A stretch of DNA of 64,000 nucleotides from Candidatus Bathyarchaeia archaeon (GCA_049516875.1 JBEKSS010000001.1:1-64000), one strand, 5' to 3'. Positions 1-64,000 are shown, numbered from the stretch's first letter. Notes: generated by a model not told the origin, from the sequence alone. Numbers and translations are program-made.

Positions 1-1
1 A

Positions 2-181
2 GAGGAAGAGGAGTTCTCCGAGGAGGAAACTGCTTTGCTCTTGGAGGGTGTGCCGCATGATAAGGTGCCAGCCACGATACTTAGAAAACTAGAACGTCTA
101 AGCCTAGTCGAGGACCTTGACAATCTTCCTCGCAACTTAGGCATTTTCTTCAAGAAACGTGAGCAGTCCAAATCCAAGTGA
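2..181 (+). CDS. 3' end of a gene running in from the left edge (possibly a 4Fe-4S/QueG-like protein C-terminus)
   Basis: Open frame EEEFSEEETALLLEGVPHDKVPATILRKLERLSLVEDLDNLPRNLGIFF...TGA at 179-181; family call is from recalled resemblance only. Confidence 0.55.
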   Translation, partial: EEEEFSEEETALLLEGVPHDKVPATILRKLERLSLVEDLDNLPRNLGIFFKKREQSKSK

Positions 182-193
182 GCTCTATGTGCG

Positions 194-210
194 GGATAAA
201 ACTTTACCCC
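194..210 (+). repeat. 17-bp motif GGATAAAACTTTACCCC (copy 1 of 5)
   Basis: Identical to 47418-47434 and to the reverse complement of 44048-44064. Confidence 0.9.
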
Positions 211-265
211 ACCCAACGCAATCTTATATTTGTTGAATCGTAACTGTAGTGATGAGGTCTACTGA

Positions 266-436
266 ATGGGAATCATTCAAAAGAAATGTTCAATTTGCGG
301 AAAAGTCTTTACGACATTAGATAACAAAAACAAATATTGCAGTGCCCAATGCGCTAAAAAAGCAAATAAGAGAGCTTCACACCAACTAGGCGAACCATCA
401 CCATCAACCAAATCATCAACAAAAGAACCAACATAG
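266..436 (+). CDS. 56-aa small zinc-finger-like protein (not in ORF track)
   Basis: MGIIQKKCSICGKVFTTLDNKNKYCSAQCAKK..., CxxC...CxxxC; GAGGT RBS at 254-258; TATA-like CTTATATT near 223. Confidence 0.7.
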   Translation: MGIIQKKCSICGKVFTTLDNKNKYCSAQCAKKANKRASHQLGEPSPSTKSSTKEPT

Positions 437-635
437 CCACACTTACCTTTATCCTTAACAATAGACCGAACACAGCGAAACCCACCATCTACTTGGGTTT
501 TCTGAACAGCATGATGTTTTAGCGCATGCACGCGAATTGGAATGATGCACATTAAAAGAGGTTGTTGTGAATATCAACGCGCACCTTGCCTTCTTCCAAA
601 GTTGTTGCCATGGCCCGCGCTCGGCCTGGTGCAGC

Positions 636-1835
636 TCAGTCTCTCAACGCCATTGCCGAGAAGACCAGCAGCAAGGAAACGGCAGCGATCGAGACAATGA
701 AGGTTGAGACAGGCGAGTAGGTGTATAGGTAGCCTCCTAAGTATGGTGCTGCGAAGGCCGCTAATAGGCTTAGATTTTGTGGGATGGACAACCACAATCC
801 ACGCCGAGCCTTCGGCGCGATAGTGCCGACGAGGGAGCTTACCAGGGAGCCTGTCACTGCAGAGCCTCCGTAACCGAACGCCAGAATCATCAGGGCGGTC
901 GTATCATGAGTCATGAGCATGGACACCATCGAAAAGATGAAGAGTGACAGAGCTATACTTATAGCGCCAGATTTCTTCCATTTGTCGCCCACACGTCCCA
1001 TGGCGATCCCAACAAGAGTCATGCCTGCAAAGTTGATCGAGCCGAAAACCCCAACGTAGAATTCACTCAAGCCCGCCTGTTCAAAAAGGAAGACGGGTAC
1101 AAGGTTTCTTGCGAGGCTCAGGAAGAAGGTTGCCACAGTGAAGAAACTGGTCCACAGCAACAGTTTTCGAAGTCTCCTTTTTTTCTCATCGGAGTTCACT
1201 GACGTATGCTCTTCCTCTGAATTGTCTTTCTTTGGATGTTGACTTCTTATGAAGAAGAAAACGCAAGTGGAACCAGCGATAAGAATCGTTGAGGCTTGAA
1301 GCACGAATCTCATTCCTGCAAAAGCGGCCAAATAGCCGCCGACTGCGGGAGCGAAAACGTAGCTGAGTGTGAACATGGAAAAAACAAACGTGACCACGGA
1401 TGCTACTCTCTTTTGGTCTGTGACAGTCGTTATGACATATGCGATTATGGCTGGGCCTGAGATGTTGGATGCCCCCCAGCAAACTGCTCCAGGAATGAGC
1501 TGGGGCCATTCTGACGCAAAGGAGTAGACAAGCGGCGCGAATATCCACAGAATCCAACCTGCTATCAACAGTTTTTTTCGGTCGCAGCGATCGGCGAGAA
1601 ACCCACCTGCTAAGCCAACCAAAGCTGATACCCCGAGAAGGACAGAGTAGACTGTGCCCAACTGCACATAATCTGCATGTAATTCTCTGATGTATAGTGG
1701 GAATACCCAGAAGTAGAGTCCTTCGCCGAACGCGCCTATGGCCAGCGAGAGGCAGATTAACCAAATATCTCGAGTAAGAGCCTCGAATGGGACACCATAG
1801 GACAGGATTCGTTTGAACGCAACGATTCTGGACAA
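636..1835 (-). CDS. MFS transporter
   Basis: About 12 hydrophobic segments; motif-A-like GFLADRCDRKK and GRVGDKWKK. Confidence 0.92.
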   Translation of the reverse strand: MSRIVAFKRILSYGVPFEALTRDIWLICLSLAIGAFGEGLYFWVFPLYIRELHADYVQLGTVYSVLLGVSALVGLAGGFLADRCDRKKLLIAGWILWIFAPLVYSFASEWPQLIPGAVCWGASNISGPAIIAYVITTVTDQKRVASVVTFVFSMFTLSYVFAPAVGGYLAAFAGMRFVLQASTILIAGSTCVFFFIRSQHPKKDNSEEEHTSVNSDEKKRRLRKLLLWTSFFTVATFFLSLARNLVPVFLFEQAGLSEFYVGVFGSINFAGMTLVGIAMGRVGDKWKKSGAISIALSLFIFSMVSMLMTHDTTALMILAFGYGGSAVTGSLVSSLVGTIAPKARRGLWLSIPQNLSLLAAFAAPYLGGYLYTYSPVSTFIVSIAAVSLLLVFSAMALRD

Positions 1836-2298
1836 CTAATCTTCCTTCTCTGCCTCCGAAAGCACGTACTTTGGGCATTTATCCTTTTACACATTGCCCT
1901 TGCGAGAGCGCGCGCTTTCAAACAAGACAATACAGTCCAAAGAATCCGATAAGCAATAAGAGATTATTCACAGAAAATTCAGCGGCATCTACAGGAGACT
2001 AGCGAGGATGCTTTTGATCAGCCCAATCCATTGTGGGTTTCCTATAACGAGGGATTTCATATTCGAACAATTGGACCTTTTTCAACTATCTTGTTCCCCC
2101 TGCAACAGGATGCTTCCAAAACTGAAAGGTCTTTCCACTATAGAAACCATAGACTATGTAGTTGTAAATCTTGCGCGCGAGAATTAACATCTACTGCGCG
2201 CGCGAGACATGATCCTTTATAGTATCGTAAGAGAAGAATGGAAAGAACCAAAGATACTGTCAAGGACTGAAAAGAAGTGAACAAGATTCTGTCGGGCA

Positions 2299-2901
2299 TT
2301 AACGTATAGAGTCAGAATTGAGCTTCCTTTCCAAGATTCCAACTCCAATATCAAAAGCTTTCTTCATTCTTACCTTGTCATTCTTAATACTTCCTAGCTC
2401 ATTGTCATCATGAGAATAGAAGAAAGTCTCAACTAGCTTAGTATTTGTCCAATTGAAGAATCCTTTCACAGTTGTCATAATGACATTGAATTCTTGGTCT
2501 GTTCCCGCAACTGCAATGAAAACTCCTCTCTTCCATTTCTTCACCCTTCTTTCAAACCCGAATGTTCCATCAGCTTTCTTAACATAGGGCATCAGACAGT
2601 TGGAACGATCTATCATAAGCTTCACTTGTGCACTAACAGTGTCAAAGTATACTGGTGATCCTAGTACGATAGCATCAGAAGTTTCCAAGGCATCATAGAC
2701 CCCTTTCATGTCATCGTTGAAAAGACAGTGTTTAGGATCAGGGTCAACTCCACAACTCTGGCATGGTTTGATTTTCAGACTGTTTAGATATATCTTGCTT
2801 GTCTCTGCTCCTTGAGAAGCTGCACCCTTCAAAACTTGAGAAACCAGTACATCAACATTTCCATTCTTGCAAGGACTGCCTATGATTCCACAAGCCTTCA
2901 T
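2299..2901 (-). CDS. Iron-sulfur flavoprotein / NADPH-dependent FMN reductase family
   Basis: GSPCKNGN, PCQSCG...C..DDM, LGSPVYF, MIDR motifs. Confidence 0.88.
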   Translation of the reverse strand: MKACGIIGSPCKNGNVDVLVSQVLKGAASQGAETSKIYLNSLKIKPCQSCGVDPDPKHCLFNDDMKGVYDALETSDAIVLGSPVYFDTVSAQVKLMIDRSNCLMPYVKKADGTFGFERRVKKWKRGVFIAVAGTDQEFNVIMTTVKGFFNWTNTKLVETFFYSHDDNELGSIKNDKVRMKKAFDIGVGILERKLNSDSIR

Positions 2902-3157
2902 AGCAATAACCCTAAACAAAAATCATACATTGATAGACTTATGCTTTCCTAGGTCAAAGTTGATTGGAATGGAAATAGTTTCAAAGAACATAATGTGAAC
3001 TTCTCTTTCTAAAAACTCCCTAGAGGTTTTTCTAGTTCTGGTTGTTACATGCACAGAGTAAAGTTTGGATGTTCGGTCTATGGTGGTCAAAGGTCCAATC
3101 GAAGGTTTTTCCACAAGTCATAAGAACTACAGAGAAAGACGTGATTAATGACTTGGC

Positions 3158-3898
3158 ATGAAGAAACTGAACCCTGAAGAAGATGCTTTTGGTCAGGCAT
3201 TACTTGCTGCCTACAAGGGAGAAGAGGTCCATGAGATAGTGGAAAGAGATGATGGCTTTGCCGATGCTATGTCCACAAGAGGGTATTTTTCTGACTATGA
3301 AAGCTGGTCTCCGATGGAGCAAGAGGGCATGCATTTTGTGAAAGGAAGAATCCTGGACGTAGGCTGTGGAGCAGGTAGGCACTCGTTGTACTTGCAGGAG
3401 AAAGGGTTTGATGTGTTTGGGATTGACGTTTCTCCTCTCGCCATTAAGGTTTGCAAGCTAAGAGGTCTGAAGAAAACCGGGGTCATGCCCATCGAAGCTG
3501 TGAACTTCAAACCGGACTCTTTTGAAACAATCATCATGATGGGAAACAACTTTGGACTATTTGGCAGTTTCAAAAAAGCAAGAAGATTTCTCAAGAAGTT
3601 CTACAGAATGACTTCCAAAGATGCTCTAATCGTGGCCACATCCCGAGATCCTTACAAGACTGACAACCCCGCACATCTGTATTATCACAAACTGAATAGG
3701 GAAAGAGGCAGAATGAGCGGACAGGTGAGAATCCGAATAAGATACGAGAAATGCATCAGTAAATGGTTTGACTACTTAATGGTGTCAGGGGAGGAAATGG
3801 CACAGATTCTTTCTGGCACAGGGTGGAAGGTTAAAGAGTTCCTGGATACTGGAGAACCCTACTACGTCGCCATTGTCAAGAAGATTGGTTATAGCTAG
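3158..3898 (+). CDS. Class I SAM-dependent methyltransferase
   Basis: [11 protein letters not shown] motif I, GIDVS. Confidence 0.9.
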
Positions 3899-4025
3899 TC
3901 TATGCATAGAGACAACCATGGCCAATTGGAGAGAAGAGAAGTGACGAGAATGGAAGAGGTTTGCAGAGACCAGGGAGAAGCATTATTAGAATTCAGATGC
4001 AGTGTCTCTTGTGGGAATGGTTCAC

Positions 4026-4556
4026 ATGTCTGTTAAACCAGTTCTGTGCCAAAATTGTGGAGCTACAGTGTCATTGCAAGAAAGTGTGTGCAAGTGCTGT
4101 GGTGTCAAATATGCTGTCGAAACTGGAAGAATAATCATGAACCAACTTGACATGAAGAAAATTGAGCATAGTGAGAAACTGATGAGAAACAATCTCCCAG
4201 AAATTGTTCTTAAAACCTTAGCACCATATCCCGAAGAAAAAATCATTTTCGAACAGAACTGGACAAATCTAAAAAAACATTTCCTAGTTACAAACGAGAA
4301 AATGATTTTCTATAAAGAAGATCTGACAGACTATTGGATTTTACCTTTTGGCGATTTTGGTGGGTCATCTGAAGGTCACGAGAGAAATTTCATGACCAAA
4401 CTAGGTGATGTTCCCTTCTTTCTAACTCTTCAACTTCTCGATTTGAAAAATAATGTCTGGTTCAAGCTGCCAGGGATTTTTCCTCCTGGTACAGAATGTT
4501 CAAAATTGAAAGGTGCAATCGATAATGCCTACAATCTGTGGCTTACGAAAAAATAG
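4026..4556 (+). CDS. Hypothetical protein with N-terminal Zn ribbon
   Basis: CQNCGA...CKCCG; C-terminal part may be PH-like (FLVTNEKMIFY). Confidence 0.7.
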   Translation: MSVKPVLCQNCGATVSLQESVCKCCGVKYAVETGRIIMNQLDMKKIEHSEKLMRNNLPEIVLKTLAPYPEEKIIFEQNWTNLKKHFLVTNEKMIFYKEDLTDYWILPFGDFGGSSEGHERNFMTKLGDVPFFLTLQLLDLKNNVWFKLPGIFPPGTECSKLKGAIDNAYNLWLTKK

Positions 4557-4626
4557 AACAAACCGTCAATCCCAGCATTATTCTGCCTGGCCTTCTTGTG
4601 CACTCTTGACCCTCCTCTAAAAGGTG

Positions 4627-5205
4627 TTAGTATCCGCTTGGACCATTGTCATTTCTTTGTTTTTCAGTTGCAAGGCAACTTATGAAGCGTTCAACAATTC
4701 TGTAGGTGAGTCCCCAGATGATTGTGCTTCCCACGGTAAAAGCTGGGAATTCGCCGAAGCTGAATTTCACTTTCCTTCTGTTTCTGACAAGCTCATCAAC
4801 AGGAATCCAAAAGTGCTCTTCCAGTTCTTTTTTGTTCAATGTTATCGATGGCTCCTTTTGAACGTGAATGACGAAGGGAAGAACCTTGATTTCAGGTTTG
4901 GGTTCCGACTGAAACGTCGGCATTACTCCTAGGAAGTGGCAATGATAGTGGAGGTCTATGTTTGTTTCTTCAAGCGTTTCTCTAATTGCAGTTGCCTTCA
5001 GATCTTTGTCTTCTGCTTGCCGTTTTCCTCCGGGCAACGCCATCTGTCCAGACCATGGATCTCTAGAGTTCTGAACTCGCCTCACAAAGAGAACATACGG
5101 TTCTCCATGTTCAAGCTTCAGAAGGAGAGCCACTGCCGCATTCGCGTCTTGCTCATCCGACACCGCTCTCAGAGTCTCAGGGAGTTTTTCAATCGAAAAA
5201 GTCAA
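4627..5205 (-). CDS. Nudix hydrolase, CoA pyrophosphatase type
   Basis: WSGQMALPGG...TAIRETLEETNI Nudix box; IWGLTYRI. Confidence 0.92.
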   Translation of the reverse strand: MTFSIEKLPETLRAVSDEQDANAAVALLLKLEHGEPYVLFVRRVQNSRDPWSGQMALPGGKRQAEDKDLKATAIRETLEETNIDLHYHCHFLGVMPTFQSEPKPEIKVLPFVIHVQKEPSITLNKKELEEHFWIPVDELVRNRRKVKFSFGEFPAFTVGSTIIWGLTYRIVERFISCLATEKQRNDNGPSGY

Positions 5206-5413
5206 TTCGAATCAGCACACTTTCTTGTGACTCCGAAATCCAACATAAAAACAATTCTGTTTGTCGACTCGGGCAAAGCACCAATTGTTGAGAATTGGAT
5301 TTCCTAGCGTCTCCCAGAATAGGACAATCCACAAAGCAAAGCTCATAACTCAAGACGAAAAGGTATACTTGACCCGAACTTATCTCTGCTCGGGTGGGCG
5401 AGTGGTCGATCTC

Positions 5414-6079
5414 ATGAATCTTGTGGTGCTCTGTGACTTTGATGGCACGATTACGACAGTCGATACCGCGGAGTGGGTTCTAGCCAGATTCGCCCAAGGA
5501 GACTGGCGACAGTTTGACAGGCAATTCGAGAACAGCGAAATTACACTTGAAGAATGTTTGAACAAAGAGTTTTCGCTCGTGAGAGCATCAGAAGAGCAGA
5601 TGCTAGAAGAACTGAAGGACGTGGTAACCTTTCGCCCGAGCTTTAAGAAACTAGCAGAGTATTGCAAGAAAAACCGCGTTCCTCTCATAATAGTAAGTGC
5701 GGGATTAGATTTTGTCATAAACCACTTTTTGAAAATCAATAATTGCCAGGACTTGGTGGAAGTCTACACGGCAAAGACCGCATTCAGCGCCAACGGCATC
5801 AGGTTTACGTTTCCAACACTGTTTGACCGAACATCTGACAACTTCAAACACGACATGGTCAGACACTACAAGAGTCATGGCAGGAAAGTCGTTTACGTAG
5901 GTGATGGTTCAGCAGACTATGCTGCGGCTAAGGATGCCGACATTTCATTTGCAATTGAAGGTTCTAGGCTGGCAAAACTGTGCAAAAGCCATGGAATACC
6001 CTGCAGAAACATAATCGACTTTCAAGATGTAATCGAAGCGATTCGCAAGATCTTGTCGCTTGAGGCGCACGAGCAATAA
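5414..6079 (+). CDS. HAD-IB phosphatase, MtnX-like
   Basis: CDFDGTIT, IVSAGLD, YVGDGSADY motifs. Confidence 0.88.
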   Translation: MNLVVLCDFDGTITTVDTAEWVLARFAQGDWRQFDRQFENSEITLEECLNKEFSLVRASEEQMLEELKDVVTFRPSFKKLAEYCKKNRVPLIIVSAGLDFVINHFLKINNCQDLVEVYTAKTAFSANGIRFTFPTLFDRTSDNFKHDMVRHYKSHGRKVVYVGDGSADYAAAKDADISFAIEGSRLAKLCKSHGIPCRNIIDFQDVIEAIRKILSLEAHEQ

Positions 6080-6574
6080 TCAAATAGGAAACAAAAAAAC
6101 GAAAAAAACCGGTCAAACTGTCGTTCTAGACTGCATCGATAGCCAGAAGCCAATCAATTGTATCTGAACAAGACCTGTGACCCATCATTCGGCTTGGCGG
6201 TCTTTCTTTCTTTTTTGTTCTTCTCATCTTGACAATTTCCTAAGTATGTCACATTGTGACGATTTGCTTTATATGTGAATTATGTACCATGGCTCCTCAG
6301 ACATCGTTGCTTGCCTTTTCTTCTTTCTGGACATATTCTTCATTTCAAATCCTCGTACAGAACTGTGCAAAATCAAACATATTTACGATTTCCAAATAAT
6401 ATACGAATGGGCATCTATTCTATATAGAAAAATTGGTGTGGCGGCCCGAAACCGACGTTGGGATAGAAGCGGATTATCGAACACTGACGATATCGTGTTG
6501 CACTGAAACTGTAACTGTGGCCTCAATGATTCGCTTGGACGCAGAAGTAATCCATGGTTCAGCTTCCAGTCGCT

Positions 6575-7651
6575 TTAGCCTATAATCGATTCCACTGTCA
6601 AGTTCAAAACAATTTCTGCGATATCGCTGGCGTACTCCGCAGTCCTTCTTAGACTTTCAATGACCAACCTCAGGTTGGCTATCTCTTCGCTTCCAATTCT
6701 TTTAGAAGAGAGCAGGGCTTCCTTCATCGTGAAGTTGACGTCTTTTGTTTTTTGGATTACGCTTTCCGCGAGGTTGAAGTCCAGTCTGAACAATGCTTCT
6801 ATTGCGGTTTCAAACATCGAGATAGCCAAGGTGCTCATTTCTTCAAGGTTCTTGAAAATCTCTACGTCTATTGGCTTTTTAAGGAGTAAAACGTTCTCTG
6901 CAATGCTGGCCGCGTGGTCGGCTGTTCTCTCCACAGACTTTGTCACGAGGCGGTAGCCAAGGCAGTCTCTTGCGTTTTTCAGACCTATCTCCTTTATGAT
7001 TCTTGGATTCTGTATCGCCATTTTGAGCTGACGTATCACGTAGAGGTTGAACCTGTCAACTTCGTCGTCTGTTGCAACAACGCTCTTTGCCAGCTGTGAG
7101 TCATGATCTTTCAGTGCAGTCATAGCGTCTTTATGCATCGATGATGTTATGATGCACATTCTTCTCAAGGCACTTTGAATTGAGAGTTCTGGATAGCTCA
7201 GTAAAACCTGCAGTATGAGTTCCGTCGGAGTGTCCGTAACAATCTCTGTTCCAACCAGCAGACGACGGGCGAAGTCTTTTGCAGTATTCCTCTGCCTAGA
7301 AATCATTTGCTGATGATCTCGGGCCCTAATGTGAATCATGTTGTAGCCAACTAGATAGGCAGATACAGCCTTTCTAACTATGGTATTTGGATTGTCGTTT
7401 GAAGACACCTTGATGAGGGCTTCATCACTCGTTTCCTTTCTCGCCAATTCAGAAGGCGATGAGACTGACAAAGAACCGTCATCTTCTTCCAAGAGTAGCA
7501 GAGAGCTACCCTTCCTAAGCTGATTTTTCGTGATCCATTTCTTAGGCAAAGAGACTATATAGGTAGAGCCGCCTGTCACCTGAAGCCTTCTCATTTCTCC
7601 TTCGTGTTTTCTACCATTTGCTGACAAACTAATCATCATCTTTATAGTCAA
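6575..7651 (-). CDS. Archaeal phosphate uptake regulator (AbrB-like DNA-binding domain plus PhoU repeats); start uncertain
   Basis: RRLQVTGGSTYIVSLPKKW; DDEVDR, ERTADH, RRTAEY motifs; divergent from pstS. Confidence 0.92.
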   Translation of the reverse strand: MTIKMMISLSANGRKHEGEMRRLQVTGGSTYIVSLPKKWITKNQLRKGSSLLLLEEDDGSLSVSSPSELARKETSDEALIKVSSNDNPNTIVRKAVSAYLVGYNMIHIRARDHQQMISRQRNTAKDFARRLLVGTEIVTDTPTELILQVLLSYPELSIQSALRRMCIITSSMHKDAMTALKDHDSQLAKSVVATDDEVDRFNLYVIRQLKMAIQNPRIIKEIGLKNARDCLGYRLVTKSVERTADHAASIAENVLLLKKPIDVEIFKNLEEMSTLAISMFETAIEALFRLDFNLAESVIQKTKDVNFTMKEALLSSKRIGSEEIANLRLVIESLRRTAEYASDIAEIVLNLTVESIIG

Positions 7652-7772
7652 ACTACAATCTATTTACTAATCCTTTTACTATATAGTATATACAGAATAT
7701 ATAAGTAACCTATATAATTTGCCGTGACCTTTCTGGACTCGAAAATTGAATGCAAAAAGAAGAGGTGTAAAA
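7652..7772. promoter_or_regulatory. Divergent regulator/pstS promoter region with repeated TATATA boxes
   Basis: ACTATATAGT palindrome at 7678-7687 followed by further TATATA elements. Confidence 0.55.
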
Positions 7773-8879
7773 ATGAAGTACAAGATTGTTATCGCAATAG
7801 TCGCAATAGTAGTCATCGTAGCAGGCGTCGTTGGTTATGTGTATCTGGCATCATCGTCCCCCCCGACAACAATAACGCTGATCGGTTCAGGAGCTACATT
7901 CCCGTATCCCCTGCTATCCGTGATGATTTCGCACTATCACGAACAAAACACCACTGTCCAGATAACTTATGACTCGAAAGGTAGTGGAGGAGGCATTTCG
8001 GATCTCGAGAGCAAGTTAGTAGACTTCGCTGCCTCAGACGCACCACTCGGAGCCACTGACATGGCCAAAGCACCAGGCACACTTCACATCCCAGAAACGA
8101 TAGGTGCCGTCACAATCGCATACAATCTGCCAGGCATCCCAACTGGTCTTCACCTGACTGGCAAGGTCATCGCCGACATCTTTGCTGGCAACGTGACGAT
8201 GTGGAACGATTCTGAGATACAAAACCTCAATTCAAACGTGACATTGCCCGCCAAGAGCATAATCACCGTTCATCGATCCGATGGTTCCGGAACAACTTTC
8301 ATCTTCACCGGCTACTTAAGCGTGTCCAGTCCTGCATGGAACGAGACAATCGGACAGGGTAAAACGGTTGGCTGGCCCATGGGACTCGGCGCAGCCGGCA
8401 ATACGGGAGTGGCACAAGACGTCAATAACACCCAGTACACCATTGGATATGTCGAGCTGGCCTACACGCTACAGAATGGTATGACAGTGGCAGCAGTCCA
8501 GAACCCGACAGGCAACTGGATTCTACCTTCCCTCAACACCATTCAGCTAGCAGTACAGACAGCGGCTTCAAGCGGCCTACCAGCCGGCAATCAGAGTTGG
8601 ACTAACGTAAGTCTCCTCAACGCCAACGACCCGCAAGCTTATCCCATAGTCAGCTTCACCTATCTACTAGTGTACCAAGAACTCAGCGTAATCCCAGGAA
8701 TGACACAGACTAGGGCAACAGCTCTTGTTCAATTCTTGTGGTGGGTGGTCCAGCCAAACGGCGGCCAACAGTACTCATCAAGCCTAGAGTACGTCCCACT
8801 TCCAGCGAACGTAGTACAAATTGATGAAGCCTCTATTCAGTCGATAACCTTCAACGGACAACACTTGCCCACGAGCTAA
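7773..8879 (+). CDS. pstS: Phosphate ABC transporter substrate-binding protein
   Basis: N-terminal TM anchor; GSGATFPYP, GSGGGI, DFAASD, HRSDGSGTT. Confidence 0.96.
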   Translation: MKYKIVIAIVAIVVIVAGVVGYVYLASSSPPTTITLIGSGATFPYPLLSVMISHYHEQNTTVQITYDSKGSGGGISDLESKLVDFAASDAPLGATDMAKAPGTLHIPETIGAVTIAYNLPGIPTGLHLTGKVIADIFAGNVTMWNDSEIQNLNSNVTLPAKSIITVHRSDGSGTTFIFTGYLSVSSPAWNETIGQGKTVGWPMGLGAAGNTGVAQDVNNTQYTIGYVELAYTLQNGMTVAAVQNPTGNWILPSLNTIQLAVQTAASSGLPAGNQSWTNVSLLNANDPQAYPIVSFTYLLVYQELSVIPGMTQTRATALVQFLWWVVQPNGGQQYSSSLEYVPLPANVVQIDEASIQSITFNGQHLPTS

Positions 8880-8957
8880 CAGTGTGCCAAGAATTGGACA
8901 CCATCACCCAAAATCTTTTTTTGAACTTGATTTCAGTAAGGGTAAGGACCGATTGAC

Positions 8958-9911
8958 ATGAGTCCAAGATTGTCTGGGGACAATCTGTTCAAGATATTGG
9001 CTGCTCTGCTCGCAGCTTCAGCTGCGGTCATCCTCATAGCCACTGGGTACGAACTTTTCGTCGGCTCTTCGCCCGTGTTACAGCGGTTTGGACTCTATTT
9101 CTTCACGGGAACAAAATGGAATCCTGTTGAAACAAGAGTGAACCCAGAAATATACGGTGCACTTCCTTACCTGCTTGGAACGCTCGTTACTTCGGCTATT
9201 GCTCTCCTGATAGGCGTGCCCCTGAGCCTCGGGATAGCTATCTTTCTTGTGGAGATGGCCCCCAGAACGTTGAGAGTACCAGTTTCGTACCTTGTGGATC
9301 TGCTTGCGGCAGTCCCCAGCGTGATATACGGACTCTGGGGATACTTTGTCCTCCGTTTTTTTATTCTCGACTACATCGAGATACCTTTGTCCCGTTACTT
9401 AGGATGGCTCCCGGTATTTAGCGGAACTCCTCAGGGTCTAGATGTGCTCAACGGCGGAATAATCTTGGCGATCATGATAATACCCACAGTGTCATCAGTC
9501 TCAAGGGAAGTCATTCAAGCAGTTCCCATCTCAATCCGAGAAGGAGCCTACAGCATCGGCGCAACCAAGTGGGAAGTTATCAGAAACTGGGTACTAAGCT
9601 ATGGTCGTTCAGGAATCTTTGGGGCAGTCATCCTAGGCCTGGGTAGAGCAGTCGGCGAAACGATGGCAGTCACCATGGTCATAGGAAATGCCATCGGCCC
9701 TTCTGCAATCCCCACTTCGCTTTTCAAACCCAGCCAAACAATGGCATCCCTCATAGCCAACAACTTCTTGGAAGCAACGCCTGGAACTTTAGAATTATCA
9801 GCATACATAGGCGTCGGATTGTTCTTGCTCTTGCTGAGTCTGTCCATAAACGTGATAGCCCAGGTCATGGTGACTCGCATCCTAAAAGTCAAGGGAGGTG
9901 CCGTGGAGTAG
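8958..9911 (+). CDS. pstC: Phosphate ABC transporter permease
   Basis: LAAVPSVIYGLWG, GRAVGETMAV. Confidence 0.96.
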   Translation: MSPRLSGDNLFKILAALLAASAAVILIATGYELFVGSSPVLQRFGLYFFTGTKWNPVETRVNPEIYGALPYLLGTLVTSAIALLIGVPLSLGIAIFLVEMAPRTLRVPVSYLVDLLAAVPSVIYGLWGYFVLRFFILDYIEIPLSRYLGWLPVFSGTPQGLDVLNGGIILAIMIIPTVSSVSREVIQAVPISIREGAYSIGATKWEVIRNWVLSYGRSGIFGAVILGLGRAVGETMAVTMVIGNAIGPSAIPTSLFKPSQTMASLIANNFLEATPGTLELSAYIGVGLFLLLLSLSINVIAQVMVTRILKVKGGAVE

Positions 9912-10766
9912 ATGACGAGCTACGCCTACAGAAAATTCAAGGATAGACTCTTCTTCGTGCTCAGCCTAGGATGCGTCATCATCGCCGTTGTGCCTTTGCT
10001 GAGCATTCTCATTGAAGTCATCTTGAATGGAGCCCCGGAGCTCAGCATAAAGTTCCTCACACAAACTGCAGGGGTGATAGGGTCTCCGGACGCAGGCGGC
10101 ATAGGTCCTGCGATACAGGGTACTTTAATCCTGATAGGGCTCACTTGCCTTATCGGCATTCCATTCGGAGTGATGTCAGGAATATTCTTAGCTGAACATG
10201 GCAACAACAGATATTTGCGCGCGTACGCTGGTTTGATGAGAATTTTCAACAACGCGTTGACAGGGGTTCCCTCCATAGTCGTGGGAATTACGGTCTTCGC
10301 CCTTGTTGTTCTCACTCTCGGCCACTATTCGCCTCTTGCAGGCGCTATTGCCCTTTCTTTCATTGCGATTCCCATAGTCGCTCGAACCACAGAGGAATCG
10401 TTGAAACTAGTTCCTAACTCTCTTCGTGAAGCATCGCTTGCCCTTGGCGTGCGCAATTGGAGAACTACAGTTAGCGTCGTATTGCCAGATGCAAGGAAAG
10501 GCTTAGTCACCGGCGCTCTTCTTGCCGTGGCCAGAATCGCAGGTGAAACTGCGCCCCTGCTCATGACGATTCTTGGTGGACAGTATTTCTTCCAAGATTT
10601 TAGTCAGCCTATGGACGCTCTCCCGTTGAGAATCTACAGGGATTCATTCTTGAACTACTCCAACTTCCAGGCGCAAGCGTGGGGAGCGGCTCTGGTCTTG
10701 ATTTTGATAGTCTTAAGCCTTAACATTGGCGTTAGAGTGGCCAGTAGGGGTCGACTTGGAAAGTGA
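9912..10766 (+). CDS. pstA: Phosphate ABC transporter permease
   Basis: [26 protein letters not shown]. Confidence 0.96.
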
Positions 10767-10776
10767 GAAGACAAAA

Positions 10777-11481
10777 ATGAACGGCAACACAAGCTATGTG
10801 AAGACTTGGGATCCGCAAAATCCAGTGCCAGCTGGCGAAAAGATGCGAAGCATCAAGCTGAATGCATGGTTCGGGGCCAAACAGGCATTGAAGAACATAG
10901 ATCTCTCTATTAGAGCCAATGCAGTTACTGCCATCATAGGGCCCTCTGGGTGCGGAAAATCAACATTTGTGCGCTGTCTTAACAGAATGCATGAGCTGGT
11001 TCCCGGCTCCAGCTCGTCTGGACAAGTGCTTCTTGACGGACGAGACATTTATTCGAAAGAAGTCGACCCGGTCCTAATCCGCAGAAGAGTGGGGATGGTT
11101 TTTCAAAAGCCGAACCCGTTTCCAACCATGTCCATATACGATAACGTAGCAGCAGGATTGAGACTGACGGGATTAGGGCAGCAGCAGCGATTGTGCATTG
11201 CTCGAGCGATTGCGTTGCAGCCTGAAGTCATACTGATGGATGAGCCGTGTTCAGCCCTTGATCCCGCTGCAACCGCCAAGATTGAGGAGCTGATAGTTAC
11301 ACTCAAGCAGGATTACACGGTGGTAATCGTCACGCATAATATGCAGCAGGCTGCAAGAGTTTCAGATTTCACGGCTTTCCTCTATATTGGAGAACTCGTC
11401 GAATACGGGTCCACCAAACACATATTTGAGAATCCAAGAAGTGAACTCACGGAGAAATACATAACAGGCAGATTTGGCTAG
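10777..11481 (+). CDS. pstB: Phosphate ABC transporter ATPase with apparent internal in-frame deletion
   Basis: [32 protein letters not shown]; signature region reads [12 protein letters not shown] with no LSGG. Confidence 0.92.
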
Positions 11482-11489
11482 GTGAAGAC

Positions 11490-12128
11490 ATGAGCAGATT
11501 ATTAGACACTGGTTTGGAACAGTTTACCACAATTGTGTTCAGAATGGGAGAAGTTGCGCAAAGAGCCATCAACATCGCAGTAGACGGTTTCCTGGAAGGC
11601 GAAGATGTAGGCGATGAAGTTCATGAGCTTTCAGAGCTGCTGGTTGCAATGACCGTGACCGCTGAAGACAAAGCGTTTGAACTGATAGTCAAGTATCAGC
11701 CCGTTGCCTCTGATCTAAGAATCATCAACTCCTACATGAAAATTGCCTACGACATGGAAAGATACGGCAGATATGCCTGGGATATTTCTTTCACTCACAA
11801 AAAACTTGCCAACTACAGCGAGTGCGTACAATCTAGCGAACTAATGGACAAGATAACGAAAAAAACGCTGCAAATGGTTGACACGAGCACAAAGGCACTC
11901 AGAGACAACGACGCAGACATGGCTAAAACACTGGCAAAAACCGAGAACGAAGTGGACGAAATATACTCAGCCCACCTAGACCTACTTTCTAAAGCTCCTC
12001 CAAAAACAAAATGCCTAGTCTGCAACCTTCTCGTCGTCAGATACCTGGAAAGAATAGCAGATCACGCCACCTACATTGGCGAATCAATAGTTTACATCGC
12101 TACAGGAGAAAAGGTGAGCCTCAGGTAG
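11490..12128 (+). CDS. phoU: Phosphate transport regulator PhoU
   Basis: YQPVASDLR, DMERYGRY, RYLERIADH. Confidence 0.93.
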   Translation: MSRLLDTGLEQFTTIVFRMGEVAQRAINIAVDGFLEGEDVGDEVHELSELLVAMTVTAEDKAFELIVKYQPVASDLRIINSYMKIAYDMERYGRYAWDISFTHKKLANYSECVQSSELMDKITKKTLQMVDTSTKALRDNDADMAKTLAKTENEVDEIYSAHLDLLSKAPPKTKCLVCNLLVVRYLERIADHATYIGESIVYIATGEKVSLR

Positions 12129-12200
12129 AATCACAAGTGAAAAGCCGTGGTTTGAGAAACATCACCAAAGCTTGCCACGGAGCGCGCTGGTTCCAGTCGA

Positions 12201-12776
12201 CTAGGGCTTCTCTTTCACAAAACTGTAAGTCTTCTCTCCTTTTTCCAGCAGTCTAAACAGTCCCTTGCTTGTCACCCTTGACAATATCCCGTCTTCTTTC
12301 ATGTGATGATCACTGAAGGACAAAACTCCTTCAGGTCTCAAAACACGGTACAACTCTTCCAGCACCCCATCGGCATTCGTCAGATCGTGAAAGGTATCGT
12401 ACAGAAGGACTAGGTCAATGCTTTCATTTGACAATCCCGTTTTACAATCAGAAAGAATCGTTTCCACATTCGCCAGGCGATTTTCCACTGCGATTTTCTT
12501 AACCATCTGAACTGCAAGCGGATTGACATCCAAAGCATAGATTTTTCCAGACTTCCCAACAAGCTCAGCAACAGCTCTCACATAGCCACCCGGCCCACAG
12601 CCAAAATCAAGAACACTGAAACCTTCCCTTATCCCAACTTCTTTCACAACATCTCTGCGTGGCCTAAAGAAATCTCTGATCTTAAAGGTGAAGGCCATAG
12701 CCCTGAAACTTGAACTGGACATCTGCTTATCAATCATCTCCTCGCCGGTCACAACACGTTCTTCAAGAGCGCACAA
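12201..12776 (-). CDS. Class I SAM-dependent methyltransferase
   Basis: VLDFGCGPG, YALDVN, RVLRPEG. Confidence 0.9.
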   Translation of the reverse strand: MCALEERVVTGEEMIDKQMSSSSFRAMAFTFKIRDFFRPRRDVVKEVGIREGFSVLDFGCGPGGYVRAVAELVGKSGKIYALDVNPLAVQMVKKIAVENRLANVETILSDCKTGLSNESIDLVLLYDTFHDLTNADGVLEELYRVLRPEGVLSFSDHHMKEDGILSRVTSKGLFRLLEKGEKTYSFVKEKP

Positions 12777-12858
12777 GACAAGAATCTGTTGTTGAAAGTT
12801 TATTAGCTTAGCTTATCGATCGACTGAATTCTAAAGACAATGATTCGGAGGTTCACTC

Positions 12859-13887
12859 ATGCATAAAATCATTCAAATTCCTCACAAGTTCTGTGACTAC
12901 ACATGCTATGTCAACGGTTTGGAAGATGTACTTGCTTGGAAAGGAGGCAATTTCACTGATTTTCTGCTCTCTGTCGTGGGAGGCATGGCGAGTTTTGCGT
13001 ACTTGAAGTTCAAAAGTGCGACGCCGCCCTCTATGGTTTACTGGAGCACTAACCCAAAGTACTTGCTCCGAAATCTTGAGAAGATAATCGGTTTCAGACA
13101 GATAGTGAGTGAAGGAAAGAGTTTCAAGACAACGTTCTCTGAGATTAAGGAATTCATCGACAAGAATGACCCCGTCATGGCAGGAGCACTTGACATGTAT
13201 TACCTTCACTACTATCCGCAGATGTACAACAAGGTTCACGTGCCGATTCATTACTTTCTGGTCGTCGGATACGATGACGAGAAGCAGATGGTTTTCGTGC
13301 ACGATTGCGGCAGAAAAGACGTTCAACAATTGCCATACGCTGAATTCGAAAAAGCTCTTGACGTGAAAGTTCACGGAATGAGCAAGAAGAACACGTTCAG
13401 GGTCTTCAAACTTAGTAGGACAATTCCGTCAGAACTTGAAGTTGCAAGGAACGGGCTTGCTTCTAAAGCCCAGCAGATGCTCAAGCCTCCAGTCAAGATG
13501 TTCGGTATCCCCGCGATGCGCAAGCTCGCAAAAGAAATCTCTTTATGGAACAACGAGGAATGCTTCAAACACCTAGCGACCTATGCAACAACTCCCCCAG
13601 AACTTCCAAGCAGTTACGAGCATAGTGACGGCATGAGATTCGCCCAAGCAGACGTGCTTGAAAGCCTTGGCAAGAAGTACAATATCAATGAATGGGTTGC
13701 CACGTCAAAGTTGTTTATGAAATCAGGTCAGCTGATCAAGGAGTTATGCAGAACAGCTATGAACCAAGACGGTGCAAAGTGCTCCAAGCTCATCGCACAA
13801 ATCGCGGATATCGAAGAAAAGGCTTACTGCTTGCTAAAGGACGCTGCACATTTCAAATCTAGTACATCCTTGAATCATCATCCTTAA
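12859..13887 (+). CDS. BtrH-N / DUF4872-like papain-fold protein
   Basis: N-terminal Cys (YTCYV), LDMYYLHY, HYFLVVGYDD...VHD. Confidence 0.72.
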   Translation: MHKIIQIPHKFCDYTCYVNGLEDVLAWKGGNFTDFLLSVVGGMASFAYLKFKSATPPSMVYWSTNPKYLLRNLEKIIGFRQIVSEGKSFKTTFSEIKEFIDKNDPVMAGALDMYYLHYYPQMYNKVHVPIHYFLVVGYDDEKQMVFVHDCGRKDVQQLPYAEFEKALDVKVHGMSKKNTFRVFKLSRTIPSELEVARNGLASKAQQMLKPPVKMFGIPAMRKLAKEISLWNNEECFKHLATYATTPPELPSSYEHSDGMRFAQADVLESLGKKYNINEWVATSKLFMKSGQLIKELCRTAMNQDGAKCSKLIAQIADIEEKAYCLLKDAAHFKSSTSLNHHP

Positions 13888-13991
13888 GAAGTCACTTGAC
13901 TCGGCTTCTCAAGGGGCTAGCCCTCGCTCATTATTTATAGGACAATTCGAATTCAATATAAGTCATCTTCAAACCATAGAAGGAAGGACAA

Positions 13992-14930
13992 TTGAGGAAG
14001 ACAGCAGTTGTGGCCATCGGTGGAAACTCTCTGATAACAGACGAAGATCATCAGACGGTGGCTGACCAGTTTGAAGCCACCCGAGAGACTTGCGCTCACA
14101 TAGCCCGCATGGTGGAAAAAGGCTGGGAGGTCATTATAACCCACGGCAACGGACCCCAAGTCGGCTTCATCCTTTTGCGATCTGAACTGGCCAGCAAGGC
14201 CGTGCACACCGTGCCGCTTGATTCTTGCGGTGCTGAGACACAAGGTGACTTGGGCTATATGATTCAACAGTCTCTATACAACGAGTTCCTATCAAGGGAC
14301 ATCAAAAACCCAGTTGTCACGGTCGTGACCCAAGTCCTCGTGAGAAAGAATGATCCTGCCTTCAGCAACCCCACCAAACCCATAGGACCTTTCTACAGTA
14401 GAAGGAAAGCCGAAAAATACCGGAAGGAACGCAAATGGAGCGTAGCCGAGGACGCAGGGCGCGGCTGGAGACGTGTAGTTCCGTCACCCATGCCCGTGCG
14501 CATCATTGAACAGGACGCTATTAAGACTCTTGTTGATCAGGGGGTTGTAGTCATCGCCGCAGGAGGCGGAGGCATCCCTGTTATTAAGGAAAATGGCAAG
14601 TTGAAAGGCGTGGAAGCAGTCATCGACAAAGACTACGCCTCAGCCATCCTAGCCATAGGCCTAGAAGCCGACCTGTTTCTCATTTCCACAGCAGTGGAAA
14701 AAGTCGCGTTGAACTTCGGTAAACCAAACCAAGAGCTGCTTGACAAGATGACCTTACCCGAAGCGAAGAAATACTACCGACAGGGACACTTTCCCCCGGG
14801 CAGCATGGGCCCAAAAATCCGGGCTATCATCAACTACCTTGAACACGGAGGAAGGAAAGCGATTATCACAAACCCGGAAAACCTGGAAAATGCACTACTC
14901 GGAAAGACAGGTACACACATCACCAGATGA
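13992..14930 (+). CDS. arcC: Carbamate kinase
   Basis: AIGGNS, THGNGPQVG, NPTKPIGP, WRRVVPSP, VIDKD, GSMGPK. Confidence 0.96.
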   Translation: MRKTAVVAIGGNSLITDEDHQTVADQFEATRETCAHIARMVEKGWEVIITHGNGPQVGFILLRSELASKAVHTVPLDSCGAETQGDLGYMIQQSLYNEFLSRDIKNPVVTVVTQVLVRKNDPAFSNPTKPIGPFYSRRKAEKYRKERKWSVAEDAGRGWRRVVPSPMPVRIIEQDAIKTLVDQGVVVIAAGGGGIPVIKENGKLKGVEAVIDKDYASAILAIGLEADLFLISTAVEKVALNFGKPNQELLDKMTLPEAKKYYRQGHFPPGSMGPKIRAIINYLEHGGRKAIITNPENLENALLGKTGTHITR

Positions 14931-15060
14931 AAAGACGGTTCTCCTCCCCCAATTGACACTACGAAGTCGGCGGCTGCTCCACAAACGTCTCTTACCACAT
15001 TTCGCACGTCTAGCCGAACATCGTTCATTCCCACTTTAAACTTGCCCAGTTCCACTTTAT

Positions 15061-15627
15061 CTATACTTTCTTTTTGCTTTCTTTCGTTTGAAGATGAGCG
15101 GCCATTCTTGAGAATGTCATAGGTTGATAATGATTCTTATAGTTCAAGTCTATCAGAAAACCTTCGATGTCATCCACGTTCACATAGGCCATCATCTTAG
15201 AGCTTGCGGCTTCCTTCACATCTCTCATGTAAGTGTCATAGTCTCCATAATCCCTGTGGAATGAGATAATTACGAGCTCTCTCCCCATCCCTATCCCGTC
15301 CATAACGAGGAGGTACGGGCGACGTTCTTGGTTGTCTAATTCACGCGCTGCTCTGTGCAACTCCTGGAGTTCCTCAGGAGACACGGACTTTAGTTTAAAC
15401 ATGATGACTGCCATAAGATTGAAGCCCAGCTTACAGAAATCAGGTATCATAGTGTATTCCCTGATGACGCCTTCTTTCTTGAGTCTACTGATTGTCCTAC
15501 TAACTGTAGGCTGCGAAATCCCTAATACCTTGGCCAGTTCTCTGTCGCTCCTGCGACTGTCCTTCATAAGCTCCGATACAAGCTTTAACTCAACGTCTTT
15601 CAAAACTCTGCCTCCTGCTTCGGTCAT
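15061..15627 (-). CDS. Lrp/AsnC family transcriptional regulator
   Basis: LMKDSRRSDRELAKVLGISQPTVSRTISRLKKEGVI wHTH. Confidence 0.9.
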   Translation of the reverse strand: MTEAGGRVLKDVELKLVSELMKDSRRSDRELAKVLGISQPTVSRTISRLKKEGVIREYTMIPDFCKLGFNLMAVIMFKLKSVSPEELQELHRAARELDNQERRPYLLVMDGIGMGRELVIISFHRDYGDYDTYMRDVKEAASSKMMAYVNVDDIEGFLIDLNYKNHYQPMTFSRMAAHLQTKESKKKV

Positions 15628-15692
15628 GGCAGTTTATTTCGATTAGTCCACACTAAAAAAGCTTTGGTACTTTTTCGGGCGCCCGCTTGTTC

Positions 15693-16442
15693 CTACAGCT
15701 CTATTATTGATTTTTCCTTTATTATCCACTTACTGTTCTTGAGCGCCTTCATCAACGGCACAGCTATTATTGCCCCAAGTATGGCCTGCACAAACCTGAC
15801 TGCCGGATAGAAGAATGGACTTACAATGAAAGCAACACGAGTGGCATCCAAGCTTAAACCAAACAGTTGATAGACGTATGGAACTGCAAACACGTTATTT
15901 CCCCACATGTTGTCCACTTGGTTTCCGACAAAACAAATGAAAAAGAATAAAATTGGAAGGCGTTTTGTATCGGAAAGTCTTTGACTAAACACTACGATTG
16001 GAATGATTAGTAGAAGGGCGATGACCTTGTCCCAAAGAGCAGCTATTGGCACAATGTAGTTTTCCGCTATTGGTTGGGAAGGGGGAAGAAACAGGAATAC
16101 TGCAATCAGCAGGCCAAACAAGGCAAAAGCCCATTTCCACTTTCTATAATAAACAAGTCCCACAACCAAGGCGTTTAGCGGTGGAGAAAGAATAAACGGC
16201 ACACCATAAGGATTCAGACCGCTGGGAGGCAAAACCCAAGCCACGCAGACTCCAAAGAGGGCTGCTAACGCGCCTAGATAAGGTCCCAAGACAAGCCCGA
16301 AGACGGAAGCAATCAAAGCTTCAAGCTTGATCTGCAGGTTTGGAACACCAACAGCATAAAGACCAGGCAATATCAATGACAAAACATAATACAATGCGGC
16401 GAAAATTGCAGTCAATGCGATATTTCGACTTGACAGCTTCAA
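15693..16442 (-). CDS. ECF transporter S component-like membrane protein
   Basis: IALTAIFAALY AxxxA motif, GLVLGPYLGA, multiple TMs. Confidence 0.75.
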   Translation of the reverse strand: MKLSSRNIALTAIFAALYYVLSLILPGLYAVGVPNLQIKLEALIASVFGLVLGPYLGALAALFGVCVAWVLPPSGLNPYGVPFILSPPLNALVVGLVYYRKWKWAFALFGLLIAVFLFLPPSQPIAENYIVPIAALWDKVIALLLIIPIVVFSQRLSDTKRLPILFFFICFVGNQVDNMWGNNVFAVPYVYQLFGLSLDATRVAFIVSPFFYPAVRFVQAILGAIIAVPLMKALKNSKWIIKEKSIIEL

Positions 16443-16542
16443 TAACCCAACCGCCTTATGTGATTTTCTAGTTTGCTGTGTAGTTTTTTACACAACGTTA
16501 ATAAAACTTACCTAAAACAATAATCAAACGGAGAGTCCACCA

Positions 16543-17493
16543 ATGGAATCTTCGCTCTGGAAGTCGAGACACATCGCCAACTGCTTGGAACTCGCAATTC
16601 TATTGGAAAGCGGCGCCCACAAGCCAGGAAACGTGAGCGTTGTGACCAACTTCGAAGGTACGCGCTATGAACACTTTCTAGCTTCTGCCGTGGCCGTGGC
16701 GCCCTCTCTTGAGTATGCGGCAATGCGAGGAATCGCTGTTTCGAAAGGAGAAATCCATGTGGGCGACGTTGGAGTGGGGCGTATCATAGAAGATTGCGTG
16801 GAGAACATCAACGCTTGGCAACACGGCGGCAACACTCTGCTTGGCACCGTTATTATGCTCTCGCCCCTTGCTGTTGCGGCTGGCATGAGCCGGAGCGAAA
16901 AAGGCATCTTTAATGCTGCAGAACTCAGGAAAAACTTGAGACTAATTGTGGAATCAACCACACCTGAAGATGCCGTCAAACTATACGAGGCGATAAGAAA
17001 TGCTAATCCCAGCGGTCTCGGCAAAGTCTCAGACTTGGACGTTAACAGTCCAGACTCCATGAGCAAGATACTCAACGAAAAGATTTCACTCTACCAGATT
17101 TTCAAAATTGCCTCAAGATATGATACAATATGCTCTGAGTGGGCCAATGACTACACGATAACATTCGACTTCTCCTACCCTTATCTAACCGAGCAGATTA
17201 AGAAAACCGACGACCCGTCTGTAGCCATAATTCAAACGTTCTTGAAGGTTCTGGCAGAATATCCAGACACCTTCATAGCACGAAAAACAGGCTTTGAAAA
17301 AGCTAAAGAGGTTTCGGCCAAAGCTGCGCAGATTCTGCGGCTTGGAGCCCTAGAAACTTCCATTGGACACGAAAGCCTCTGCAAATTTGACCAAGAGCTC
17401 AGGCAAGAAAGCAATCTGCTCAATCCAGGGACAACTGCCGACATAATTTCCGCAGCTCTGGCTCTGTGCGTTCTCAGTGGGTACAGACCATAA
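16543..17493 (+). CDS. citG: Triphosphoribosyl-dephospho-CoA synthase family protein (archaeal CitG)
   Basis: KPGNV, GGNTLLG, PDTFIARK, NPGTTADI. Confidence 0.88.
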   Translation: MESSLWKSRHIANCLELAILLESGAHKPGNVSVVTNFEGTRYEHFLASAVAVAPSLEYAAMRGIAVSKGEIHVGDVGVGRIIEDCVENINAWQHGGNTLLGTVIMLSPLAVAAGMSRSEKGIFNAAELRKNLRLIVESTTPEDAVKLYEAIRNANPSGLGKVSDLDVNSPDSMSKILNEKISLYQIFKIASRYDTICSEWANDYTITFDFSYPYLTEQIKKTDDPSVAIIQTFLKVLAEYPDTFIARKTGFEKAKEVSAKAAQILRLGALETSIGHESLCKFDQELRQESNLLNPGTTADIISAALALCVLSGYRP

Positions 17494-17561
17494 TCCGAGC
17501 TCTGTTGCTTTTGCACCCATCTTTTGCAGAGTGGAACACCTACCAAGTAAGGATTGATTTG

Positions 17562-18119
17562 TTACAGAATTTCCTTCGCTGCTTCCTTGTAGATTTCTAA
17601 GTCATTTTTCGTAAACAACACGAATATTACTTTTCTGAGGTTGCCTTCTTTTTCCAGAAACTCTTTCACGGTTGTTAGGGCTGCTCTGCTCGCTTTTTCT
17701 GTGGGATATCCATATGCGCCTGTGCTGATGGATGGGAACGCTATGGTTTTCAGTCCTTTGGAAACCGCTAGTTTCAAGCTGTTGCGGTAGGCGTCTGCTA
17801 AGAGTTCAGGTTCCTTCTGTTTGCCTCCGTGCCAGATGGGTCCAACAGTGTGGATGACATATTTGGCCTTGAGATTGCCTCCAGTGGTCATTGCTGCCTT
17901 TCCCGTCGGAAGCCCTCCTGGCCATTCTCTGGCTATCAGAGACTTGCATTCTTCAAGTATTTTCGGTCCACCTCTCCGGTGGATTGCCCCGTCAACGCCT
18001 CCGCCTCCCATGAGAGACGAATTGGCCGCGTTTACCACAGCATCAGTATCCATGTTGGTTATGTCTTCTTGAACAAGACAGATTTTAGCATTCCCAACGT
18101 GGAATTCTAGTTCACTCAT
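17562..18119 (-). CDS. Macro domain O-acetyl-ADP-ribose deacetylase
   Basis: VNAANSSLMGGGGVDGAIH, IHTVGP, FPSISTGAYGYP. Confidence 0.95.
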   Translation of the reverse strand: MSELEFHVGNAKICLVQEDITNMDTDAVVNAANSSLMGGGGVDGAIHRRGGPKILEECKSLIAREWPGGLPTGKAAMTTGGNLKAKYVIHTVGPIWHGGKQKEPELLADAYRNSLKLAVSKGLKTIAFPSISTGAYGYPTEKASRAALTTVKEFLEKEGNLRKVIFVLFTKNDLEIYKEAAKEIL

Positions 18120-18158
18120 TTTCTCCCCCTCACCTTTGGGAACAATTCCAGCATCCTT

Positions 18159-18686
18159 CTACATTTTCTCGTCCGGCATGAAGCCCTTTTGCAGTTCTAC
18201 TACTTCTGTGCTGTCTTTTGCTTTTGCGTATCTTTCCAGTCTTTCATGGTTCAGCTCCAGAAAGGTGTGTCCCCACTTGAAAATGGACAGCAACTCATTT
18301 GCCTGATCCTTGAACCCGGTGATGTAAAGAGCCGCTGCCAATGCTTCGGCCGTTGTGAGTTTGGTGGGCTTGCCAAAATTAACCGGGTTGCCCGCAACGA
18401 GTATCGGGAGGCATCGGGATGTTCCCCTCACGTGTTTTAGCAAGACTTTTTCAGCGTGTTCCCAGCTGCAATCCAAGCCGACTAGACCAAAGTCTTCCAT
18501 GCGAAATCTGTCAGCGGGGGAAAAGGCGACTTCGGAGAACGGGTTAAGCACGACCGCTCTTTTTGGCAGAAACCGTAGCTGAACCACTTGGCGAACCAGT
18601 CCAAATCGTTTAAGCTTCAGAGCCGTGCACTTCTTGGGATCACATTGTCTCGCGTTGTAGACAACGATTCTAACTTGTCTTTGCAC
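18159..18686 (-). CDS. tsr3: SSU rRNA aminocarboxypropyltransferase Tsr3
   Basis: QCDPKKCT, LDCSW, LVAGNPVNFGKPTKLTTAEALAA, FKWGHTFLELN. Confidence 0.95.
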   Translation of the reverse strand: MQRQVRIVVYNARQCDPKKCTALKLKRFGLVRQVVQLRFLPKRAVVLNPFSEVAFSPADRFRMEDFGLVGLDCSWEHAEKVLLKHVRGTSRCLPILVAGNPVNFGKPTKLTTAEALAAALYITGFKDQANELLSIFKWGHTFLELNHERLERYAKAKDSTEVVELQKGFMPDEKM

Positions 18687-20211
18687 GTGCTTTCTGCACC
18701 TTCAAGTGACTCATGGGATCATTCAGAACTTTCGGTATGTGTCGGATGAGATCCGTGGCAACCATGTGAGGCCCAAATTCTTCGAAAACAAAGTCACCTG
18801 CAGCACCGTTCACAAAAGCTCCGGCAACGGCAGCTTCGAAACAGTTCGCCTTCTGAGCGAGAAAGGCTCCAGCGATTCCTGAAAGCACGTCCCCGGTGCC
18901 GCCGACCGTCATTCCAGGGTTGCCTGTGAAGTTGAGCTTGACGCGTGTGCCATCAGAAACAACGTCAACAGATCCCTTCAACAGCACTGTTGCGTTCAAA
19001 CTTGCAGCGGTCCTCTGTACTTGCAGAACTTTCTCAGAAAGGGGTTCCGGCGGTTTCTTCCCTGTCAGAGTAGCGTATTCTCCGGCGTGAGGCGTCAACA
19101 CCAACGGCACACCCAGTTTTCTCTTGAAATTTGCAAAGGCTTTCAGGCCGTCCGCGTCCAGAAGCAAGGGTTTTCCAGACTTCTCCACGGCTTCGACTAT
19201 TCCCTTGACGGCCTCTCTGGTTTCAGGATGCAATCCAAGGCCCGGACCAAGAACAACGGCGTCGGAGGCTTCGACGTAGGGTTTCAACGTGTTCAAGTTG
19301 TTTGGGTTTAGGTGTTTTCCTTCAAGTTTTATGGTGATGATATCTGGAGACAGAGACGAAATAGCATAGGCAGTTTTTTCTGGCGCAGCAACATAGACCA
19401 AGTCGACGCCAGTGCGTAGGGCAGCTTGTGCGACCAGAGTTGGTGCTCCTGAAAAGGTTTCGCTTCCACCGACAACCAGCAAACGTCCAAAATCGCCTTT
19501 ATGGGACTCGGACGGGCGGGGTTTGGCAACCAGCAGAACATCGCCTGGACCTGCAAACTGTTCAAACTCTTTGGGCAGACCAATGCTTTTCACAAGCAAT
19601 TCGCCCACGTACTTCTTTGCTTTCCCCAGTCCTTTCTTTGATCTGTGGAAAGTAATGGTCAAGTTCGCCTTCACTGCCTCATCCGAGACGGTTCCCGTCT
19701 CCGCATCGATTCCTGTCGGCACATCAACCGCAATTCGGAAGGCATCCATTTCATTAATTCTCTCAACAAGCTGCAAGATAGGCGGTCTCAAGCTTCCCTT
19801 GGCGCCTGTTCCAAGCAACGCGTCAATCACTATGTCCGCCGTTGTCTTCGGCACAAGTGTGCTGTCATAAACCTCTTCAACAGGAATCGTGTCGCTTAGA
19901 AACTGCAGAGCATGCCAATTTTCCAGAGCCGCTTTATCGGAGATTTCTCTGGCCTTTCCTGCAAGTATGATCCTAGCCTTGAAACCCATGCAGGACAGGT
20001 GCCTAGCCGCAACGAAACCGTCGCCGCCGTTTCCGCCCAAGCCACAGAAAACCGCTACAGATTTCCCCGGCTTAAACCGTGAAGCAACTTCCAAGGCAAC
20101 GTTGTGCCCCGCGTTTTCCATCAACAAGAGCCTAGAAACACCAAAGTATTCCGCATTCGACTCCAATGCTCGCATATCTCGGCTTGTTACAGGATCTTTA
20201 AGCATACTCAA
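18670..20211 (-). CDS. nnr: Bifunctional NAD(P)H-hydrate epimerase/dehydratase
   Basis: LMENAG, GGNGGDG, DVPTG; HKGDFG, LTPHAGE, GGTGDVLSG. Confidence 0.95.
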   Translation of the reverse strand: MSMLKDPVTSRDMRALESNAEYFGVSRLLLMENAGHNVALEVASRFKPGKSVAVFCGLGGNGGDGFVAARHLSCMGFKARIILAGKAREISDKAALENWHALQFLSDTIPVEEVYDSTLVPKTTADIVIDALLGTGAKGSLRPPILQLVERINEMDAFRIAVDVPTGIDAETGTVSDEAVKANLTITFHRSKKGLGKAKKYVGELLVKSIGLPKEFEQFAGPGDVLLVAKPRPSESHKGDFGRLLVVGGSETFSGAPTLVAQAALRTGVDLVYVAAPEKTAYAISSLSPDIITIKLEGKHLNPNNLNTLKPYVEASDAVVLGPGLGLHPETREAVKGIVEAVEKSGKPLLLDADGLKAFANFKRKLGVPLVLTPHAGEYATLTGKKPPEPLSEKVLQVQRTAASLNATVLLKGSVDVVSDGTRVKLNFTGNPGMTVGGTGDVLSGIAGAFLAQKANCFEAAVAGAFVNGAAGDFVFEEFGPHMVATDLIRHIPKVLNDPMSHLKVQKARAKTS

Positions 20212-20390
20212 AGCCCGATAGTCTAGTGTCTAAAATCCAAAGATAAGCGTATCCGTATTATCGGAAAGAGGGGCAATGCACGACAGGCTCAGCGCAAAGG
20301 GACAGCAGAAACAGAAGGCACGAAGGGTTCGCCTCAAAGTGTAGCAAAATATTTTAATGCATACACGCAAACAATATTATGGAGATTTAA

Positions 20391-20636
20391 ATGCCAACAG
20401 CTTTCGTGTTAATCAACACCGAGATCGGCTCAGAAAGTGACGTGCTTAAGGACTTGAAGAAGGTTGAAGGAGTAGAACAGGCAAACGCTGTCTACGGAGT
20501 TTACGACATCATTGCCAAAGTGAGTGCAGACACGATGGACAAGCTTAAGGAAATCGTCACGTGGAAGGTCAGAAGACTCGACAAGGTTAGATCAACGCTT
20601 ACCATGATCGTTGTAGAAGAAGTGACCAAGAAGTAG
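20391..20636 (+). CDS. Stand-alone Lrp/AsnC ligand-binding domain protein
   Basis: AFVLIN...VYGVYDIIAKV...VRSTLT. Confidence 0.92.
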   Translation: MPTAFVLINTEIGSESDVLKDLKKVEGVEQANAVYGVYDIIAKVSADTMDKLKEIVTWKVRRLDKVRSTLTMIVVEEVTKK

Positions 20637-20726
20637 CAGTCATCCCCTCTTTTTTATTTGGAACAGACAATTCTTCGTTTATGTCTCGCCCCCACTTCCA
20701 ATTCTAGAAAAGCTGAGTTTAGACGA

Positions 20727-22067
20727 ATGTCCAAGAAAACATTGCACATAGGACTGGACGATACAGACTCAACGAGAAAGGGTTGCACAACATACGTTGC
20801 CGCCCTGCTTGTAGAGAAACTGCAGAAGCTCAGTGCCAGCTTCATCGATTATCCAAGCCTGATTAGGCTAAATCCTAACGTGCCGTGGAAAACCAGAGGA
20901 AACGGGGCGCTGTGCCTCAGAATAGAATACGACGAAAACGCTGAGAACGAAATAAAAGAGACAACCATATCCACGGTTGAAGAAAACGCAGATTTGGAGT
21001 TCAGAGGAACAGACCCGGGTGTCGTCTTCTTTAAAAAAGCGAAAATCCCGAAGGAACTCAGAGTTTTTGCAGAGCATGCTATAACGGGAATCGTGACACT
21101 GAAGGACGCATCAAGACTTTTGACGAAATTCAACGGAGAAGCCATTGGCTTCAAGAATGGCAGAGGAATCATAGGCAGCCTGGCAGCCATCGGTGAAACG
21201 CTTCAAGGAGACTGCACCTACGAGATTCTTGCGTATCGAATTCCAGAAAATTACGGACTGAAACGGAGAGTGGACGAAGCATCAATCATTAAGATGGACA
21301 AGGCAACGGCCCCGTACACCTTCAACAACGTCGACACGGAAAGAAACAGAGTCATCATAACGCCTCGAGGACCAGACCCGATTCTCTTCGGCATCCGAGG
21401 TGAAACCCCAGAAATCGTGAAGAAAGCATTCGAAATGGTCAGTCCCCTCGAATCGGTTGAAAGATGGCTCATTTTCCGCACGAACCAAGGAACCGACGCA
21501 CATCTCAGACGAATCAATGATCTTAGCCAGCTGAGACCATACAGTTCAGTGATTGCAAAGGGAATTGTAGCAGCGAACCCGAAGATGATTCGTGGAAGAC
21601 ACATCATTTTTCCAATCAGAGACGAGAGTGCCCAGGCTGACTGCGCCGCATATGAACCAAGCGGTGTTTTAAGCCGTGTCGCGAGACAACTGATCTGTGG
21701 AGACTGTATACAGGTTTATGGCAGTGTCCGGGTTCCTTCACACGGAAGGCCTTTGACGATAAACCTCGAAAAGATCCGATTGCTGAAAGTGACCCCAAAG
21801 ATCGTTTATCAAAATCCAATCTGTCCAAAATGTGGCAAACGCCTGAAATCAATGGGTAAGAACAAAGGTTTCAGATGCGAAAAATGCGGGCTGAGAGATA
21901 CCAGCGTCGGAAAGGTTGAGGTCAGGATGAAACGTGAGATAAAGAGAGGCCTGTACATAACCTCAACCAGATCTCAGAGACACTTAACCAAGCCGTTTGT
22001 CCGTTACGGAATGGAAAAACGTCACGGAAAAGATGAAAGGTTGATTGAAAACTGGCATTTTCCTTAG
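20727..22067 (+). CDS. tiaS: tRNA(Ile2) agmatinylcytidine synthetase
   Basis: IGLDDTDS, RLNPNVPWKTRGNGA, DPILFGIRG, TNQGTD, C-terminal Zn ribbon. Confidence 0.96.
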   Translation: MSKKTLHIGLDDTDSTRKGCTTYVAALLVEKLQKLSASFIDYPSLIRLNPNVPWKTRGNGALCLRIEYDENAENEIKETTISTVEENADLEFRGTDPGVVFFKKAKIPKELRVFAEHAITGIVTLKDASRLLTKFNGEAIGFKNGRGIIGSLAAIGETLQGDCTYEILAYRIPENYGLKRRVDEASIIKMDKATAPYTFNNVDTERNRVIITPRGPDPILFGIRGETPEIVKKAFEMVSPLESVERWLIFRTNQGTDAHLRRINDLSQLRPYSSVIAKGIVAANPKMIRGRHIIFPIRDESAQADCAAYEPSGVLSRVARQLICGDCIQVYGSVRVPSHGRPLTINLEKIRLLKVTPKIVYQNPICPKCGKRLKSMGKNKGFRCEKCGLRDTSVGKVEVRMKREIKRGLYITSTRSQRHLTKPFVRYGMEKRHGKDERLIENWHFP

Positions 22068-22294
22068 GCTTTTTCGTCTCTCACCTTGAAGATTTCGCAC
22101 AGCATCTGATACAGTTCGTCACCGCCTTCGACCTTTGAGAAAAGATCCTTTTCCGCCTTGAGGATACGTCCCATGGTTTGATACGTCTGTCGCCACTCCA
22201 GCTCTCTCCACATCAAACTGTAGTTTCTCAGTTCGAGCCATGCACGGAAAATCAAAACGGTGAACATGCCCAAAGTAAGTGCGAGGTTCAACAC
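22064..22294 (-). CDS. Small hypothetical membrane protein; start may lie a few codons upstream
   Basis: Single N-terminal hydrophobic helix; GGAGGTG RBS upstream on the minus strand. Confidence 0.65.
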   Translation of the reverse strand: MLNLALTLGMFTVLIFRAWLELRNYSLMWRELEWRQTYQTMGRILKAEKDLFSKVEGGDELYQMLCEIFKVRDEKA

Positions 22295-22572
22295 GTAAAT
22301 GTCGAATACATCCGTGACTTTTCACCTCCCGCCTGTCTTTTGCTATGATGAGCTTATAGTCAAACACTTTTAAATCAAACGCGTGTTGGCACGAACCAAA
22401 GACAAGCTCACGCTAGTTTACTGTTTCATCGACGCGCGCTCGCCAAGAGCGTGGCGGATGTCTGGCAAGGAGAATATGTAGACGACGGGGAAGAATAGGC
22501 AGCGAAATGGTTTAAATTCCCGTGTTTTGTTAATCTTTTGAAAATCGGGTCAAAGTTTGGAGTGTTTATGAT

Positions 22573-25368
22573 TTGCAGCGGTTTCCAGCAGAGGAGTACA
22601 ACCTTCCGTTTTTCAAAGAACACAGCTACGTTAGAAAATTGTGCCCCAAGTGCGGCGAGTATTTCTGGACACAGCTTCCAAGTCAGAAGACATGCGGAGA
22701 AGCAAATTCAGAAGGATGCGCATCATACACTTTCATAGACAATTCACCCACAAACAAAAAGTATAATCTGCACGAGATGCGTGAAGCATTTCTCTCGTTC
22801 TTTGAGAAAAACGGTCATGCGCGCATAAAGCCTTACCCAGTGGTGGCAAGATGGAGAGATGACATCTACCTCACCCATGCGAGCATAATTGATTTTCAGC
22901 CATACGTCACTGACGGGATTGCTCCTCCGCCAGCAAATCCGCTGGTAATCTCTCAACCTTGTATACGCCTGGTGGACATAGATAACACGGGTCCCACTTT
23001 TGGGAGACACTTAACGATTTTTGAGATGGGTGGAGCGCACGCGTTTAACTATCCAGACAAAGAGGTGTACTGGAAAGACCAGACCGTCAGGTATCAGCAC
23101 GATTTCGTTACAGGAGTTTTGGGCGTTAAATCTGAAGAAATCGTGTACAAGGAGGAAGTCTGGTGTGGTGGAGGAAACGCAGGACCGTGCGTCGAATCCA
23201 TCATCAGAGGTTTGGAAGTGGACACCCTCGTTTTCATGCAGTTCAAAGTGGTCAACAGTGACTTCGTCAAGTTGCCGATTCGCACAGTTGACACGGGCTA
23301 CGGCATAGACCGTTACGCATGGCTTTCTCAAGGCGCACCCAGCGGTTTCCACGCGATTTACGGCGATTTACTTGAGAAAGTCTTCAAGATGGCAGGCATA
23401 ACCAGAATCAACGACGAACTTCTGAAAAGAGTAGCAGAAGCCTCAGGCCTCGTGAACTTGGACAAGATGGCGAGCAGAGTCGAAACTAGAAAAAAAGAAG
23501 CAGAGTTAGCAGGGATAAGCGTGGATGACCTAGACAAGTTTGTAACCCCGATTGAGAACGCTTTCGCGGTTGCAGACCACACTAAGTGTTTGAGTTTTAT
23601 ACTTTCCGAGGGCGTGGTTCCTTCAAACATTCAAGAAGGCTACTTGGCTCGCCTCATTTTCCGCCGAGTCTACCGACTGCTAAGGATGCTGGGCATATCC
23701 GACAAGCTTTACGACATCATGGACATGCAGGTGAACCTGTGGTCCAAGGACTATCCTCACCTGAAGGAGATGCGAAACGATATAACGGAAATGCTCAAGG
23801 TCGAAGAAGAGAAATTCGACGAAACCATCAAGCGTGGCGAAGGGATGGTCAAGCGCATCTCAAGCGAACTGAAAAAAGAAGGAAAGAAGACTATTCCTGT
23901 AGAAACGTTGACGGAGCTTTATGATTCTCACGGGTTGCCGCCCGAGATCGTCAAACAAACTGCAGAAAAGGAGGACTTCAACGTGGAACTCCCCGAGAAT
24001 TTCTACACTTTGATTGCGCAAAGGCACATGCAGGTCTCAAAACCCGTGGAAGAAGAAGCCAAGTTCGAACAAGAGTTGAAGACGGAAGTCGCTGAGCTCC
24101 CTGCAACGGTAGCGCTGTACTATCAGGATCAGTACATGAAGGAGTTTGAAGCAAACGTTCTGAAAGTGGTCAACAAGGAGTTTGTTGTGCTCGACAAGAC
24201 GTGCTTCTTCCCCGAAGGGGGCGGACAACCTGCAGACAGCGGACACTTCGCGTTCGGCGGCAAAAAGGCCGAAGTAGTTGATGTTCAAAAAGTCGGCAAG
24301 GTGATTGTTCACAAGGTGAAAGGCGACGTTCCGAAAGAAGGCAACGTGGTCAAAGGAGCCATTGCATGGGAAAAACGCTACAGCCTCATGAAGAATCACA
24401 CCGCAACCCACGTGGTAGGCGGGGCTGCAAGACGCGTTCTAGGTCAGCATGTTTGGCAGTACGGAACGCAGAAGGGCATCGAAACTTCCAGACTTGACAT
24501 CTCTCATTACCACAGATTAACGTTGGAAGAACTGCACAAGATAGAGACTCTGGCGAATGAGGCTGTTCTGCGAAACATTCAGGTTGAAACCACGTGGATG
24601 CCCAGGAACGACGCTGAAAGTCTTTATGGCTTCAGGCTTTACCAAGGCGGGGCAGTGCCAGGCAAAGAAATCCGAGTTGTGAGAATCGGAGATTGGGACG
24701 TTGAAGCCTGCGCTGGGACGCATCTGAAAGGCACAGGCGAGATTGGTTTTCTAAAAATCATCCATTCAGAGAGAGTCCAAGACGGGGTCGAAAGGCTCGT
24801 CTATTCAATCGGAATCCCAGCGGTCAAGGCTGTTCAGAAAAACGAAGAATTACTTGTCAAAGTGTCTGAAACGTTGAACGCTCCTCTTGAAAAGCTGGAC
24901 AAGACGGCGGAGAAGCTGGTGAAGGAGTTGAAGGAAGCGAACGCTGAGAGGAGAAGGCTGGTTAAAGAAATAGCGGTTCAAGACAGTGTCAAGCTGGAGG
25001 ACGAGGTTGAGGCGGTGGAAAACAAGGAGATTGCGGGCGTCAAACTCGTAATCCGGGATTTTCATGAATCCATTGAGGTTGACCGAATGGTTCAAACAGC
25101 AACCGAGATTATTAAACGGGACGAGGCAGTGGTCACTGTGTTTTATGGATCAGACGGGAAAAACGCGAGAATAATGGTTATGGCTGGAAAAATCGCCCTT
25201 GAAAAGGGAGTAAATGCTAACGAGGTAGTCAAGGAATCAGCAGCAATCATCGGCGGCGGGGGAGGCGGAAGACCCAGCTTTGCTCAGGGAGGCGGAACAC
25301 GAACAGAAAGACTGCCTGAAGCAATAAAAAAAGCCGAAGAAACCGTGAGAAAAAAGTTGAAACACTGA
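22573..25368 (+). CDS. alaS: Alanine--tRNA ligase (archaeal type)
   Basis: PYPVVARWR, QPCIR, VDTGYG, ADHTK, editing HTATH...CAGTH, GGGGGRPSFAQGGG. Confidence 0.98.
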   Translation: MQRFPAEEYNLPFFKEHSYVRKLCPKCGEYFWTQLPSQKTCGEANSEGCASYTFIDNSPTNKKYNLHEMREAFLSFFEKNGHARIKPYPVVARWRDDIYLTHASIIDFQPYVTDGIAPPPANPLVISQPCIRLVDIDNTGPTFGRHLTIFEMGGAHAFNYPDKEVYWKDQTVRYQHDFVTGVLGVKSEEIVYKEEVWCGGGNAGPCVESIIRGLEVDTLVFMQFKVVNSDFVKLPIRTVDTGYGIDRYAWLSQGAPSGFHAIYGDLLEKVFKMAGITRINDELLKRVAEASGLVNLDKMASRVETRKKEAELAGISVDDLDKFVTPIENAFAVADHTKCLSFILSEGVVPSNIQEGYLARLIFRRVYRLLRMLGISDKLYDIMDMQVNLWSKDYPHLKEMRNDITEMLKVEEEKFDETIKRGEGMVKRISSELKKEGKKTIPVETLTELYDSHGLPPEIVKQTAEKEDFNVELPENFYTLIAQRHMQVSKPVEEEAKFEQELKTEVAELPATVALYYQDQYMKEFEANVLKVVNKEFVVLDKTCFFPEGGGQPADSGHFAFGGKKAEVVDVQKVGKVIVHKVKGDVPKEGNVVKGAIAWEKRYSLMKNHTATHVVGGAARRVLGQHVWQYGTQKGIETSRLDISHYHRLTLEELHKIETLANEAVLRNIQVETTWMPRNDAESLYGFRLYQGGAVPGKEIRVVRIGDWDVEACAGTHLKGTGEIGFLKIIHSERVQDGVERLVYSIGIPAVKAVQKNEELLVKVSETLNAPLEKLDKTAEKLVKELKEANAERRRLVKEIAVQDSVKLEDEVEAVENKEIAGVKLVIRDFHESIEVDRMVQTATEIIKRDEAVVTVFYGSDGKNARIMVMAGKIALEKGVNANEVVKESAAIIGGGGGGRPSFAQGGGTRTERLPEAIKKAEETVRKKLKH

Positions 25369-25473
25369 CAAAACAATCCTACAAGTCTCCAACGTCCAGA
25401 CTCGACTCGCTTCTAGGTGGCACAATCTCCTGAACAGGTTAAAAGCGCGCGTTTGCTGTGATTGTGTGAGGAT

Positions 25474-26148
25474 TCAACTCTCTTGCTTCAGTCTGCCATC
25501 CTGCATAGTGCAGACTAAGTCTGCGGCGTCGATTATTTTTTCGTCGTGTGTTGCCACAACTATCGTGGTTTTCTCGTGTTCGTTTATTTCCTGAAGAAGA
25601 CTGATTATTTCTTTGGCTGTTTTTGAGTCGAGTTCTCCGGTGGGCTCGTCGGCAATGATTATTTCCGGCTTGTTTGCAAGAGCCCTTGCGATGGCCACGC
25701 GCTGCATCTCGCCCATGCTCAACTGTTTCGGCCTGTGATTGCCCCTCTGCGTCAGCCCTACGATCTCGAGAAGCTTCACTGCTCTTTCCCACTGCTCTTT
25801 CTGGGACTTGTTGGCTAATGACATAGGCAATTCAACGTTCTCCAGAGCGTTGAGCGTGGGAAAAAGGTTGAACGTCTGAAAAACGAATCCAATGCGCGTG
25901 TTGCGGATTCTTCTGCGCTCACTACCGGATAGTCGCGAAGCGTCAACATCATCGATGAAGATTTCTCCTGAGGTTGGATAATCGTTCAACCCGATGAGGT
26001 TGAGCAATGTGGATTTGCCTGAGCCTGAAGGGCCGATAATAGCTATTAGTATTGGCTTGCTGATTTCCAAGCTCACCGCTTTGACGGCTGCTATTTCAGA
26101 CGCGCCCACTCGGAAAGATCTTGTTAGGTTCACTGTTCGAATCTTCAT
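25474..26148 (-). CDS. ABC transporter ATP-binding protein, LolD/MacB type
   Basis: GPSGSGKST, LSMGEMQRVAIARAL, ADEPTGELD. Confidence 0.93.
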   Translation of the reverse strand: MKIRTVNLTRSFRVGASEIAAVKAVSLEISKPILIAIIGPSGSGKSTLLNLIGLNDYPTSGEIFIDDVDASRLSGSERRRIRNTRIGFVFQTFNLFPTLNALENVELPMSLANKSQKEQWERAVKLLEIVGLTQRGNHRPKQLSMGEMQRVAIARALANKPEIIIADEPTGELDSKTAKEIISLLQEINEHEKTTIVVATHDEKIIDAADLVCTMQDGRLKQES

Positions 26149-27326
26149 CAGTATTCCGCTCTCAGGACTTCGGCTATACGCATTCTCATAGCGTTTAACG
26201 CAGGGATTATTCCCCCTAGACAGCACACGCTGACGATGGCTGCAAACATTTCCAGCATGTAAATGGGCGGCACGATTTCCAGGATACTGGGAAAGAACAG
26301 TGTAACAGGGATGCTCGTGTAGAGGCTTGCCAAGACGATGGCCGTGAGGGAACCGAAGGCTATGCCTATGACCCCACCCAAGACTCCCATTAGAAAAGTT
26401 TCTATGATAACCACTCGGAACACGTAGCTTGTTGGAGCGCCCATGGCGTCCAGGGTTGCGAAGTCACGGCGTCTCTCTGAGACGCTCATAATAGTAACGG
26501 TCATGACGAGGATTAAGCTGATGACGAAGACCACTACTTCTATGCCGATGGTCCATGTTTGTACCTGCTCTAGGACGGGCTGAACGATGTCGTTCCTCTC
26601 AGTTTCTGTCAAGGCATTGACGTAACCTATTTTTTCTTTTATGGCCACGGTCAAGTTCTGCTGCGGCATGCTTTGAAGAGGCTTGACTGCGATTATGTTT
26701 ACGCTTTGGGGATAATTGTAAACTAGCTGCGCGAGTGTGAGGGGCATAACTAGACAGCGATTCAACAAGGCCATCTTGGTGTCGAAGACGCCTGAGACGC
26801 GTAGAGTGTAGCCGTTTACTTGTATCTCAGCATTCACAGTCCAGTTATATTGATCTGCGAGGGAGGCGCCGGCCACGATTTCGTTGCTTGAATCGTTTGC
26901 GGGAAAATGTCCGTTTGCCCTTAGCGGTACGGGTCCAAGAACGATATTCCAATCTTCAACGGGTATGCCCATCGAAAAGTTTACTGGAACAGCCTGGATC
27001 AGTGCTTGAGATCCTACCGACGTGACAAACAGGACTGGCGTTACAGTGCTTACCCCTGGAATGCTCAGTATTTTTTCCACTGTTGAACCTTGTGGCAGCA
27101 TACCACCAGTGACTGGAATTGCTTGGATTACGATAGCGTCTTTGCTTACCACGGTGACTTGGCCGTTGAAGAGCACGTTCATCTCTCGTATCACCGCTGT
27201 GTACCGCATAGTGGTGGAGCCCACGGCGATGACGAATGTTGCCGCGATTGCCACTCCCAGTATGCACAGGGCTGTTCTGATTTTTCTTCGAAACAGGTTT
27301 CTGGAGCAGAACGTAAGCAGCCGCGT
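26148..27326 (-). CDS. ABC transporter permease, MacB/FtsX type (likely non-canonical ACG start at 27326)
   Basis: RNLFRRKIRTALCILGVAIA N-terminal motif lies upstream of the track's GTG; MSVSERRRDFATLDAMGA FtsX motif. Confidence 0.88.
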   Translation of the reverse strand, partial: TRLLTFCSRNLFRRKIRTALCILGVAIAATFVIAVGSTTMRYTAVIREMNVLFNGQVTVVSKDAIVIQAIPVTGGMLPQGSTVEKILSIPGVSTVTPVLFVTSVGSQALIQAVPVNFSMGIPVEDWNIVLGPVPLRANGHFPANDSSNEIVAGASLADQYNWTVNAEIQVNGYTLRVSGVFDTKMALLNRCLVMPLTLAQLVYNYPQSVNIIAVKPLQSMPQQNLTVAIKEKIGYVNALTETERNDIVQPVLEQVQTWTIGIEVVVFVISLILVMTVTIMSVSERRRDFATLDAMGAPTSYVFRVVIIETFLMGVLGGVIGIAFGSLTAIVLASLYTSIPVTLFFPSILEIVPPIYMLEMFAAIVSVCCLGGIIPALNAMRMRIAEVLRAEY

Positions 27327-27422
27327 TTCGATCCCTGAACGATTAGTCTTGTATGAAAACTATATAAGCGTTGGCAACGCATGATTGTAATGTAAAGTGC
27401 AAGTTCAAATGGGGAAAGGAAA

Positions 27423-30400
27423 ATGAAAATCAACAAGTTTTTGACCCTATCCGCAGTATTTCTTCTGTTAGTCTCAACTTTCACTGTGATTTGCAGATCC
27501 AGCGTAGCTGTTCAGATGCCTGCTGAAGCAACTTTGACTGGACACATTCTGGATCGGGGCGTTGACACCGACGGCAACGGACTGTACGACTACTTGGAAG
27601 TTGACGTGGAAATCAACGTGACCGTCGCCGACAACTTTGAATTAAGCGCTAACCAGCTTCTGGAGGGCAGCGTAATCGTTGGAATTGGCACGAGCGTTCC
27701 CGTCTACGCTTCCAGCCAAGGCTTTCTCGACATTGGCATTCACTATCTGAACGTGTCCTTCAGTGGTCCCATGATTTTCAGCTCGGGGCTGAGCATCCAA
27801 AAAGTGGGTACGATCCAGCTTTACAGTACTAGCAACTATTACTACGAGTATCAGGACGGCATTAACGATGTTCCCTTGTCGAGAGTTTACAACTATGCTG
27901 AATTTGATCCTCATGCCTTCTTGACTGGACACATTATGGACCACGGTGTGGACACTGATGGTGATGGCCTATTCAATTATCTCCAAGTCGGTATAGAATT
28001 CAATGTGACTCAGACCGGACATTACCAAGTCAGTGCTGAGGGGCTGATAGAGAAAAATGGAACCATGACGAAAAACTACTTTTTCGATTACCAGTATGAT
28101 GAAGGAAACTTCACTGTTGGCATTCACACAGTCTACATGAATTTCTCAGGTTCCGGAATTGTTTCCCAGCATTTGAACCCGACAGATGTCTACTACATAC
28201 AAATTTATGACATTACTAACCAGCTTCAGACAAGTTGGCTTGATGCCGCACCTCTCTCGAAGCAATACAACTACACGCTTTTCAACGCACCCTCACAGGA
28301 CATCAAAGTCAACTTCAAAGTCTACCCAGACGCCACAGTTGCGGTGGACGGGGGGCTCAATTTCACGCACATGTACCCAGAAAACACGTATGAACCCCTC
28401 ATGAACGCGACGATGGGCTTTTCGACAACTGGGAACGTGACGACGGAAACCTCCAACGGCACAATTGTCTTTCCAGAGAACACATATTCGAACTACAAAG
28501 CAATCGAAGCGCATGCACGCTCGGTCTACGAGAATGGGCTCGAAAATGACACTGTCAACGCTTCCATGATATTGACGCCGGAAGAAGCTGGATATTACCC
28601 GTTCAACAAGACAGACGTCAACCTTATCGCCGCATACTCCGGAGGCCTGTTTGACGTAACTATCAGCGGGCAAACGATGATACCCACTATTTACAGCACC
28701 GTTTTTCCATTTAACATGTCGGACGCGACGGTTCGCGCGGATTTCGATGGAACAAAACTTGGAGGAAACATCACTTTCCACGCGATTCCAGGATTCCCGT
28801 TTGCCGACATCAGGTTGGACTTCAACGGCAACAGGAGCAACCTTCAGTTCACGGGTAACATCAACATCACCTATGCAAGTTATGACGGCCTCCAGATAAA
28901 CGAAACCATATTAGACCAGACGCTCGCTGACCTAACCGGCAACATTACTGGACGGGGACCAAGTTCGCTCTACGACATGACTTGGGGTTACCTAGAATGT
29001 ACCAATTTGAACGTCACAAAGACGCCGTGGTCGAACCCGACTCTTGGAGCGGATGTGGAGTACGACGCTACTGTTGTCGGCAATTTCACGGGAGCTATAG
29101 CCCGAATGATGTTTCCCCCAGGATCTCCGATGGATGAAATGCAGCAGTTTGCATACGCATCCTTGGAGTCAGCCGCCTCCTCGGTTAGAAACGCATCTCT
29201 CGTGCTCAGTTATTATCACAACTCTGGAATAGCGCAGGTAGACCTGCATTTGACGAGTGACGTGCAAGCTCTGTGCGAAGACCTTCTTCTTTTGGGCCCA
29301 CCCGCGGCACCTCCTTCAATTTCTGGTATGCCCTTAGAGAAAACACAGGTCGAAGCATGGCTCAAGATTGCCAACGCCACGGCTTACGCACTTACAGACG
29401 CAGGTGTCAACGCCTCCTACTCGAGCGCTGACCGGAAAATGTCTGTGTACGCTTGGCTTTCAGCCAACGCGAGCCAGTTGAAAAACGATGTCATTCCCGT
29501 CTTGCCAGACGCGACGCCGCCAGACATGCATGACCTCGTCGAATCCTACCTTAACACTACCTACTGCACCTTGAACTCTTCGATAATGACGTTTGACATG
29601 GTGAACGGCACGGCGACCTTTGCTTCAGAAGTGACTATGCAAGGCGATTTTGAAGCTGAACTGAACCACGAGAAGGATTTCTTGATAGCGGCCATGTTTT
29701 CGCCACCGTCAACCAGCCTATTGAAACCCAGACCCCCACCATTGATGACACCCGTACCTTGGGAGTTTCGCCTGCTCAACGACACTGAGATAAACATCAA
29801 CAATTTCCAAGCAGAGTTTGAGTTGGGACAAGACTGGATGCACGCGAACTTCAGCGGACTGATTCTCAAACCTCAAGCTGACAACATAGATTTCGTAAGG
29901 TTCAAACTCGAGAATTGGTTAGACATGTCGACTGACTCGAGCGCTCCACCGCTTGACTTTGAAAAATTCACTATTACAGTTACTGGAGCGTCAAACGCCA
30001 ACCAGACAGTTCTGCTCTTCCAACCGTCCGACGTGCCTGCTCCAGACCAATGCTCTGCAGACAGTAGAAGCATGGTTTGGAACAACGCGTCCCTCAGTAG
30101 CCTGAAAGACCTGATGTTCCTAATAGCATACCAAAAACAAATCAGTTACAACGGAGGCAACTACGACATTCCAATATTCACGAACTCTACAGTGACAAGC
30201 TTCGACTTTGCTCCAGACGCCAAGAAGATAACGTTTAACGTCACTGGGCCAACGGGCACAGGATTCTGCAATGTAACGATTCCGAAGACCCTGCTCAACG
30301 CGAGCACGCTCAACGATTGGACCGTCACGTTTGACGGAGAACCCTTGACTCAAGGAGATTTCCAGATCACAGAAAACGCTGAATACGTGTTCGTGTACCT

Positions 30401-30614
30401 GAATTACACCCACTCGCAACACGTGATTGCCATACAAGCCACCTGGATAGTCGCAGAGTATCAGCCAGATCTGTTGCCGTTAGCCTTGATAATCCCACTC
30501 ATCATCGTAGCCATAATAGTCGTCAAACAAAGAAGAAAACTCGAACCCCTGAAAACCAAATGCCGCCAGACGCTGAGCACGCTTTCATCAATAGTTCGGC
30601 AACCCAGAAGCTGA
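27423..30614 (+). CDS. Large secreted cell-surface glycoprotein with C-terminal TM anchor
   Basis: Signal peptide; two DTDG(N/D)GL repeat domains; many NxS/T sequons; C-terminal IVAEY + TM + KQRRK. Confidence 0.85.
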   Translation: MKINKFLTLSAVFLLLVSTFTVICRSSVAVQMPAEATLTGHILDRGVDTDGNGLYDYLEVDVEINVTVADNFELSANQLLEGSVIVGIGTSVPVYASSQGFLDIGIHYLNVSFSGPMIFSSGLSIQKVGTIQLYSTSNYYYEYQDGINDVPLSRVYNYAEFDPHAFLTGHIMDHGVDTDGDGLFNYLQVGIEFNVTQTGHYQVSAEGLIEKNGTMTKNYFFDYQYDEGNFTVGIHTVYMNFSGSGIVSQHLNPTDVYYIQIYDITNQLQTSWLDAAPLSKQYNYTLFNAPSQDIKVNFKVYPDATVAVDGGLNFTHMYPENTYEPLMNATMGFSTTGNVTTETSNGTIVFPENTYSNYKAIEAHARSVYENGLENDTVNASMILTPEEAGYYPFNKTDVNLIAAYSGGLFDVTISGQTMIPTIYSTVFPFNMSDATVRADFDGTKLGGNITFHAIPGFPFADIRLDFNGNRSNLQFTGNINITYASYDGLQINETILDQTLADLTGNITGRGPSSLYDMTWGYLECTNLNVTKTPWSNPTLGADVEYDATVVGNFTGAIARMMFPPGSPMDEMQQFAYASLESAASSVRNASLVLSYYHNSGIAQVDLHLTSDVQALCEDLLLLGPPAAPPSISGMPLEKTQVEAWLKIANATAYALTDAGVNASYSSADRKMSVYAWLSANASQLKNDVIPVLPDATPPDMHDLVESYLNTTYCTLNSSIMTFDMVNGTATFASEVTMQGDFEAELNHEKDFLIAAMFSPPSTSLLKPRPPPLMTPVPWEFRLLNDTEININNFQAEFELGQDWMHANFSGLILKPQADNIDFVRFKLENWLDMSTDSSAPPLDFEKFTITVTGASNANQTVLLFQPSDVPAPDQCSADSRSMVWNNASLSSLKDLMFLIAYQKQISYNGGNYDIPIFTNSTVTSFDFAPDAKKITFNVTGPTGTGFCNVTIPKTLLNASTLNDWTVTFDGEPLTQGDFQITENAEYVFVYLNYTHSQHVIAIQATWIVAEYQPDLLPLALIIPLIIVAIIVVKQRRKLEPLKTKCRQTLSTLSSIVRQPRS

Positions 30615-30665
30615 CTCTCCTCTTCCACCTTTTTTGCGTACTATTACACTCTGAAAGTCATTCTA

Positions 30666-32471
30666 TCACGCGGCCTCTAAAAAAACCATGTTTTCGAGTT
30701 CTTTGACAAAGTGTTCATACTGTTTCATACCGAGTTTCCAGAAGCTTGGGTCGCTGATGTCAAGACCGACCATTTTGCCGATTTCCAGAGGAGAGACGCT
30801 GCTGCCGGCTGAGAGCATCTTTTTGAATCTTGGCACAAAACCTGAGCCTTCTCCCAGATATTTCTGGTAGAGAGCGTACACGAACAATTGGGCATAGACG
30901 TATGGGTAATTGTAAAACCTGAAGTTGGCCAGGTAGTAATGCGGAACCGTGGCCCATTCGGCCTCCATTTCATCAAACCAGTCTACAGAGTCTCCGAAAA
31001 TCTTGCTCCTTGCTGCAGTCCAGTATTTGCATATCATCCGATAGTTCAGGTAGTCTCCTTGTTTAAGCGCGCTGTAAAGACTCTGTTCGAACCACGCTCT
31101 GGCGGTCACTCTGAAGATGGCTGAGCCCGCCGTATCGAGGACTGAGCAGAGTATCGCCTTCTTTTCCGCGTCTGACTTCGCTTCGCTGAGTAGAAGATCG
31201 GTTAGAAGTAGCTCTCCGAATATTGAGGCAGTCTCCGCCACGATCATCGGGATTCTCAGGTTCAGGATTGTCTGTTTTCGCTGAGAGTAATAATCGTGAG
31301 TCGCGTGGCCGAGTTCGTGAGCAAGCATGTAAACGTCACGCAGAGCCTCGTTGAAGCTGTCGAGTACGAAGGCGGATTTGCCGTTGTACCAGCTTGCGCA
31401 GAAGGCCCCGTTTTGTTTGCCGAACCTCGGTGAAGAATCCAAGTGGTTCCTTGCGAACATGTCTTTCACGGCTGACGCGTAATCTTCGTCAAACCTGCTG
31501 TATGCCTTGACGACCAAGTCTCTTGCCCTCTCATACTTGAACTTCGTGCGTGGCGCGTCCGGCAGAGGAGCGATTATGTCGTGACAGCCGAGCTTTGGTA
31601 ACTCCATCATTTTGGCTTTCAGCTTGAGATAGCGCCAATACAGGCCGGTGTGACTCTCGACTGCCTTCAACAGGTTGTCTATTACCGTCTCTTCAGTATC
31701 GTTTTCTATGAGGCTTGCATGTATGGGAGAACTGTACTTTCTCCTCTCACAGACGTTCAGCCAGTCGTTGCAGGTGTTCCGGAGGGCTGAGGAGAATATT
31801 TCTCCGCATTCTCCCAGCAGGCCGTAGATTGACCTGTATGCTGACTCCCGAGTGGCCCGGTCAGGATGAGGCAGCAGGCCGCCGGCCTCGCCGAACGGCA
31901 GAGTTTTCTTCTTGCCTTCAACCTCGACTTCAAACATCCGGGTGTTGAGCCACTTGCTCTGCAGCTCTTCCCAAGCTCTGACACCGTACTGATCCTTCTC
32001 GATGATCAGTTGCTCTTCAACCTCGGACAAATGATGAGCGGCCAGCCTCTTGAGCCTCTTAAGAGCATGTCTGTAGTGGGCTAGTGCCGGGTCAGAAATC
32101 ATTCTTGGATTCTTAGAAACATGGGCACCAGCTTCGAGTTCGAAGAATGCCAGCATCTTTCCCAGTTTCGCTTCCATCTTGGTTATCTTGTCATGAAGCG
32201 ACTGTGTTTCTGGCAAGGTCATGTTTGCCGCGAATGATAACTCAGCAAACAATGAGACATCGCCAAGTTTGGCGCGATACGCCTCGAATTCTTCAAGACA
32301 CCCTGCAAGGCGTTCTGCAGATAGGTTTCCGATTTTCCTACGATACTTCTTTGAAAAGCACTCTGCCATTTCGCCTAGGCTGTCAATGGCCTTCTGGACT
32401 GAAGTGTCCGTAGAGCTTGGGAATACTTCGGATAGATTCCATGCAATATCTCTTTTTGTCACAAGCATCAT
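30666..32471 (-). CDS. pepF: Oligoendopeptidase F (M3B)
   Basis: WNLSEVF, GKQNGAFC, LAHELGHATH, AETASIFGE, FYNYPY. Confidence 0.94.
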   Translation of the reverse strand: MMLVTKRDIAWNLSEVFPSSTDTSVQKAIDSLGEMAECFSKKYRRKIGNLSAERLAGCLEEFEAYRAKLGDVSLFAELSFAANMTLPETQSLHDKITKMEAKLGKMLAFFELEAGAHVSKNPRMISDPALAHYRHALKRLKRLAAHHLSEVEEQLIIEKDQYGVRAWEELQSKWLNTRMFEVEVEGKKKTLPFGEAGGLLPHPDRATRESAYRSIYGLLGECGEIFSSALRNTCNDWLNVCERRKYSSPIHASLIENDTEETVIDNLLKAVESHTGLYWRYLKLKAKMMELPKLGCHDIIAPLPDAPRTKFKYERARDLVVKAYSRFDEDYASAVKDMFARNHLDSSPRFGKQNGAFCASWYNGKSAFVLDSFNEALRDVYMLAHELGHATHDYYSQRKQTILNLRIPMIVAETASIFGELLLTDLLLSEAKSDAEKKAILCSVLDTAGSAIFRVTARAWFEQSLYSALKQGDYLNYRMICKYWTAARSKIFGDSVDWFDEMEAEWATVPHYYLANFRFYNYPYVYAQLFVYALYQKYLGEGSGFVPRFKKMLSAGSSVSPLEIGKMVGLDISDPSFWKLGMKQYEHFVKELENMVFLEAA

Positions 32472-32477
32472 CTTCTC

Positions 32478-33044
32478 TCAAGATTGTACGAATGGCGGGC
32501 GGGTCGCTTTATCCGGTTTCGCCATTCTCTTGACGGAGTCGATGAACTCGTCGGGGTCCTTGGGAGTGATAAGGTAGTTGCCCTGTTTGGTTTTTATCAG
32601 AACGCCGTCCCTGAAGTTGGTTAAGACCACAAAAGCTCTGCCGACGTTCGGAAAATAGTAGTATCCGCCATAGCCGCTTGCTCCGAAAAGCCTGATGCCA
32701 AACGGTATCAACGTTCTTTCGATAGATTCTATCGTTTCCAAGGAAACCCTTTTCGTGCCGCCAATGAACACGGATGCCTTCATGATCAGTTCACGCTGTG
32801 TCAGAGTGTACTCTGTTTTATGCATGGAAACCGTCAGGGAGATGATTATTATCTCCACGACAACCACGACGACCAAGCCCACCGTAAGTCCGAGTATTTG
32901 TGTCTGTGAGTACAGATAGGTGATAAACACGCCCAGAGCCGCCAGCAGCACAGCCGTCGCGATGTAGAACCATGCCAGCGGTCCCGAAACCTCAGGCCTA
33001 TTGACGACGCTCATTTCGACCCTGCAAAGACTGGGAAGTTGCAC
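32478..33044 (-). CDS. Membrane protein with bacterial PH-like domain; start probably at MSVVNRP
   Basis: Two TMs followed by TEYTL...IRLFGASGYGG...YLITPKDP. Confidence 0.75.
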   Translation of the reverse strand: MQLPSLCRVEMSVVNRPEVSGPLAWFYIATAVLLAALGVFITYLYSQTQILGLTVGLVVVVVVEIIIISLTVSMHKTEYTLTQRELIMKASVFIGGTKRVSLETIESIERTLIPFGIRLFGASGYGGYYYFPNVGRAFVVLTNFRDGVLIKTKQGNYLITPKDPDEFIDSVKRMAKPDKATRPPFVQS

Positions 33045-33091
33045 TTAATTAAGAGCGCGCTTGAAGTTGTTAACGCACGTTTCTTATTCCA

Positions 33092-33748
33092 CTAGCCATG
33101 CTGTGGGTTCTTGTGGAAGGTTCTGGTTTTTGTTTTGAGGAGCTCAAGGGCCGCCGTCTTTACTCCGAGTTCTGCTCTTATCTTTTCGTCTGCGCTTCCG
33201 ATTATTATGACGTCGCCCTCGTTCAAACAGAGTTTTGACAACGAAGCGAGAATGGAGGGCTCACTTTTTGACACGTCTTCCTCAGTACCGGGCATGGTAA
33301 GTCTGTTCTTGGTGAAGACTAGAGTGGTGGCTCCCTTTGCTCCCGCCATTATTGCCGCGTCTCTCTGTTCCAGACCGTATTTTATGGAGTCTTTCATCCC
33401 TGCCACTCTAACTGCAACATTGAAAAACCCAACAGTCAAAGATGTGGACGGAATGTCCATCTGCTCGCTTACAAGGGCTCTCAAACGGGAAAGCATCCTT
33501 TTTCCACCCTCAGACAGGGAAATACCAGATTCTGAAACATCAATCAACCCTTCATTCTTAAGATGTCTAACAAGAGTTCTGACCTCACCCTCCCCCACGT
33601 GGAGATCTCTTGAGAGTTTCAACCGACCCACGCTTTCTTGGAGGCTGATCTCTTCCAAAGCTTTCACAACGTGGGCTTCAGCAAAAGAAGGCGAACGTCC
33701 AGGTGCGATTTTCCCTGCAACCTTGGTGATTACTTCAATGGAGTCCAC
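33092..33748 (-). CDS. wHTH / DUF4443-like protein
   Basis: VGRLKLSRDLHVGEGEVRTLVRHLK HTH; GLEQRDAAIMAGAKGATTL. Confidence 0.75.
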   Translation of the reverse strand: MDSIEVITKVAGKIAPGRSPSFAEAHVVKALEEISLQESVGRLKLSRDLHVGEGEVRTLVRHLKNEGLIDVSESGISLSEGGKRMLSRLRALVSEQMDIPSTSLTVGFFNVAVRVAGMKDSIKYGLEQRDAAIMAGAKGATTLVFTKNRLTMPGTEEDVSKSEPSILASLSKLCLNEGDVIIIGSADEKIRAELGVKTAALELLKTKTRTFHKNPQHG

Positions 33749-33856
33749 GTGTATTCTCCTCGCACATAGGCTATTGTTAGTTAAATATAGGAATTAATGA
33801 ACTTTTAAGATGTTTAAACGAGCAGGCTGTAAAAAAAGAAAGGAAGAGCTGCAGTT

Positions 33857-34405
33857 TCACGAAGGCGAAGTCGGCCACGGATTGTAGCTCTGATAAGTGA
33901 AGGCAATAGTATCTTCTCCATGAAGTATGAGCTGTGCACATGAATAATTCGGACTTGTCCATGTTGTTGTTTCGGCAGGTTCGCACCAGAAGAACCATCC
34001 GCGTCCAAGCGTCGGATTATTCGCCAGGCCGTTTATCGATGTGACTAATACCCCCAAGGTTCCTCCGTAGTCCGTGTAATTCACGTCCGATGTCACGAGC
34101 CGCAAGGCAGTAAATGCTGTTGTACCAAGAGGAAGTGCGGTGTTGTTAAACCACGTTCTTGTCCCATTGCCGTAGCTCACAAGAATATTGACTCGTAAAG
34201 ACAGGGAGTTCATGACATCTGAAAGGTTCCCCATTGAACCAGTAACATTCCCCATCGCGCCGGTGAGATTCTCTATTGCACGTGAAAGCACGTTTATCTC
34301 GCCCAGTAGGTTATTGTACTCATTCTGGTAAGTGTTGTATTGCGTGGAGTAGTAACCGGCTATGGCGGTACCGCAAATTGCCCAGACCAGAAGAGCCAAG
34401 ATCAC
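33857..34405 (-). CDS. Membrane-anchored DUF4430-like (transcobalamin C-terminal-like) protein
   Basis: TM + coiled coil + TAFTAL...GVLVTSINGLAN...GWFF...GEDTIAF. Confidence 0.68.
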   Translation of the reverse strand: MILALLVWAICGTAIAGYYSTQYNTYQNEYNNLLGEINVLSRAIENLTGAMGNVTGSMGNLSDVMNSLSLRVNILVSYGNGTRTWFNNTALPLGTTAFTALRLVTSDVNYTDYGGTLGVLVTSINGLANNPTLGRGWFFWCEPAETTTWTSPNYSCAQLILHGEDTIAFTYQSYNPWPTSPS

Positions 34406-34977
34406 GTATGTAAAGACTCTTTTTTCCAGACTTGTTCACCTCCAAAGAGTTTTTGCATCGCTTTTGTGACAGGGACGAAACCTGCTCCAAAGATGACAGT
34501 GTTGGAAACAACATGTGTTAACGAAAGAAAGGCACCAGAAACAAGTACGGCTACATACGTCGGCAAAACCGGCTGACCGTTCAGCATCGAAGGCATTGCA
34601 TACGCAAAATTGGTGAGTGCATCATAGACAAGGGTAAGAAAGGCCCCCAGAACCGCCGTTTCAAAACACGACTGCGCATCATAAGAACCATTTCTCGAGC
34701 GCCTGTACAGGCCGCCGGCCACCCCTGCCAGTGCCATTCCAACCATTTGAAACGGCAGGATCAAGCCGGCAAACCCTGAAGGCGAAACAAATCCGTTGAT
34801 AAACATTACAAAAGCCCCCAAACCGACGCCGAAAGACATTCCAATAACAGCGCTGGCCAAGAAAGAAATCAAAGTAGTGAACTCCACGTTCGGAGGACGA
34901 GGCGTCAACTGGATACCTGTACACATGGCAGCCAGAACAGCGAAGAGCGCGAGATGGCGAACCGTGAAGCGACGCAT
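34402..34977 (-). CDS. ECF transporter S component
   Basis: MRRFTVRHLALFAVLAAMC...PPNVEFTT...HVVSN; six TMs. Confidence 0.8.
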   Translation of the reverse strand: MRRFTVRHLALFAVLAAMCTGIQLTPRPPNVEFTTLISFLASAVIGMSFGVGLGAFVMFINGFVSPSGFAGLILPFQMVGMALAGVAGGLYRRSRNGSYDAQSCFETAVLGAFLTLVYDALTNFAYAMPSMLNGQPVLPTYVAVLVSGAFLSLTHVVSNTVIFGAGFVPVTKAMQKLFGGEQVWKKESLHT

Positions 34978-35041
34978 GAAGTATGGTTGGATAATCCAGC
35001 CATATAACCTTTTCCGCCCGGAATATTCAACCACACAAGAA

Positions 35042-35749
35042 GCGCGCGCGAGAGAGAAGTCGAGAATCTACAAGGCGCCCATGACCATAGTGTTGGTCAT
35101 CGACTTGAGCAAGTCCATGATGGAAAGCATCGAGAACGTGAAGGGGGCCGTTCTGCGACTGCACGCAGACGCCTATCGTTACCGGGACAAAGTGAGGGTT
35201 GTGGCTATGAAGGGCATAAACGCGGTTGTTGCCCAGCACCCCATAACCAACCTGCGAGTTGTGGCGAACAAGCTTCTGAAACTGCACGTTAGTAGATTCA
35301 CTCCGTTGGCTGCGGGAATGCTGAAGGCCATCGAGGTTTTGAAGGAAGAAAAACGCAGAGACAGGTCGACGATCCCGGTCATGGTTATCGTGACAGACGG
35401 GAACGCCAACGTTCCACTGATAAAGAGTCTGCAGACGAGTGAGGTGCGCACGTTTGACCCCCTCGACGCAGCATTCTTCAACTATGAAGACATGGCAGTA
35501 GACGATGTCATTTCGGTTTCCCAGGTTACTAGGAAAGAAGGGATTCACACGGTTGTAGTCAACACGAACCAGGCTACTGCGGAATGGCAGTACCCCGGTG
35601 TGCTGCTGACCGAAAAGATAGCCGAAATCACCAAGGGCAGCCATCACGAGGTCGGCGGCATAACGGAGCGGGAGCAAGCTGTCGATGAAATATATGAGGC
35701 AATAGCACAAGATGAACGCCTGATAGCCCACGAAGCCTCCTCGAAATAA
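35042..35749 (+). pseudogene. 5'-truncated vWA domain gene (ChlD/BchD-like C-terminus)
   Basis: VLVIDLSKSM MIDAS, TPLAAG, VIVTDGNANVP; upstream in-frame sequence is merely antisense to the ECF gene. Confidence 0.7.
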
Positions 35750-35838
35750 TGAAAGCCATTCTCTCTACTCTCTTTCAGAAGATTTCAAAGTGTGCGCTTT
35801 TCGTGCTTCTGCCCCTGGAAAATCGGTGTACACCGGGC

Positions 35839-36177
35839 CTAGCAGGATTTCTTTTGTGATGCCCTGATGAGACCGATGGCCTCTGCAAGAGTCAGTTTTG
35901 ATTTCGGATCTATTTCCAAGCTTGTCAGCAGTTTTTCCACAATCTCTGTTTCAAGCAGATCCGCCGCTTGGTCTCCGAAAATCAGGGTTAGCCCCTTGCG
36001 GAACAGTTCGGGCTTCTGGGGGATTTCTTTTTTCTTCAGGCCGATGTTTGTTTCGAAATAATTAGTTAGAGCTTGTTTTCCGCTTTTTCCAAGCGTTTCC
36101 AGTACCTCGTCGATACACTGCGATATCTTGCGTCTGGTCTCTGGATCAAGGGACATGGAGTTTAGTTCTAGAACCAA
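35839..36177 (-). CDS. Small helical protein, NitrOD5/DUF3227-like output domain
   Basis: IDEVLETLGKSGKQAL..YF....GL...EIP.KPE.F..GL..IFG..A..LE pattern. Confidence 0.6.
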   Translation of the reverse strand: MVLELNSMSLDPETRRKISQCIDEVLETLGKSGKQALTNYFETNIGLKKKEIPQKPELFRKGLTLIFGDQAADLLETEIVEKLLTSLEIDPKSKLTLAEAIGLIRASQKKSC

Positions 36178-36247
36178 GCATATATAAGCTTTATTTTCGT
36201 CGGAGCAAACTCTTTATTGGCGACAAATCTAAAAGGAGGTGGTATGC

Positions 36248-36379
36248 TTGAACTGGAGAATGTTTGTCACTCGACACTGGAAAGCCATCGCAATCGCGCT
36301 ATCAATCAGCTTGATTGTCCTATCACTCGCCACTGCGAAAGCCCTTGCAGAACCAATCGATTCACCGTGCGGACCGTAA
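36248..36379 (+). CDS. 43-aa secreted micro-peptide precursor (not in ORF track)
   Basis: GGAGGTG RBS at 36235-36241, TTG start; MNWRMFVTRHWKAIAIALSISLIVLSLATAKALA-EPIDSPCGP*. Confidence 0.72.
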   Translation: MNWRMFVTRHWKAIAIALSISLIVLSLATAKALAEPIDSPCGP

Positions 36380-36425
36380 GGCTAATATAGGGTATAACCA
36401 GAGCGCACTAACGGTGGGAAAGGGC

Positions 36426-37586
36426 ATGCCCAAACGATTTGACAACAAGAAGTTTGATAATCTTGACGTGAGAATTCTAGAAGGTCTTGCGGAATACGGA
36501 CCGAGAAACATCTCAAGAGTCGCTAAAGAACTCAACGCACCAAGGGGAACTGTCATATCGAGGATCAAACGCATGTCCTCCTCTTTTTACTTGAGGTTGC
36601 TCACGACTATTTATCACACAAACTTGGGAATGAAGAAAGCAGTGGTGTTCGCGAAGGCGATTCCTGGACGAGAGGATACCCTTTTCAACTGTTTGAAAGT
36701 CAACAAGTTTTACATATACTTGAGCCGATGCTTCGGTACGTTTGAGGGATGCGTTGGAATCTATGTTATTCCCGTGGAACACACGGCCGAGTTCGAAGGC
36801 TTCCTTTCTGAAGTGCAGAGGCTGGAAGTGACGCGGGGTGTAGAGTTGTTCTGGTCGACTTGTTTTCACACGGTTAATCGCACGAGAAACTGGTTTGACG
36901 ATGATAAGGAGACTTGGGTGTTTCCTTGGGAGAAGTGGCTGGACGACGTTTCTTCTTCAGAAAGTGAACTGCCCTACACGTTGAGAGACCCTGCGAGTTT
37001 CACGTTGAAAGCTGATCAAACTGACTTGTTTATAGTGAAGGAGCTGGAGAAAGATGCCACCGTGAGCTTGGCCTCTATGGCCAGGAAACTGGGAACGACT
37101 CTGCAGAACATTCGTTACCATTATGAAACACACGTCGTCAAACATGGACTGATTGAGACTTTTCAGATGGCCATGTTACCGTTCGACAGGGGGACGTCCG
37201 ACATGCTGTTTTTCATTTTCAGATTCAGCGACAGTGAGAAAATGGGCAAGTTTGCGACTTCTCTCTTGGACAAACCCTTCGTGATTATTCTGGGCAAGAT
37301 ACTGAAAGAAAACTCGCTGGTTTCTCAGGTTTATCTTCCCAGGAACGAGTTCCGCAACTTCATCGATGCTTTATCGAAGCTGTCAAGAGAGAACTTCTTG
37401 GAAAGTTACGAGTACGTGTTTCAGGACCTGCGCGTCGGGAAGTGGTCGAGAGAGACTGTGCCGTACGATCTTTTCAAGAATGGATGTTGGTTGTACGAAC
37501 ACTCGCAGCACGTGCAGGCTCTTCACGACTTAGCGTCAGACATGAAACGGGAATACGGTCAGGCTCGAATCAACCCGCAAGCCTGA
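36426..37586 (+). CDS. Duplicated Lrp/AsnC-like wHTH transcriptional regulator
   Basis: Two HTHs: DNLDVRILEGL..GPRNISRVAKEL and DQTDLFIVKELEKDATVSLASMARKLG. Confidence 0.85.
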   Translation: MPKRFDNKKFDNLDVRILEGLAEYGPRNISRVAKELNAPRGTVISRIKRMSSSFYLRLLTTIYHTNLGMKKAVVFAKAIPGREDTLFNCLKVNKFYIYLSRCFGTFEGCVGIYVIPVEHTAEFEGFLSEVQRLEVTRGVELFWSTCFHTVNRTRNWFDDDKETWVFPWEKWLDDVSSSESELPYTLRDPASFTLKADQTDLFIVKELEKDATVSLASMARKLGTTLQNIRYHYETHVVKHGLIETFQMAMLPFDRGTSDMLFFIFRFSDSEKMGKFATSLLDKPFVIILGKILKENSLVSQVYLPRNEFRNFIDALSKLSRENFLESYEYVFQDLRVGKWSRETVPYDLFKNGCWLYEHSQHVQALHDLASDMKREYGQARINPQA

Positions 37587-37603
37587 GTGCCCCTCAAGAT
37601 AAG

Positions 37604-38029
37604 CTAGACTTTTGAGCTTGCGCGTGTTAACGCTATGTCGAAAAGTTGCGCGATTTGGACGCCTGTTGGTAGTCCGAGAAGGAGGCCCTTGAGCGAGATG
37701 GCGTGGTAATGTGCGGTGTTGGGTTCGAGGTTTTTGGTTTCTTCAAGCCACCTGCGGAATTTGTTGACTTCGGATTCAACTTGTTCTTCCAGTTTCTTCC
37801 TTCTTTCTAGGGTTGCCTTGTTGTAGTTAGTTCTGCGTGTTCTGATTGTTTCAGCTATGTCGGTTTGGCTGTACTCTTCGTACAAGGTGAAGCTTTTCGG
37901 TGTTCTTTTCTGAGCTTCAAGTGTGTCTAGCGTGGACGTGAGTTCTTCGGTCTGTGATTGCATGAGGAAGAGCTTGCCAGGGCTGGGAATATCTTGTTTG
38001 TGAAGGCGCCGTTCATATTCAGAATTCAC
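37604..38029 (-). CDS. Hypothetical protein
   Basis: 141-aa ORF co-oriented with upstream genes; no motif recognised. Confidence 0.6.
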   Translation of the reverse strand: MNSEYERRLHKQDIPSPGKLFLMQSQTEELTSTLDTLEAQKRTPKSFTLYEEYSQTDIAETIRTRRTNYNKATLERRKKLEEQVESEVNKFRRWLEETKNLEPNTAHYHAISLKGLLLGLPTGVQIAQLFDIALTRASSKV

Positions 38030-38047
38030 ACTGAACCGAGTTGCGCG

Positions 38048-38185
38048 CTAGAAGAGTTCTCTGTTTCTCCTTACTATCTCCTTTGGGCTCGTTTCGCGTA
38101 CGTATTTTCCAGCATAGTAACCGACAAGCAGGATTGGGTATGCTAGGGGCAGACTTGCAAGTGTTATGCAGATTTGCCACTTCAT
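38048..38185 (-). CDS. Possible 45-aa membrane peptide
   Basis: MKWQICITLASLPLAYPILLVGYYAGKYVRE..., fills the gap in a minus-strand gene run. Confidence 0.45.
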   Translation of the reverse strand: MKWQICITLASLPLAYPILLVGYYAGKYVRETSPKEIVRRNRELF

Positions 38186-38259
38186 GGTTATTCTATGATT
38201 GAAGCTCGGATATTTAGATTTTCTGTTCAGGCCCTGTCCGCCGCGCTGGAAGCGGTGCG

Positions 38260-38745
38260 CTATTTTTGGTCGGGGTATTCTTCTACTTCGTTTGTGAGGA
38301 TTTCTAGCTTTACTCGGGCCTGCTTGAAAAATTGCTTTGTCAGGCCTGAGTCGTGGTAGTCTTTTTCTGCCACGACTCTTTCTATTCCGGCGTTGATTAT
38401 CATTTTGGCGCAGGCGAAGCAAGGGACGAATTTTGTGTACATGGTGGCTCCGTCGGTGGAGACCCCGTGCAGGGCAGCTTGCGTTATTGCGTTTTGTTCT
38501 GCGTGTGTGGTTCGTATGCAGTGTTTTGATTTGTTTCCGTTGGGATCGGTTGTTTCGGCCATCATGTGGCCGACTTCGTCGCAGTGTGGCAGTCCGGCTG
38601 GAGCGCCCGCATACCCTGTTGTTAGGATTCTCTTGTTCCTGACTAGGACGGCTCCGTTTCTTCCTCTGTCGCAGGTTCCTCTCGTGCCCACTACTTTTGC
38701 TATCTCTATGAAGTATTCGTCCCAGCTGGGCCTCTTGTCCACCAT
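38260..38745 (-). CDS. dCMP deaminase (ComEB family)
   Basis: RPSWDEYF, HAEQNA, PCFACAK. Confidence 0.94.
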   Translation of the reverse strand: MVDKRPSWDEYFIEIAKVVGTRGTCDRGRNGAVLVRNKRILTTGYAGAPAGLPHCDEVGHMMAETTDPNGNKSKHCIRTTHAEQNAITQAALHGVSTDGATMYTKFVPCFACAKMIINAGIERVVAEKDYHDSGLTKQFFKQARVKLEILTNEVEEYPDQK

Positions 38746-38754
38746 GGAAATCGC

Positions 38755-39486
38755 CTACAGCGCGCGTTCAAACAAGTCTTCTAAACTGGATAATCTGTTC
38801 ACGCTCTTGTCTTGAACTTTGCCGTCACGGTCAACTAAGAATACGGGTAGCCCGCACTTTTGTGCTCCTTTGTAGTCTGTTTCCATGTCGTCTCCGACGA
38901 AAACGGCCTCAGAAGGCGCTGTCCTCAACTTTTCTAGTGCATAGTTGAAAACTTCGGCGTCGGGTTTCATCCTTCTTAGTGTGTCAACGACGACAACGAC
39001 GTCAAAAAAGTCTTGTAACCCTACTTGGGGCAGTACGCCGCTTGTGTCACTCTGCAATCCGTTTGTTATGAGTCCTGTCTTCAAACCTTTTCCTTTGAGT
39101 TGCGGGAGCATCGTTTTAGCGTCTGGGTAGAGAGTTACTCTGGAATAGTCCCACCAGTGAGTTGCCATGAATCTTGCCAGTTTTTCAGTTTCTGAGTCGA
39201 CTCGAAGGTTGTGTAGAATCCGTAGGTTTCGCTGAACCCAGAACTCGTCAAGGAGTCTTGTCATGTCCCGAAAATTGAGTCCTTCCTCGGATTTCACCCA
39301 TGCTTTAGACACGTCTTCCAGAGAACGGTTGACTCCGCAGTCTTCGAGCATTCTCTTCATGACGTGGGGGACCTCGCTGTTGTCAATCTTGACCAGCGTG
39401 CCTCCCAAGTCGAAAAGCACCGCTTTCACGTGGTTTCTGCCGCTTTTCATTTTTCTTTCAGCAAGTGGATACTGCTTGCCTCTCAA
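38755..39486 (-). CDS. HAD-IA family hydrolase
   Basis: LFDLGGTL, LITNG, KPD, FVGDDMETD. Confidence 0.92.
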   Translation of the reverse strand: MRGKQYPLAERKMKSGRNHVKAVLFDLGGTLVKIDNSEVPHVMKRMLEDCGVNRSLEDVSKAWVKSEEGLNFRDMTRLLDEFWVQRNLRILHNLRVDSETEKLARFMATHWWDYSRVTLYPDAKTMLPQLKGKGLKTGLITNGLQSDTSGVLPQVGLQDFFDVVVVVDTLRRMKPDAEVFNYALEKLRTAPSEAVFVGDDMETDYKGAQKCGLPVFLVDRDGKVQDKSVNRLSSLEDLFERAL

Positions 39487-39506
39487 TTTAAAACCAGCGC
39501 GTGGTT

Positions 39507-40625
39507 CTAGGGACTAGCATGGATTGGTGCCCTTGGTTCCAGTGTTAGTGTCTCGTTGAGGGTGCTGCCGTTTCTGTTGATGTTCAGCTTTATTGTGTCG
39601 CCTGGGCTCGTGTACCTTTCCAAGTAGATTACGAAGTCTGCTCCACTGTTCACTTGCAGACCGTCGACTTGCTTTATCACGTCGCCTACTTGCAGTCCAG
39701 CCTTGTACGCTGGGCCTCCGGACACTATGCCTGTCACGTGCACTCCGTCTGTGTAGCGTGAATCGTACTCTATCCCAACCCATGGGTGGTCGTAGTGGCC
39801 GGTGGTTTCTAGGGCTGGAATTACCCGCATGAGGAGTACTGATGGGACGGCATAGGCTATTCCTATGAAGCCGTTGATGCCTGTGTTGTCGGTTTCTATG
39901 GCGAACGTCACACCGATGACGTAGCCGAAGCCGTCCAGCAGTGGCCCGCCGGAATTGCCCGTGTTGACGGCGGCGTCGAACTGGATCAAGTCGGCTATCG
40001 AGTAGTTTCCCTCGGCGGGTGGCACGGGCTCTCCCAGTTCTGAGAGTCTCTTCACTCTTCCCAGTTGGCTGATTATTCCCGAGGTCATTGAACTGCTCAA
40101 CCCGAAGGGGTTTCCGATAGCGTAGACGGGTTCTCCGACCATCAGCTGTGTCGAGTTTCTGATGGACAGGGGTTGTGATTGTGCGGGCAGCTTGTCAACT
40201 TTGATTAATGCTAGGTCGCCGTAAGCGTCGGGTGTTCCTGTGATTTGGGCCGTTTCAGCGGTTCCGTCGAAGAATGTCACATTGATGCTGGTGGTGCCCT
40301 CAACAACGTGGTTGTTCGTAACGATGTGTCCTTGCGAATCGTAGACAAAACCTGAACCTTCCCCATTATCAGTCGTTATCAACACAACTGAATACTTGGT
40401 TCGATTGTAGATTTGAACTGCAGACAGGCCGCTCGTCTGGTTGGCGTGCAACTCCTCAAGCAGCCCTCGAAGCTGCTCATCGTCACTTTTCAGAGAAGCA
40501 ATCTCTGATTTCAAATCAACATACATTACTGCGAGGCTTCCAGCCAACGCCAAAAAAACGAGGACCAAAACTGCAATTACCTTTCTGTCAACAACATATC
40601 CCGAGCTTTTCTCCATACGCATCAA
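39507..40625 (-). CDS. HtrA/DegP-like serine protease with PDZ domain
   Basis: TM; GSGFV, TNNHVV, DLALIK, GNSGGPL; PDZ GPAYKAGLQVGDVI. Confidence 0.95.
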   Translation of the reverse strand: MMRMEKSSGYVVDRKVIAVLVLVFLALAGSLAVMYVDLKSEIASLKSDDEQLRGLLEELHANQTSGLSAVQIYNRTKYSVVLITTDNGEGSGFVYDSQGHIVTNNHVVEGTTSINVTFFDGTAETAQITGTPDAYGDLALIKVDKLPAQSQPLSIRNSTQLMVGEPVYAIGNPFGLSSSMTSGIISQLGRVKRLSELGEPVPPAEGNYSIADLIQFDAAVNTGNSGGPLLDGFGYVIGVTFAIETDNTGINGFIGIAYAVPSVLLMRVIPALETTGHYDHPWVGIEYDSRYTDGVHVTGIVSGGPAYKAGLQVGDVIKQVDGLQVNSGADFVIYLERYTSPGDTIKLNINRNGSTLNETLTLEPRAPIHASP

Positions 40626-40878
40626 TCACCTTGACACCGTGTTCAGATCAGCAATCACAAACTCCAATAAAAACCCACATCCGACCAAGCGTGCACTATT
40701 GCCAGAAAAAGAAAAACCAGCTACCGCCCGCGCGAAGGCAGCAACAGTCTTCCAATCAACAGCAAAGGATTAATGCGGGTTCCTCCACTTTAGTTTCGGG
40801 TGTTAGATGTGAGGAATAGCGTTCTCTGTTCGTAAGAACAAAACCTTTAATACCCCACGAACCGAATCAGAAAGTTTC

Positions 40879-43800
40879 ATGGAGTTTTTGAAAAAAATCG
40901 AGGAAAAATGGCAGAAAAACTGGGAAAAAGCCAGAATCTTCGAGACTGATCCAGACCCGTCCAAGCCCAAGTGTTTCATCACCGTAGCCTATCCCTACCC
41001 CAATTCGCCTCAGCACATCGGCCACGGAAGAACCTACACCATGGCAGACGTCCACGCACGGTACATGCGAATGCGCGGCTACAACACGCTACTGCCTATG
41101 GCCTTCCACTACACGGGTACGCCCGTACTGGCAATGGCCAAACGCCTCGCAGACAATGATAAGGACCTAATCAGCGACTTCGTTAACGTGTACAAAATCC
41201 CAGAACAGAAACTAGAAGAGCTCACGGAACCCATCGCTATGGCCCGTTACTTCCACCAAGAAATCAAAACTGGCATGAAAGAAATAGGCTTCTCAATCGA
41301 CTGGAGACGTGAATTCACCACCGTAGACCCGCATTATAACCGCTTCGTAGAATGGCAATTCGAAAAACTGCGCCAAAACGGATACATCACGCAAGGAAGC
41401 CACCCAGTGGGCTGGTGCCCCAAAGACGGAAACCCAGTCGGCATGCACGACACCGCAGGCGATGTTGAACCAGAAATAGGCGAGTTCACACTCATAAAAT
41501 TCACAAAAGACAACATCGTCTATCCAGCCGCTACACTGAGACCTGAAACAATCTTCGGCGTCACAAACATCTGGCTAAACCCCAGCACAAAATACGCCAA
41601 AGCCACGATCGACGGCGAACCATGGATAATCAGCCAAGAAAGCGCCGAAAAACTCGCCAACCAAAACCGAAAAGTCAAAGTCCAAGAAACCTTTGAAGGC
41701 AGACAGCTCATAGGAAAACACGTTCAAAACCCAGCTACAGGAAGAGAAATCCCAATACTCCCAGCAGACTTCGTAGACCCTAAGAACGCCACAGGTGTCG
41801 TCATGTCAGTCCCAGGACACGCCCCATACGACTACATCGCCCTAGAAAACATAAAGAAAGAACCGCAGAAGCTGAAACAGTACGGAATAACAGCCGAAGA
41901 CATAAACACGATCCAGCCCATCTCGCTCATCGAAGTCAAAGAATACTCGGACATTCCAGCAGCAGACGTAGTAAAGAAAATGAGCATCAAAGAACAGACA
42001 GACTCGAAGCTGGAGGACGCCACGAAAGAGGTCTACAGGCACGAGTTCCACAACGGAAAAATGAAAGCCAACACAGGCAAGTACGCCGGCATGACCGTGG
42101 CTGAAGCAAAAGACAGAGTCAAACAGGACCTAATCCGGGAAGAAAAAGCCACAACCATGTACGAACTGCTTAACAGACCCGTCTTCTGCCGCTGCAAAAC
42201 AGAGTGCATCGTCAAGATAGTCCAAGACCAATGGTTCATCGACTACGGCAAACCCGAGTGGAAGGCCTTAGCACACAAGAACTTGGACATGATGGAAATA
42301 CTGCCCGAAGAAGTACGACTAGAATTCAACAACGTCATCGACTGGCTGCACGAAAGAGCCTGCGCGAGAAAATCAGGCATGGGCACACGCCTACCATGGG
42401 ACAAAGACTGGATCATCGAATCACTCTCAGACTCAACAATCTACATGGCCTACTACACAATAGTCAAACACATAAAACAGCACAAGATCCAGCCAGCCCA
42501 ATTGACCGACGAAACCCTCGACTACATATTTTTAGGCCTTGGAAAACCCGCAGAAATCAGCAGAAAAACGGGCGTAAACACCAAAGTCCTGAATCAGATG
42601 CACGACGAATTCATGTACTTCTATCCGCTGGACAGCAGGCACTCAGGCCGCGAACTCATCCCCAACCACTTCACCTTCATGATATTCAACCACACCGCCA
42701 TATTCCCACAAAACCATTGGCCCCGCCAAATCGTCACCAACGGACACGTCATGATGGAAGGCTCTAAGATGAGCAAATCCTTCGGAAACATCATCCCCCT
42801 ACGCGAAGCCATAACGAAGTTCGGCGCAGACCCAGTAAGACTGAGCGTCTTGTCAACGGCTGAACTGCTTCAAGACTCCGACTTCAGCCCCACAATAGCC
42901 AAATCAATGCGCGACAGACTCGAAAGACTCTACAGATTCGCCTCCGAAACCGCCAAGCCCCCAAGCAAAAAAGCCTCAAAGACGACGTTGACGGCGATGG
43001 ACAGGTGGATGCTCAGCAGACTACACCAGCACATCAGAAACGCAACCGAAGCGATGGACAAACTGGCCGTCCGCAAAGCCATACACACCGTACTCTTCGA
43101 ACTGGATCAAGACTTCCAATGGTACCAAAAACGCATCGCAGATGGAAAGGAAAACCCGAAAAGGAAAGCCGCATCAGCCTACGTTTTTCATGAGGTCTTA
43201 GACGCGCAAACACGGATGCTGGCACCAGTTGCACCGCACACATGCGAAGAAATATGGGAAATGCTAGGCGGAAAAGACTTCATTGCGCGAAGCCCTTGGC
43301 CAACACCCGACGAATCCAAAATAGACGTCAAGGCAGAGGAAAATGAAACCCTCATCGTGAACGTGCTCGAAGATACGCTGAATATCCTTAAAGCGACAGG
43401 CGCAAAACCCGAGAGGATATGCTATTACACGGCTGCCCCATGGAAATGGAAGACGTATATGAAAGCGCTGGAAAAATCCACTTCAGAAAAGATTCTGCAG
43501 AAGGATTTGATGAAACAGCTCATGCAAGAGCCGGAATTGAGGACAAACGCTCACAAAGTAGCCAAGTTCGCAGGTCAAATCGCAGAGGAAATAAACCGAA
43601 CTTCCGAAGAAACAAAACAAAGACGCATACAAACCGGACTTGTAAACGAGACCGAGGCATTAGAAGAAGCACAGAACTTCTTCAAGAAAGAGCTGAACGC
43701 GGAAATCCACGTCTACAACGAAGAAGACGCTGAACGCCACGACCCCAAACAAAGGGCACAACTCGCCAAACCCTACCGCCCAGCCATTTACATAGAATAA
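40879..43800 (+). CDS. leuS: Leucine--tRNA ligase
   Basis: AYPYPNSPQHIGH, ATLRPET, TGVVMSVPGHAPYD, KMSKS. Confidence 0.98.
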   Translation: MEFLKKIEEKWQKNWEKARIFETDPDPSKPKCFITVAYPYPNSPQHIGHGRTYTMADVHARYMRMRGYNTLLPMAFHYTGTPVLAMAKRLADNDKDLISDFVNVYKIPEQKLEELTEPIAMARYFHQEIKTGMKEIGFSIDWRREFTTVDPHYNRFVEWQFEKLRQNGYITQGSHPVGWCPKDGNPVGMHDTAGDVEPEIGEFTLIKFTKDNIVYPAATLRPETIFGVTNIWLNPSTKYAKATIDGEPWIISQESAEKLANQNRKVKVQETFEGRQLIGKHVQNPATGREIPILPADFVDPKNATGVVMSVPGHAPYDYIALENIKKEPQKLKQYGITAEDINTIQPISLIEVKEYSDIPAADVVKKMSIKEQTDSKLEDATKEVYRHEFHNGKMKANTGKYAGMTVAEAKDRVKQDLIREEKATTMYELLNRPVFCRCKTECIVKIVQDQWFIDYGKPEWKALAHKNLDMMEILPEEVRLEFNNVIDWLHERACARKSGMGTRLPWDKDWIIESLSDSTIYMAYYTIVKHIKQHKIQPAQLTDETLDYIFLGLGKPAEISRKTGVNTKVLNQMHDEFMYFYPLDSRHSGRELIPNHFTFMIFNHTAIFPQNHWPRQIVTNGHVMMEGSKMSKSFGNIIPLREAITKFGADPVRLSVLSTAELLQDSDFSPTIAKSMRDRLERLYRFASETAKPPSKKASKTTLTAMDRWMLSRLHQHIRNATEAMDKLAVRKAIHTVLFELDQDFQWYQKRIADGKENPKRKAASAYVFHEVLDAQTRMLAPVAPHTCEEIWEMLGGKDFIARSPWPTPDESKIDVKAEENETLIVNVLEDTLNILKATGAKPERICYYTAAPWKWKTYMKALEKSTSEKILQKDLMKQLMQEPELRTNAHKVAKFAGQIAEEINRTSEETKQRRIQTGLVNETEALEEAQNFFKKELNAEIHVYNEEDAERHDPKQRAQLAKPYRPAIYIE

Positions 43801-43841
43801 AATATATCAACCAAATACCCTTCCTTCTATTGCCCGAAAAA

Positions 43842-43955
43842 GGATCCGTAGCGCAGCATGGATACTCCTTAAGCCATAAAGCGCGTCGGCCTTCTAACGC
43901 GCTAAAAGCCGAAGAAAGCCGAAAGTCCTGGGTTCAAATCCCAGCGGATCCGCCA
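43842..43955 (+). tRNA. tRNA-Arg(UCU) with two introns (D-loop 43864-43879; canonical 37/38 43897-43916), CCA encoded
   Basis: Acceptor GGATCCG/CGGATCC, D stem GCGC/GCGC, anticodon stem TCGGC/GCCGA with CT-TCT-A, T arm CTGGG-TTCAAAT-CCCAG; both introns form 4-bp helices with 3-nt bulges. Confidence 0.93.
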
Positions 43956-44115
43956 CACACCGAGCGAATATGTACCTTGACTACTTGTATTTCCCCCTTT
44001 TTTCCAGAAAGAAGATGAGGAATTGCAGCGTCTAGAATTTTGTTGTTGGGGTAAAGTTTTATCCCAAACACACACACGCGCACTATGTCTGTCTCAGTCT
44101 GTCAGTCTCTCAAGT

Positions 44116-44952
44116 CTATTTTAGTCCTTTCTTTTTACTTAACTCCTGCCATATTTTCAAGCCTCTTCGAATACGTTTTTTTCTGTTCAAATCGGTAATA
44201 ACCGCGAAAGTGCCAATTCGAGGGTCAGGCGAAAGAGTAAATGTTGAGTTCGTTGTTTCAGCCTCTATCTTCATAGCTACAAAGCATTTGTGTGCAAATC
44301 TAACATGAGTCTTAGCGCTCTCCCAAATGATTTGCTTGGGGCTAAACCTTAAGTTGTGCTGATTTTTCCAAATATTAGCAAGCATATTTATGGGATAAGC
44401 TCTTGCGTCAATTTCCAGTTCGATGTCTCGTTTTTTTCTTCTTATCTTAAGCCATTGAAATCCTGATTCAAGATCCCAAGGCAACGGATTCCCAGAAACC
44501 CACTCGTTATTCATAATCTTAGCAGCTAATCGATTTTGCTGATCATAAAGCGTTGCTGAAATCTCTATTCTGTTTTTGTTGATATTCAAAGATAGCAGAT
44601 TCTCACCATCAATTGCCACTAAATCTCCAGTGCCAATTATTTGGCTAGTCCCGACATTAACAATAGGAATATTCTGATTGACTTCTAGCTGCCCTTGAAC
44701 AAACCCTTGTTTAATATTATAGGGATTCGATTTGTAGAATAGTTGTTCTTTCTTAGTCATTACTTTGTGTGTTGCTTTGTAATGACATGGAAAAGGACAA
44801 AGCAGCATGATATCCTCCGGTTTTTTGGATTTTCTTACAATATGGTGATATTGAACTATTGGTTGACCACATTTGCAACACCCAAAACCTGCTTCTTGTC
44901 TGACGATTCTCTTGACAGGAGCGGGTATCTCAGTTCTCTCGCTCATTTTCAA
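44116..44952 (-). CDS. HNH endonuclease domain protein
   Basis: KRIVRQEAGFGCCKCG...QYHHI...DIMLLCP..CH. Confidence 0.82.
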   Translation of the reverse strand: MKMSERTEIPAPVKRIVRQEAGFGCCKCGQPIVQYHHIVRKSKKPEDIMLLCPFPCHYKATHKVMTKKEQLFYKSNPYNIKQGFVQGQLEVNQNIPIVNVGTSQIIGTGDLVAIDGENLLSLNINKNRIEISATLYDQQNRLAAKIMNNEWVSGNPLPWDLESGFQWLKIRRKKRDIELEIDARAYPINMLANIWKNQHNLRFSPKQIIWESAKTHVRFAHKCFVAMKIEAETTNSTFTLSPDPRIGTFAVITDLNRKKRIRRGLKIWQELSKKKGLK

Positions 44953-45111
44953 TCACCTATTTTGGGAATGCGATTCTTGGAATCCACTTCCGTTTTTCAT
45001 TTCTCAAGTATTGAGCTAACAGGGAGGCCTCTTCACAAATCAACGTCTCAACTTCCTGACTTTTACCATATCTAATCCGTGGGATATCAACCCTCATCAA
45101 TAAGTATTCGT

Positions 45112-45363
45112 TCAGATGTCTAAGCAAATCTCTGTGTTCAGTTCACTTAAGTACTGCCTCTTTCCTTTCTTTCTCGTTGAAAGAATCTCTGTCTTCAGAA
45201 CGAAGTCAGACGGTTTGAGCTTCTTACAGTACTGGATCAGAAAGTCGTCTATCAAATAGCGGTACAATTCCATGAAGTCACATATCAGACTCGGCTTGCC
45301 CATTGCGGCAGTGTGCAGAAACCCAAGGTAGGGTTCAAGCTTGGCCTTTATCAATAGCGCACG
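45112..45363 (-). pseudogene. cas1: C-terminal fragment of a solo Cas1 (casposase-like)
   Basis: RALLIKAKLEPYLGFLH...GKPSLICDFMELYRYLIDD matches the Cas1 LDPYLGFLH..R/KPSL..D.ME.FR motif; N-terminal two-thirds absent. Confidence 0.88.
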
Positions 45364-45701
45364 CGCTCTTCCTCCTTGGTTTCCAAAAGTCGCTTGACGC
45401 TCTCTGGAACTTGTCCTTCAATCCAAATGTCTTCAATATCTTTGAACGGCACAAATACAATATCGCCAAAAGTCAAATGCGTGATTTCAGTTGGAGTATT
45501 ATCGAGAGTTCCCTTCACAAGCTGATTTTCAACTTGAACTTCGGAAACCTTGACCCACATATGTTCGACACGTTTACCAGCAGAGAATGCAGATTTCACC
45601 ATATCGGCTTTGAGTAACTGCTCCACAGTGAATTTTCCCTTGTTTGGATAGAGTTTCTCTGAACATTCAGGACAAACATAGAGAATATTGGGATCAGACA
45701 T
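45351..45701 (-). CDS. DUF2314 (YegJ)-like protein with N-terminal CxxC
   Basis: EHMWVKV...GTLDNTP...LTFGD.V.V....IED; GGAG upstream of ATG 45701. Confidence 0.7.
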   Translation of the reverse strand: MSDPNILYVCPECSEKLYPNKGKFTVEQLLKADMVKSAFSAGKRVEHMWVKVSEVQVENQLVKGTLDNTPTEITHLTFGDIVFVPFKDIEDIWIEGQVPESVKRLLETKEEERVRY

Positions 45702-45831
45702 TATTCTCCACTCCAAACGCGCGCGCCCTAAGTATCCCAATTGATTTAACTTATCGTTTATGAATCGGAAATTCAGAACCAGAATTGGGTTTGGGTTTGT
45801 GTGTGTGCGCGCGCTTGCTCTTCCCTTTATC

Positions 45832-46047
45832 TCAATCTCCTTTTCTAAGATTTCTTTTGAACATTTTCTCGATGTTATAATTATCAACCGCTTGAAGACT
45901 TTCTTTTATCAATTCAACTTCTGTCTTTCTAGGGACATAGGAAACACTACCATTAGAATTAATCCAGAAATTGGAATCTTCAACAAAATGCACAACCATC
46001 AATAGGCGACCGTCAGAAGACATACGAACTTCAATTTTCGCTGGCAT
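45832..46047 (-). CDS. Hypothetical protein (71 aa)
   Basis: ATG ORF of natural composition with AT-rich upstream region. Confidence 0.55.
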   Translation of the reverse strand: MPAKIEVRMSSDGRLLMVVHFVEDSNFWINSNGSVSYVPRKTEVELIKESLQAVDNYNIEKMFKRNLRKGD

Positions 46048-46575
46048 GCAAAAATATATTGTGGAAGTGATATTTTTGCGTTGAGTTTTTGATTAACTAC
46101 TGCATCGTTCGCTATTTTTGTATTATCCAACGTTGCATTCGCTAATTCAATAGGCTAAAACAGGTGATATTCACTTCAATAAGTTGAAAAGGTAGCATGT
46201 AACTTCAATCATTTGCTTTGGAATAGTAGATTTTAATGTTGCTAGAAATACTTGGCTCAAATTGGTCAGTTTATGTTGATTTGTTTATCTCAGAAAGGTA
46301 TAGCAAGAGTGGAAGCGTTTCTTGACTCACTACCTTGCGCGTGCTTTTATTTGAAATAACAAATTCGAGAGCCTATTAAGGTTAGAGGATTCTAACTAAG
46401 AGCGCGCGCTGCCATGTATTCATCTTTCCCGATTTTCTATGCTCTTATTCTCCAGATTTGAAGTTTTACAATTACGAAGGGTTTTGGGATTCCTTTAAGC
46501 GCGCCATAAGCCATTTTGAAATGAATGAAAGAATTTATTAATCTGTTGAAATAGAATGGTTCACTGGGAATAGCA

Positions 46576-47034
46576 TTGTCGCAATTACTTCCTCTCGAGA
46601 AATTTCTCTCAATGTTTGAGTCTGATTTGCAAAACACGGTGGCTAACATTGAATGGATGATACCAGAGCGAAAGGATATTTATGGTTTAGTAAGAAACGC
46701 ATGGAAAGAGCTTCAACCGCAATTTGAAACAGCGACAAAAGAGATACGTGAGATTGTATCTACCGATGTTAGCGCGGGCGCGCGCTTTCAAGCTATGGGA
46801 TTATCAGGTTCACAGTTAGAACTAAAGATTAAAGAATACACAAGACGTAGAGAACGACTGCTTAATTTTGATAAGCTTAAGCTATCAAGAATTGCAAGTG
46901 ACGTTTTGAAGAGATTATTAAAAGCGTTATTGACCTCTGCTGACAATATACTTGACACTTTGGCATCAATTTTCCCTCCTATGCAGGCAATCAAGGAATT
47001 CAAGGATACTCTCGTAAGTATAGCGTCAGACTAA
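46576..47034 (+). CDS. Hypothetical helical protein (152 aa)
   Basis: Long ORF in AT-rich region; no motif recognised. Confidence 0.7.
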   Translation: MSQLLPLEKFLSMFESDLQNTVANIEWMIPERKDIYGLVRNAWKELQPQFETATKEIREIVSTDVSAGARFQAMGLSGSQLELKIKEYTRRRERLLNFDKLKLSRIASDVLKRLLKALLTSADNILDTLASIFPPMQAIKEFKDTLVSIASD

Positions 47035-47126
47035 GTGTAGCGCGCGCCAGACTTGAGAGTTGCCGACAAATATAAGACGAACTTCAACAATATGAGAGTG
47101 ATTTCTGCCTATTTGGTGATAGCAAC

Positions 47127-47342
47127 ATGGTCAGCGATACTCTCGTAGGAAAAATAATCAAAATGTCTGGTAACAACCTTACAATAAGGGTTTTTGTTGA
47201 GTCTGGCGAAAAAACAGAATACTATGAGGTAACGCTTCCAGTCAAAGCAGAACTTCTTGACACTGCTGTGTCAAATATCGGCAGGAAGGTTAGTTTCTAC
47301 ACATGGAAGGGCTATATAGACGGTCTCGAAACAGCCTCCTAG
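47127..47342 (+). CDS. Hypothetical small beta-rich (OB-like) protein
   Basis: GGTGA RBS, ATG start, TATAAG upstream. Confidence 0.65.
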   Translation: MVSDTLVGKIIKMSGNNLTIRVFVESGEKTEYYEVTLPVKAELLDTAVSNIGRKVSFYTWKGYIDGLETAS

Positions 47343-47552
47343 CCACTTGCTCTGCGCGCGCAAAATAAAAAATCCAGAAACAGTGTCGTCGTCCGTCGTC
47401 GTAAATATTGTGTGTGTGGATAAAACTTTACCCCCAAACCCAAACCCTGCCGAAGCAGCAAAGAAAAACAGAGACGCAGAAAAATCTGCAAAACCGCTTT
47501 AGATCTTCATCTCTTCAACCTTTAGCGAGCTAGGGGGCAAAACTGGTGATGA

Positions 47553-47699
47553 TTAAAAAGCCTTCAGAGCTTTCATTTGATTAGATAACTTGAGTTTAAT
47601 ACAGTTAGTGCAGACCGTGACAAATACCTTCTCATTAGGAAAACCCACTGCATACGGCACTATTTCTGCTCCACACTTGGGGCACTTCACTTGCGACAT
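47553..47699 (-). CDS. 48-aa Zn-ribbon protein (not in ORF track)
   Basis: MSQVKCPKCGAEIVPYAVGFPNEKVFVTVCTNCIKLKLSNQMKALKAF*; GAGGT RBS. Confidence 0.68.
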   Translation of the reverse strand: MSQVKCPKCGAEIVPYAVGFPNEKVFVTVCTNCIKLKLSNQMKALKAF

Positions 47700-47784
47700 T
47701 CTTCTACCTCAGCTATCCAACTGATCAATCAAATTGAAACGGACACTTAAACGGTATTTCGATCAGCAGAATATTACCAAAAAA

Positions 47785-47931
47785 GCGCGCGCTCGTCCTT
47801 CTCACACACACGCCGTGTGAGTGTGTGTTGTATGGGTAGGTATAGGTAGGTGTAGAGGTAGGAGTTGGCAGTGGCAGTGACCGAGAGTTTGAGTGACTGG
47901 CAGAGCGAGTGACCGTGAAATTGGTTGGTTG
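47785..47931. repeat. Stuttered low-complexity tract
   Basis: GCGCGCGC, CACACACAC, GTGTGAGTGTGTG, repeated GGTAGG, TGGCAGTGGCAG, GAGTGAC x2, TTGGTTGGTTG. Confidence 0.8.
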
Positions 47932-48582
47932 AGGGTGAAGTTTTATCCAATTGACCAAATTTCGGAGTTGCGGAAAAGTTATAGCTGAACCAGTTCAATC
48001 AGCTTCAGTGCGTGTTCACAATTGCTTGAAGGAAAGAATATTAACATGAGGGTTATGGAGAAAGAGGACTTGCCACTATTTGCAGAATGGGTTAACAAGC
48101 CTGAGTTCATTGGTGAATACAATCCTCTGCGACAGATGTCCAGAACAGAGATAGAGAAGGGTTATGAAAAAAGCAGTCTTGAACAAATGGAGTTTATTAT
48201 TGAAAAGAAAGATGGAAATAAAATCGGTTACATATGGCATTTTGCTGCCCATCCTGTAGCAAAACTGTTGGAGATAGGTTATTTCTTAGTTCCAAGCGAG
48301 AGAGGTAAAGGCTACTGTACTGAAGCCGTCAACATTATGGTCGACTACTTGTTTCTCTCAAAAGAAATCATACGTATTCAAGCTCATACTGAACTGAGAA
48401 ATATGGCTTCTCAGAGGGTTTTAGAAAAAGTTGGATTCAAAAAGGAAGGAACAGTTCGCAAATCCTTTTTCAACAGAGGAGAATATAGAGATGCTTGTCT
48501 GTATAGCATCCTGAGAGTGGAATGGAAAGAACCAAGAATACTGACAAGGACCGCTTAAGAAATGGGGATAAGACTTCACCCC
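47932..48582. mobile_element. 651-bp single-gene module bounded by variant inverted repeats
   Basis: AGGGTGAAGTTTTATCC (47932-47948) and GGATAAGACTTCACCCC (48566-48582): 15/17 inverted match, both carry the TGAAG variant. Confidence 0.65.
48022..48558 (+). CDS. GNAT N-acetyltransferase, RimJ/RimL type
   Basis: EIGYFL...RGKGYCTEAV, NMASQRVLEKVGFKKEG. Confidence 0.93.
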   Translation: MLEGKNINMRVMEKEDLPLFAEWVNKPEFIGEYNPLRQMSRTEIEKGYEKSSLEQMEFIIEKKDGNKIGYIWHFAAHPVAKLLEIGYFLVPSERGKGYCTEAVNIMVDYLFLSKEIIRIQAHTELRNMASQRVLEKVGFKKEGTVRKSFFNRGEYRDACLYSILRVEWKEPRILTRTA

Positions 48583-48679
48583 TACATACACCACTCTTTC
48601 TAGACCGAGGCACCAGTAAAATGCAGTCAACACATATATGACATAGCAATCAAAGACTCAAAAAGAGGAAACACCAACT

Positions 48680-49132
48680 ATGAAACAGCAAACAAGCCAG
48701 TTCTCAGAAAAAGCAGCAAACTTCTTCAGGCAAGACTACAACTGCGCTCAAAGCGTCCTGTTGACCATGCAAGAATACTATGGCATTCGCAGGAACAGGT
48801 TAATCCCAAAAATCGCCACAGCGTTTGGAGGGGGAATCGGGAGACGCGGCTCACTGTGTGAAGCGTTAACAGGCGCCATAATGGCCATTGGGTTGAGGCA
48901 TGGAACCAACAAGACAGTCTTGGCAGAAAAAGAAAAGGCATACCAGATAGCTCTAAGATTCTACGAACAATTTGTAAAAGAATGTGGTAGCCCCTTCTGC
49001 AGAGAACTCATCGGATATGATTTAACTAATCCCGAAGAACTCGAAAGACTACGAAAGTCAAACGTGCGCGAAGAAAAATGCTCCTATTTCGTGACAAAGG
49101 CTGTTGAAATACTGATTAGCTTAGAAGAGTAA
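48680..49132 (+). CDS. C_GCAxxG_C_C family putative redox protein
   Basis: YNCAQSV, AFGGGIG..GSLCEALTG, CREL, KCS. Confidence 0.88.
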   Translation: MKQQTSQFSEKAANFFRQDYNCAQSVLLTMQEYYGIRRNRLIPKIATAFGGGIGRRGSLCEALTGAIMAIGLRHGTNKTVLAEKEKAYQIALRFYEQFVKECGSPFCRELIGYDLTNPEELERLRKSNVREEKCSYFVTKAVEILISLEE

Positions 49133-49229
49133 TAGAGCCCAGCGTGGACTTGAACATAAGGCAAGTGGCGATGTCTCCCGCAAACCCCTCTTTTTCTATG
49201 TCAATCCAGATTCCGAGTTCATCATTATA

Positions 49230-49256
49230 TAGCGAATCCGCCGGGAATTGAACCCC
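49230..49256 (-). other. Isolated tRNA 3'-end fragment (att-like scar)
   Basis: Minus strand GGGGTTCAATTCCCGGCGGATTCGCTA is 22/27 identical to 43929-43955. Confidence 0.6.
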
Positions 49257-49396
49257 GCAGGGTGAATTTGACCCGCCTCTGGGTCTTCTTCAGCATCCCT
49301 CTTTTTTCTATTTTGCGCTTGTATGCTTCTTTTGTCGTACATGAAAGCATGCTCTTGCAAGTCAATTTCCACTTCTAAAGAATGGTAACATTTTAT

Positions 49397-49582
49397 AGCG
49401 CGCATGTGTGTTCCTAAATTGGCCAAAAATGGTTTTTATTCGCCTTTTGTGATTTGGGGACAGTTTTGGACTTCGCATTTGTTCCTGAATTCCTTGCGGC
49501 AACCAGCCTTCTCGAACAAGCAGAAGTGTGCAGAACGGAATTAAAACCATTTTTAACCATTTTCGGAACAGGCATGCGCGCT
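49397..49582. mobile_element. 186-bp MITE-like element with 45-bp imperfect terminal inverted repeats
   Basis: AGCGCGCATGTGTGTTCCTAAATTGGCCAAAAATGGTTTTTATTC vs reverse complement of the right end: 38/45 identical. Confidence 0.75.
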
Positions 49583-49654
49583 GGGCTTGAGCGCCAGTTG
49601 AGTCTATAACCACAAAATTCTTTTGGTGTGAACAACCCTTTGTTTGTCTAGCTG

Positions 49655-51028
49655 TTGAGGTGTCGTATGTTGACTTATGACAAGTACAAGCTTCTAGAAG
49701 CAGCGAAGAAAAATGAACAATCAGAAATAGAATGCTTGAAGAAACTGGTTGACATTCCAACCTGTTACGACAAACAGCACGACATGAAACCCATCATCGC
49801 ACAACTGACTGAGGAATTTGAAAAAAGAGGATACCAAGCTCGAACCTTTTCAACGTCCGGTGCGCCTGTAGTGGTCGCCGAAAAGAACCTTGGCATGGAA
49901 AAAACGTTGCTGTTCTATAATCACTACGACGTTCAGCCCGAGGAGCCACTGGAAGAGTGGAAATCTCCTCCATACAACCTGTCGACAAGAAACGACCGAT
50001 TGTATGGCAGGGGTGTCAGTGATGACAAGGGTCCTCTTGTTGCCAACCTCTTCGGCGTTCAGACCGCGCTTGAGGTGGGGTATGAACCACGGTGCAACAT
50101 AAGGTTCATTGTCGAAGGTGAGGAAGAAGCGGGCAGCATTCATCTCGCAGAGTTCTGCAAAGCACATCCAGAGTTGTTGAAGGCTGATGGCTGCGTCTGG
50201 GAGGGAGCGAACGCTGTTCCCAACCAACGAAGCGAGATATGCGCAGGAGTCAAGGGCGATGTCTACTTTGAACTCCACGTGAAGGGGTTTCACAAGGATG
50301 CGCATTCTGGTGACGCCCCAATTGTAGTCAACCCTGCTTGGAGATTGGTTTGGGCTTTGTCCACTATCAAGGATGAGAAGGAGAATATTCTGATTGATGG
50401 CTTCTATGATGACGTTGTTCCTCCGAGGAGAGAGGAACTGGAGCTTTTCGAGAAGTATCCTCCTGAACAGATTGAGCAGTATAAGCAGCTATACAAGACT
50501 GACAAGTTTTTGTTAGGAAGAGAAGGCGTGGGATTCTGGAAGGAACTAACCCTCAGACCAACATGTACAATATGTGGTCTGCTGGCCGGCTGGACGGGAC
50601 CCGGCTCCAAAACGGTCGTGGGCAGAGAAGCCATGTCAAAAGTGGATTTCAGAATCGTACCAGACCAGAAGGTGGACAGAGTCAAAAGACTATTGCGTGA
50701 GCATTTGGACAAACATGGTTTTTCTGACATCGAAGCGAGGTTTCTTACGGGCTACGAGCCTAGCAGGACATCGATCGATCATCCATTCATCCGATTGTTG
50801 GCAAATCTGGCCAGAGATTTTAGTGCTAAGGACGCCCTTCTGGTTCCTTCCTCTCAAGGGTCTGGGCCGGCTTACCTTTTTGGCTCCTACACCCCTTGGG
50901 CTGCATGCGGCACTTTCGATCCTGAAGACAACATTCACGCGCCAAACGAGAGCATGAGGTTGAACGATCTCAGATACATGACTGCCTTTATCGCCGCCGT
51001 AGCCACAGAACTAGGAACCAAAAAATGA
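49655..51028 (+). CDS. M20 family metallopeptidase/deacylase (DapE/ArgE-like)
   Basis: YNHYDVQP, GRGVSDDKG, EGEEEAGS, DAHSG, IHAPNE. Confidence 0.94.
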   Translation: MRCRMLTYDKYKLLEAAKKNEQSEIECLKKLVDIPTCYDKQHDMKPIIAQLTEEFEKRGYQARTFSTSGAPVVVAEKNLGMEKTLLFYNHYDVQPEEPLEEWKSPPYNLSTRNDRLYGRGVSDDKGPLVANLFGVQTALEVGYEPRCNIRFIVEGEEEAGSIHLAEFCKAHPELLKADGCVWEGANAVPNQRSEICAGVKGDVYFELHVKGFHKDAHSGDAPIVVNPAWRLVWALSTIKDEKENILIDGFYDDVVPPRREELELFEKYPPEQIEQYKQLYKTDKFLLGREGVGFWKELTLRPTCTICGLLAGWTGPGSKTVVGREAMSKVDFRIVPDQKVDRVKRLLREHLDKHGFSDIEARFLTGYEPSRTSIDHPFIRLLANLARDFSAKDALLVPSSQGSGPAYLFGSYTPWAACGTFDPEDNIHAPNESMRLNDLRYMTAFIAAVATELGTKK

Positions 51029-51360
51029 ACCTGGTAAAATCTTGGCACTCCACTATTGTCGGACGCGTTCACGGAGAACTCAAACAAATCGCAGAAAAAC
51101 TGAAGTCAGAGTTGCGCAGAACTTGACGTTTCTCTTTTGCACGTGTTAGGGGTAGTGTTCTACTGCGGTAATGTTGCTATCGTAGTGGTACAAGGACAAT
51201 GAGCGCTAGAAGCGCGCGAGTTCAGGCATATACGCTACGCGAGTTTGAACAAACGAGTGAGGCCGCATTGATGGTTTTGGCAGCGATGCCGAACGATATG
51301 TAGCGCGCTGTGCTTAGATGCTCACCCCATAAAACACATATCACGTCCGTGAAGGTCAAA

Positions 51361-51585
51361 TCATTGTTTTTGTCCGCATTGAGGACAGAAGCGTGCTGAG
51401 ACAGGTATTCTGCTTTTGCAGTTGGGGCAGATTTTTAATACAAGTTGGGAACGTAACAAGGCCCCGCAAAAATTGCAGTAGATAGAGACAGAGGAGACAT
51501 TATTCCCACATCGCGGGCAAATCAAGTACTGCCCCGGCAAAGGAAGGGGAACAAGAACCCATCCTCCAACGTTCAACTCGTCCAC
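51361..51585 (-). CDS. Double zinc-ribbon protein
   Basis: CPRCG..CNFCG..CPNCK..CPQCG. Confidence 0.8.
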   Translation of the reverse strand: MDELNVGGWVLVPLPLPGQYLICPRCGNNVSSVSIYCNFCGALLRSQLVLKICPNCKSRIPVSARFCPQCGQKQ

Positions 51586-51624
51586 CTTGTTAGAATACGG
51601 TCTTTCCTCTTCGTTTCGTGCACG

Positions 51625-51819
51625 CTAACGATCTGCGTATTTCTCTGAATGTAACTGTCCACCCGTTGCCCAGTTGGTCTTCGAGGCTTCGTAAATGATG
51701 ACGGTAACTGCTTCCCGGGGAATACCCAGTTCCTCAAGCACACTTGTCATTCCTTCAACGACCTTCTTCTTATTCTCTATGCTCATACCGGCCCAAACAG
51801 AGACTTGAACGACAGGCAA
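51625..51819 (-). CDS. 4-oxalocrotonate tautomerase family protein
   Basis: TTG start then Pro: PVVQV...KKKVVEGMT...EAVTVIIYE....WATGG. Confidence 0.88.
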   Translation of the reverse strand: MPVVQVSVWAGMSIENKKKVVEGMTSVLEELGIPREAVTVIIYEASKTNWATGGQLHSEKYADR

Positions 51820-52227
51820 TTCAGCTACCCCAACGTAACAATATCTTTTTCCACCTATAAAGGCAATCTTCTGTTTCTTTTGAGCGCGCGCGTCAACATA
51901 CCGTAGAGGCGTCATGGATCCTGTAGTGAATCCGTTAGCGCGCGCCAGCAGCTTCACTGGAAACTTGATTTCAGCGTTCCCCAGGAGCCCATCGGCCAGA
52001 CGTTGAATGTTGGAAATCACGTTGTTGCGAAGATAAACGGCGCAATGATGCTTCTAACAAGCCGCCAGCATCAGAATTACATTGATAAAGGTGTAGCGGT
52101 GAAGCCGTGACGCCATAGCACCTACAGGTTTCAACAAGTACTACTGTCTTTAGGGATGAAATTGGGTCTAATTCTGAAAAACCATTTAATAAGCGCGTGG
52201 CTTGCTGTCTGTATGGTGATGTGAAAA

Positions 52228-52809
52228 GTGAAGAAAAGCATGAAGATAGCTGCTGTAGCTGTGGTGTTGTGCCTAGCCGCGGGTGTAATCGCCTTCGCGT
52301 ACGCAGGGTCACAGAACGCTTTGAATGCAAATGCTGACGACCAACAGACAGGCACACAGAACATGCAGACCTTTCTCGGACCGAACAACCAGACCTTTTA
52401 CGAGTGGAACAACTGTACGATTTCGGACCACATGAGGCGCATGCCGCAAATGCGGGCGAACGATCTTCAACTGCCTTACGGACTCTTGGAGAACGCTACG
52501 CTTTCAACGGTTAATGGAACAGTAGTCTCAGAAGTTAAGGGCATGCTAATCTTGGACACTGACTCGAGCCAGGTCCGGGTTTTGCTGCCTAAAGACTGGA
52601 CTGTGGGCGACCAAGTCGTGGGCAGAGCCAGCCTATTCAACGGCACGTTTGCGAGTCCAGGTCAGAGCGTGACGGTTGAAGTGTTGGAAAGCGACGTGTT
52701 CAGTAACGCGAACTTCAGCATTAACGTCATGCTAGGCTACGAAGTAACCAACGCAACTGGCGCACAAGCATACGCGGTGCTACCCTTCAACATACAACCC
52801 GCTAGCTAA
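52228..52809 (+). CDS. Secreted hypothetical protein
   Basis: Signal peptide, N-glycosylation sequons; followed by a C/T-run terminator-like tract. Confidence 0.75.
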   Translation: MKKSMKIAAVAVVLCLAAGVIAFAYAGSQNALNANADDQQTGTQNMQTFLGPNNQTFYEWNNCTISDHMRRMPQMRANDLQLPYGLLENATLSTVNGTVVSEVKGMLILDTDSSQVRVLLPKDWTVGDQVVGRASLFNGTFASPGQSVTVEVLESDVFSNANFSINVMLGYEVTNATGAQAYAVLPFNIQPAS

Positions 52810-53413
52810 ACTATCCCCCCCTTTTTTGTTGTGTATCCTGGTTTAGAAAACCTTCGAACAAGGTTGGATGTGCATTTTTAGTTCTTTCGGGCAACTGGGG
52901 TGCAATGTTTGACTTTTGTTGCAATAAGATACCGCCATCGATCGCGTGAATGTGCGATACTCAGTTGAATTGTTCGCATATTCTAAATATGAGAGTGTAA
53001 GCAGTGAATCAGGCTTCTCAACCAGCCTCCATATGGCCATTTGTTCCAATTTCATCTCTAATCTAATCTTGCTCGCGCGCGCCTGGTGGCGTTTGTTGTG
53101 TTCTTGATCAGAAGAAAAGAGCGCGTGGCATAGCTGCCATGAAGAGGGACCATCAGTAATCGAGACGAGAGCGATTTCGAGCGCGCGAAATGAGCTCTAC
53201 ATTGTCCGCTCCATGATTATTCTCCTTTTTGCGCAGCGACAAGCCTAAATCTTGCCATGTGAACATGATCATAACGAGAGTGGCAGATGAAGCTGAGATT
53301 TTTCTCCTTTCTCCCCTCTTAAGGCTGATGAAGTCTACCATTCTCCACTTTTCTTCTGACGTTCTCTGGACTTTCGAGAAACTGTCTCTTCTTTTTCCAG
53401 TCTAAGCAGTCTT

Positions 53414-53746
53414 TTATAACCAGCCATGCTTAATCGTTGAAGGTGTTGTCGCTGGCCTCTTCCGTTTCTCACTTTTCTTTTCTTTGAACTTGTGGATTTT
53501 GACAGCATCACCTTCGACTGCAACCCAATACTCGTTGTTGAGATGTCGATGGTAGAGGAATTTGTTCACCACTCCCTTCAGCTCCTGCACGGACAGTTTC
53601 TCGGAACCTAACAACAGATTATGGCCGTGAGAAGCAACCTCCTCATTGAGGGACTTGTGCAGAAAAACAGACAGAGGTTCCTTTTCATCTTCCAACTCGC
53701 CCCAATCCACTTTCAACTTCTTCCCCCCAGAAAACAAGCCGCTCAT
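53414..53746 (-). CDS. Small basic protein resembling ribosomal protein eL22 (L22e)
   Basis: LSVFL..SL...V...G..L......LS..ELK.VVNKFLYHRHL..EYWV pattern; basic tail. Confidence 0.5.
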   Translation of the reverse strand: MSGLFSGGKKLKVDWGELEDEKEPLSVFLHKSLNEEVASHGHNLLLGSEKLSVQELKGVVNKFLYHRHLNNEYWVAVEGDAVKIHKFKEKKSEKRKRPATTPSTIKHGWL

Positions 53747-54004
53747 TCTCCACTATGGTGAGAGTTGCATCAACTAGAAACGTATATGCTTTTTCTCTCA
53801 ATAAAATCGCGCGAAATCTTCGCACGTGCCATAAAGAACTCTTCTTTGCTCAATCATATCGAGTCTGTCAGGTTAGTTTTCTCAGAACCACTTCAACATC
53901 GCGCGCGCTTGGGTCTAATTTCTCGAGTTTACTGCAAACCACAGTGGCACGCGCTACAGCATCGAAGGTCATTGATTTATTATAAATCGAAGAGCGCGCT
54001 AGCG

Positions 54005-54115
54005 TGTTCCTAAATTCCTTTCTTAATGTGTGGCAGGGTTGAGTTGTGTGCCTCTCTAATGGAACGTACTATGAAGAGAGAAGTACGAGATATGTCGCAA
54101 ACGAATTTAGGAACA
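54005..54115. repeat. 111-bp segment with perfect 13-bp inverted repeat, related to the MITE at 49397
   Basis: TGTTCCTAAATTC (54005-54017) and GAATTTAGGAACA (54103-54115), preceded by GCGCGC at 53994. Confidence 0.7.
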
Positions 54116-54152
54116 AATCGTTATCTTTGGTATTGTTTGAACAGATGATAAG

Positions 54153-55334
54153 ATGACTCCAAGAGGTAAGGGTTTTTCAACCAAAGCCGTTCACGCAGGG
54201 GATAAGCGGGGTTCTTCTACAGGAGCTGTTGTTGAGCCGATCTATGAGACATCGGTCTTCGCGTTTTCCAGCACGAGGGAATTGGTAGACGTTATGGGTG
54301 AAAAAGCTGAGGGGTATGTTTACACTAGGTATGGTAATCCGACGAGTAGAAGCGTTGAGAACAAGATGGCCGAACTTGAAGAGAGTGAAGATGCGGCGGT
54401 TTTCTCGTCGGGTATGGCGGCCATTGCGACAACGTTTTTCACGCTGGTTTCGTCAGGTGACCATGTTGTCTCCATTAGGGATTTGTACGGTGGAACGTTG
54501 GAATTCTTCACTAAGGTTTTGCCGAAATTCGGTGTGGAAGCAACTTTGGTTGATGCTTCGGACTTGGATGAAATAAGGTCCGCGATTCGAAGCAACACTA
54601 AGGTCATTTACGCTGAAACGCCGACTAACCCTACGCTTAAAGTTGTAGATTTACTCGAGGTCGCTAAGATTGGAAAAGAAAAAGGAGCAACGGTTGTTGT
54701 TGACAGCACCTTTGCTTCTCCCTACAATACGAAGCCTACAGAGCTGGGCGCCGATATCGTCGTTCACAGCGCCACAAAATACTTGAGCGGGCATAACGAC
54801 GTGACCGCCGGAGTGATGTGTGGTTCAGAAAAGCTTGCTCAAGAAATAAGAAAAATGCGCAAAAGCTTGGGCGGAACTCTTGATCCCCTCGCCGCATGGC
54901 TGCTGCTACGCGGGTTGAAGACTTTGGGTTTACGAATGGAGAGGCATAACTCCAACGGTATCAAGGTTGCAAGGTATCTTGAGAAACATCCTAAGGTCAA
55001 GACGGTACACTATCCAGGTCTCGAAAGTCATCCTCAGCATTCAATTGCCAAACGACAAATGAGGGGGTTCGGAGGAGTCGTCAGCTTTGAAATGGACGGA
55101 GACTTTGAGACAACCGTCAAATTCGTGGAAAATCTTGAACTCTGTTCTTTAGCCGCCAGTCTTGGAGGAACTGAAACCTTGGTTACCCAGCCCGTCACTG
55201 CCTCTCACTACTTCGTCAGCGCAGAAGACCGAAGAAGGGCGGGGATAACGGATCAGCTAGTGAGGTTGGCTCTGGGAATAGAAGACCCAGAAGACATCAT
55301 CGCCGACTTAGAGCAGGCCTTCGACAAAATTTAG
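54153..55334 (+). CDS. Cys/Met metabolism PLP-dependent enzyme (cystathionine gamma-synthase/lyase or methionine gamma-lyase)
   Basis: [40 protein letters not shown]. Confidence 0.95.
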
Positions 55335-55915
55335 CATAAGCGACGCGCGCGCATAAGAACCCCTGCCTGTGACCTCAAGTTTGTTACGGTATGTGTCAGA
55401 GACCCTTTTCGTTCCCAGTTTGTTATACTCCCTCTCAGAAAATGCAAGCCCACTAATGCAAATAGTATTGCAGAAGCCTGTTGGTACGTCTTTCCCACAG
55501 CATATATTCAGCACGCCTTACAAAGACGAACGTCCCAAAGCTGCTCTTTTACCTTCTCTTCTGTTTTTTTCCACCACGAGCTCTTCTCGTCTGATGACCC
55601 TTCTGTCTATCAATCGTTTTTCCAGCGGGTTTGTTTCTCTTGCTCACGTTCTGTCACCTCTATCTCAATCACCCATCCCAAACAAATTCAGTAGCGCCAC
55701 ACTTCAGTTGTTATCGAGAAGACATATAAATCAAGCTTTCCATGCAGTGCCGCATGCAACGTTGGCGCTATTCAAAAAGACCAGTGCCCCCTAAGGGCTT
55801 TTGAGGGTAGAGGAAAAAAGTGTTTGAAGCGCGATTGAAACACGATTTTGTAACAAGAAAATGGAAGAAACCACACATTTCACGAGTATGCGCCAAACTC
55901 CAAAAGCTTAGTGTA

Positions 55916-56110
55916 CGCCAAGCGCATGACACGAGTCTCCAGCAAACACGAACTACAAGCCACCAACCGTTTGAGCCTCAAAAAAACCACGGATTGAGTA
56001 CTCAAAAGCAGAAGGTCGAAACCCGACATGCAACCCGCACGAACAACCATCAGAATTCACCTTTTGACACTCAAAGAAATCACGGATTGAATACTCAAAA
56101 GCAAGGGCTC
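55916..56110 (+). repeat. Dispersed repeat, copies A (core 55970-56010) and B (core 56063-56103)
   Basis: Core TTTGAGCCTCAAAAAAACCACGGATTGAGTACTCAAAAGCA; B is degenerate. Confidence 0.88.
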
Positions 56111-56116
56111 TGGATC

Positions 56117-57418
56117 TCAGCCTTTCAGCTTCTCGGCGACCTCTTCGATTTTGACGGTTTTCTGCTCTCTCTTCGCCAGATCTCGCACCACAACCGCTCC
56201 CTCCTTCAGCTCTCTTTCTCCCACCATCACAGCGTAGCTCATCCTTCTTCTGTCCGCGTCCTCCAAGGCTCTAGCCATCTTCCGCCCCATGACCTCAACC
56301 TCAACACACACTCCCGCTTCCCTAAGCATCTGCGAAACCCTCAAAGCCTCACCCCTCAACTCTTCTTTGATGGGAATAACCAGCACCGTCCTTTCATCCC
56401 CAGCCTTCCGCACGGCTTTCTCCGTAACCTTCTGCTCCTGCAACGCCAGCATCATCCTGTCCACTCCGTGAGCAACACCCACGGCGGGCGTTGGATCGCC
56501 CCCGAACAGCTCGATAAGCCTGTCGTACCTTCCGCCTCCGCCCAGCGCTAAATCCATGCCTGGCACGTACACCTCAAGAATCATTCCCGTGTAATACTCA
56601 AGCCCCCTCGCGAAACCCGCGTCCACCATCATGTCAACCTTGCACCCGCTCTTCAGGACAAGAGTCAGGATTTCGCCGAGGTTTCTCGCAGCCTCAACAG
56701 ACTTCTCATAACCCTTCACAAGCTCGGTTATCCTGTCAGCCACCTCGAGAACGTCGCTGCCCCTGAGCTTCACCAGCTTTCGAAGCGTCAACATACACTT
56801 TTGCGACACGCCGGCATTTTCCACCAGCTTGAAAGCGTCGTCATACTGCTTCTTGTCCATCAGCTGCATGACCGCGCTCTGCACCTTGTCCACAACCTTC
56901 TCCTGGTTCAGCATCCCCCTCAGAACACCGACGTGACCAACCTTCAACGCAAACTTGTTCAACCCCGCGGCCCGCATCAAGCTGTTCGTCAGCAAAAGGA
57001 TTTCAGCGTCCGCCTCCGGCCTGCCGGAACCCATCAGCTCGTAGTTCGTCTGCCAAAACTCTCTGTAACGGCCCCGCTGCGGCTCATCATAACGGTATAT
57101 GCTCCCAACCGAGAAAAGCCTGAACGGTCTGGGTTCGTTCCGCAACGTCGTAGCTACGAGCCTGGCCACGGAGGCCGTGAACTCTGGGCGCAGTGCGACG
57201 TCTCTTTCGCCCAGATCCTTGAACACGAACATGCGCGACTTGACCTCTTCCCCGGCTTTCGCTGACAGCAACTCGTACGACTCCACAACGGGCGTCACAA
57301 TCTCCTTGTACCCGTAAAGACACGCCACTTCCTTGGCCTTGCCTTCAACAAGTCTCAGCAGCCTGGCTTCTTCGGGCAGGAAGTCCCTCATGCCGCGGAC
57401 GGTCTTGAACTCGGCCAT
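56117..57418 (-). CDS. hisS: Histidine--tRNA ligase
   Basis: RGMRDFLP, ALRPEFT, YRYDEPQRGRYREF, RGLEYYTG, GGGRYD. Confidence 0.98.
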   Translation of the reverse strand: MAEFKTVRGMRDFLPEEARLLRLVEGKAKEVACLYGYKEIVTPVVESYELLSAKAGEEVKSRMFVFKDLGERDVALRPEFTASVARLVATTLRNEPRPFRLFSVGSIYRYDEPQRGRYREFWQTNYELMGSGRPEADAEILLLTNSLMRAAGLNKFALKVGHVGVLRGMLNQEKVVDKVQSAVMQLMDKKQYDDAFKLVENAGVSQKCMLTLRKLVKLRGSDVLEVADRITELVKGYEKSVEAARNLGEILTLVLKSGCKVDMMVDAGFARGLEYYTGMILEVYVPGMDLALGGGGRYDRLIELFGGDPTPAVGVAHGVDRMMLALQEQKVTEKAVRKAGDERTVLVIPIKEELRGEALRVSQMLREAGVCVEVEVMGRKMARALEDADRRRMSYAVMVGERELKEGAVVVRDLAKREQKTVKIEEVAEKLKG

Positions 57419-57436
57419 TCTCAGCTTTCTCCGTTG

Positions 57437-57988
57437 TCACTTCAGATTTAGTTCTGAAACGGAGTAGTAAACTATTTCTCCTCTGCGGTTCATGACCGCC
57501 AGGACGAGCTCCTTCTTGAGGCTGAGGCTCTGCGTCAGCGCGCGGCTCAGGCTTTCAACCGCAATGGGCTTTCCCTCCTGAACGCTGACTATCAGGTACT
57601 TGGCCGTGTCCTTGCTGTAGTTGCCCCTCTCGTAAACTCGAAAGTCGACGCCCTGGCCGAAGCCTTCCCGCACGACGTACCCCCTGCTTCTCAAATCGCG
57701 GAAAACCAGGTAACACGCCCAAGCGTTCTCGTTAACCGTCTCGTAACACTGGAGCAGCCGCTGGAAACCCACTCTGTCATCGTTCTCGTCCCCAACCTCC
57801 AGCATCGCCCTGTCCACAAGGTAGAGCGCCTCGTAAAACGTTAGCTGAAAAGTCTTCTTTCCCGGCACTCCGTAGCCTCTGGAGGCAAGCTCGTTGACGA
57901 ACCGTTTTTCAGAAACCTTCACGCCCTCTTTGACGAGCAGGCCCTTGGCTCTGAGCTCCGGCGCGCTTGGCTCTTCACTCTTGCTCAT
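57437..57988 (-). CDS. endA: tRNA splicing endonuclease subunit, probably structural (beta)
   Basis: YEALYL, VFRDLRSRGYVV, DFRVY, LAVMNRRGEIVYY; catalytic Tyr/His positions read GFGQG and DTAKY. Confidence 0.85.
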   Translation of the reverse strand: MSKSEEPSAPELRAKGLLVKEGVKVSEKRFVNELASRGYGVPGKKTFQLTFYEALYLVDRAMLEVGDENDDRVGFQRLLQCYETVNENAWACYLVFRDLRSRGYVVREGFGQGVDFRVYERGNYSKDTAKYLIVSVQEGKPIAVESLSRALTQSLSLKKELVLAVMNRRGEIVYYSVSELNLK

Positions 57989-58017
57989 CTGGACCCCCCG
58001 CTAGCTTAGGAGCGTCT

Positions 58018-59043
58018 TCACTTATAGCGGTTGGCCTGAAGCCGTTTCAAATCTTTCCTGCGTAATACGCCGGTTTCGCATACGATGGCTGAGACGTACT
58101 TGAACGGGGTTACGTCGAATGCCGGGTTCAGGACGTCGACTCCTTCGGGGGCGATGCGTTGCTGGCCTATATGCGTGACTTCTTCGGGCTTGCGTTCCTC
58201 GATGACAACCTGTGCGGACGTGTGGGCCATGTCGAACGTGGATTTGGGTGCTGCGACGTAGAAGGGAATCCTGTGTTGTTTGGCTAAGACAGCGACGGTG
58301 AAGGTGCCGATCTTGTTGATGACGGCGTCTCGGACTATGCGGTCTGCTCCCACGATGACCTTGTTCACCATGCGCTTGCTCATCACGTAGCCCACCGTGC
58401 CGTCCGTGATCAATGTTACCGGTATGCCTGCTCGCTTGAGCTCGTAAGCGGTCAGCCTTGCGCCCTGCAGGAGTGGGCGAGTCTCATCCGCGAAAACCCT
58501 GAACCTTTTCCCCTGTTCCCAAGCGGTCTTCAGGACACCTAGGGCCGTGCCAAAGTCCACAGTGGCCAGTGCGCCGGCGTTGCAGTGCGTCAACACAGCA
58601 TCTCCGTCAAGGATGAGCTTGGCGCCGTGCTTGCCAATCAGGCGGTTTGAAGCCGCGTCCTCCTCGGCAATCCTGTTTGCTTCCTCAACGACGGAGGCGG
58701 CCACATCGTCGGCACTGCCTAACGCGGTCTTGGCTTTGTCAAGGATTCTGTCCAGAGCCCAGAAGAGGTTGACGGCCGTGGGCCGTGTTGCCCTTATGGT
58801 CGCAGCGGCCCTTTCGAGTTCGCTGACCAGTTCTTTCTTGGTCTTCGCTTCTGAGTTGTGTGCTGTCAGGGCTAGGGCGTAGGCGGCGGCTGCTCCGAGG
58901 AGGGGTGCGCCTCTTATCTTCATCGTTTTTATGGCGCCGGCCACGTCTTCGCAGTTTTTCAGGCTGAGCATGACCTCTTCGTTTGGAAGTTTCGTCTGGT
59001 CAATCGTCAGCACCGTGCCGTTGCGCCACTGTATCGTTCGCAT
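58018..59043 (-). CDS. mtnA: Methylthioribose-1-phosphate isomerase
   Basis: IDQTKLP, IRGAP, TRPTAVNL, LTHCNAGALAT, ETRPLLQGARLT, NPAFDVTP. Confidence 0.95.
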   Translation of the reverse strand: MRTIQWRNGTVLTIDQTKLPNEEVMLSLKNCEDVAGAIKTMKIRGAPLLGAAAAYALALTAHNSEAKTKKELVSELERAAATIRATRPTAVNLFWALDRILDKAKTALGSADDVAASVVEEANRIAEEDAASNRLIGKHGAKLILDGDAVLTHCNAGALATVDFGTALGVLKTAWEQGKRFRVFADETRPLLQGARLTAYELKRAGIPVTLITDGTVGYVMSKRMVNKVIVGADRIVRDAVINKIGTFTVAVLAKQHRIPFYVAAPKSTFDMAHTSAQVVIEERKPEEVTHIGQQRIAPEGVDVLNPAFDVTPFKYVSAIVCETGVLRRKDLKRLQANRYK

Positions 59044-59109
59044 GGCTTTTGCCTCGTAAACCGCTTATGCTTCGGGTGTATAATGTTTGTCGGCCAGGTG
59101 AAAAAGGTT

Positions 59110-59796
59110 ATGAAAACGGTGAGCCTCAGAACGTTTGTTGAAGCCTTTGGGCAGAGGTATTCTGAGGTTTTGGGCATAGAGGTTTCAGGCGGTGGTGATG
59201 GGGAGGTTTTCAAGTGGTTTTTGGCTTCGTTGCTGTTCGGCGCCCCCATCACGGAGTCAGCGGCCATCAGGACTTACCGCTGTTTCGAGAAGCGCGGTGT
59301 TCTGGCGCCGGGGCGGATTCTCAGGACCGGGTGGGACGGTCTGGTCGAAATCTTGGACGAGGGCGGCTACACGCGTTACGACTTCAAGACGGCGGACAAG
59401 CTTCTGGAGGTTGGGGGGAACCTTGTGGAAGCGTACTCTGGGAGTCTCAGCCGTGTTCACGGTTCGGCTTCTGACTCGCGTGATTTGGAGAGGAGGTTGA
59501 AAGGCTTGGGGAAGGGGGTTGGAGACGTGACGGTGAGCATTTTTCTGAGGGAGCTGCGGAGCGTGTGGGAGAAGGCTGATCCTTTTCCGACGGGTCTCGA
59601 GGTTCTTGCTGGTGAACGGCTCGGAATCCTGAAGAATGGAGCTGAAGCCGAAGAGGCTTTGAAACGGTTGAAGGGTTTCTGGGCCAGGAACAGGGTTGCT
59701 GGAAAATCGTTCGTGCAGTTTGAAACTGCTTTGCTCAGGCTGGGCAAGGAGTGCAGAAAGGGAGAATGCAGTGTTCGCTTGGCCAAGCGTGGGTAG
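59110..59796 (+). CDS. HhH-GPD-superfamily-like DNA-binding protein
   Basis: FKWFLASLLFGAPI, GGYTRYD, KGVGDVTVSIFLRELR HhH-like. Confidence 0.7.
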   Translation: MKTVSLRTFVEAFGQRYSEVLGIEVSGGGDGEVFKWFLASLLFGAPITESAAIRTYRCFEKRGVLAPGRILRTGWDGLVEILDEGGYTRYDFKTADKLLEVGGNLVEAYSGSLSRVHGSASDSRDLERRLKGLGKGVGDVTVSIFLRELRSVWEKADPFPTGLEVLAGERLGILKNGAEAEEALKRLKGFWARNRVAGKSFVQFETALLRLGKECRKGECSVRLAKRG

Positions 59797-59801
59797 CGCT
59801 G

Positions 59802-59917
59802 TATGTTGGAGTTCGAGTCCTTGCTTTTGAGTACTCAATCCGTGGTTTTTTTGAGACTCAAAAGGTTGATGGCGCGTGGTTCTGTGTTTGTTGGAGGCTC
59901 GTGTCATGAGCTTGGCG
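59802..59917 (-). repeat. Dispersed repeat, copy C (core 59822-59862)
   Basis: Core 40/41 identical to copy A; flanking CGCCAAGC.CATGACACGAG.CTCCA.CAAACAC also shared with A. Confidence 0.9.
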
Positions 59918-60085
59918 GGCTGAGTGAGAATTTGCGGTTTTGTCTATCAGAAGGTAACAGTTTCGTGTGGCAACACCGTAGCAACCATTTTTTCGGAAAG
60001 CGCGCGAGTATGTCGGAAAAAAGATTTAAAGGCAAAACTGATGGATAGTTCTTGTATAGATTGAGATGTCGGTTGGGGGCATGTT

Positions 60086-61634
60086 ATGGACAACAGCGAT
60101 TTCTTCCTGGGGTTTGCTGCTCATGCGCACACTAAGAGTGAGCTTGGAATCGATCAGGTGAAGGAGGAGCTGAGGAGGGCAAATAGCGCAGAGGAAGCTC
60201 AGCGGCTGGCAGAAATGGTTCTTGATAGGCTTGCAACAGACGTCTCAAAAAGCGGATGTAGGCTTGATGATGTGAAACTGTTGGTCCTGTATGTGAGTTA
60301 CAGGGGAGAACCCGAAGAGAAGGATACTGTGATGTGCGAATCGATTCTGCGGTGCATCAAAGAGAGATTTGAGAAAGGTTCTGCTGCAAACCAGGTCCGA
60401 CTAATCGGACATACGACGGGTGGCGAACTGGAGAACGAAGACCTTGTGCTGAAGGAGGTTTCAGACATCGGGTACAATGGTTTGTCTCTTTTGGCTCTGG
60501 TTACAAACTTTCCAATAGGCGTGGGGCGAACTTGGAGTCTTCGAACGGCAAAGGAAGCAGGAGAGCAAGGGATGGAGATGGCTCGTGATGCGAGCGTTGA
60601 TTTCAGCCAACAGACTACAAACAAAGAGCAGCTACAAACTGGAAAGACTCTGCTTGTATTGACGCAAGGATCGAAAGTTGACACTCCAGGTTATGAGCAT
60701 TTCCTAGCCGAGGGAATTGCCAACTTCATGGGCAGCAACCGCGACGCAAGAATAGTGAACGTAATAGGCGGGAGCAGCGGTGATGGAATGACTGGCAAGG
60801 TTATTCATCAATTCTATGGCAGTTTGAAAGGGCAATCACAGTTTAGAGTTCTTGATGGTGAAGCAGTATGTGCTTTGATTCCCAACTTGCGTGAGACCTC
60901 TATAGGTGTCGACATAGGAACAGGAACGAGAATTGGAAGGCAGCACATATTTCATTTTGACCGTGAGAAGGAACTCCACTTCAAGTACGTTAAACGCATC
61001 GGCAACTAGGATTCTTGTACAAAGTATGCCAACATGATTTATGAAAATGAAGTTCGACTATCCAAGGAAAAGGGCTTGCCAATAGTTGACAAAAAAGTCA
61101 TTATACAGGGAATTTCCGATGCCCGCGCACAAAAAAGAATTTTAGTGTTCAATCCTATTCTGTACAGATACGCTTTCGCTTTTCCTTTTGGCAACTATGT
61201 TGCTAATGTCCCTCTGCGAGTGGTAGACGAAGATCTTGAACTTATCTTTCCAGTTAGAAGCTACACTCCCGAGATGCCAGGTTACTTTCATATTAGTTGA
61301 TCATGAGAAAATTCAGAAAGGAGCTCGCCGCGTGCATGATATACTGAGAGTAGATCAGGGCTTCAACTCTTGCATGAACAGGAGACTGGTTGAGCTGATG
61401 GCTGGATGTATATCTGGGACTGAAGCTGAGATATTGAAAGAAGGGCTTTCATCAACTCAGGTTATAGGATTTCTGGCATATGGCGAGATGGCATTCACTC
61501 ATCTAATCCAAGAGCCATACTTTCACGCCGGCAGATGCTGGGGAATCACACTTCATTCCAAAACTGCAACAACCGAATCGAAGGAAAAGAAAACTGAACT
61601 TGGCATTAATGGCTGGATTAAAGGAAAAACATAG
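60086..61634 (+). pseudogene. Fragmented FIST-domain sensory protein
   Basis: LIGHTTGGE, VIGGSSGD, SCMNRR...E, VIGFLAYGE; in-frame TAG at 61007-61009 and a frameshift near 61290. Confidence 0.75.
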
Positions 61635-61919
61635 CCGGCAAACTAGTTTTGCAAGACTTGCAGAGCGCGCACAAAAATTCTCTCTTCAAACACTAGATGT
61701 GCAGCAATCTTATAGAGAGGCGATCGTTGGAGATGTTGCGAAGCTAATCAAATGCAAAGAACTGAAAAGTGCGCAGTGAACTTATGGAGCGCATCACTCC
61801 TTTTCTAGGCTTTCTGAGAATTTCAAGAAGAACAGGAAAATGACAGTTTTGTTACACTTTTCTGCTATAATTCCCCATGATTTTCCACGCTCTCAATAAG
61901 AACGCGAGCGTTTGTTTGG

Positions 61920-62678
61920 CTAGGTGTGAATGCTCGGTTCGTAGGGTGCTTTGACGTATGTTATGACTTCTACTGGGCATTCGCCTGAGAGTTTGAGGGT
62001 TTTTTTCCATTCTTCTCCTACGGCTATGAGGAGGAAGACTCCTGACATTTCGGCTTTGGCTTTTTTGACGAGGCTGACGAGTGCGGCTTGGGTTTCTCCG
62101 GTTTTGATCATGTCGTCGACGACGAGTACGCTGTCGCGTTTTTTGATGGCTTCTTTTGGGATGTAGAGAGTTGAGGTGACGCCTGAGCCTTTGAGGAGGA
62201 CGTAGGTTTCTTCGAGGAAGGCTTTGACGCCGATTTCTTTGGTTTTTTTTGCGACTACGAGGTTGACTCCGAGGGTGTTTGCGACCATGGTTGCGAGGGG
62301 TACGCCGTCGACGGCGACTGAGAGGACTTTTGTGACGCGTTTTCCAGCGAAATTCGCGAGGGCGTGGTTGGCGGCTTGTTGGAGGATGTTGTAGTCGCCT
62401 ATGATTTCGGTGTTGTCGAAGTAGCCGTCTTCGTCGAATTTTATTCTGCTGCGCAGTTCGGGTTCGAGGCCGACGAGTCTTGTGAGAACTTTCCAGAGCT
62501 GTTTTGCTCTGGCGGTGTTGGGCAGGACGTGGCCTTTCGCGTATCGGCTGAGGACGGTTACGGGCAGGCCGGTTTTCGAAGCGAGTTCGCGGTAGGTTAT
62601 GTTTCGTTTGTACTTTGCGGTTCTGAGAAGTTCTATGGTCATCAACCTGAGTTTCAAATCTTCCGCATGCGTGCTCAT
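61920..62678 (-). CDS. HTH + purine phosphoribosyltransferase (PurR/APRT-like)
   Basis: TYRELASKTGLPVTVLSRY HTH; VLVVDDMIKTGET PRPP motif. Confidence 0.9.
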   Translation of the reverse strand: MSTHAEDLKLRLMTIELLRTAKYKRNITYRELASKTGLPVTVLSRYAKGHVLPNTARAKQLWKVLTRLVGLEPELRSRIKFDEDGYFDNTEIIGDYNILQQAANHALANFAGKRVTKVLSVAVDGVPLATMVANTLGVNLVVAKKTKEIGVKAFLEETYVLLKGSGVTSTLYIPKEAIKKRDSVLVVDDMIKTGETQAALVSLVKKAKAEMSGVFLLIAVGEEWKKTLKLSGECPVEVITYVKAPYEPSIHT

Positions 62679-62825
62679 AACAACAGCCTCTTATACACTG
62701 ATAAGTCAAACCTTAACGTGTTCCCCTTCTATTATTGCACTAGCGATATATACTTTGCTGGGTGTGAGAAAACGCCATGTCTGCGGGCTGCTAGGGTCTT
62801 CTGCGAACCTTTCGTTTGAGGCTGC

Positions 62826-62898
62826 GCATGTTGAGGTTCGAGCTCTTGCTTTTGAGTACTCAATCCGTGGTTTTTTTGAGGCTCAAACGGTTGATGGC
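62826..62898 (-). repeat. Dispersed repeat, copy D (core 62847-62887)
   Basis: Core 41/41 identical to copy A in inverted orientation. Confidence 0.9.
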
Positions 62899-62952
62899 CT
62901 GCGAGTCTTGTTGGTTTTCCTTTGGTTTATAGTGTGTGCTGAAATGGGGTGT

Positions 62953-63999
62953 TTATGCTTCTTGTTTTGTCTCTGGTCCCGTCTTTGATTTTGTTTCAGG
63001 TTTCGTTTCTGGTGCTGTCTTTGTTTCCGCTTTTGGTGGGGTTTCTGCCTCTTTTTCTGTTTCGGGTTTTGTCTTTGGTTTTCTTATTGCGAGGTAAGCT
63101 GTTGTTGCCACGAGGATGGCGGTAACGGCTATGAAGGTGTACACTAGGTCTGTGTAGAATGTTAGGTCGTTCTGTGTTGACGTTTTGTAATCGTTGAGGG
63201 TTGTGTTTAGGCTGTTGATGGAGGAGTTTAGAGAGTTTAGGGTTGCTTGCAGCTGGTTGTAGCTGGTTTGGAGGCTGGAATAGTCTTGTAGATGTTGTTG
63301 GTAGGACGCGTTCAGACTGTTGAAACTTTTTTGGAGTTGGCCGTAGTTTTGTAGCAGCTGGTTGTAGGTGGTGTTTAGGTCTGCGATTTGGGAGAGGAGT
63401 TGGCCGTTAGTGTCTGCGAGTTGATTGTAGCTCGAGTTTAACGCTTTGAGGTCTGTTGTGAGTTCGGACAGTTTGAGTATTAAGTTTCGATAGGCTGTTC
63501 TTATTTCGTCAGTTTCAGGAGAGAAGGGACGCATCAGTGGATAGTTGTCATGGTTGCTGGAGTCAATGACGTAGGGAGTGTCTCCTATCCAGTCAAGACC
63601 CGTCATGTTCTGGTAGGGTCCGCTGTGCACGTCCTCTCCAGCATAGTCACTCCAGTAGTTTCCGGCGGAAGCGTAGCCGTTGTCCCAGGAACTGTTCTGT
63701 GAATTGTGAGTGTAGGCTTGGAGGCTGTTGTTTTCGAAGTTGTTGTGGAAGATTCTGGTGTTGGCGGAGTAGATGAGTTCGACGCCGTAGTCGGTGTTGT
63801 TTGTTATGTTGTTTTCAAGAATACTTGTGTCTGAACAGCCGCCTTGTTCGGGGTATCCGACCGTTATGCCTCTTAGATTTGAGGCTATGTTGTTTCCGAT
63901 TATGATGGTGTTGTTTGAAGAACCTAGTCTGATGCCGTCTTCGTTGTTTGTTATGTTATTTCTAGCCAGGACGTTGTCCGAGCCGCCGACGCCGAAATA
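62953..63999 (-). CDS. NosD/CASH parallel beta-helix surface protein with coiled coil and TM anchor (5' partial)
   Basis: Frame open to the window edge; NNIT.N..GI repeats, IFHNNF, WDNGY..GNYWSDY, GDTPY, DNYPL; Lys/Pro/Glu/Thr-rich repeat tail. Confidence 0.88.
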   Translation of the reverse strand, partial: YFGVGGSDNVLARNNITNNEDGIRLGSSNNTIIIGNNIASNLRGITVGYPEQGGCSDTSILENNITNNTDYGVELIYSANTRIFHNNFENNSLQAYTHNSQNSSWDNGYASAGNYWSDYAGEDVHSGPYQNMTGLDWIGDTPYVIDSSNHDNYPLMRPFSPETDEIRTAYRNLILKLSELTTDLKALNSSYNQLADTNGQLLSQIADLNTTYNQLLQNYGQLQKSFNSLNASYQQHLQDYSSLQTSYNQLQATLNSLNSSINSLNTTLNDYKTSTQNDLTFYTDLVYTFIAVTAILVATTAYLAIRKPKTKPETEKEAETPPKAETKTAPETKPETKSKTGPETKQEA

Positions 64000-64000
64000 T

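What the first reader, a model, noticed from the sequence alone, without database searches (positions are those of the whole stretch)
44048..48582. Candidate Cas1/casposon-derived gene-cassette array: four alternating 17-bp quasi-palindromes delimit gene-sized modules beside a tRNA
Seen: the motif GGATAA(A/G)ACTT(T/C)ACCC(C/T) occurs at 44048-44064 (-), 47418-47434 (+), 47932-47948 (-) and 48566-48582 (+). The first pair is a perfect inverted repeat around an HNH gene, a cas1 fragment and orphan genes. The second pair tightly brackets one GNAT gene. The pairs co-vary (TAAAG at both ends of module 1, TGAAG at both ends of module 2), so each pair looks like a unit. The motif is itself nearly palindromic (GGGATAAA-AC-TTTACCCC) with G/C-run ends. 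Known: casposons use a solo Cas1 as integrase, have G/C-tipped and often palindromic TIRs, can carry HNH genes and some target tRNA genes. Inference: casposon ends have been reused as portable boundaries for small cargo genes mobilised in trans, giving an integron-like or proto-CRISPR-like array with gene-sized units. There is no polB and no TSD, so this is not a canonical casposon.
Basis: partly seen in the sequence, partly recalled or inferred. Interest (0 to 1): 0.9.

Follow-up and report, generated by a model that had tools for sequence, protein, structure and literature searches.

The report
Conserved junction motif between archaeal gene modules
The four short near-palindromes are copies of a sequence found dozens of times in this peat archaeon and its relatives, always at the seams between small accessory gene blocks that are swapped between species, so it looks like a new kind of gene-shuffling site rather than the ends of a casposon.

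Summary
In detail: the four copies sit at the stated coordinates, and a fifth sits at 194-210. They are not a private pair of casposon ends. The 16-mer GGATAAAACTTTACCC occurs 41 times (up to 1 mismatch) in this 2.43-Mb Bathyarchaeia genome, against 0 in a reversed-genome control. It is in all 4 congeners and 13 of 24 genomes of the family. A sister palindrome replaces it in other genera. Copies carry G/T-rich and C/A-rich microsatellite arms. They lie in convergent, divergent and tandem intergenic regions in background proportions, so this is neither a promoter nor a terminator. For the 41 copies, 47 outside matches abut the motif on one side and none crosses it. Adjoining modules are 90-98% identical between species whose core genes are about 84% identical. 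The locus beside tRNA-Arg holds different genes in each congener. Best reading: a protein-recognised recombination junction for accessory gene modules, integron-like in outcome. It fails the membership tests for integron, casposon, CRISPR and REP. The cas1 piece belongs to a large polB-less Cas1-solo element family. That family sometimes sits between direct copies of the motif, so a Cas1 role is open but unproven.

The parts
194..210 (+). Fifth copy of the junction motif. The left module (1-211) and the right module (194-371) are each found alone in other species.
   Evidence: 1-211 is 96% identical in G002:C1, and 194-371 is 95-98% identical in G004:C39 and G001:C6.
43842..43955 (+). tRNA-Arg(TCT) with two introns (D-loop insert 43865-43880; anticodon-loop intron 43897-43916) and an encoded CCA. 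It anchors the variable region.
   Evidence: miss it. One search finds it after the D-loop insert is removed in a script. It is conserved with LeuRS in G002, G003 and G004.
44048..44064 (-). Junction motif copy 1, between the convergent tRNA and the HNH-like gene.
44116..44952 (-). 278-aa HNH-signature-like protein, unique in this genome and in the fetched loci.
   Evidence: No Pfam or NCBIfam hit. ESM Atlas 0.97 / TM 0.86 to HNH-signature clusters. tblastn finds only itself.
44972..45363 (-). Broken C-terminal remnant (about residues 209-338) of the Bathyarchaeia Cas1-solo family.
   Evidence: Pfam Cas_Cas1 E 4e-14. 61% and 48% identity to the full-length C9 Cas1, with 1 TGA inside.
45351..45695 (-). 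DUF2314 protein gene, cargo of module 1.
   Evidence: E 4e-11.
46576..47342 (+). Two orphan ORFs (152 aa and 71 aa), cargo of module 1.
   Evidence: no family; no paralogue.
47418..47434 (+). Junction motif copy 2, between convergent genes.
47414..47792 (-). Mobile 379-bp module carrying a 48-aa zinc-ribbon gene (47553-47699). It starts at the motif and ends at GCGCGC.
   Evidence: 93-96% identical in G004:C12, G002:C2 and G004:C17, against about 84% for LeuRS.
47784..47931 (.). Low-complexity, G-poor arm module between GCGCGC and motif copy 3. It recurs next to other motif copies.
   Evidence: 90% identical to C9:104875-105024, 83% to C9:89262-89421, 84% to G004:C22.
47932..47948 (-). Junction motif copy 3 (T>C variant).
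47972..47989 (+). Promoter-like box GGAAAAGTTATAGCTGAA (a BRE/TATA-like reading by eye), 23 nt from motif copy 3 and 32 nt before the GNAT start (TTG 48022).
   Evidence: The same box precedes GNAT, SnoaL-like, methyltransferase and glyoxalase-like genes in relatives. Its function is inferred.
48022..48558 (+). GNAT acetyltransferase cassette, member of a multi-copy family.
   Evidence: Paralogues at 62-80% identity. 83% DNA identity over 47968-48559 in G004:C10.
48566..48582 (+). Junction motif copy 4, 7 nt after the GNAT stop codon.
   Evidence: The same placement follows the GNAT homologue in L014.
49396..49583 (.). MITE with GCGCGC at both ends. It is not part of the motif system but shows that GCGCGC is an insertion target.
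   Evidence: Many copies in congeners. Contigs of three runs join 49399 to 49576 without it. Sequence.

Best explanation
The motif (core GGGATAAAACTTTACCCC) consists of two 8-bp inverted half-sites around a non-palindromic AC. It usually has a G/T-rich simple repeat on its 5' side and a C/A-rich one on its 3' side. I read it as a double-stranded DNA junction site at which small accessory gene modules (0.3-5 kb, many with their own promoter) are joined and exchanged. It occurs in the variable regions and integrated elements of one Bathyarchaeia family.

Shown: it is at module seams, the two flanks assort independently, and modules move between species. Inferred: a dedicated dimeric DNA-binding recombination protein, not yet identified, recognises the core and crosses over at or next to it. 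This swaps, inserts or deletes whatever lies on either side. The four copies in the window mark three such modules added downstream of tRNA-Arg: a decayed Cas1-solo element remnant, a zinc-ribbon mini-module and a GNAT cassette.
For: Excess and spread:
- 41 copies with up to 1 mismatch against 0 in the control.
- Present in 4 of 4 congeners and 13 of 24 family genomes, but 0-1 copies in other families.
- Many Bathyarchaeia MAGs carry several copies per 8 kb.

Protein-like specificity:
- A sister palindrome, GGATTAAAWTTTAATCC, has 18 and 15 sites in G020 and G013, which lack motif 1. It has none in the own genus.

Position:
- 29 tandem, 14 divergent and 13 convergent of 56 sites, the same proportions as all intergenic regions (1153/449/419).

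Junction behaviour:
- Around the 41 G000 copies there are 0 matches crossing the motif, 23 left-only and 24 right-only. 27 of the 41 copies had any match.
- Of the 45 crossing matches in the all-loci set, the 40 that I saw were the same contig fetched twice or unrelated viral contigs.
- Match starts and ends pile up at the motif edges.

Recent transfer:
- Flanking modules are 90-98% identical between species, while LeuRS is 83-85% identical.

Filled versus different sites:
- tRNA-Arg to the next conserved gene is 7.4 kb here. In G002, G003 and G004 it is 2.1-2.4 kb of unrelated genes.
- At C2:15064 the conserved flank ends 2-4 nt after a degenerate motif in three genomes, and different inserts follow.
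- One copy in G002 keeps only the right half of the motif, joined to foreign DNA.

Cargo:
- GNAT (7), SAM methyltransferases (6) and 135 families in all among 141 neighbouring ORFs.
Against: - No recombinase is consistently next to the motif. Only 2 of 141 neighbouring ORFs are tyrosine integrases, and serine recombinases were not found in the motif-bearing genomes.
- Orientation of neighbouring copies is only 62% concordant, unlike integron or CRISPR arrays.
- BLAST cannot place a crossover inside a sequence that all copies share, so breaks 'at the motif' could equally mean that each module carries the motif as its own end signal.
- Ordinary homologous recombination on a shared 18-40-bp stretch would give the same pattern.
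- The microsatellite arms are not explained by this reading.
- No excision circle or clean empty site with a single motif was seen.
Confidence: 0.5

Rival explanations
1. A Cas1-solo integrase, carried by a polB-less mobile element, inserts DNA at the motif and duplicates the site. This builds arrays of repeats separated by gene-sized inserts.
For: - G000 has one full-length Cas1-solo (C9:118082-119107) and 7 fragments. Its family is large in Bathyarchaeia: 1984 proteins at E<=1e-10.
- 5 of the 11 genomes with 3 or more motif copies have a full-length homologue at 54% identity or more, and 3 more have fragments. Among the 30 genomes with 2 or fewer copies, 2 (G008, G012) have one at that level and G030 has one at 45%.
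- In G023, G003, G021:C14 and G004:C1 the conserved core lies between two motif copies in direct orientation. The core is an AEP-like protein, a roughly 300-aa ATPase, Cas1 and a 107-121-aa partner.
- The G023 and G003 elements are flanked by 26-nt (100%) and 23-nt (96%) repeats.
- None of the 26 ORFs that I scanned from the Cas1 loci of G000:C9, G023, G021:C14 and G003 matched a tyrosine or serine recombinase family in Pfam; I did not scan every ORF there, nor G004:C1.
Against: - 8 of 13 Cas1-solo loci have no motif 1 within 10 kb. Four of these were scanned for long direct repeats: one is flanked by an unrelated 18-nt direct repeat and the other three show none.
- 38% of neighbouring motif pairs are inverted, which site duplication cannot make.
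- G002 has 20 motif copies but only broken Cas1 pieces.
- Both features are enriched in element-rich regions, and the genomes are related, so co-occurrence is weak evidence.
- Only a Cas1 fragment lies in the window.
- No PolB was found and nothing resembles a canonical casposon.
Confidence: 0.12
2. The motif is a passive linker. It is a short stretch shared by many modules that ordinary homologous recombination uses, with no dedicated enzyme. Such linkers have been proposed for the boundary sequences of mosaic phages (recalled, not read here).
For: - The one-sided homology pattern is what a shared linker would give.
- Arms plus core give 30-50 bp of similarity.
- No consistent recombinase was found.
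Against: - A linker need not be a near-palindrome.
- It need not keep 23 of 58 copies exact across genera.
- It need not exist as discrete sister versions in different genomes.
- The two arms of one site are of the same repeat type less often than chance: 6 of 31 against 41%.
Confidence: 0.15
3. The motif is a binding site for a regulator or boundary protein (operator, silencer or insulator) that each module brings along. Recombination merely happens between genes.
For: - It is a palindromic 18-bp site of the size bound by dimeric regulators.
- It lies 23 nt upstream of a promoter-like box at the GNAT gene.
- Sister motifs in other genomes fit co-evolution of a protein with its site.
Against: - 13 of 56 sites are between convergent genes, including 2 of the 5 in the window. 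The distribution over intergenic types equals the background.
- Distances to starts and stops are scattered from 7 to over 1000 nt.
- Conservation is higher than for usual operators.
Confidence: 0.13
4. The motif is a selfish short repeat (REP/BIME-like or MITE-like) that spreads on its own into intergenic DNA.
For: - It is an intergenic, palindromic, multi-copy and patchily distributed sequence.
- Close inverted doublets exist.
Against: - No copy shares both flanks with another, so no larger unit moves.
- Hairpin stability is weak: mean z -0.6, and 12% of 41 below -2.
- Y1/RAYT-type transposases were not found in the motif-rich G000, G003, G021 and G023.
Confidence: 0.07

Closest known systems
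Integron gene cassettes with attC sites
   Same: - Gene-sized units, often one gene, are bounded by a recombination-type site close to the stop codon.
- Cargo is rich in acetyltransferases and methyltransferases.
- Arrays vary between relatives.
   Different: - The site is conserved in sequence and folds weakly.
- Orientation is mixed.
- Cassettes carry their own promoter-like boxes.
- No IntI-type integrase lies beside the arrays.
- Arrays sit at many loci.
- In the paper on archaeal integrons (PMC9668308) I ran a term search only, and it had no mention of Bathyarchaeia.
Direct-repeat recombination motifs of Sulfolobus conjugative plasmids
   Same: A short conserved motif in archaeal mobile DNA at which rearrangements and deletions occur. 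[quoted passage not shown]
   Different: - The lineage and sequence are different.
- Here the motif is chromosomal as well, flanked by microsatellite arms, in both orientations, and associated with exchange between species.
- I recalled the original descriptions (Stedman 2000; Greve 2004) and did not read them.
Casposons
   Same: - A Cas1 homologue outside CRISPR.
- An HNH-like gene nearby.
- A position next to a tRNA gene.
- An inverted repeat pair around module 1.
   Different: - No PolB was found.
- No target duplication is visible.
- Cas1 is only a fragment here.
- The 'TIR' is a genome-wide site.
- The related Cas1-solo elements carry an AEP-like protein and an ATPase instead of a polymerase.
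CRISPR arrays
   Same: - Partly palindromic repeats (motif plus arm is about 26 nt).
- Runs of same-orientation copies occur, e.g. six in L045.
- A Cas1 family is present in the same genomes.
   Different: - Spacing is 0.3-5 kb of genes, not 25-50 bp.
- 38% of neighbours are inverted.
- No leader is present, and no cas2 lies beside the solo cas1.

Membership tests
Casposon | Full-length Cas1 (casposase) inside the element | tested here: not met
   Only residues of about 209-338 remain, with a stop inside.
Casposon | Family B DNA polymerase in the element | tested here: not met
   No ORF of that size or family lies in 44065-47417. PF03175 was not found in G000. That search's controls rang in 0 of 14 genomes, so its sensitivity is unproven. 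PF00136 was not searched.
Casposon | Terminal inverted repeats specific to the element | tested here: not met
   The 17-nt inverted pair exists, but the same sequence occurs at 41 or more other places and bounds unrelated modules.
Casposon | Target site duplication of about 14-15 bp | tested here: not met
   The outer flanks of 44048 and 47434 are unrelated (read).
Integron | IntI-type tyrosine recombinase next to the array, with attI and Pc | tested here: not met
   The 10 PF00589 hits in G000 are all outside the window. Only 2 of 141 motif neighbours are integrases.
Integron | attC: structure conserved and sequence variable, a folded single strand of 57-141 nt | tested here: not met
   The sequence is conserved instead. 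76-nt folds give mean z -0.6, with 12% of 41 below -2. No attC covariance model was available.
Integron | All sites and cassettes in one orientation, cassettes mostly without promoters | tested here: not met
   49 same against 30 opposite. A promoter-like box lies inside the GNAT unit.
CRISPR array | Direct repeats of 23-50 bp with short unique spacers | tested here: not met
   Spacing is 318-5104 bp and orientation is mixed. My own k-mer scan found no array in G000. Arrays are often unassembled in MAGs.
REP/BIME with RAYT | A Y1 (RAYT) transposase in genomes that carry the repeat | tested here: not met
   PF01797 gave no hit in G000, G003, G021 or G023. Controls rang in 6 of 14 genomes.
MITE | A whole unit with both ends copied together, plus a target duplication | tested here: not met
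   0 of 41 copies share both flanks with another place.
Serine-recombinase crossover site | A resolvase/invertase-family enzyme in the genome | tested here: not met
   PF00239 hits only G007 among 41 genomes. Controls rang in 12 of 14.
Integrated element with hybrid att sites | Parental sites made of two like halves exist | tested here: not met
   The perfect palindromes of either half occur 0 times in G000 and in all fetched loci.

The most novel reading that the evidence does not exclude
A large Bathyarchaeia family of Cas1-solo proteins is carried on small polB-less elements with an AEP-like protein and an ATPase. These proteins integrate gene-sized DNA at the 18-bp near-palindrome and duplicate it, giving 23-26-nt direct repeats. 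Runs of this repeat separated by genes would then be a living counterpart of the proposed step between casposon insertion and CRISPR spacer capture. The sister motif in other genera would mark co-evolving Cas1 specificities.
Probability: 0.12. Interest if true: 0.95.

Novelty: new variant of a known kind. Interest (0 to 1): 0.7.

Why it matters
Bathyarchaeia are among the most abundant archaea in peat and sediments, and how they trade genes is poorly known. This motif gives a sequence handle on their variable gene pool. One can list cassettes, follow their transfer between species, and search for the protein that acts on the site. If that protein is the Cas1-solo, the system would make the proposed origin of CRISPR adaptation from Cas1 integrases directly testable. 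In passing, the work also exposes a genome-wide intergenic GCGCGC signal that serves as a MITE target. Full-text searches for the motif letters, for Cas1-solo with Bathyarchaeota and for Bathyarchaeia with casposon or Cas1 found no description of it. Subscription journals and supplementary files were not searched.

Tried and rejected
Rejected readings
- Promoter or terminator: rejected because intergenic types match the background.
- Long hairpin or attC-like fold: weak z-scores.
- Hybrid attL/attR model: the like-half palindromes do not occur.
- Serine recombinase, Y1/RAYT transposase and protein-primed PolB: not found where needed.
- Classical tRNA-targeting integrase element: the tRNA 3' end is not repeated in G000. 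A degenerate tRNA-Arg 3' fragment does sit beside GNAT paralogues in G004:C10 and in metagenome contigs L176, L177 and L184.
- Arms as module-specific inverted ends: the facing arms of a module are of the same type in 9 of 18, against 41% by chance, so there is no signal.

Searches that gave little
- Cas1-solo in IMG/VR: the single-protein scan found none. The alignment scan found one fragment locus, L229, without the motif.
- IMG/VR contigs with 2-3 motif copies (L137, L139): 10 ORFs gave only MEDS/DUF7347 and a type I R-M specificity domain, so there are no virus hallmarks.
- Direct repeats around four motif-less Cas1 loci: only an 18-nt pair in G021:C24.

Sequencing runs
- No RNA holder was listed.
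- In runs X5, X7 and X8, contigs of a roughly 98%-identical, far more abundant strain lie on 43243-44067 and from 47905 onward. Positions 44067-47400 carry only low-depth contigs identical to the window. No contig joins across that stretch, so this is a gap in cover and not evidence of an empty site.
- Several short-sided joints (44014>47972, 47444>47967, 47931>44045 and others) probably come from paralogous loci or other species. I did not use them.

Other points
- Supplementary files of papers were not opened.
- In one search my '265-435' zinc-ribbon query was in the wrong frame. Its hits reflect DNA conservation only. The correct ORF is 266-433.

Full report
**Observation.** That is 5 matches against 0.08 expected, and no shuffle of 100 reached 5. 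Copies 1 and 2 are identical and inverted. Copies 3 and 4 share a rare T>C change.

GNAT is at 48022-48558 and a Cas1 C-terminal piece at 45112-45354.
- The 278-aa 'HNH' protein has no Pfam or NCBIfam hit. It resembles HNH-signature clusters in the ESM Atlas (0.97; TM 0.86).
- ARAGORN and Rfam see no tRNA. After a 16-nt D-loop insert was removed in a script, ARAGORN calls tRNA-Arg(TCT) with a 20-nt anticodon-loop intron.

**The motif is genome-wide and lineage-wide.** The window is the start of contig C1 of a 2.43-Mb, 20-contig genome.

- The 16-mer GGATAAAACTTTACCC occurs 23 times exactly, 18 times with one mismatch and 17 times with two. The reversed genome gives 0, 0 and 3.
- Copies cluster in a dozen regions.
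- An exact-match scan of one genome per species hit many records titled Bathyarchaeia or Bathyarchaeota, often several times per 8 kb. The single hits in bacteria are what a 16-mer yields by chance in that much DNA.
- Among 40 relatives it is in 4 of 4 congeners (4-30 copies) and 13 of 24 genomes of the family. Other families of the order have 0-1 copies.
- A sister palindrome, GGATTAAAWTTTAATCC, has 18 sites in G020 and 15 in G013, which have no motif 1. It has none in the own genus.

**Anatomy.** The core is two 8-bp inverted half-sites around AC.

- The 25 nt on its 5' side are G/T-rich (G 0.30, T 0.35, C 0.13). The 25 nt on its 3' side are C/A-rich (C 0.37, A 0.33, G 0.11). Beyond that, composition is ordinary.
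- The arms are simple repeats such as (GGTT)n, (TTTGGG)n and (GT)n, and their complements.
- The two arms of one site are of the same repeat type in only 6 of 31 typed sites, against 41% by chance.
- 76-nt folds are barely more stable than shuffles: mean z -0.6, and 12% of 41 below -2. A folded single strand is therefore unlikely to be the active form.

**It is not a promoter or a terminator.** Of 56 sites that could be classified, 29 are between tandem genes, 14 between divergent genes and 13 between convergent genes. These are the proportions of all intergenic regions: 1153, 449 and 419. Two of the five window copies lie between convergent genes. A separate box, GGAAAAGTTATAGCTGAA, lies 23 nt from copy 3 and 32 nt before the GNAT start. 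It recurs before other small enzyme genes. I read it as the cassette promoter, by inference only.

**It is a seam between independently moving modules.**

- I compared 250 nt on each side of the 41 G000 copies with the genome and all fetched foreign loci. No match crosses the motif with 50 nt on both sides. 23 matches stop at it from the left and 24 start at it on the right. 27 of the 41 copies had any match.
- In the wider set of 263 copies there were 45 crossing matches. The 40 that I saw were the same contig fetched twice or unrelated viral contigs. Match ends pile up at the motif edges.
- One-sided matches reach 90-98% identity between species whose LeuRS gene is 83-85% identical.
- Window 47414-47792 carries a 48-aa zinc-ribbon gene. 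It is 93-96% identical in three other places and runs from the motif to a GCGCGC.
- Window 1-211 and window 194-371 are each found alone elsewhere. Both include the motif.
- One G002 copy keeps only the right half of the motif.
- At C2:15064 the conserved flank ends 2-4 nt after a degenerate motif in three genomes, and different inserts follow.

**The tRNA-Arg locus.** LeuRS and the tRNA are syntenic in G002, G003 and G004. In those genomes the next shared gene (window 51360) follows after 2.1-2.4 kb of unrelated, motif-free genes. In the window it follows after 7.4 kb. More distant metagenome contigs keep homology only to about 44014. The locus is thus a hot spot filled differently in each species, and here it is filled with three motif-bounded modules.

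**Array properties.** Neighbouring copies within 6 kb point the same way in 49 pairs and opposite ways in 30. Spacing is 318-5104 bp if one 42-bp doublet is left aside. Cargo next to the motif is diverse: 135 Pfam families among 141 ORFs. It is led by GNAT (7) and SAM methyltransferases (6), and only 2 ORFs are tyrosine integrases.

**Cas1.** G000 has one full-length Cas1-solo (C9:118082-119107), seven fragments, and a separate Cas1-fragment/Cas2 remnant at C1:358 kb. My own scan found no CRISPR array.

- The solo Cas1 belongs to a large Bathyarchaeia family. It is distant both from solved Cas1 (E 3e-12) and from the casposase 6OPM (E 5e-9).
- Its conserved neighbours are an AEP-like protein (weak, below cut-off), a roughly 300-aa ATPase (AAA_25 in G000) and a 107-121-aa partner. 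No PolB, tyrosine or serine recombinase was recognised among the 26 ORFs that I scanned from the loci of G000:C9, G023, G021:C14 and G003; G004:C1 was not scanned.
- In four loci this core lies between direct copies of the motif. The flanking repeats are 26 nt (100%) in G023 and 23 nt (96%) in G003.
- In eight other loci there is no motif within 10 kb. Four of these were scanned for long direct repeats. One has a different 18-nt direct repeat, and the other three show none.
- Genome-level co-occurrence is positive but confounded by relatedness and by mobile-element load.

**Conclusion.** The casposon derivation does not. The most likely mechanism is recognition of the core by a dedicated protein, with recombination at or beside it. 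Passive homologous exchange, a regulatory or boundary role, and Cas1-solo integration remain as rivals. The microsatellite arms and the identity of the enzyme are unexplained.

Noticed in passing
whole genome G000; window examples 45719, 46402, 47040, 47354, 47785: GCGCGC occurs 1412 times, 65% of them outside ORFs of 80 aa or more. Other G+C hexamers occur 162-487 times, 7-23% outside. GCGCGCGC occurs 447 times. It is present in only about 20% of intergenic regions and is twice as dense in 10-kb bins that hold the junction motif. Several module homologies end exactly at it.
   Followed up: partly
window 49396-49583: A roughly 176-bp MITE with inverted ends that begin at GCGCGC. It has many copies in all four congeners. 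Contigs of runs X5, X7 and X8 join 49399 to 49576 without it. The empty site reads as a single GCGCGC-containing palindrome, so GCGCGC looks like the insertion target, duplicated on insertion (read by eye).
   Followed up: partly
window 43842-43955: tRNA-Arg(TCT) with a non-canonical 16-nt D-loop insert plus a 20-nt anticodon-loop intron. It is invisible to ARAGORN and to Rfam at gathering score.
   Followed up: yes
G000:C9:116000-126832 (L192); G023:C10, G003:C1, G021:C14, G004:C1: A family of small (6-8 kb) integrated elements with Cas1-solo, a 107-121-aa partner of no known family, a roughly 300-aa ATPase and an AEP-like protein, without PolB. In G000 it sits among AbiE and AbiV/HEPN genes.
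   Followed up: partly
G000 C1:353285, C15:4533, C6:105396, C12:6893, C8:19946; many relatives: There are many short Cas1-solo fragments, mostly the C-terminal 100-130 residues, scattered over the genomes. A good share lie within 2 kb of a junction motif or its sister motif. The reason for the bias towards C-terminal pieces is unknown.
   Followed up: no
G004:C10:73815-73900 (L173); L176, L177, L184: A degenerate copy of the 3' end of tRNA-Arg, plus its downstream 60 nt, lies next to GNAT paralogues far from the real tRNA gene. It looks like an old attachment-site remnant.
   Followed up: no
G020, G013, G023:C10:207755-209808: The sister palindrome GGATTAAAWTTTAATCC has the same kind of arms. 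It occurs in genomes that lack motif 1 and alongside motif 1 in G023.
   Followed up: partly
window 266-433 and 47553-47699: Two different tiny zinc-ribbon genes (56 and 48 aa) are the most widely shared modules next to the motif, at 93-99% DNA identity across species. They are candidates for small DNA-binding factors.
   Followed up: no
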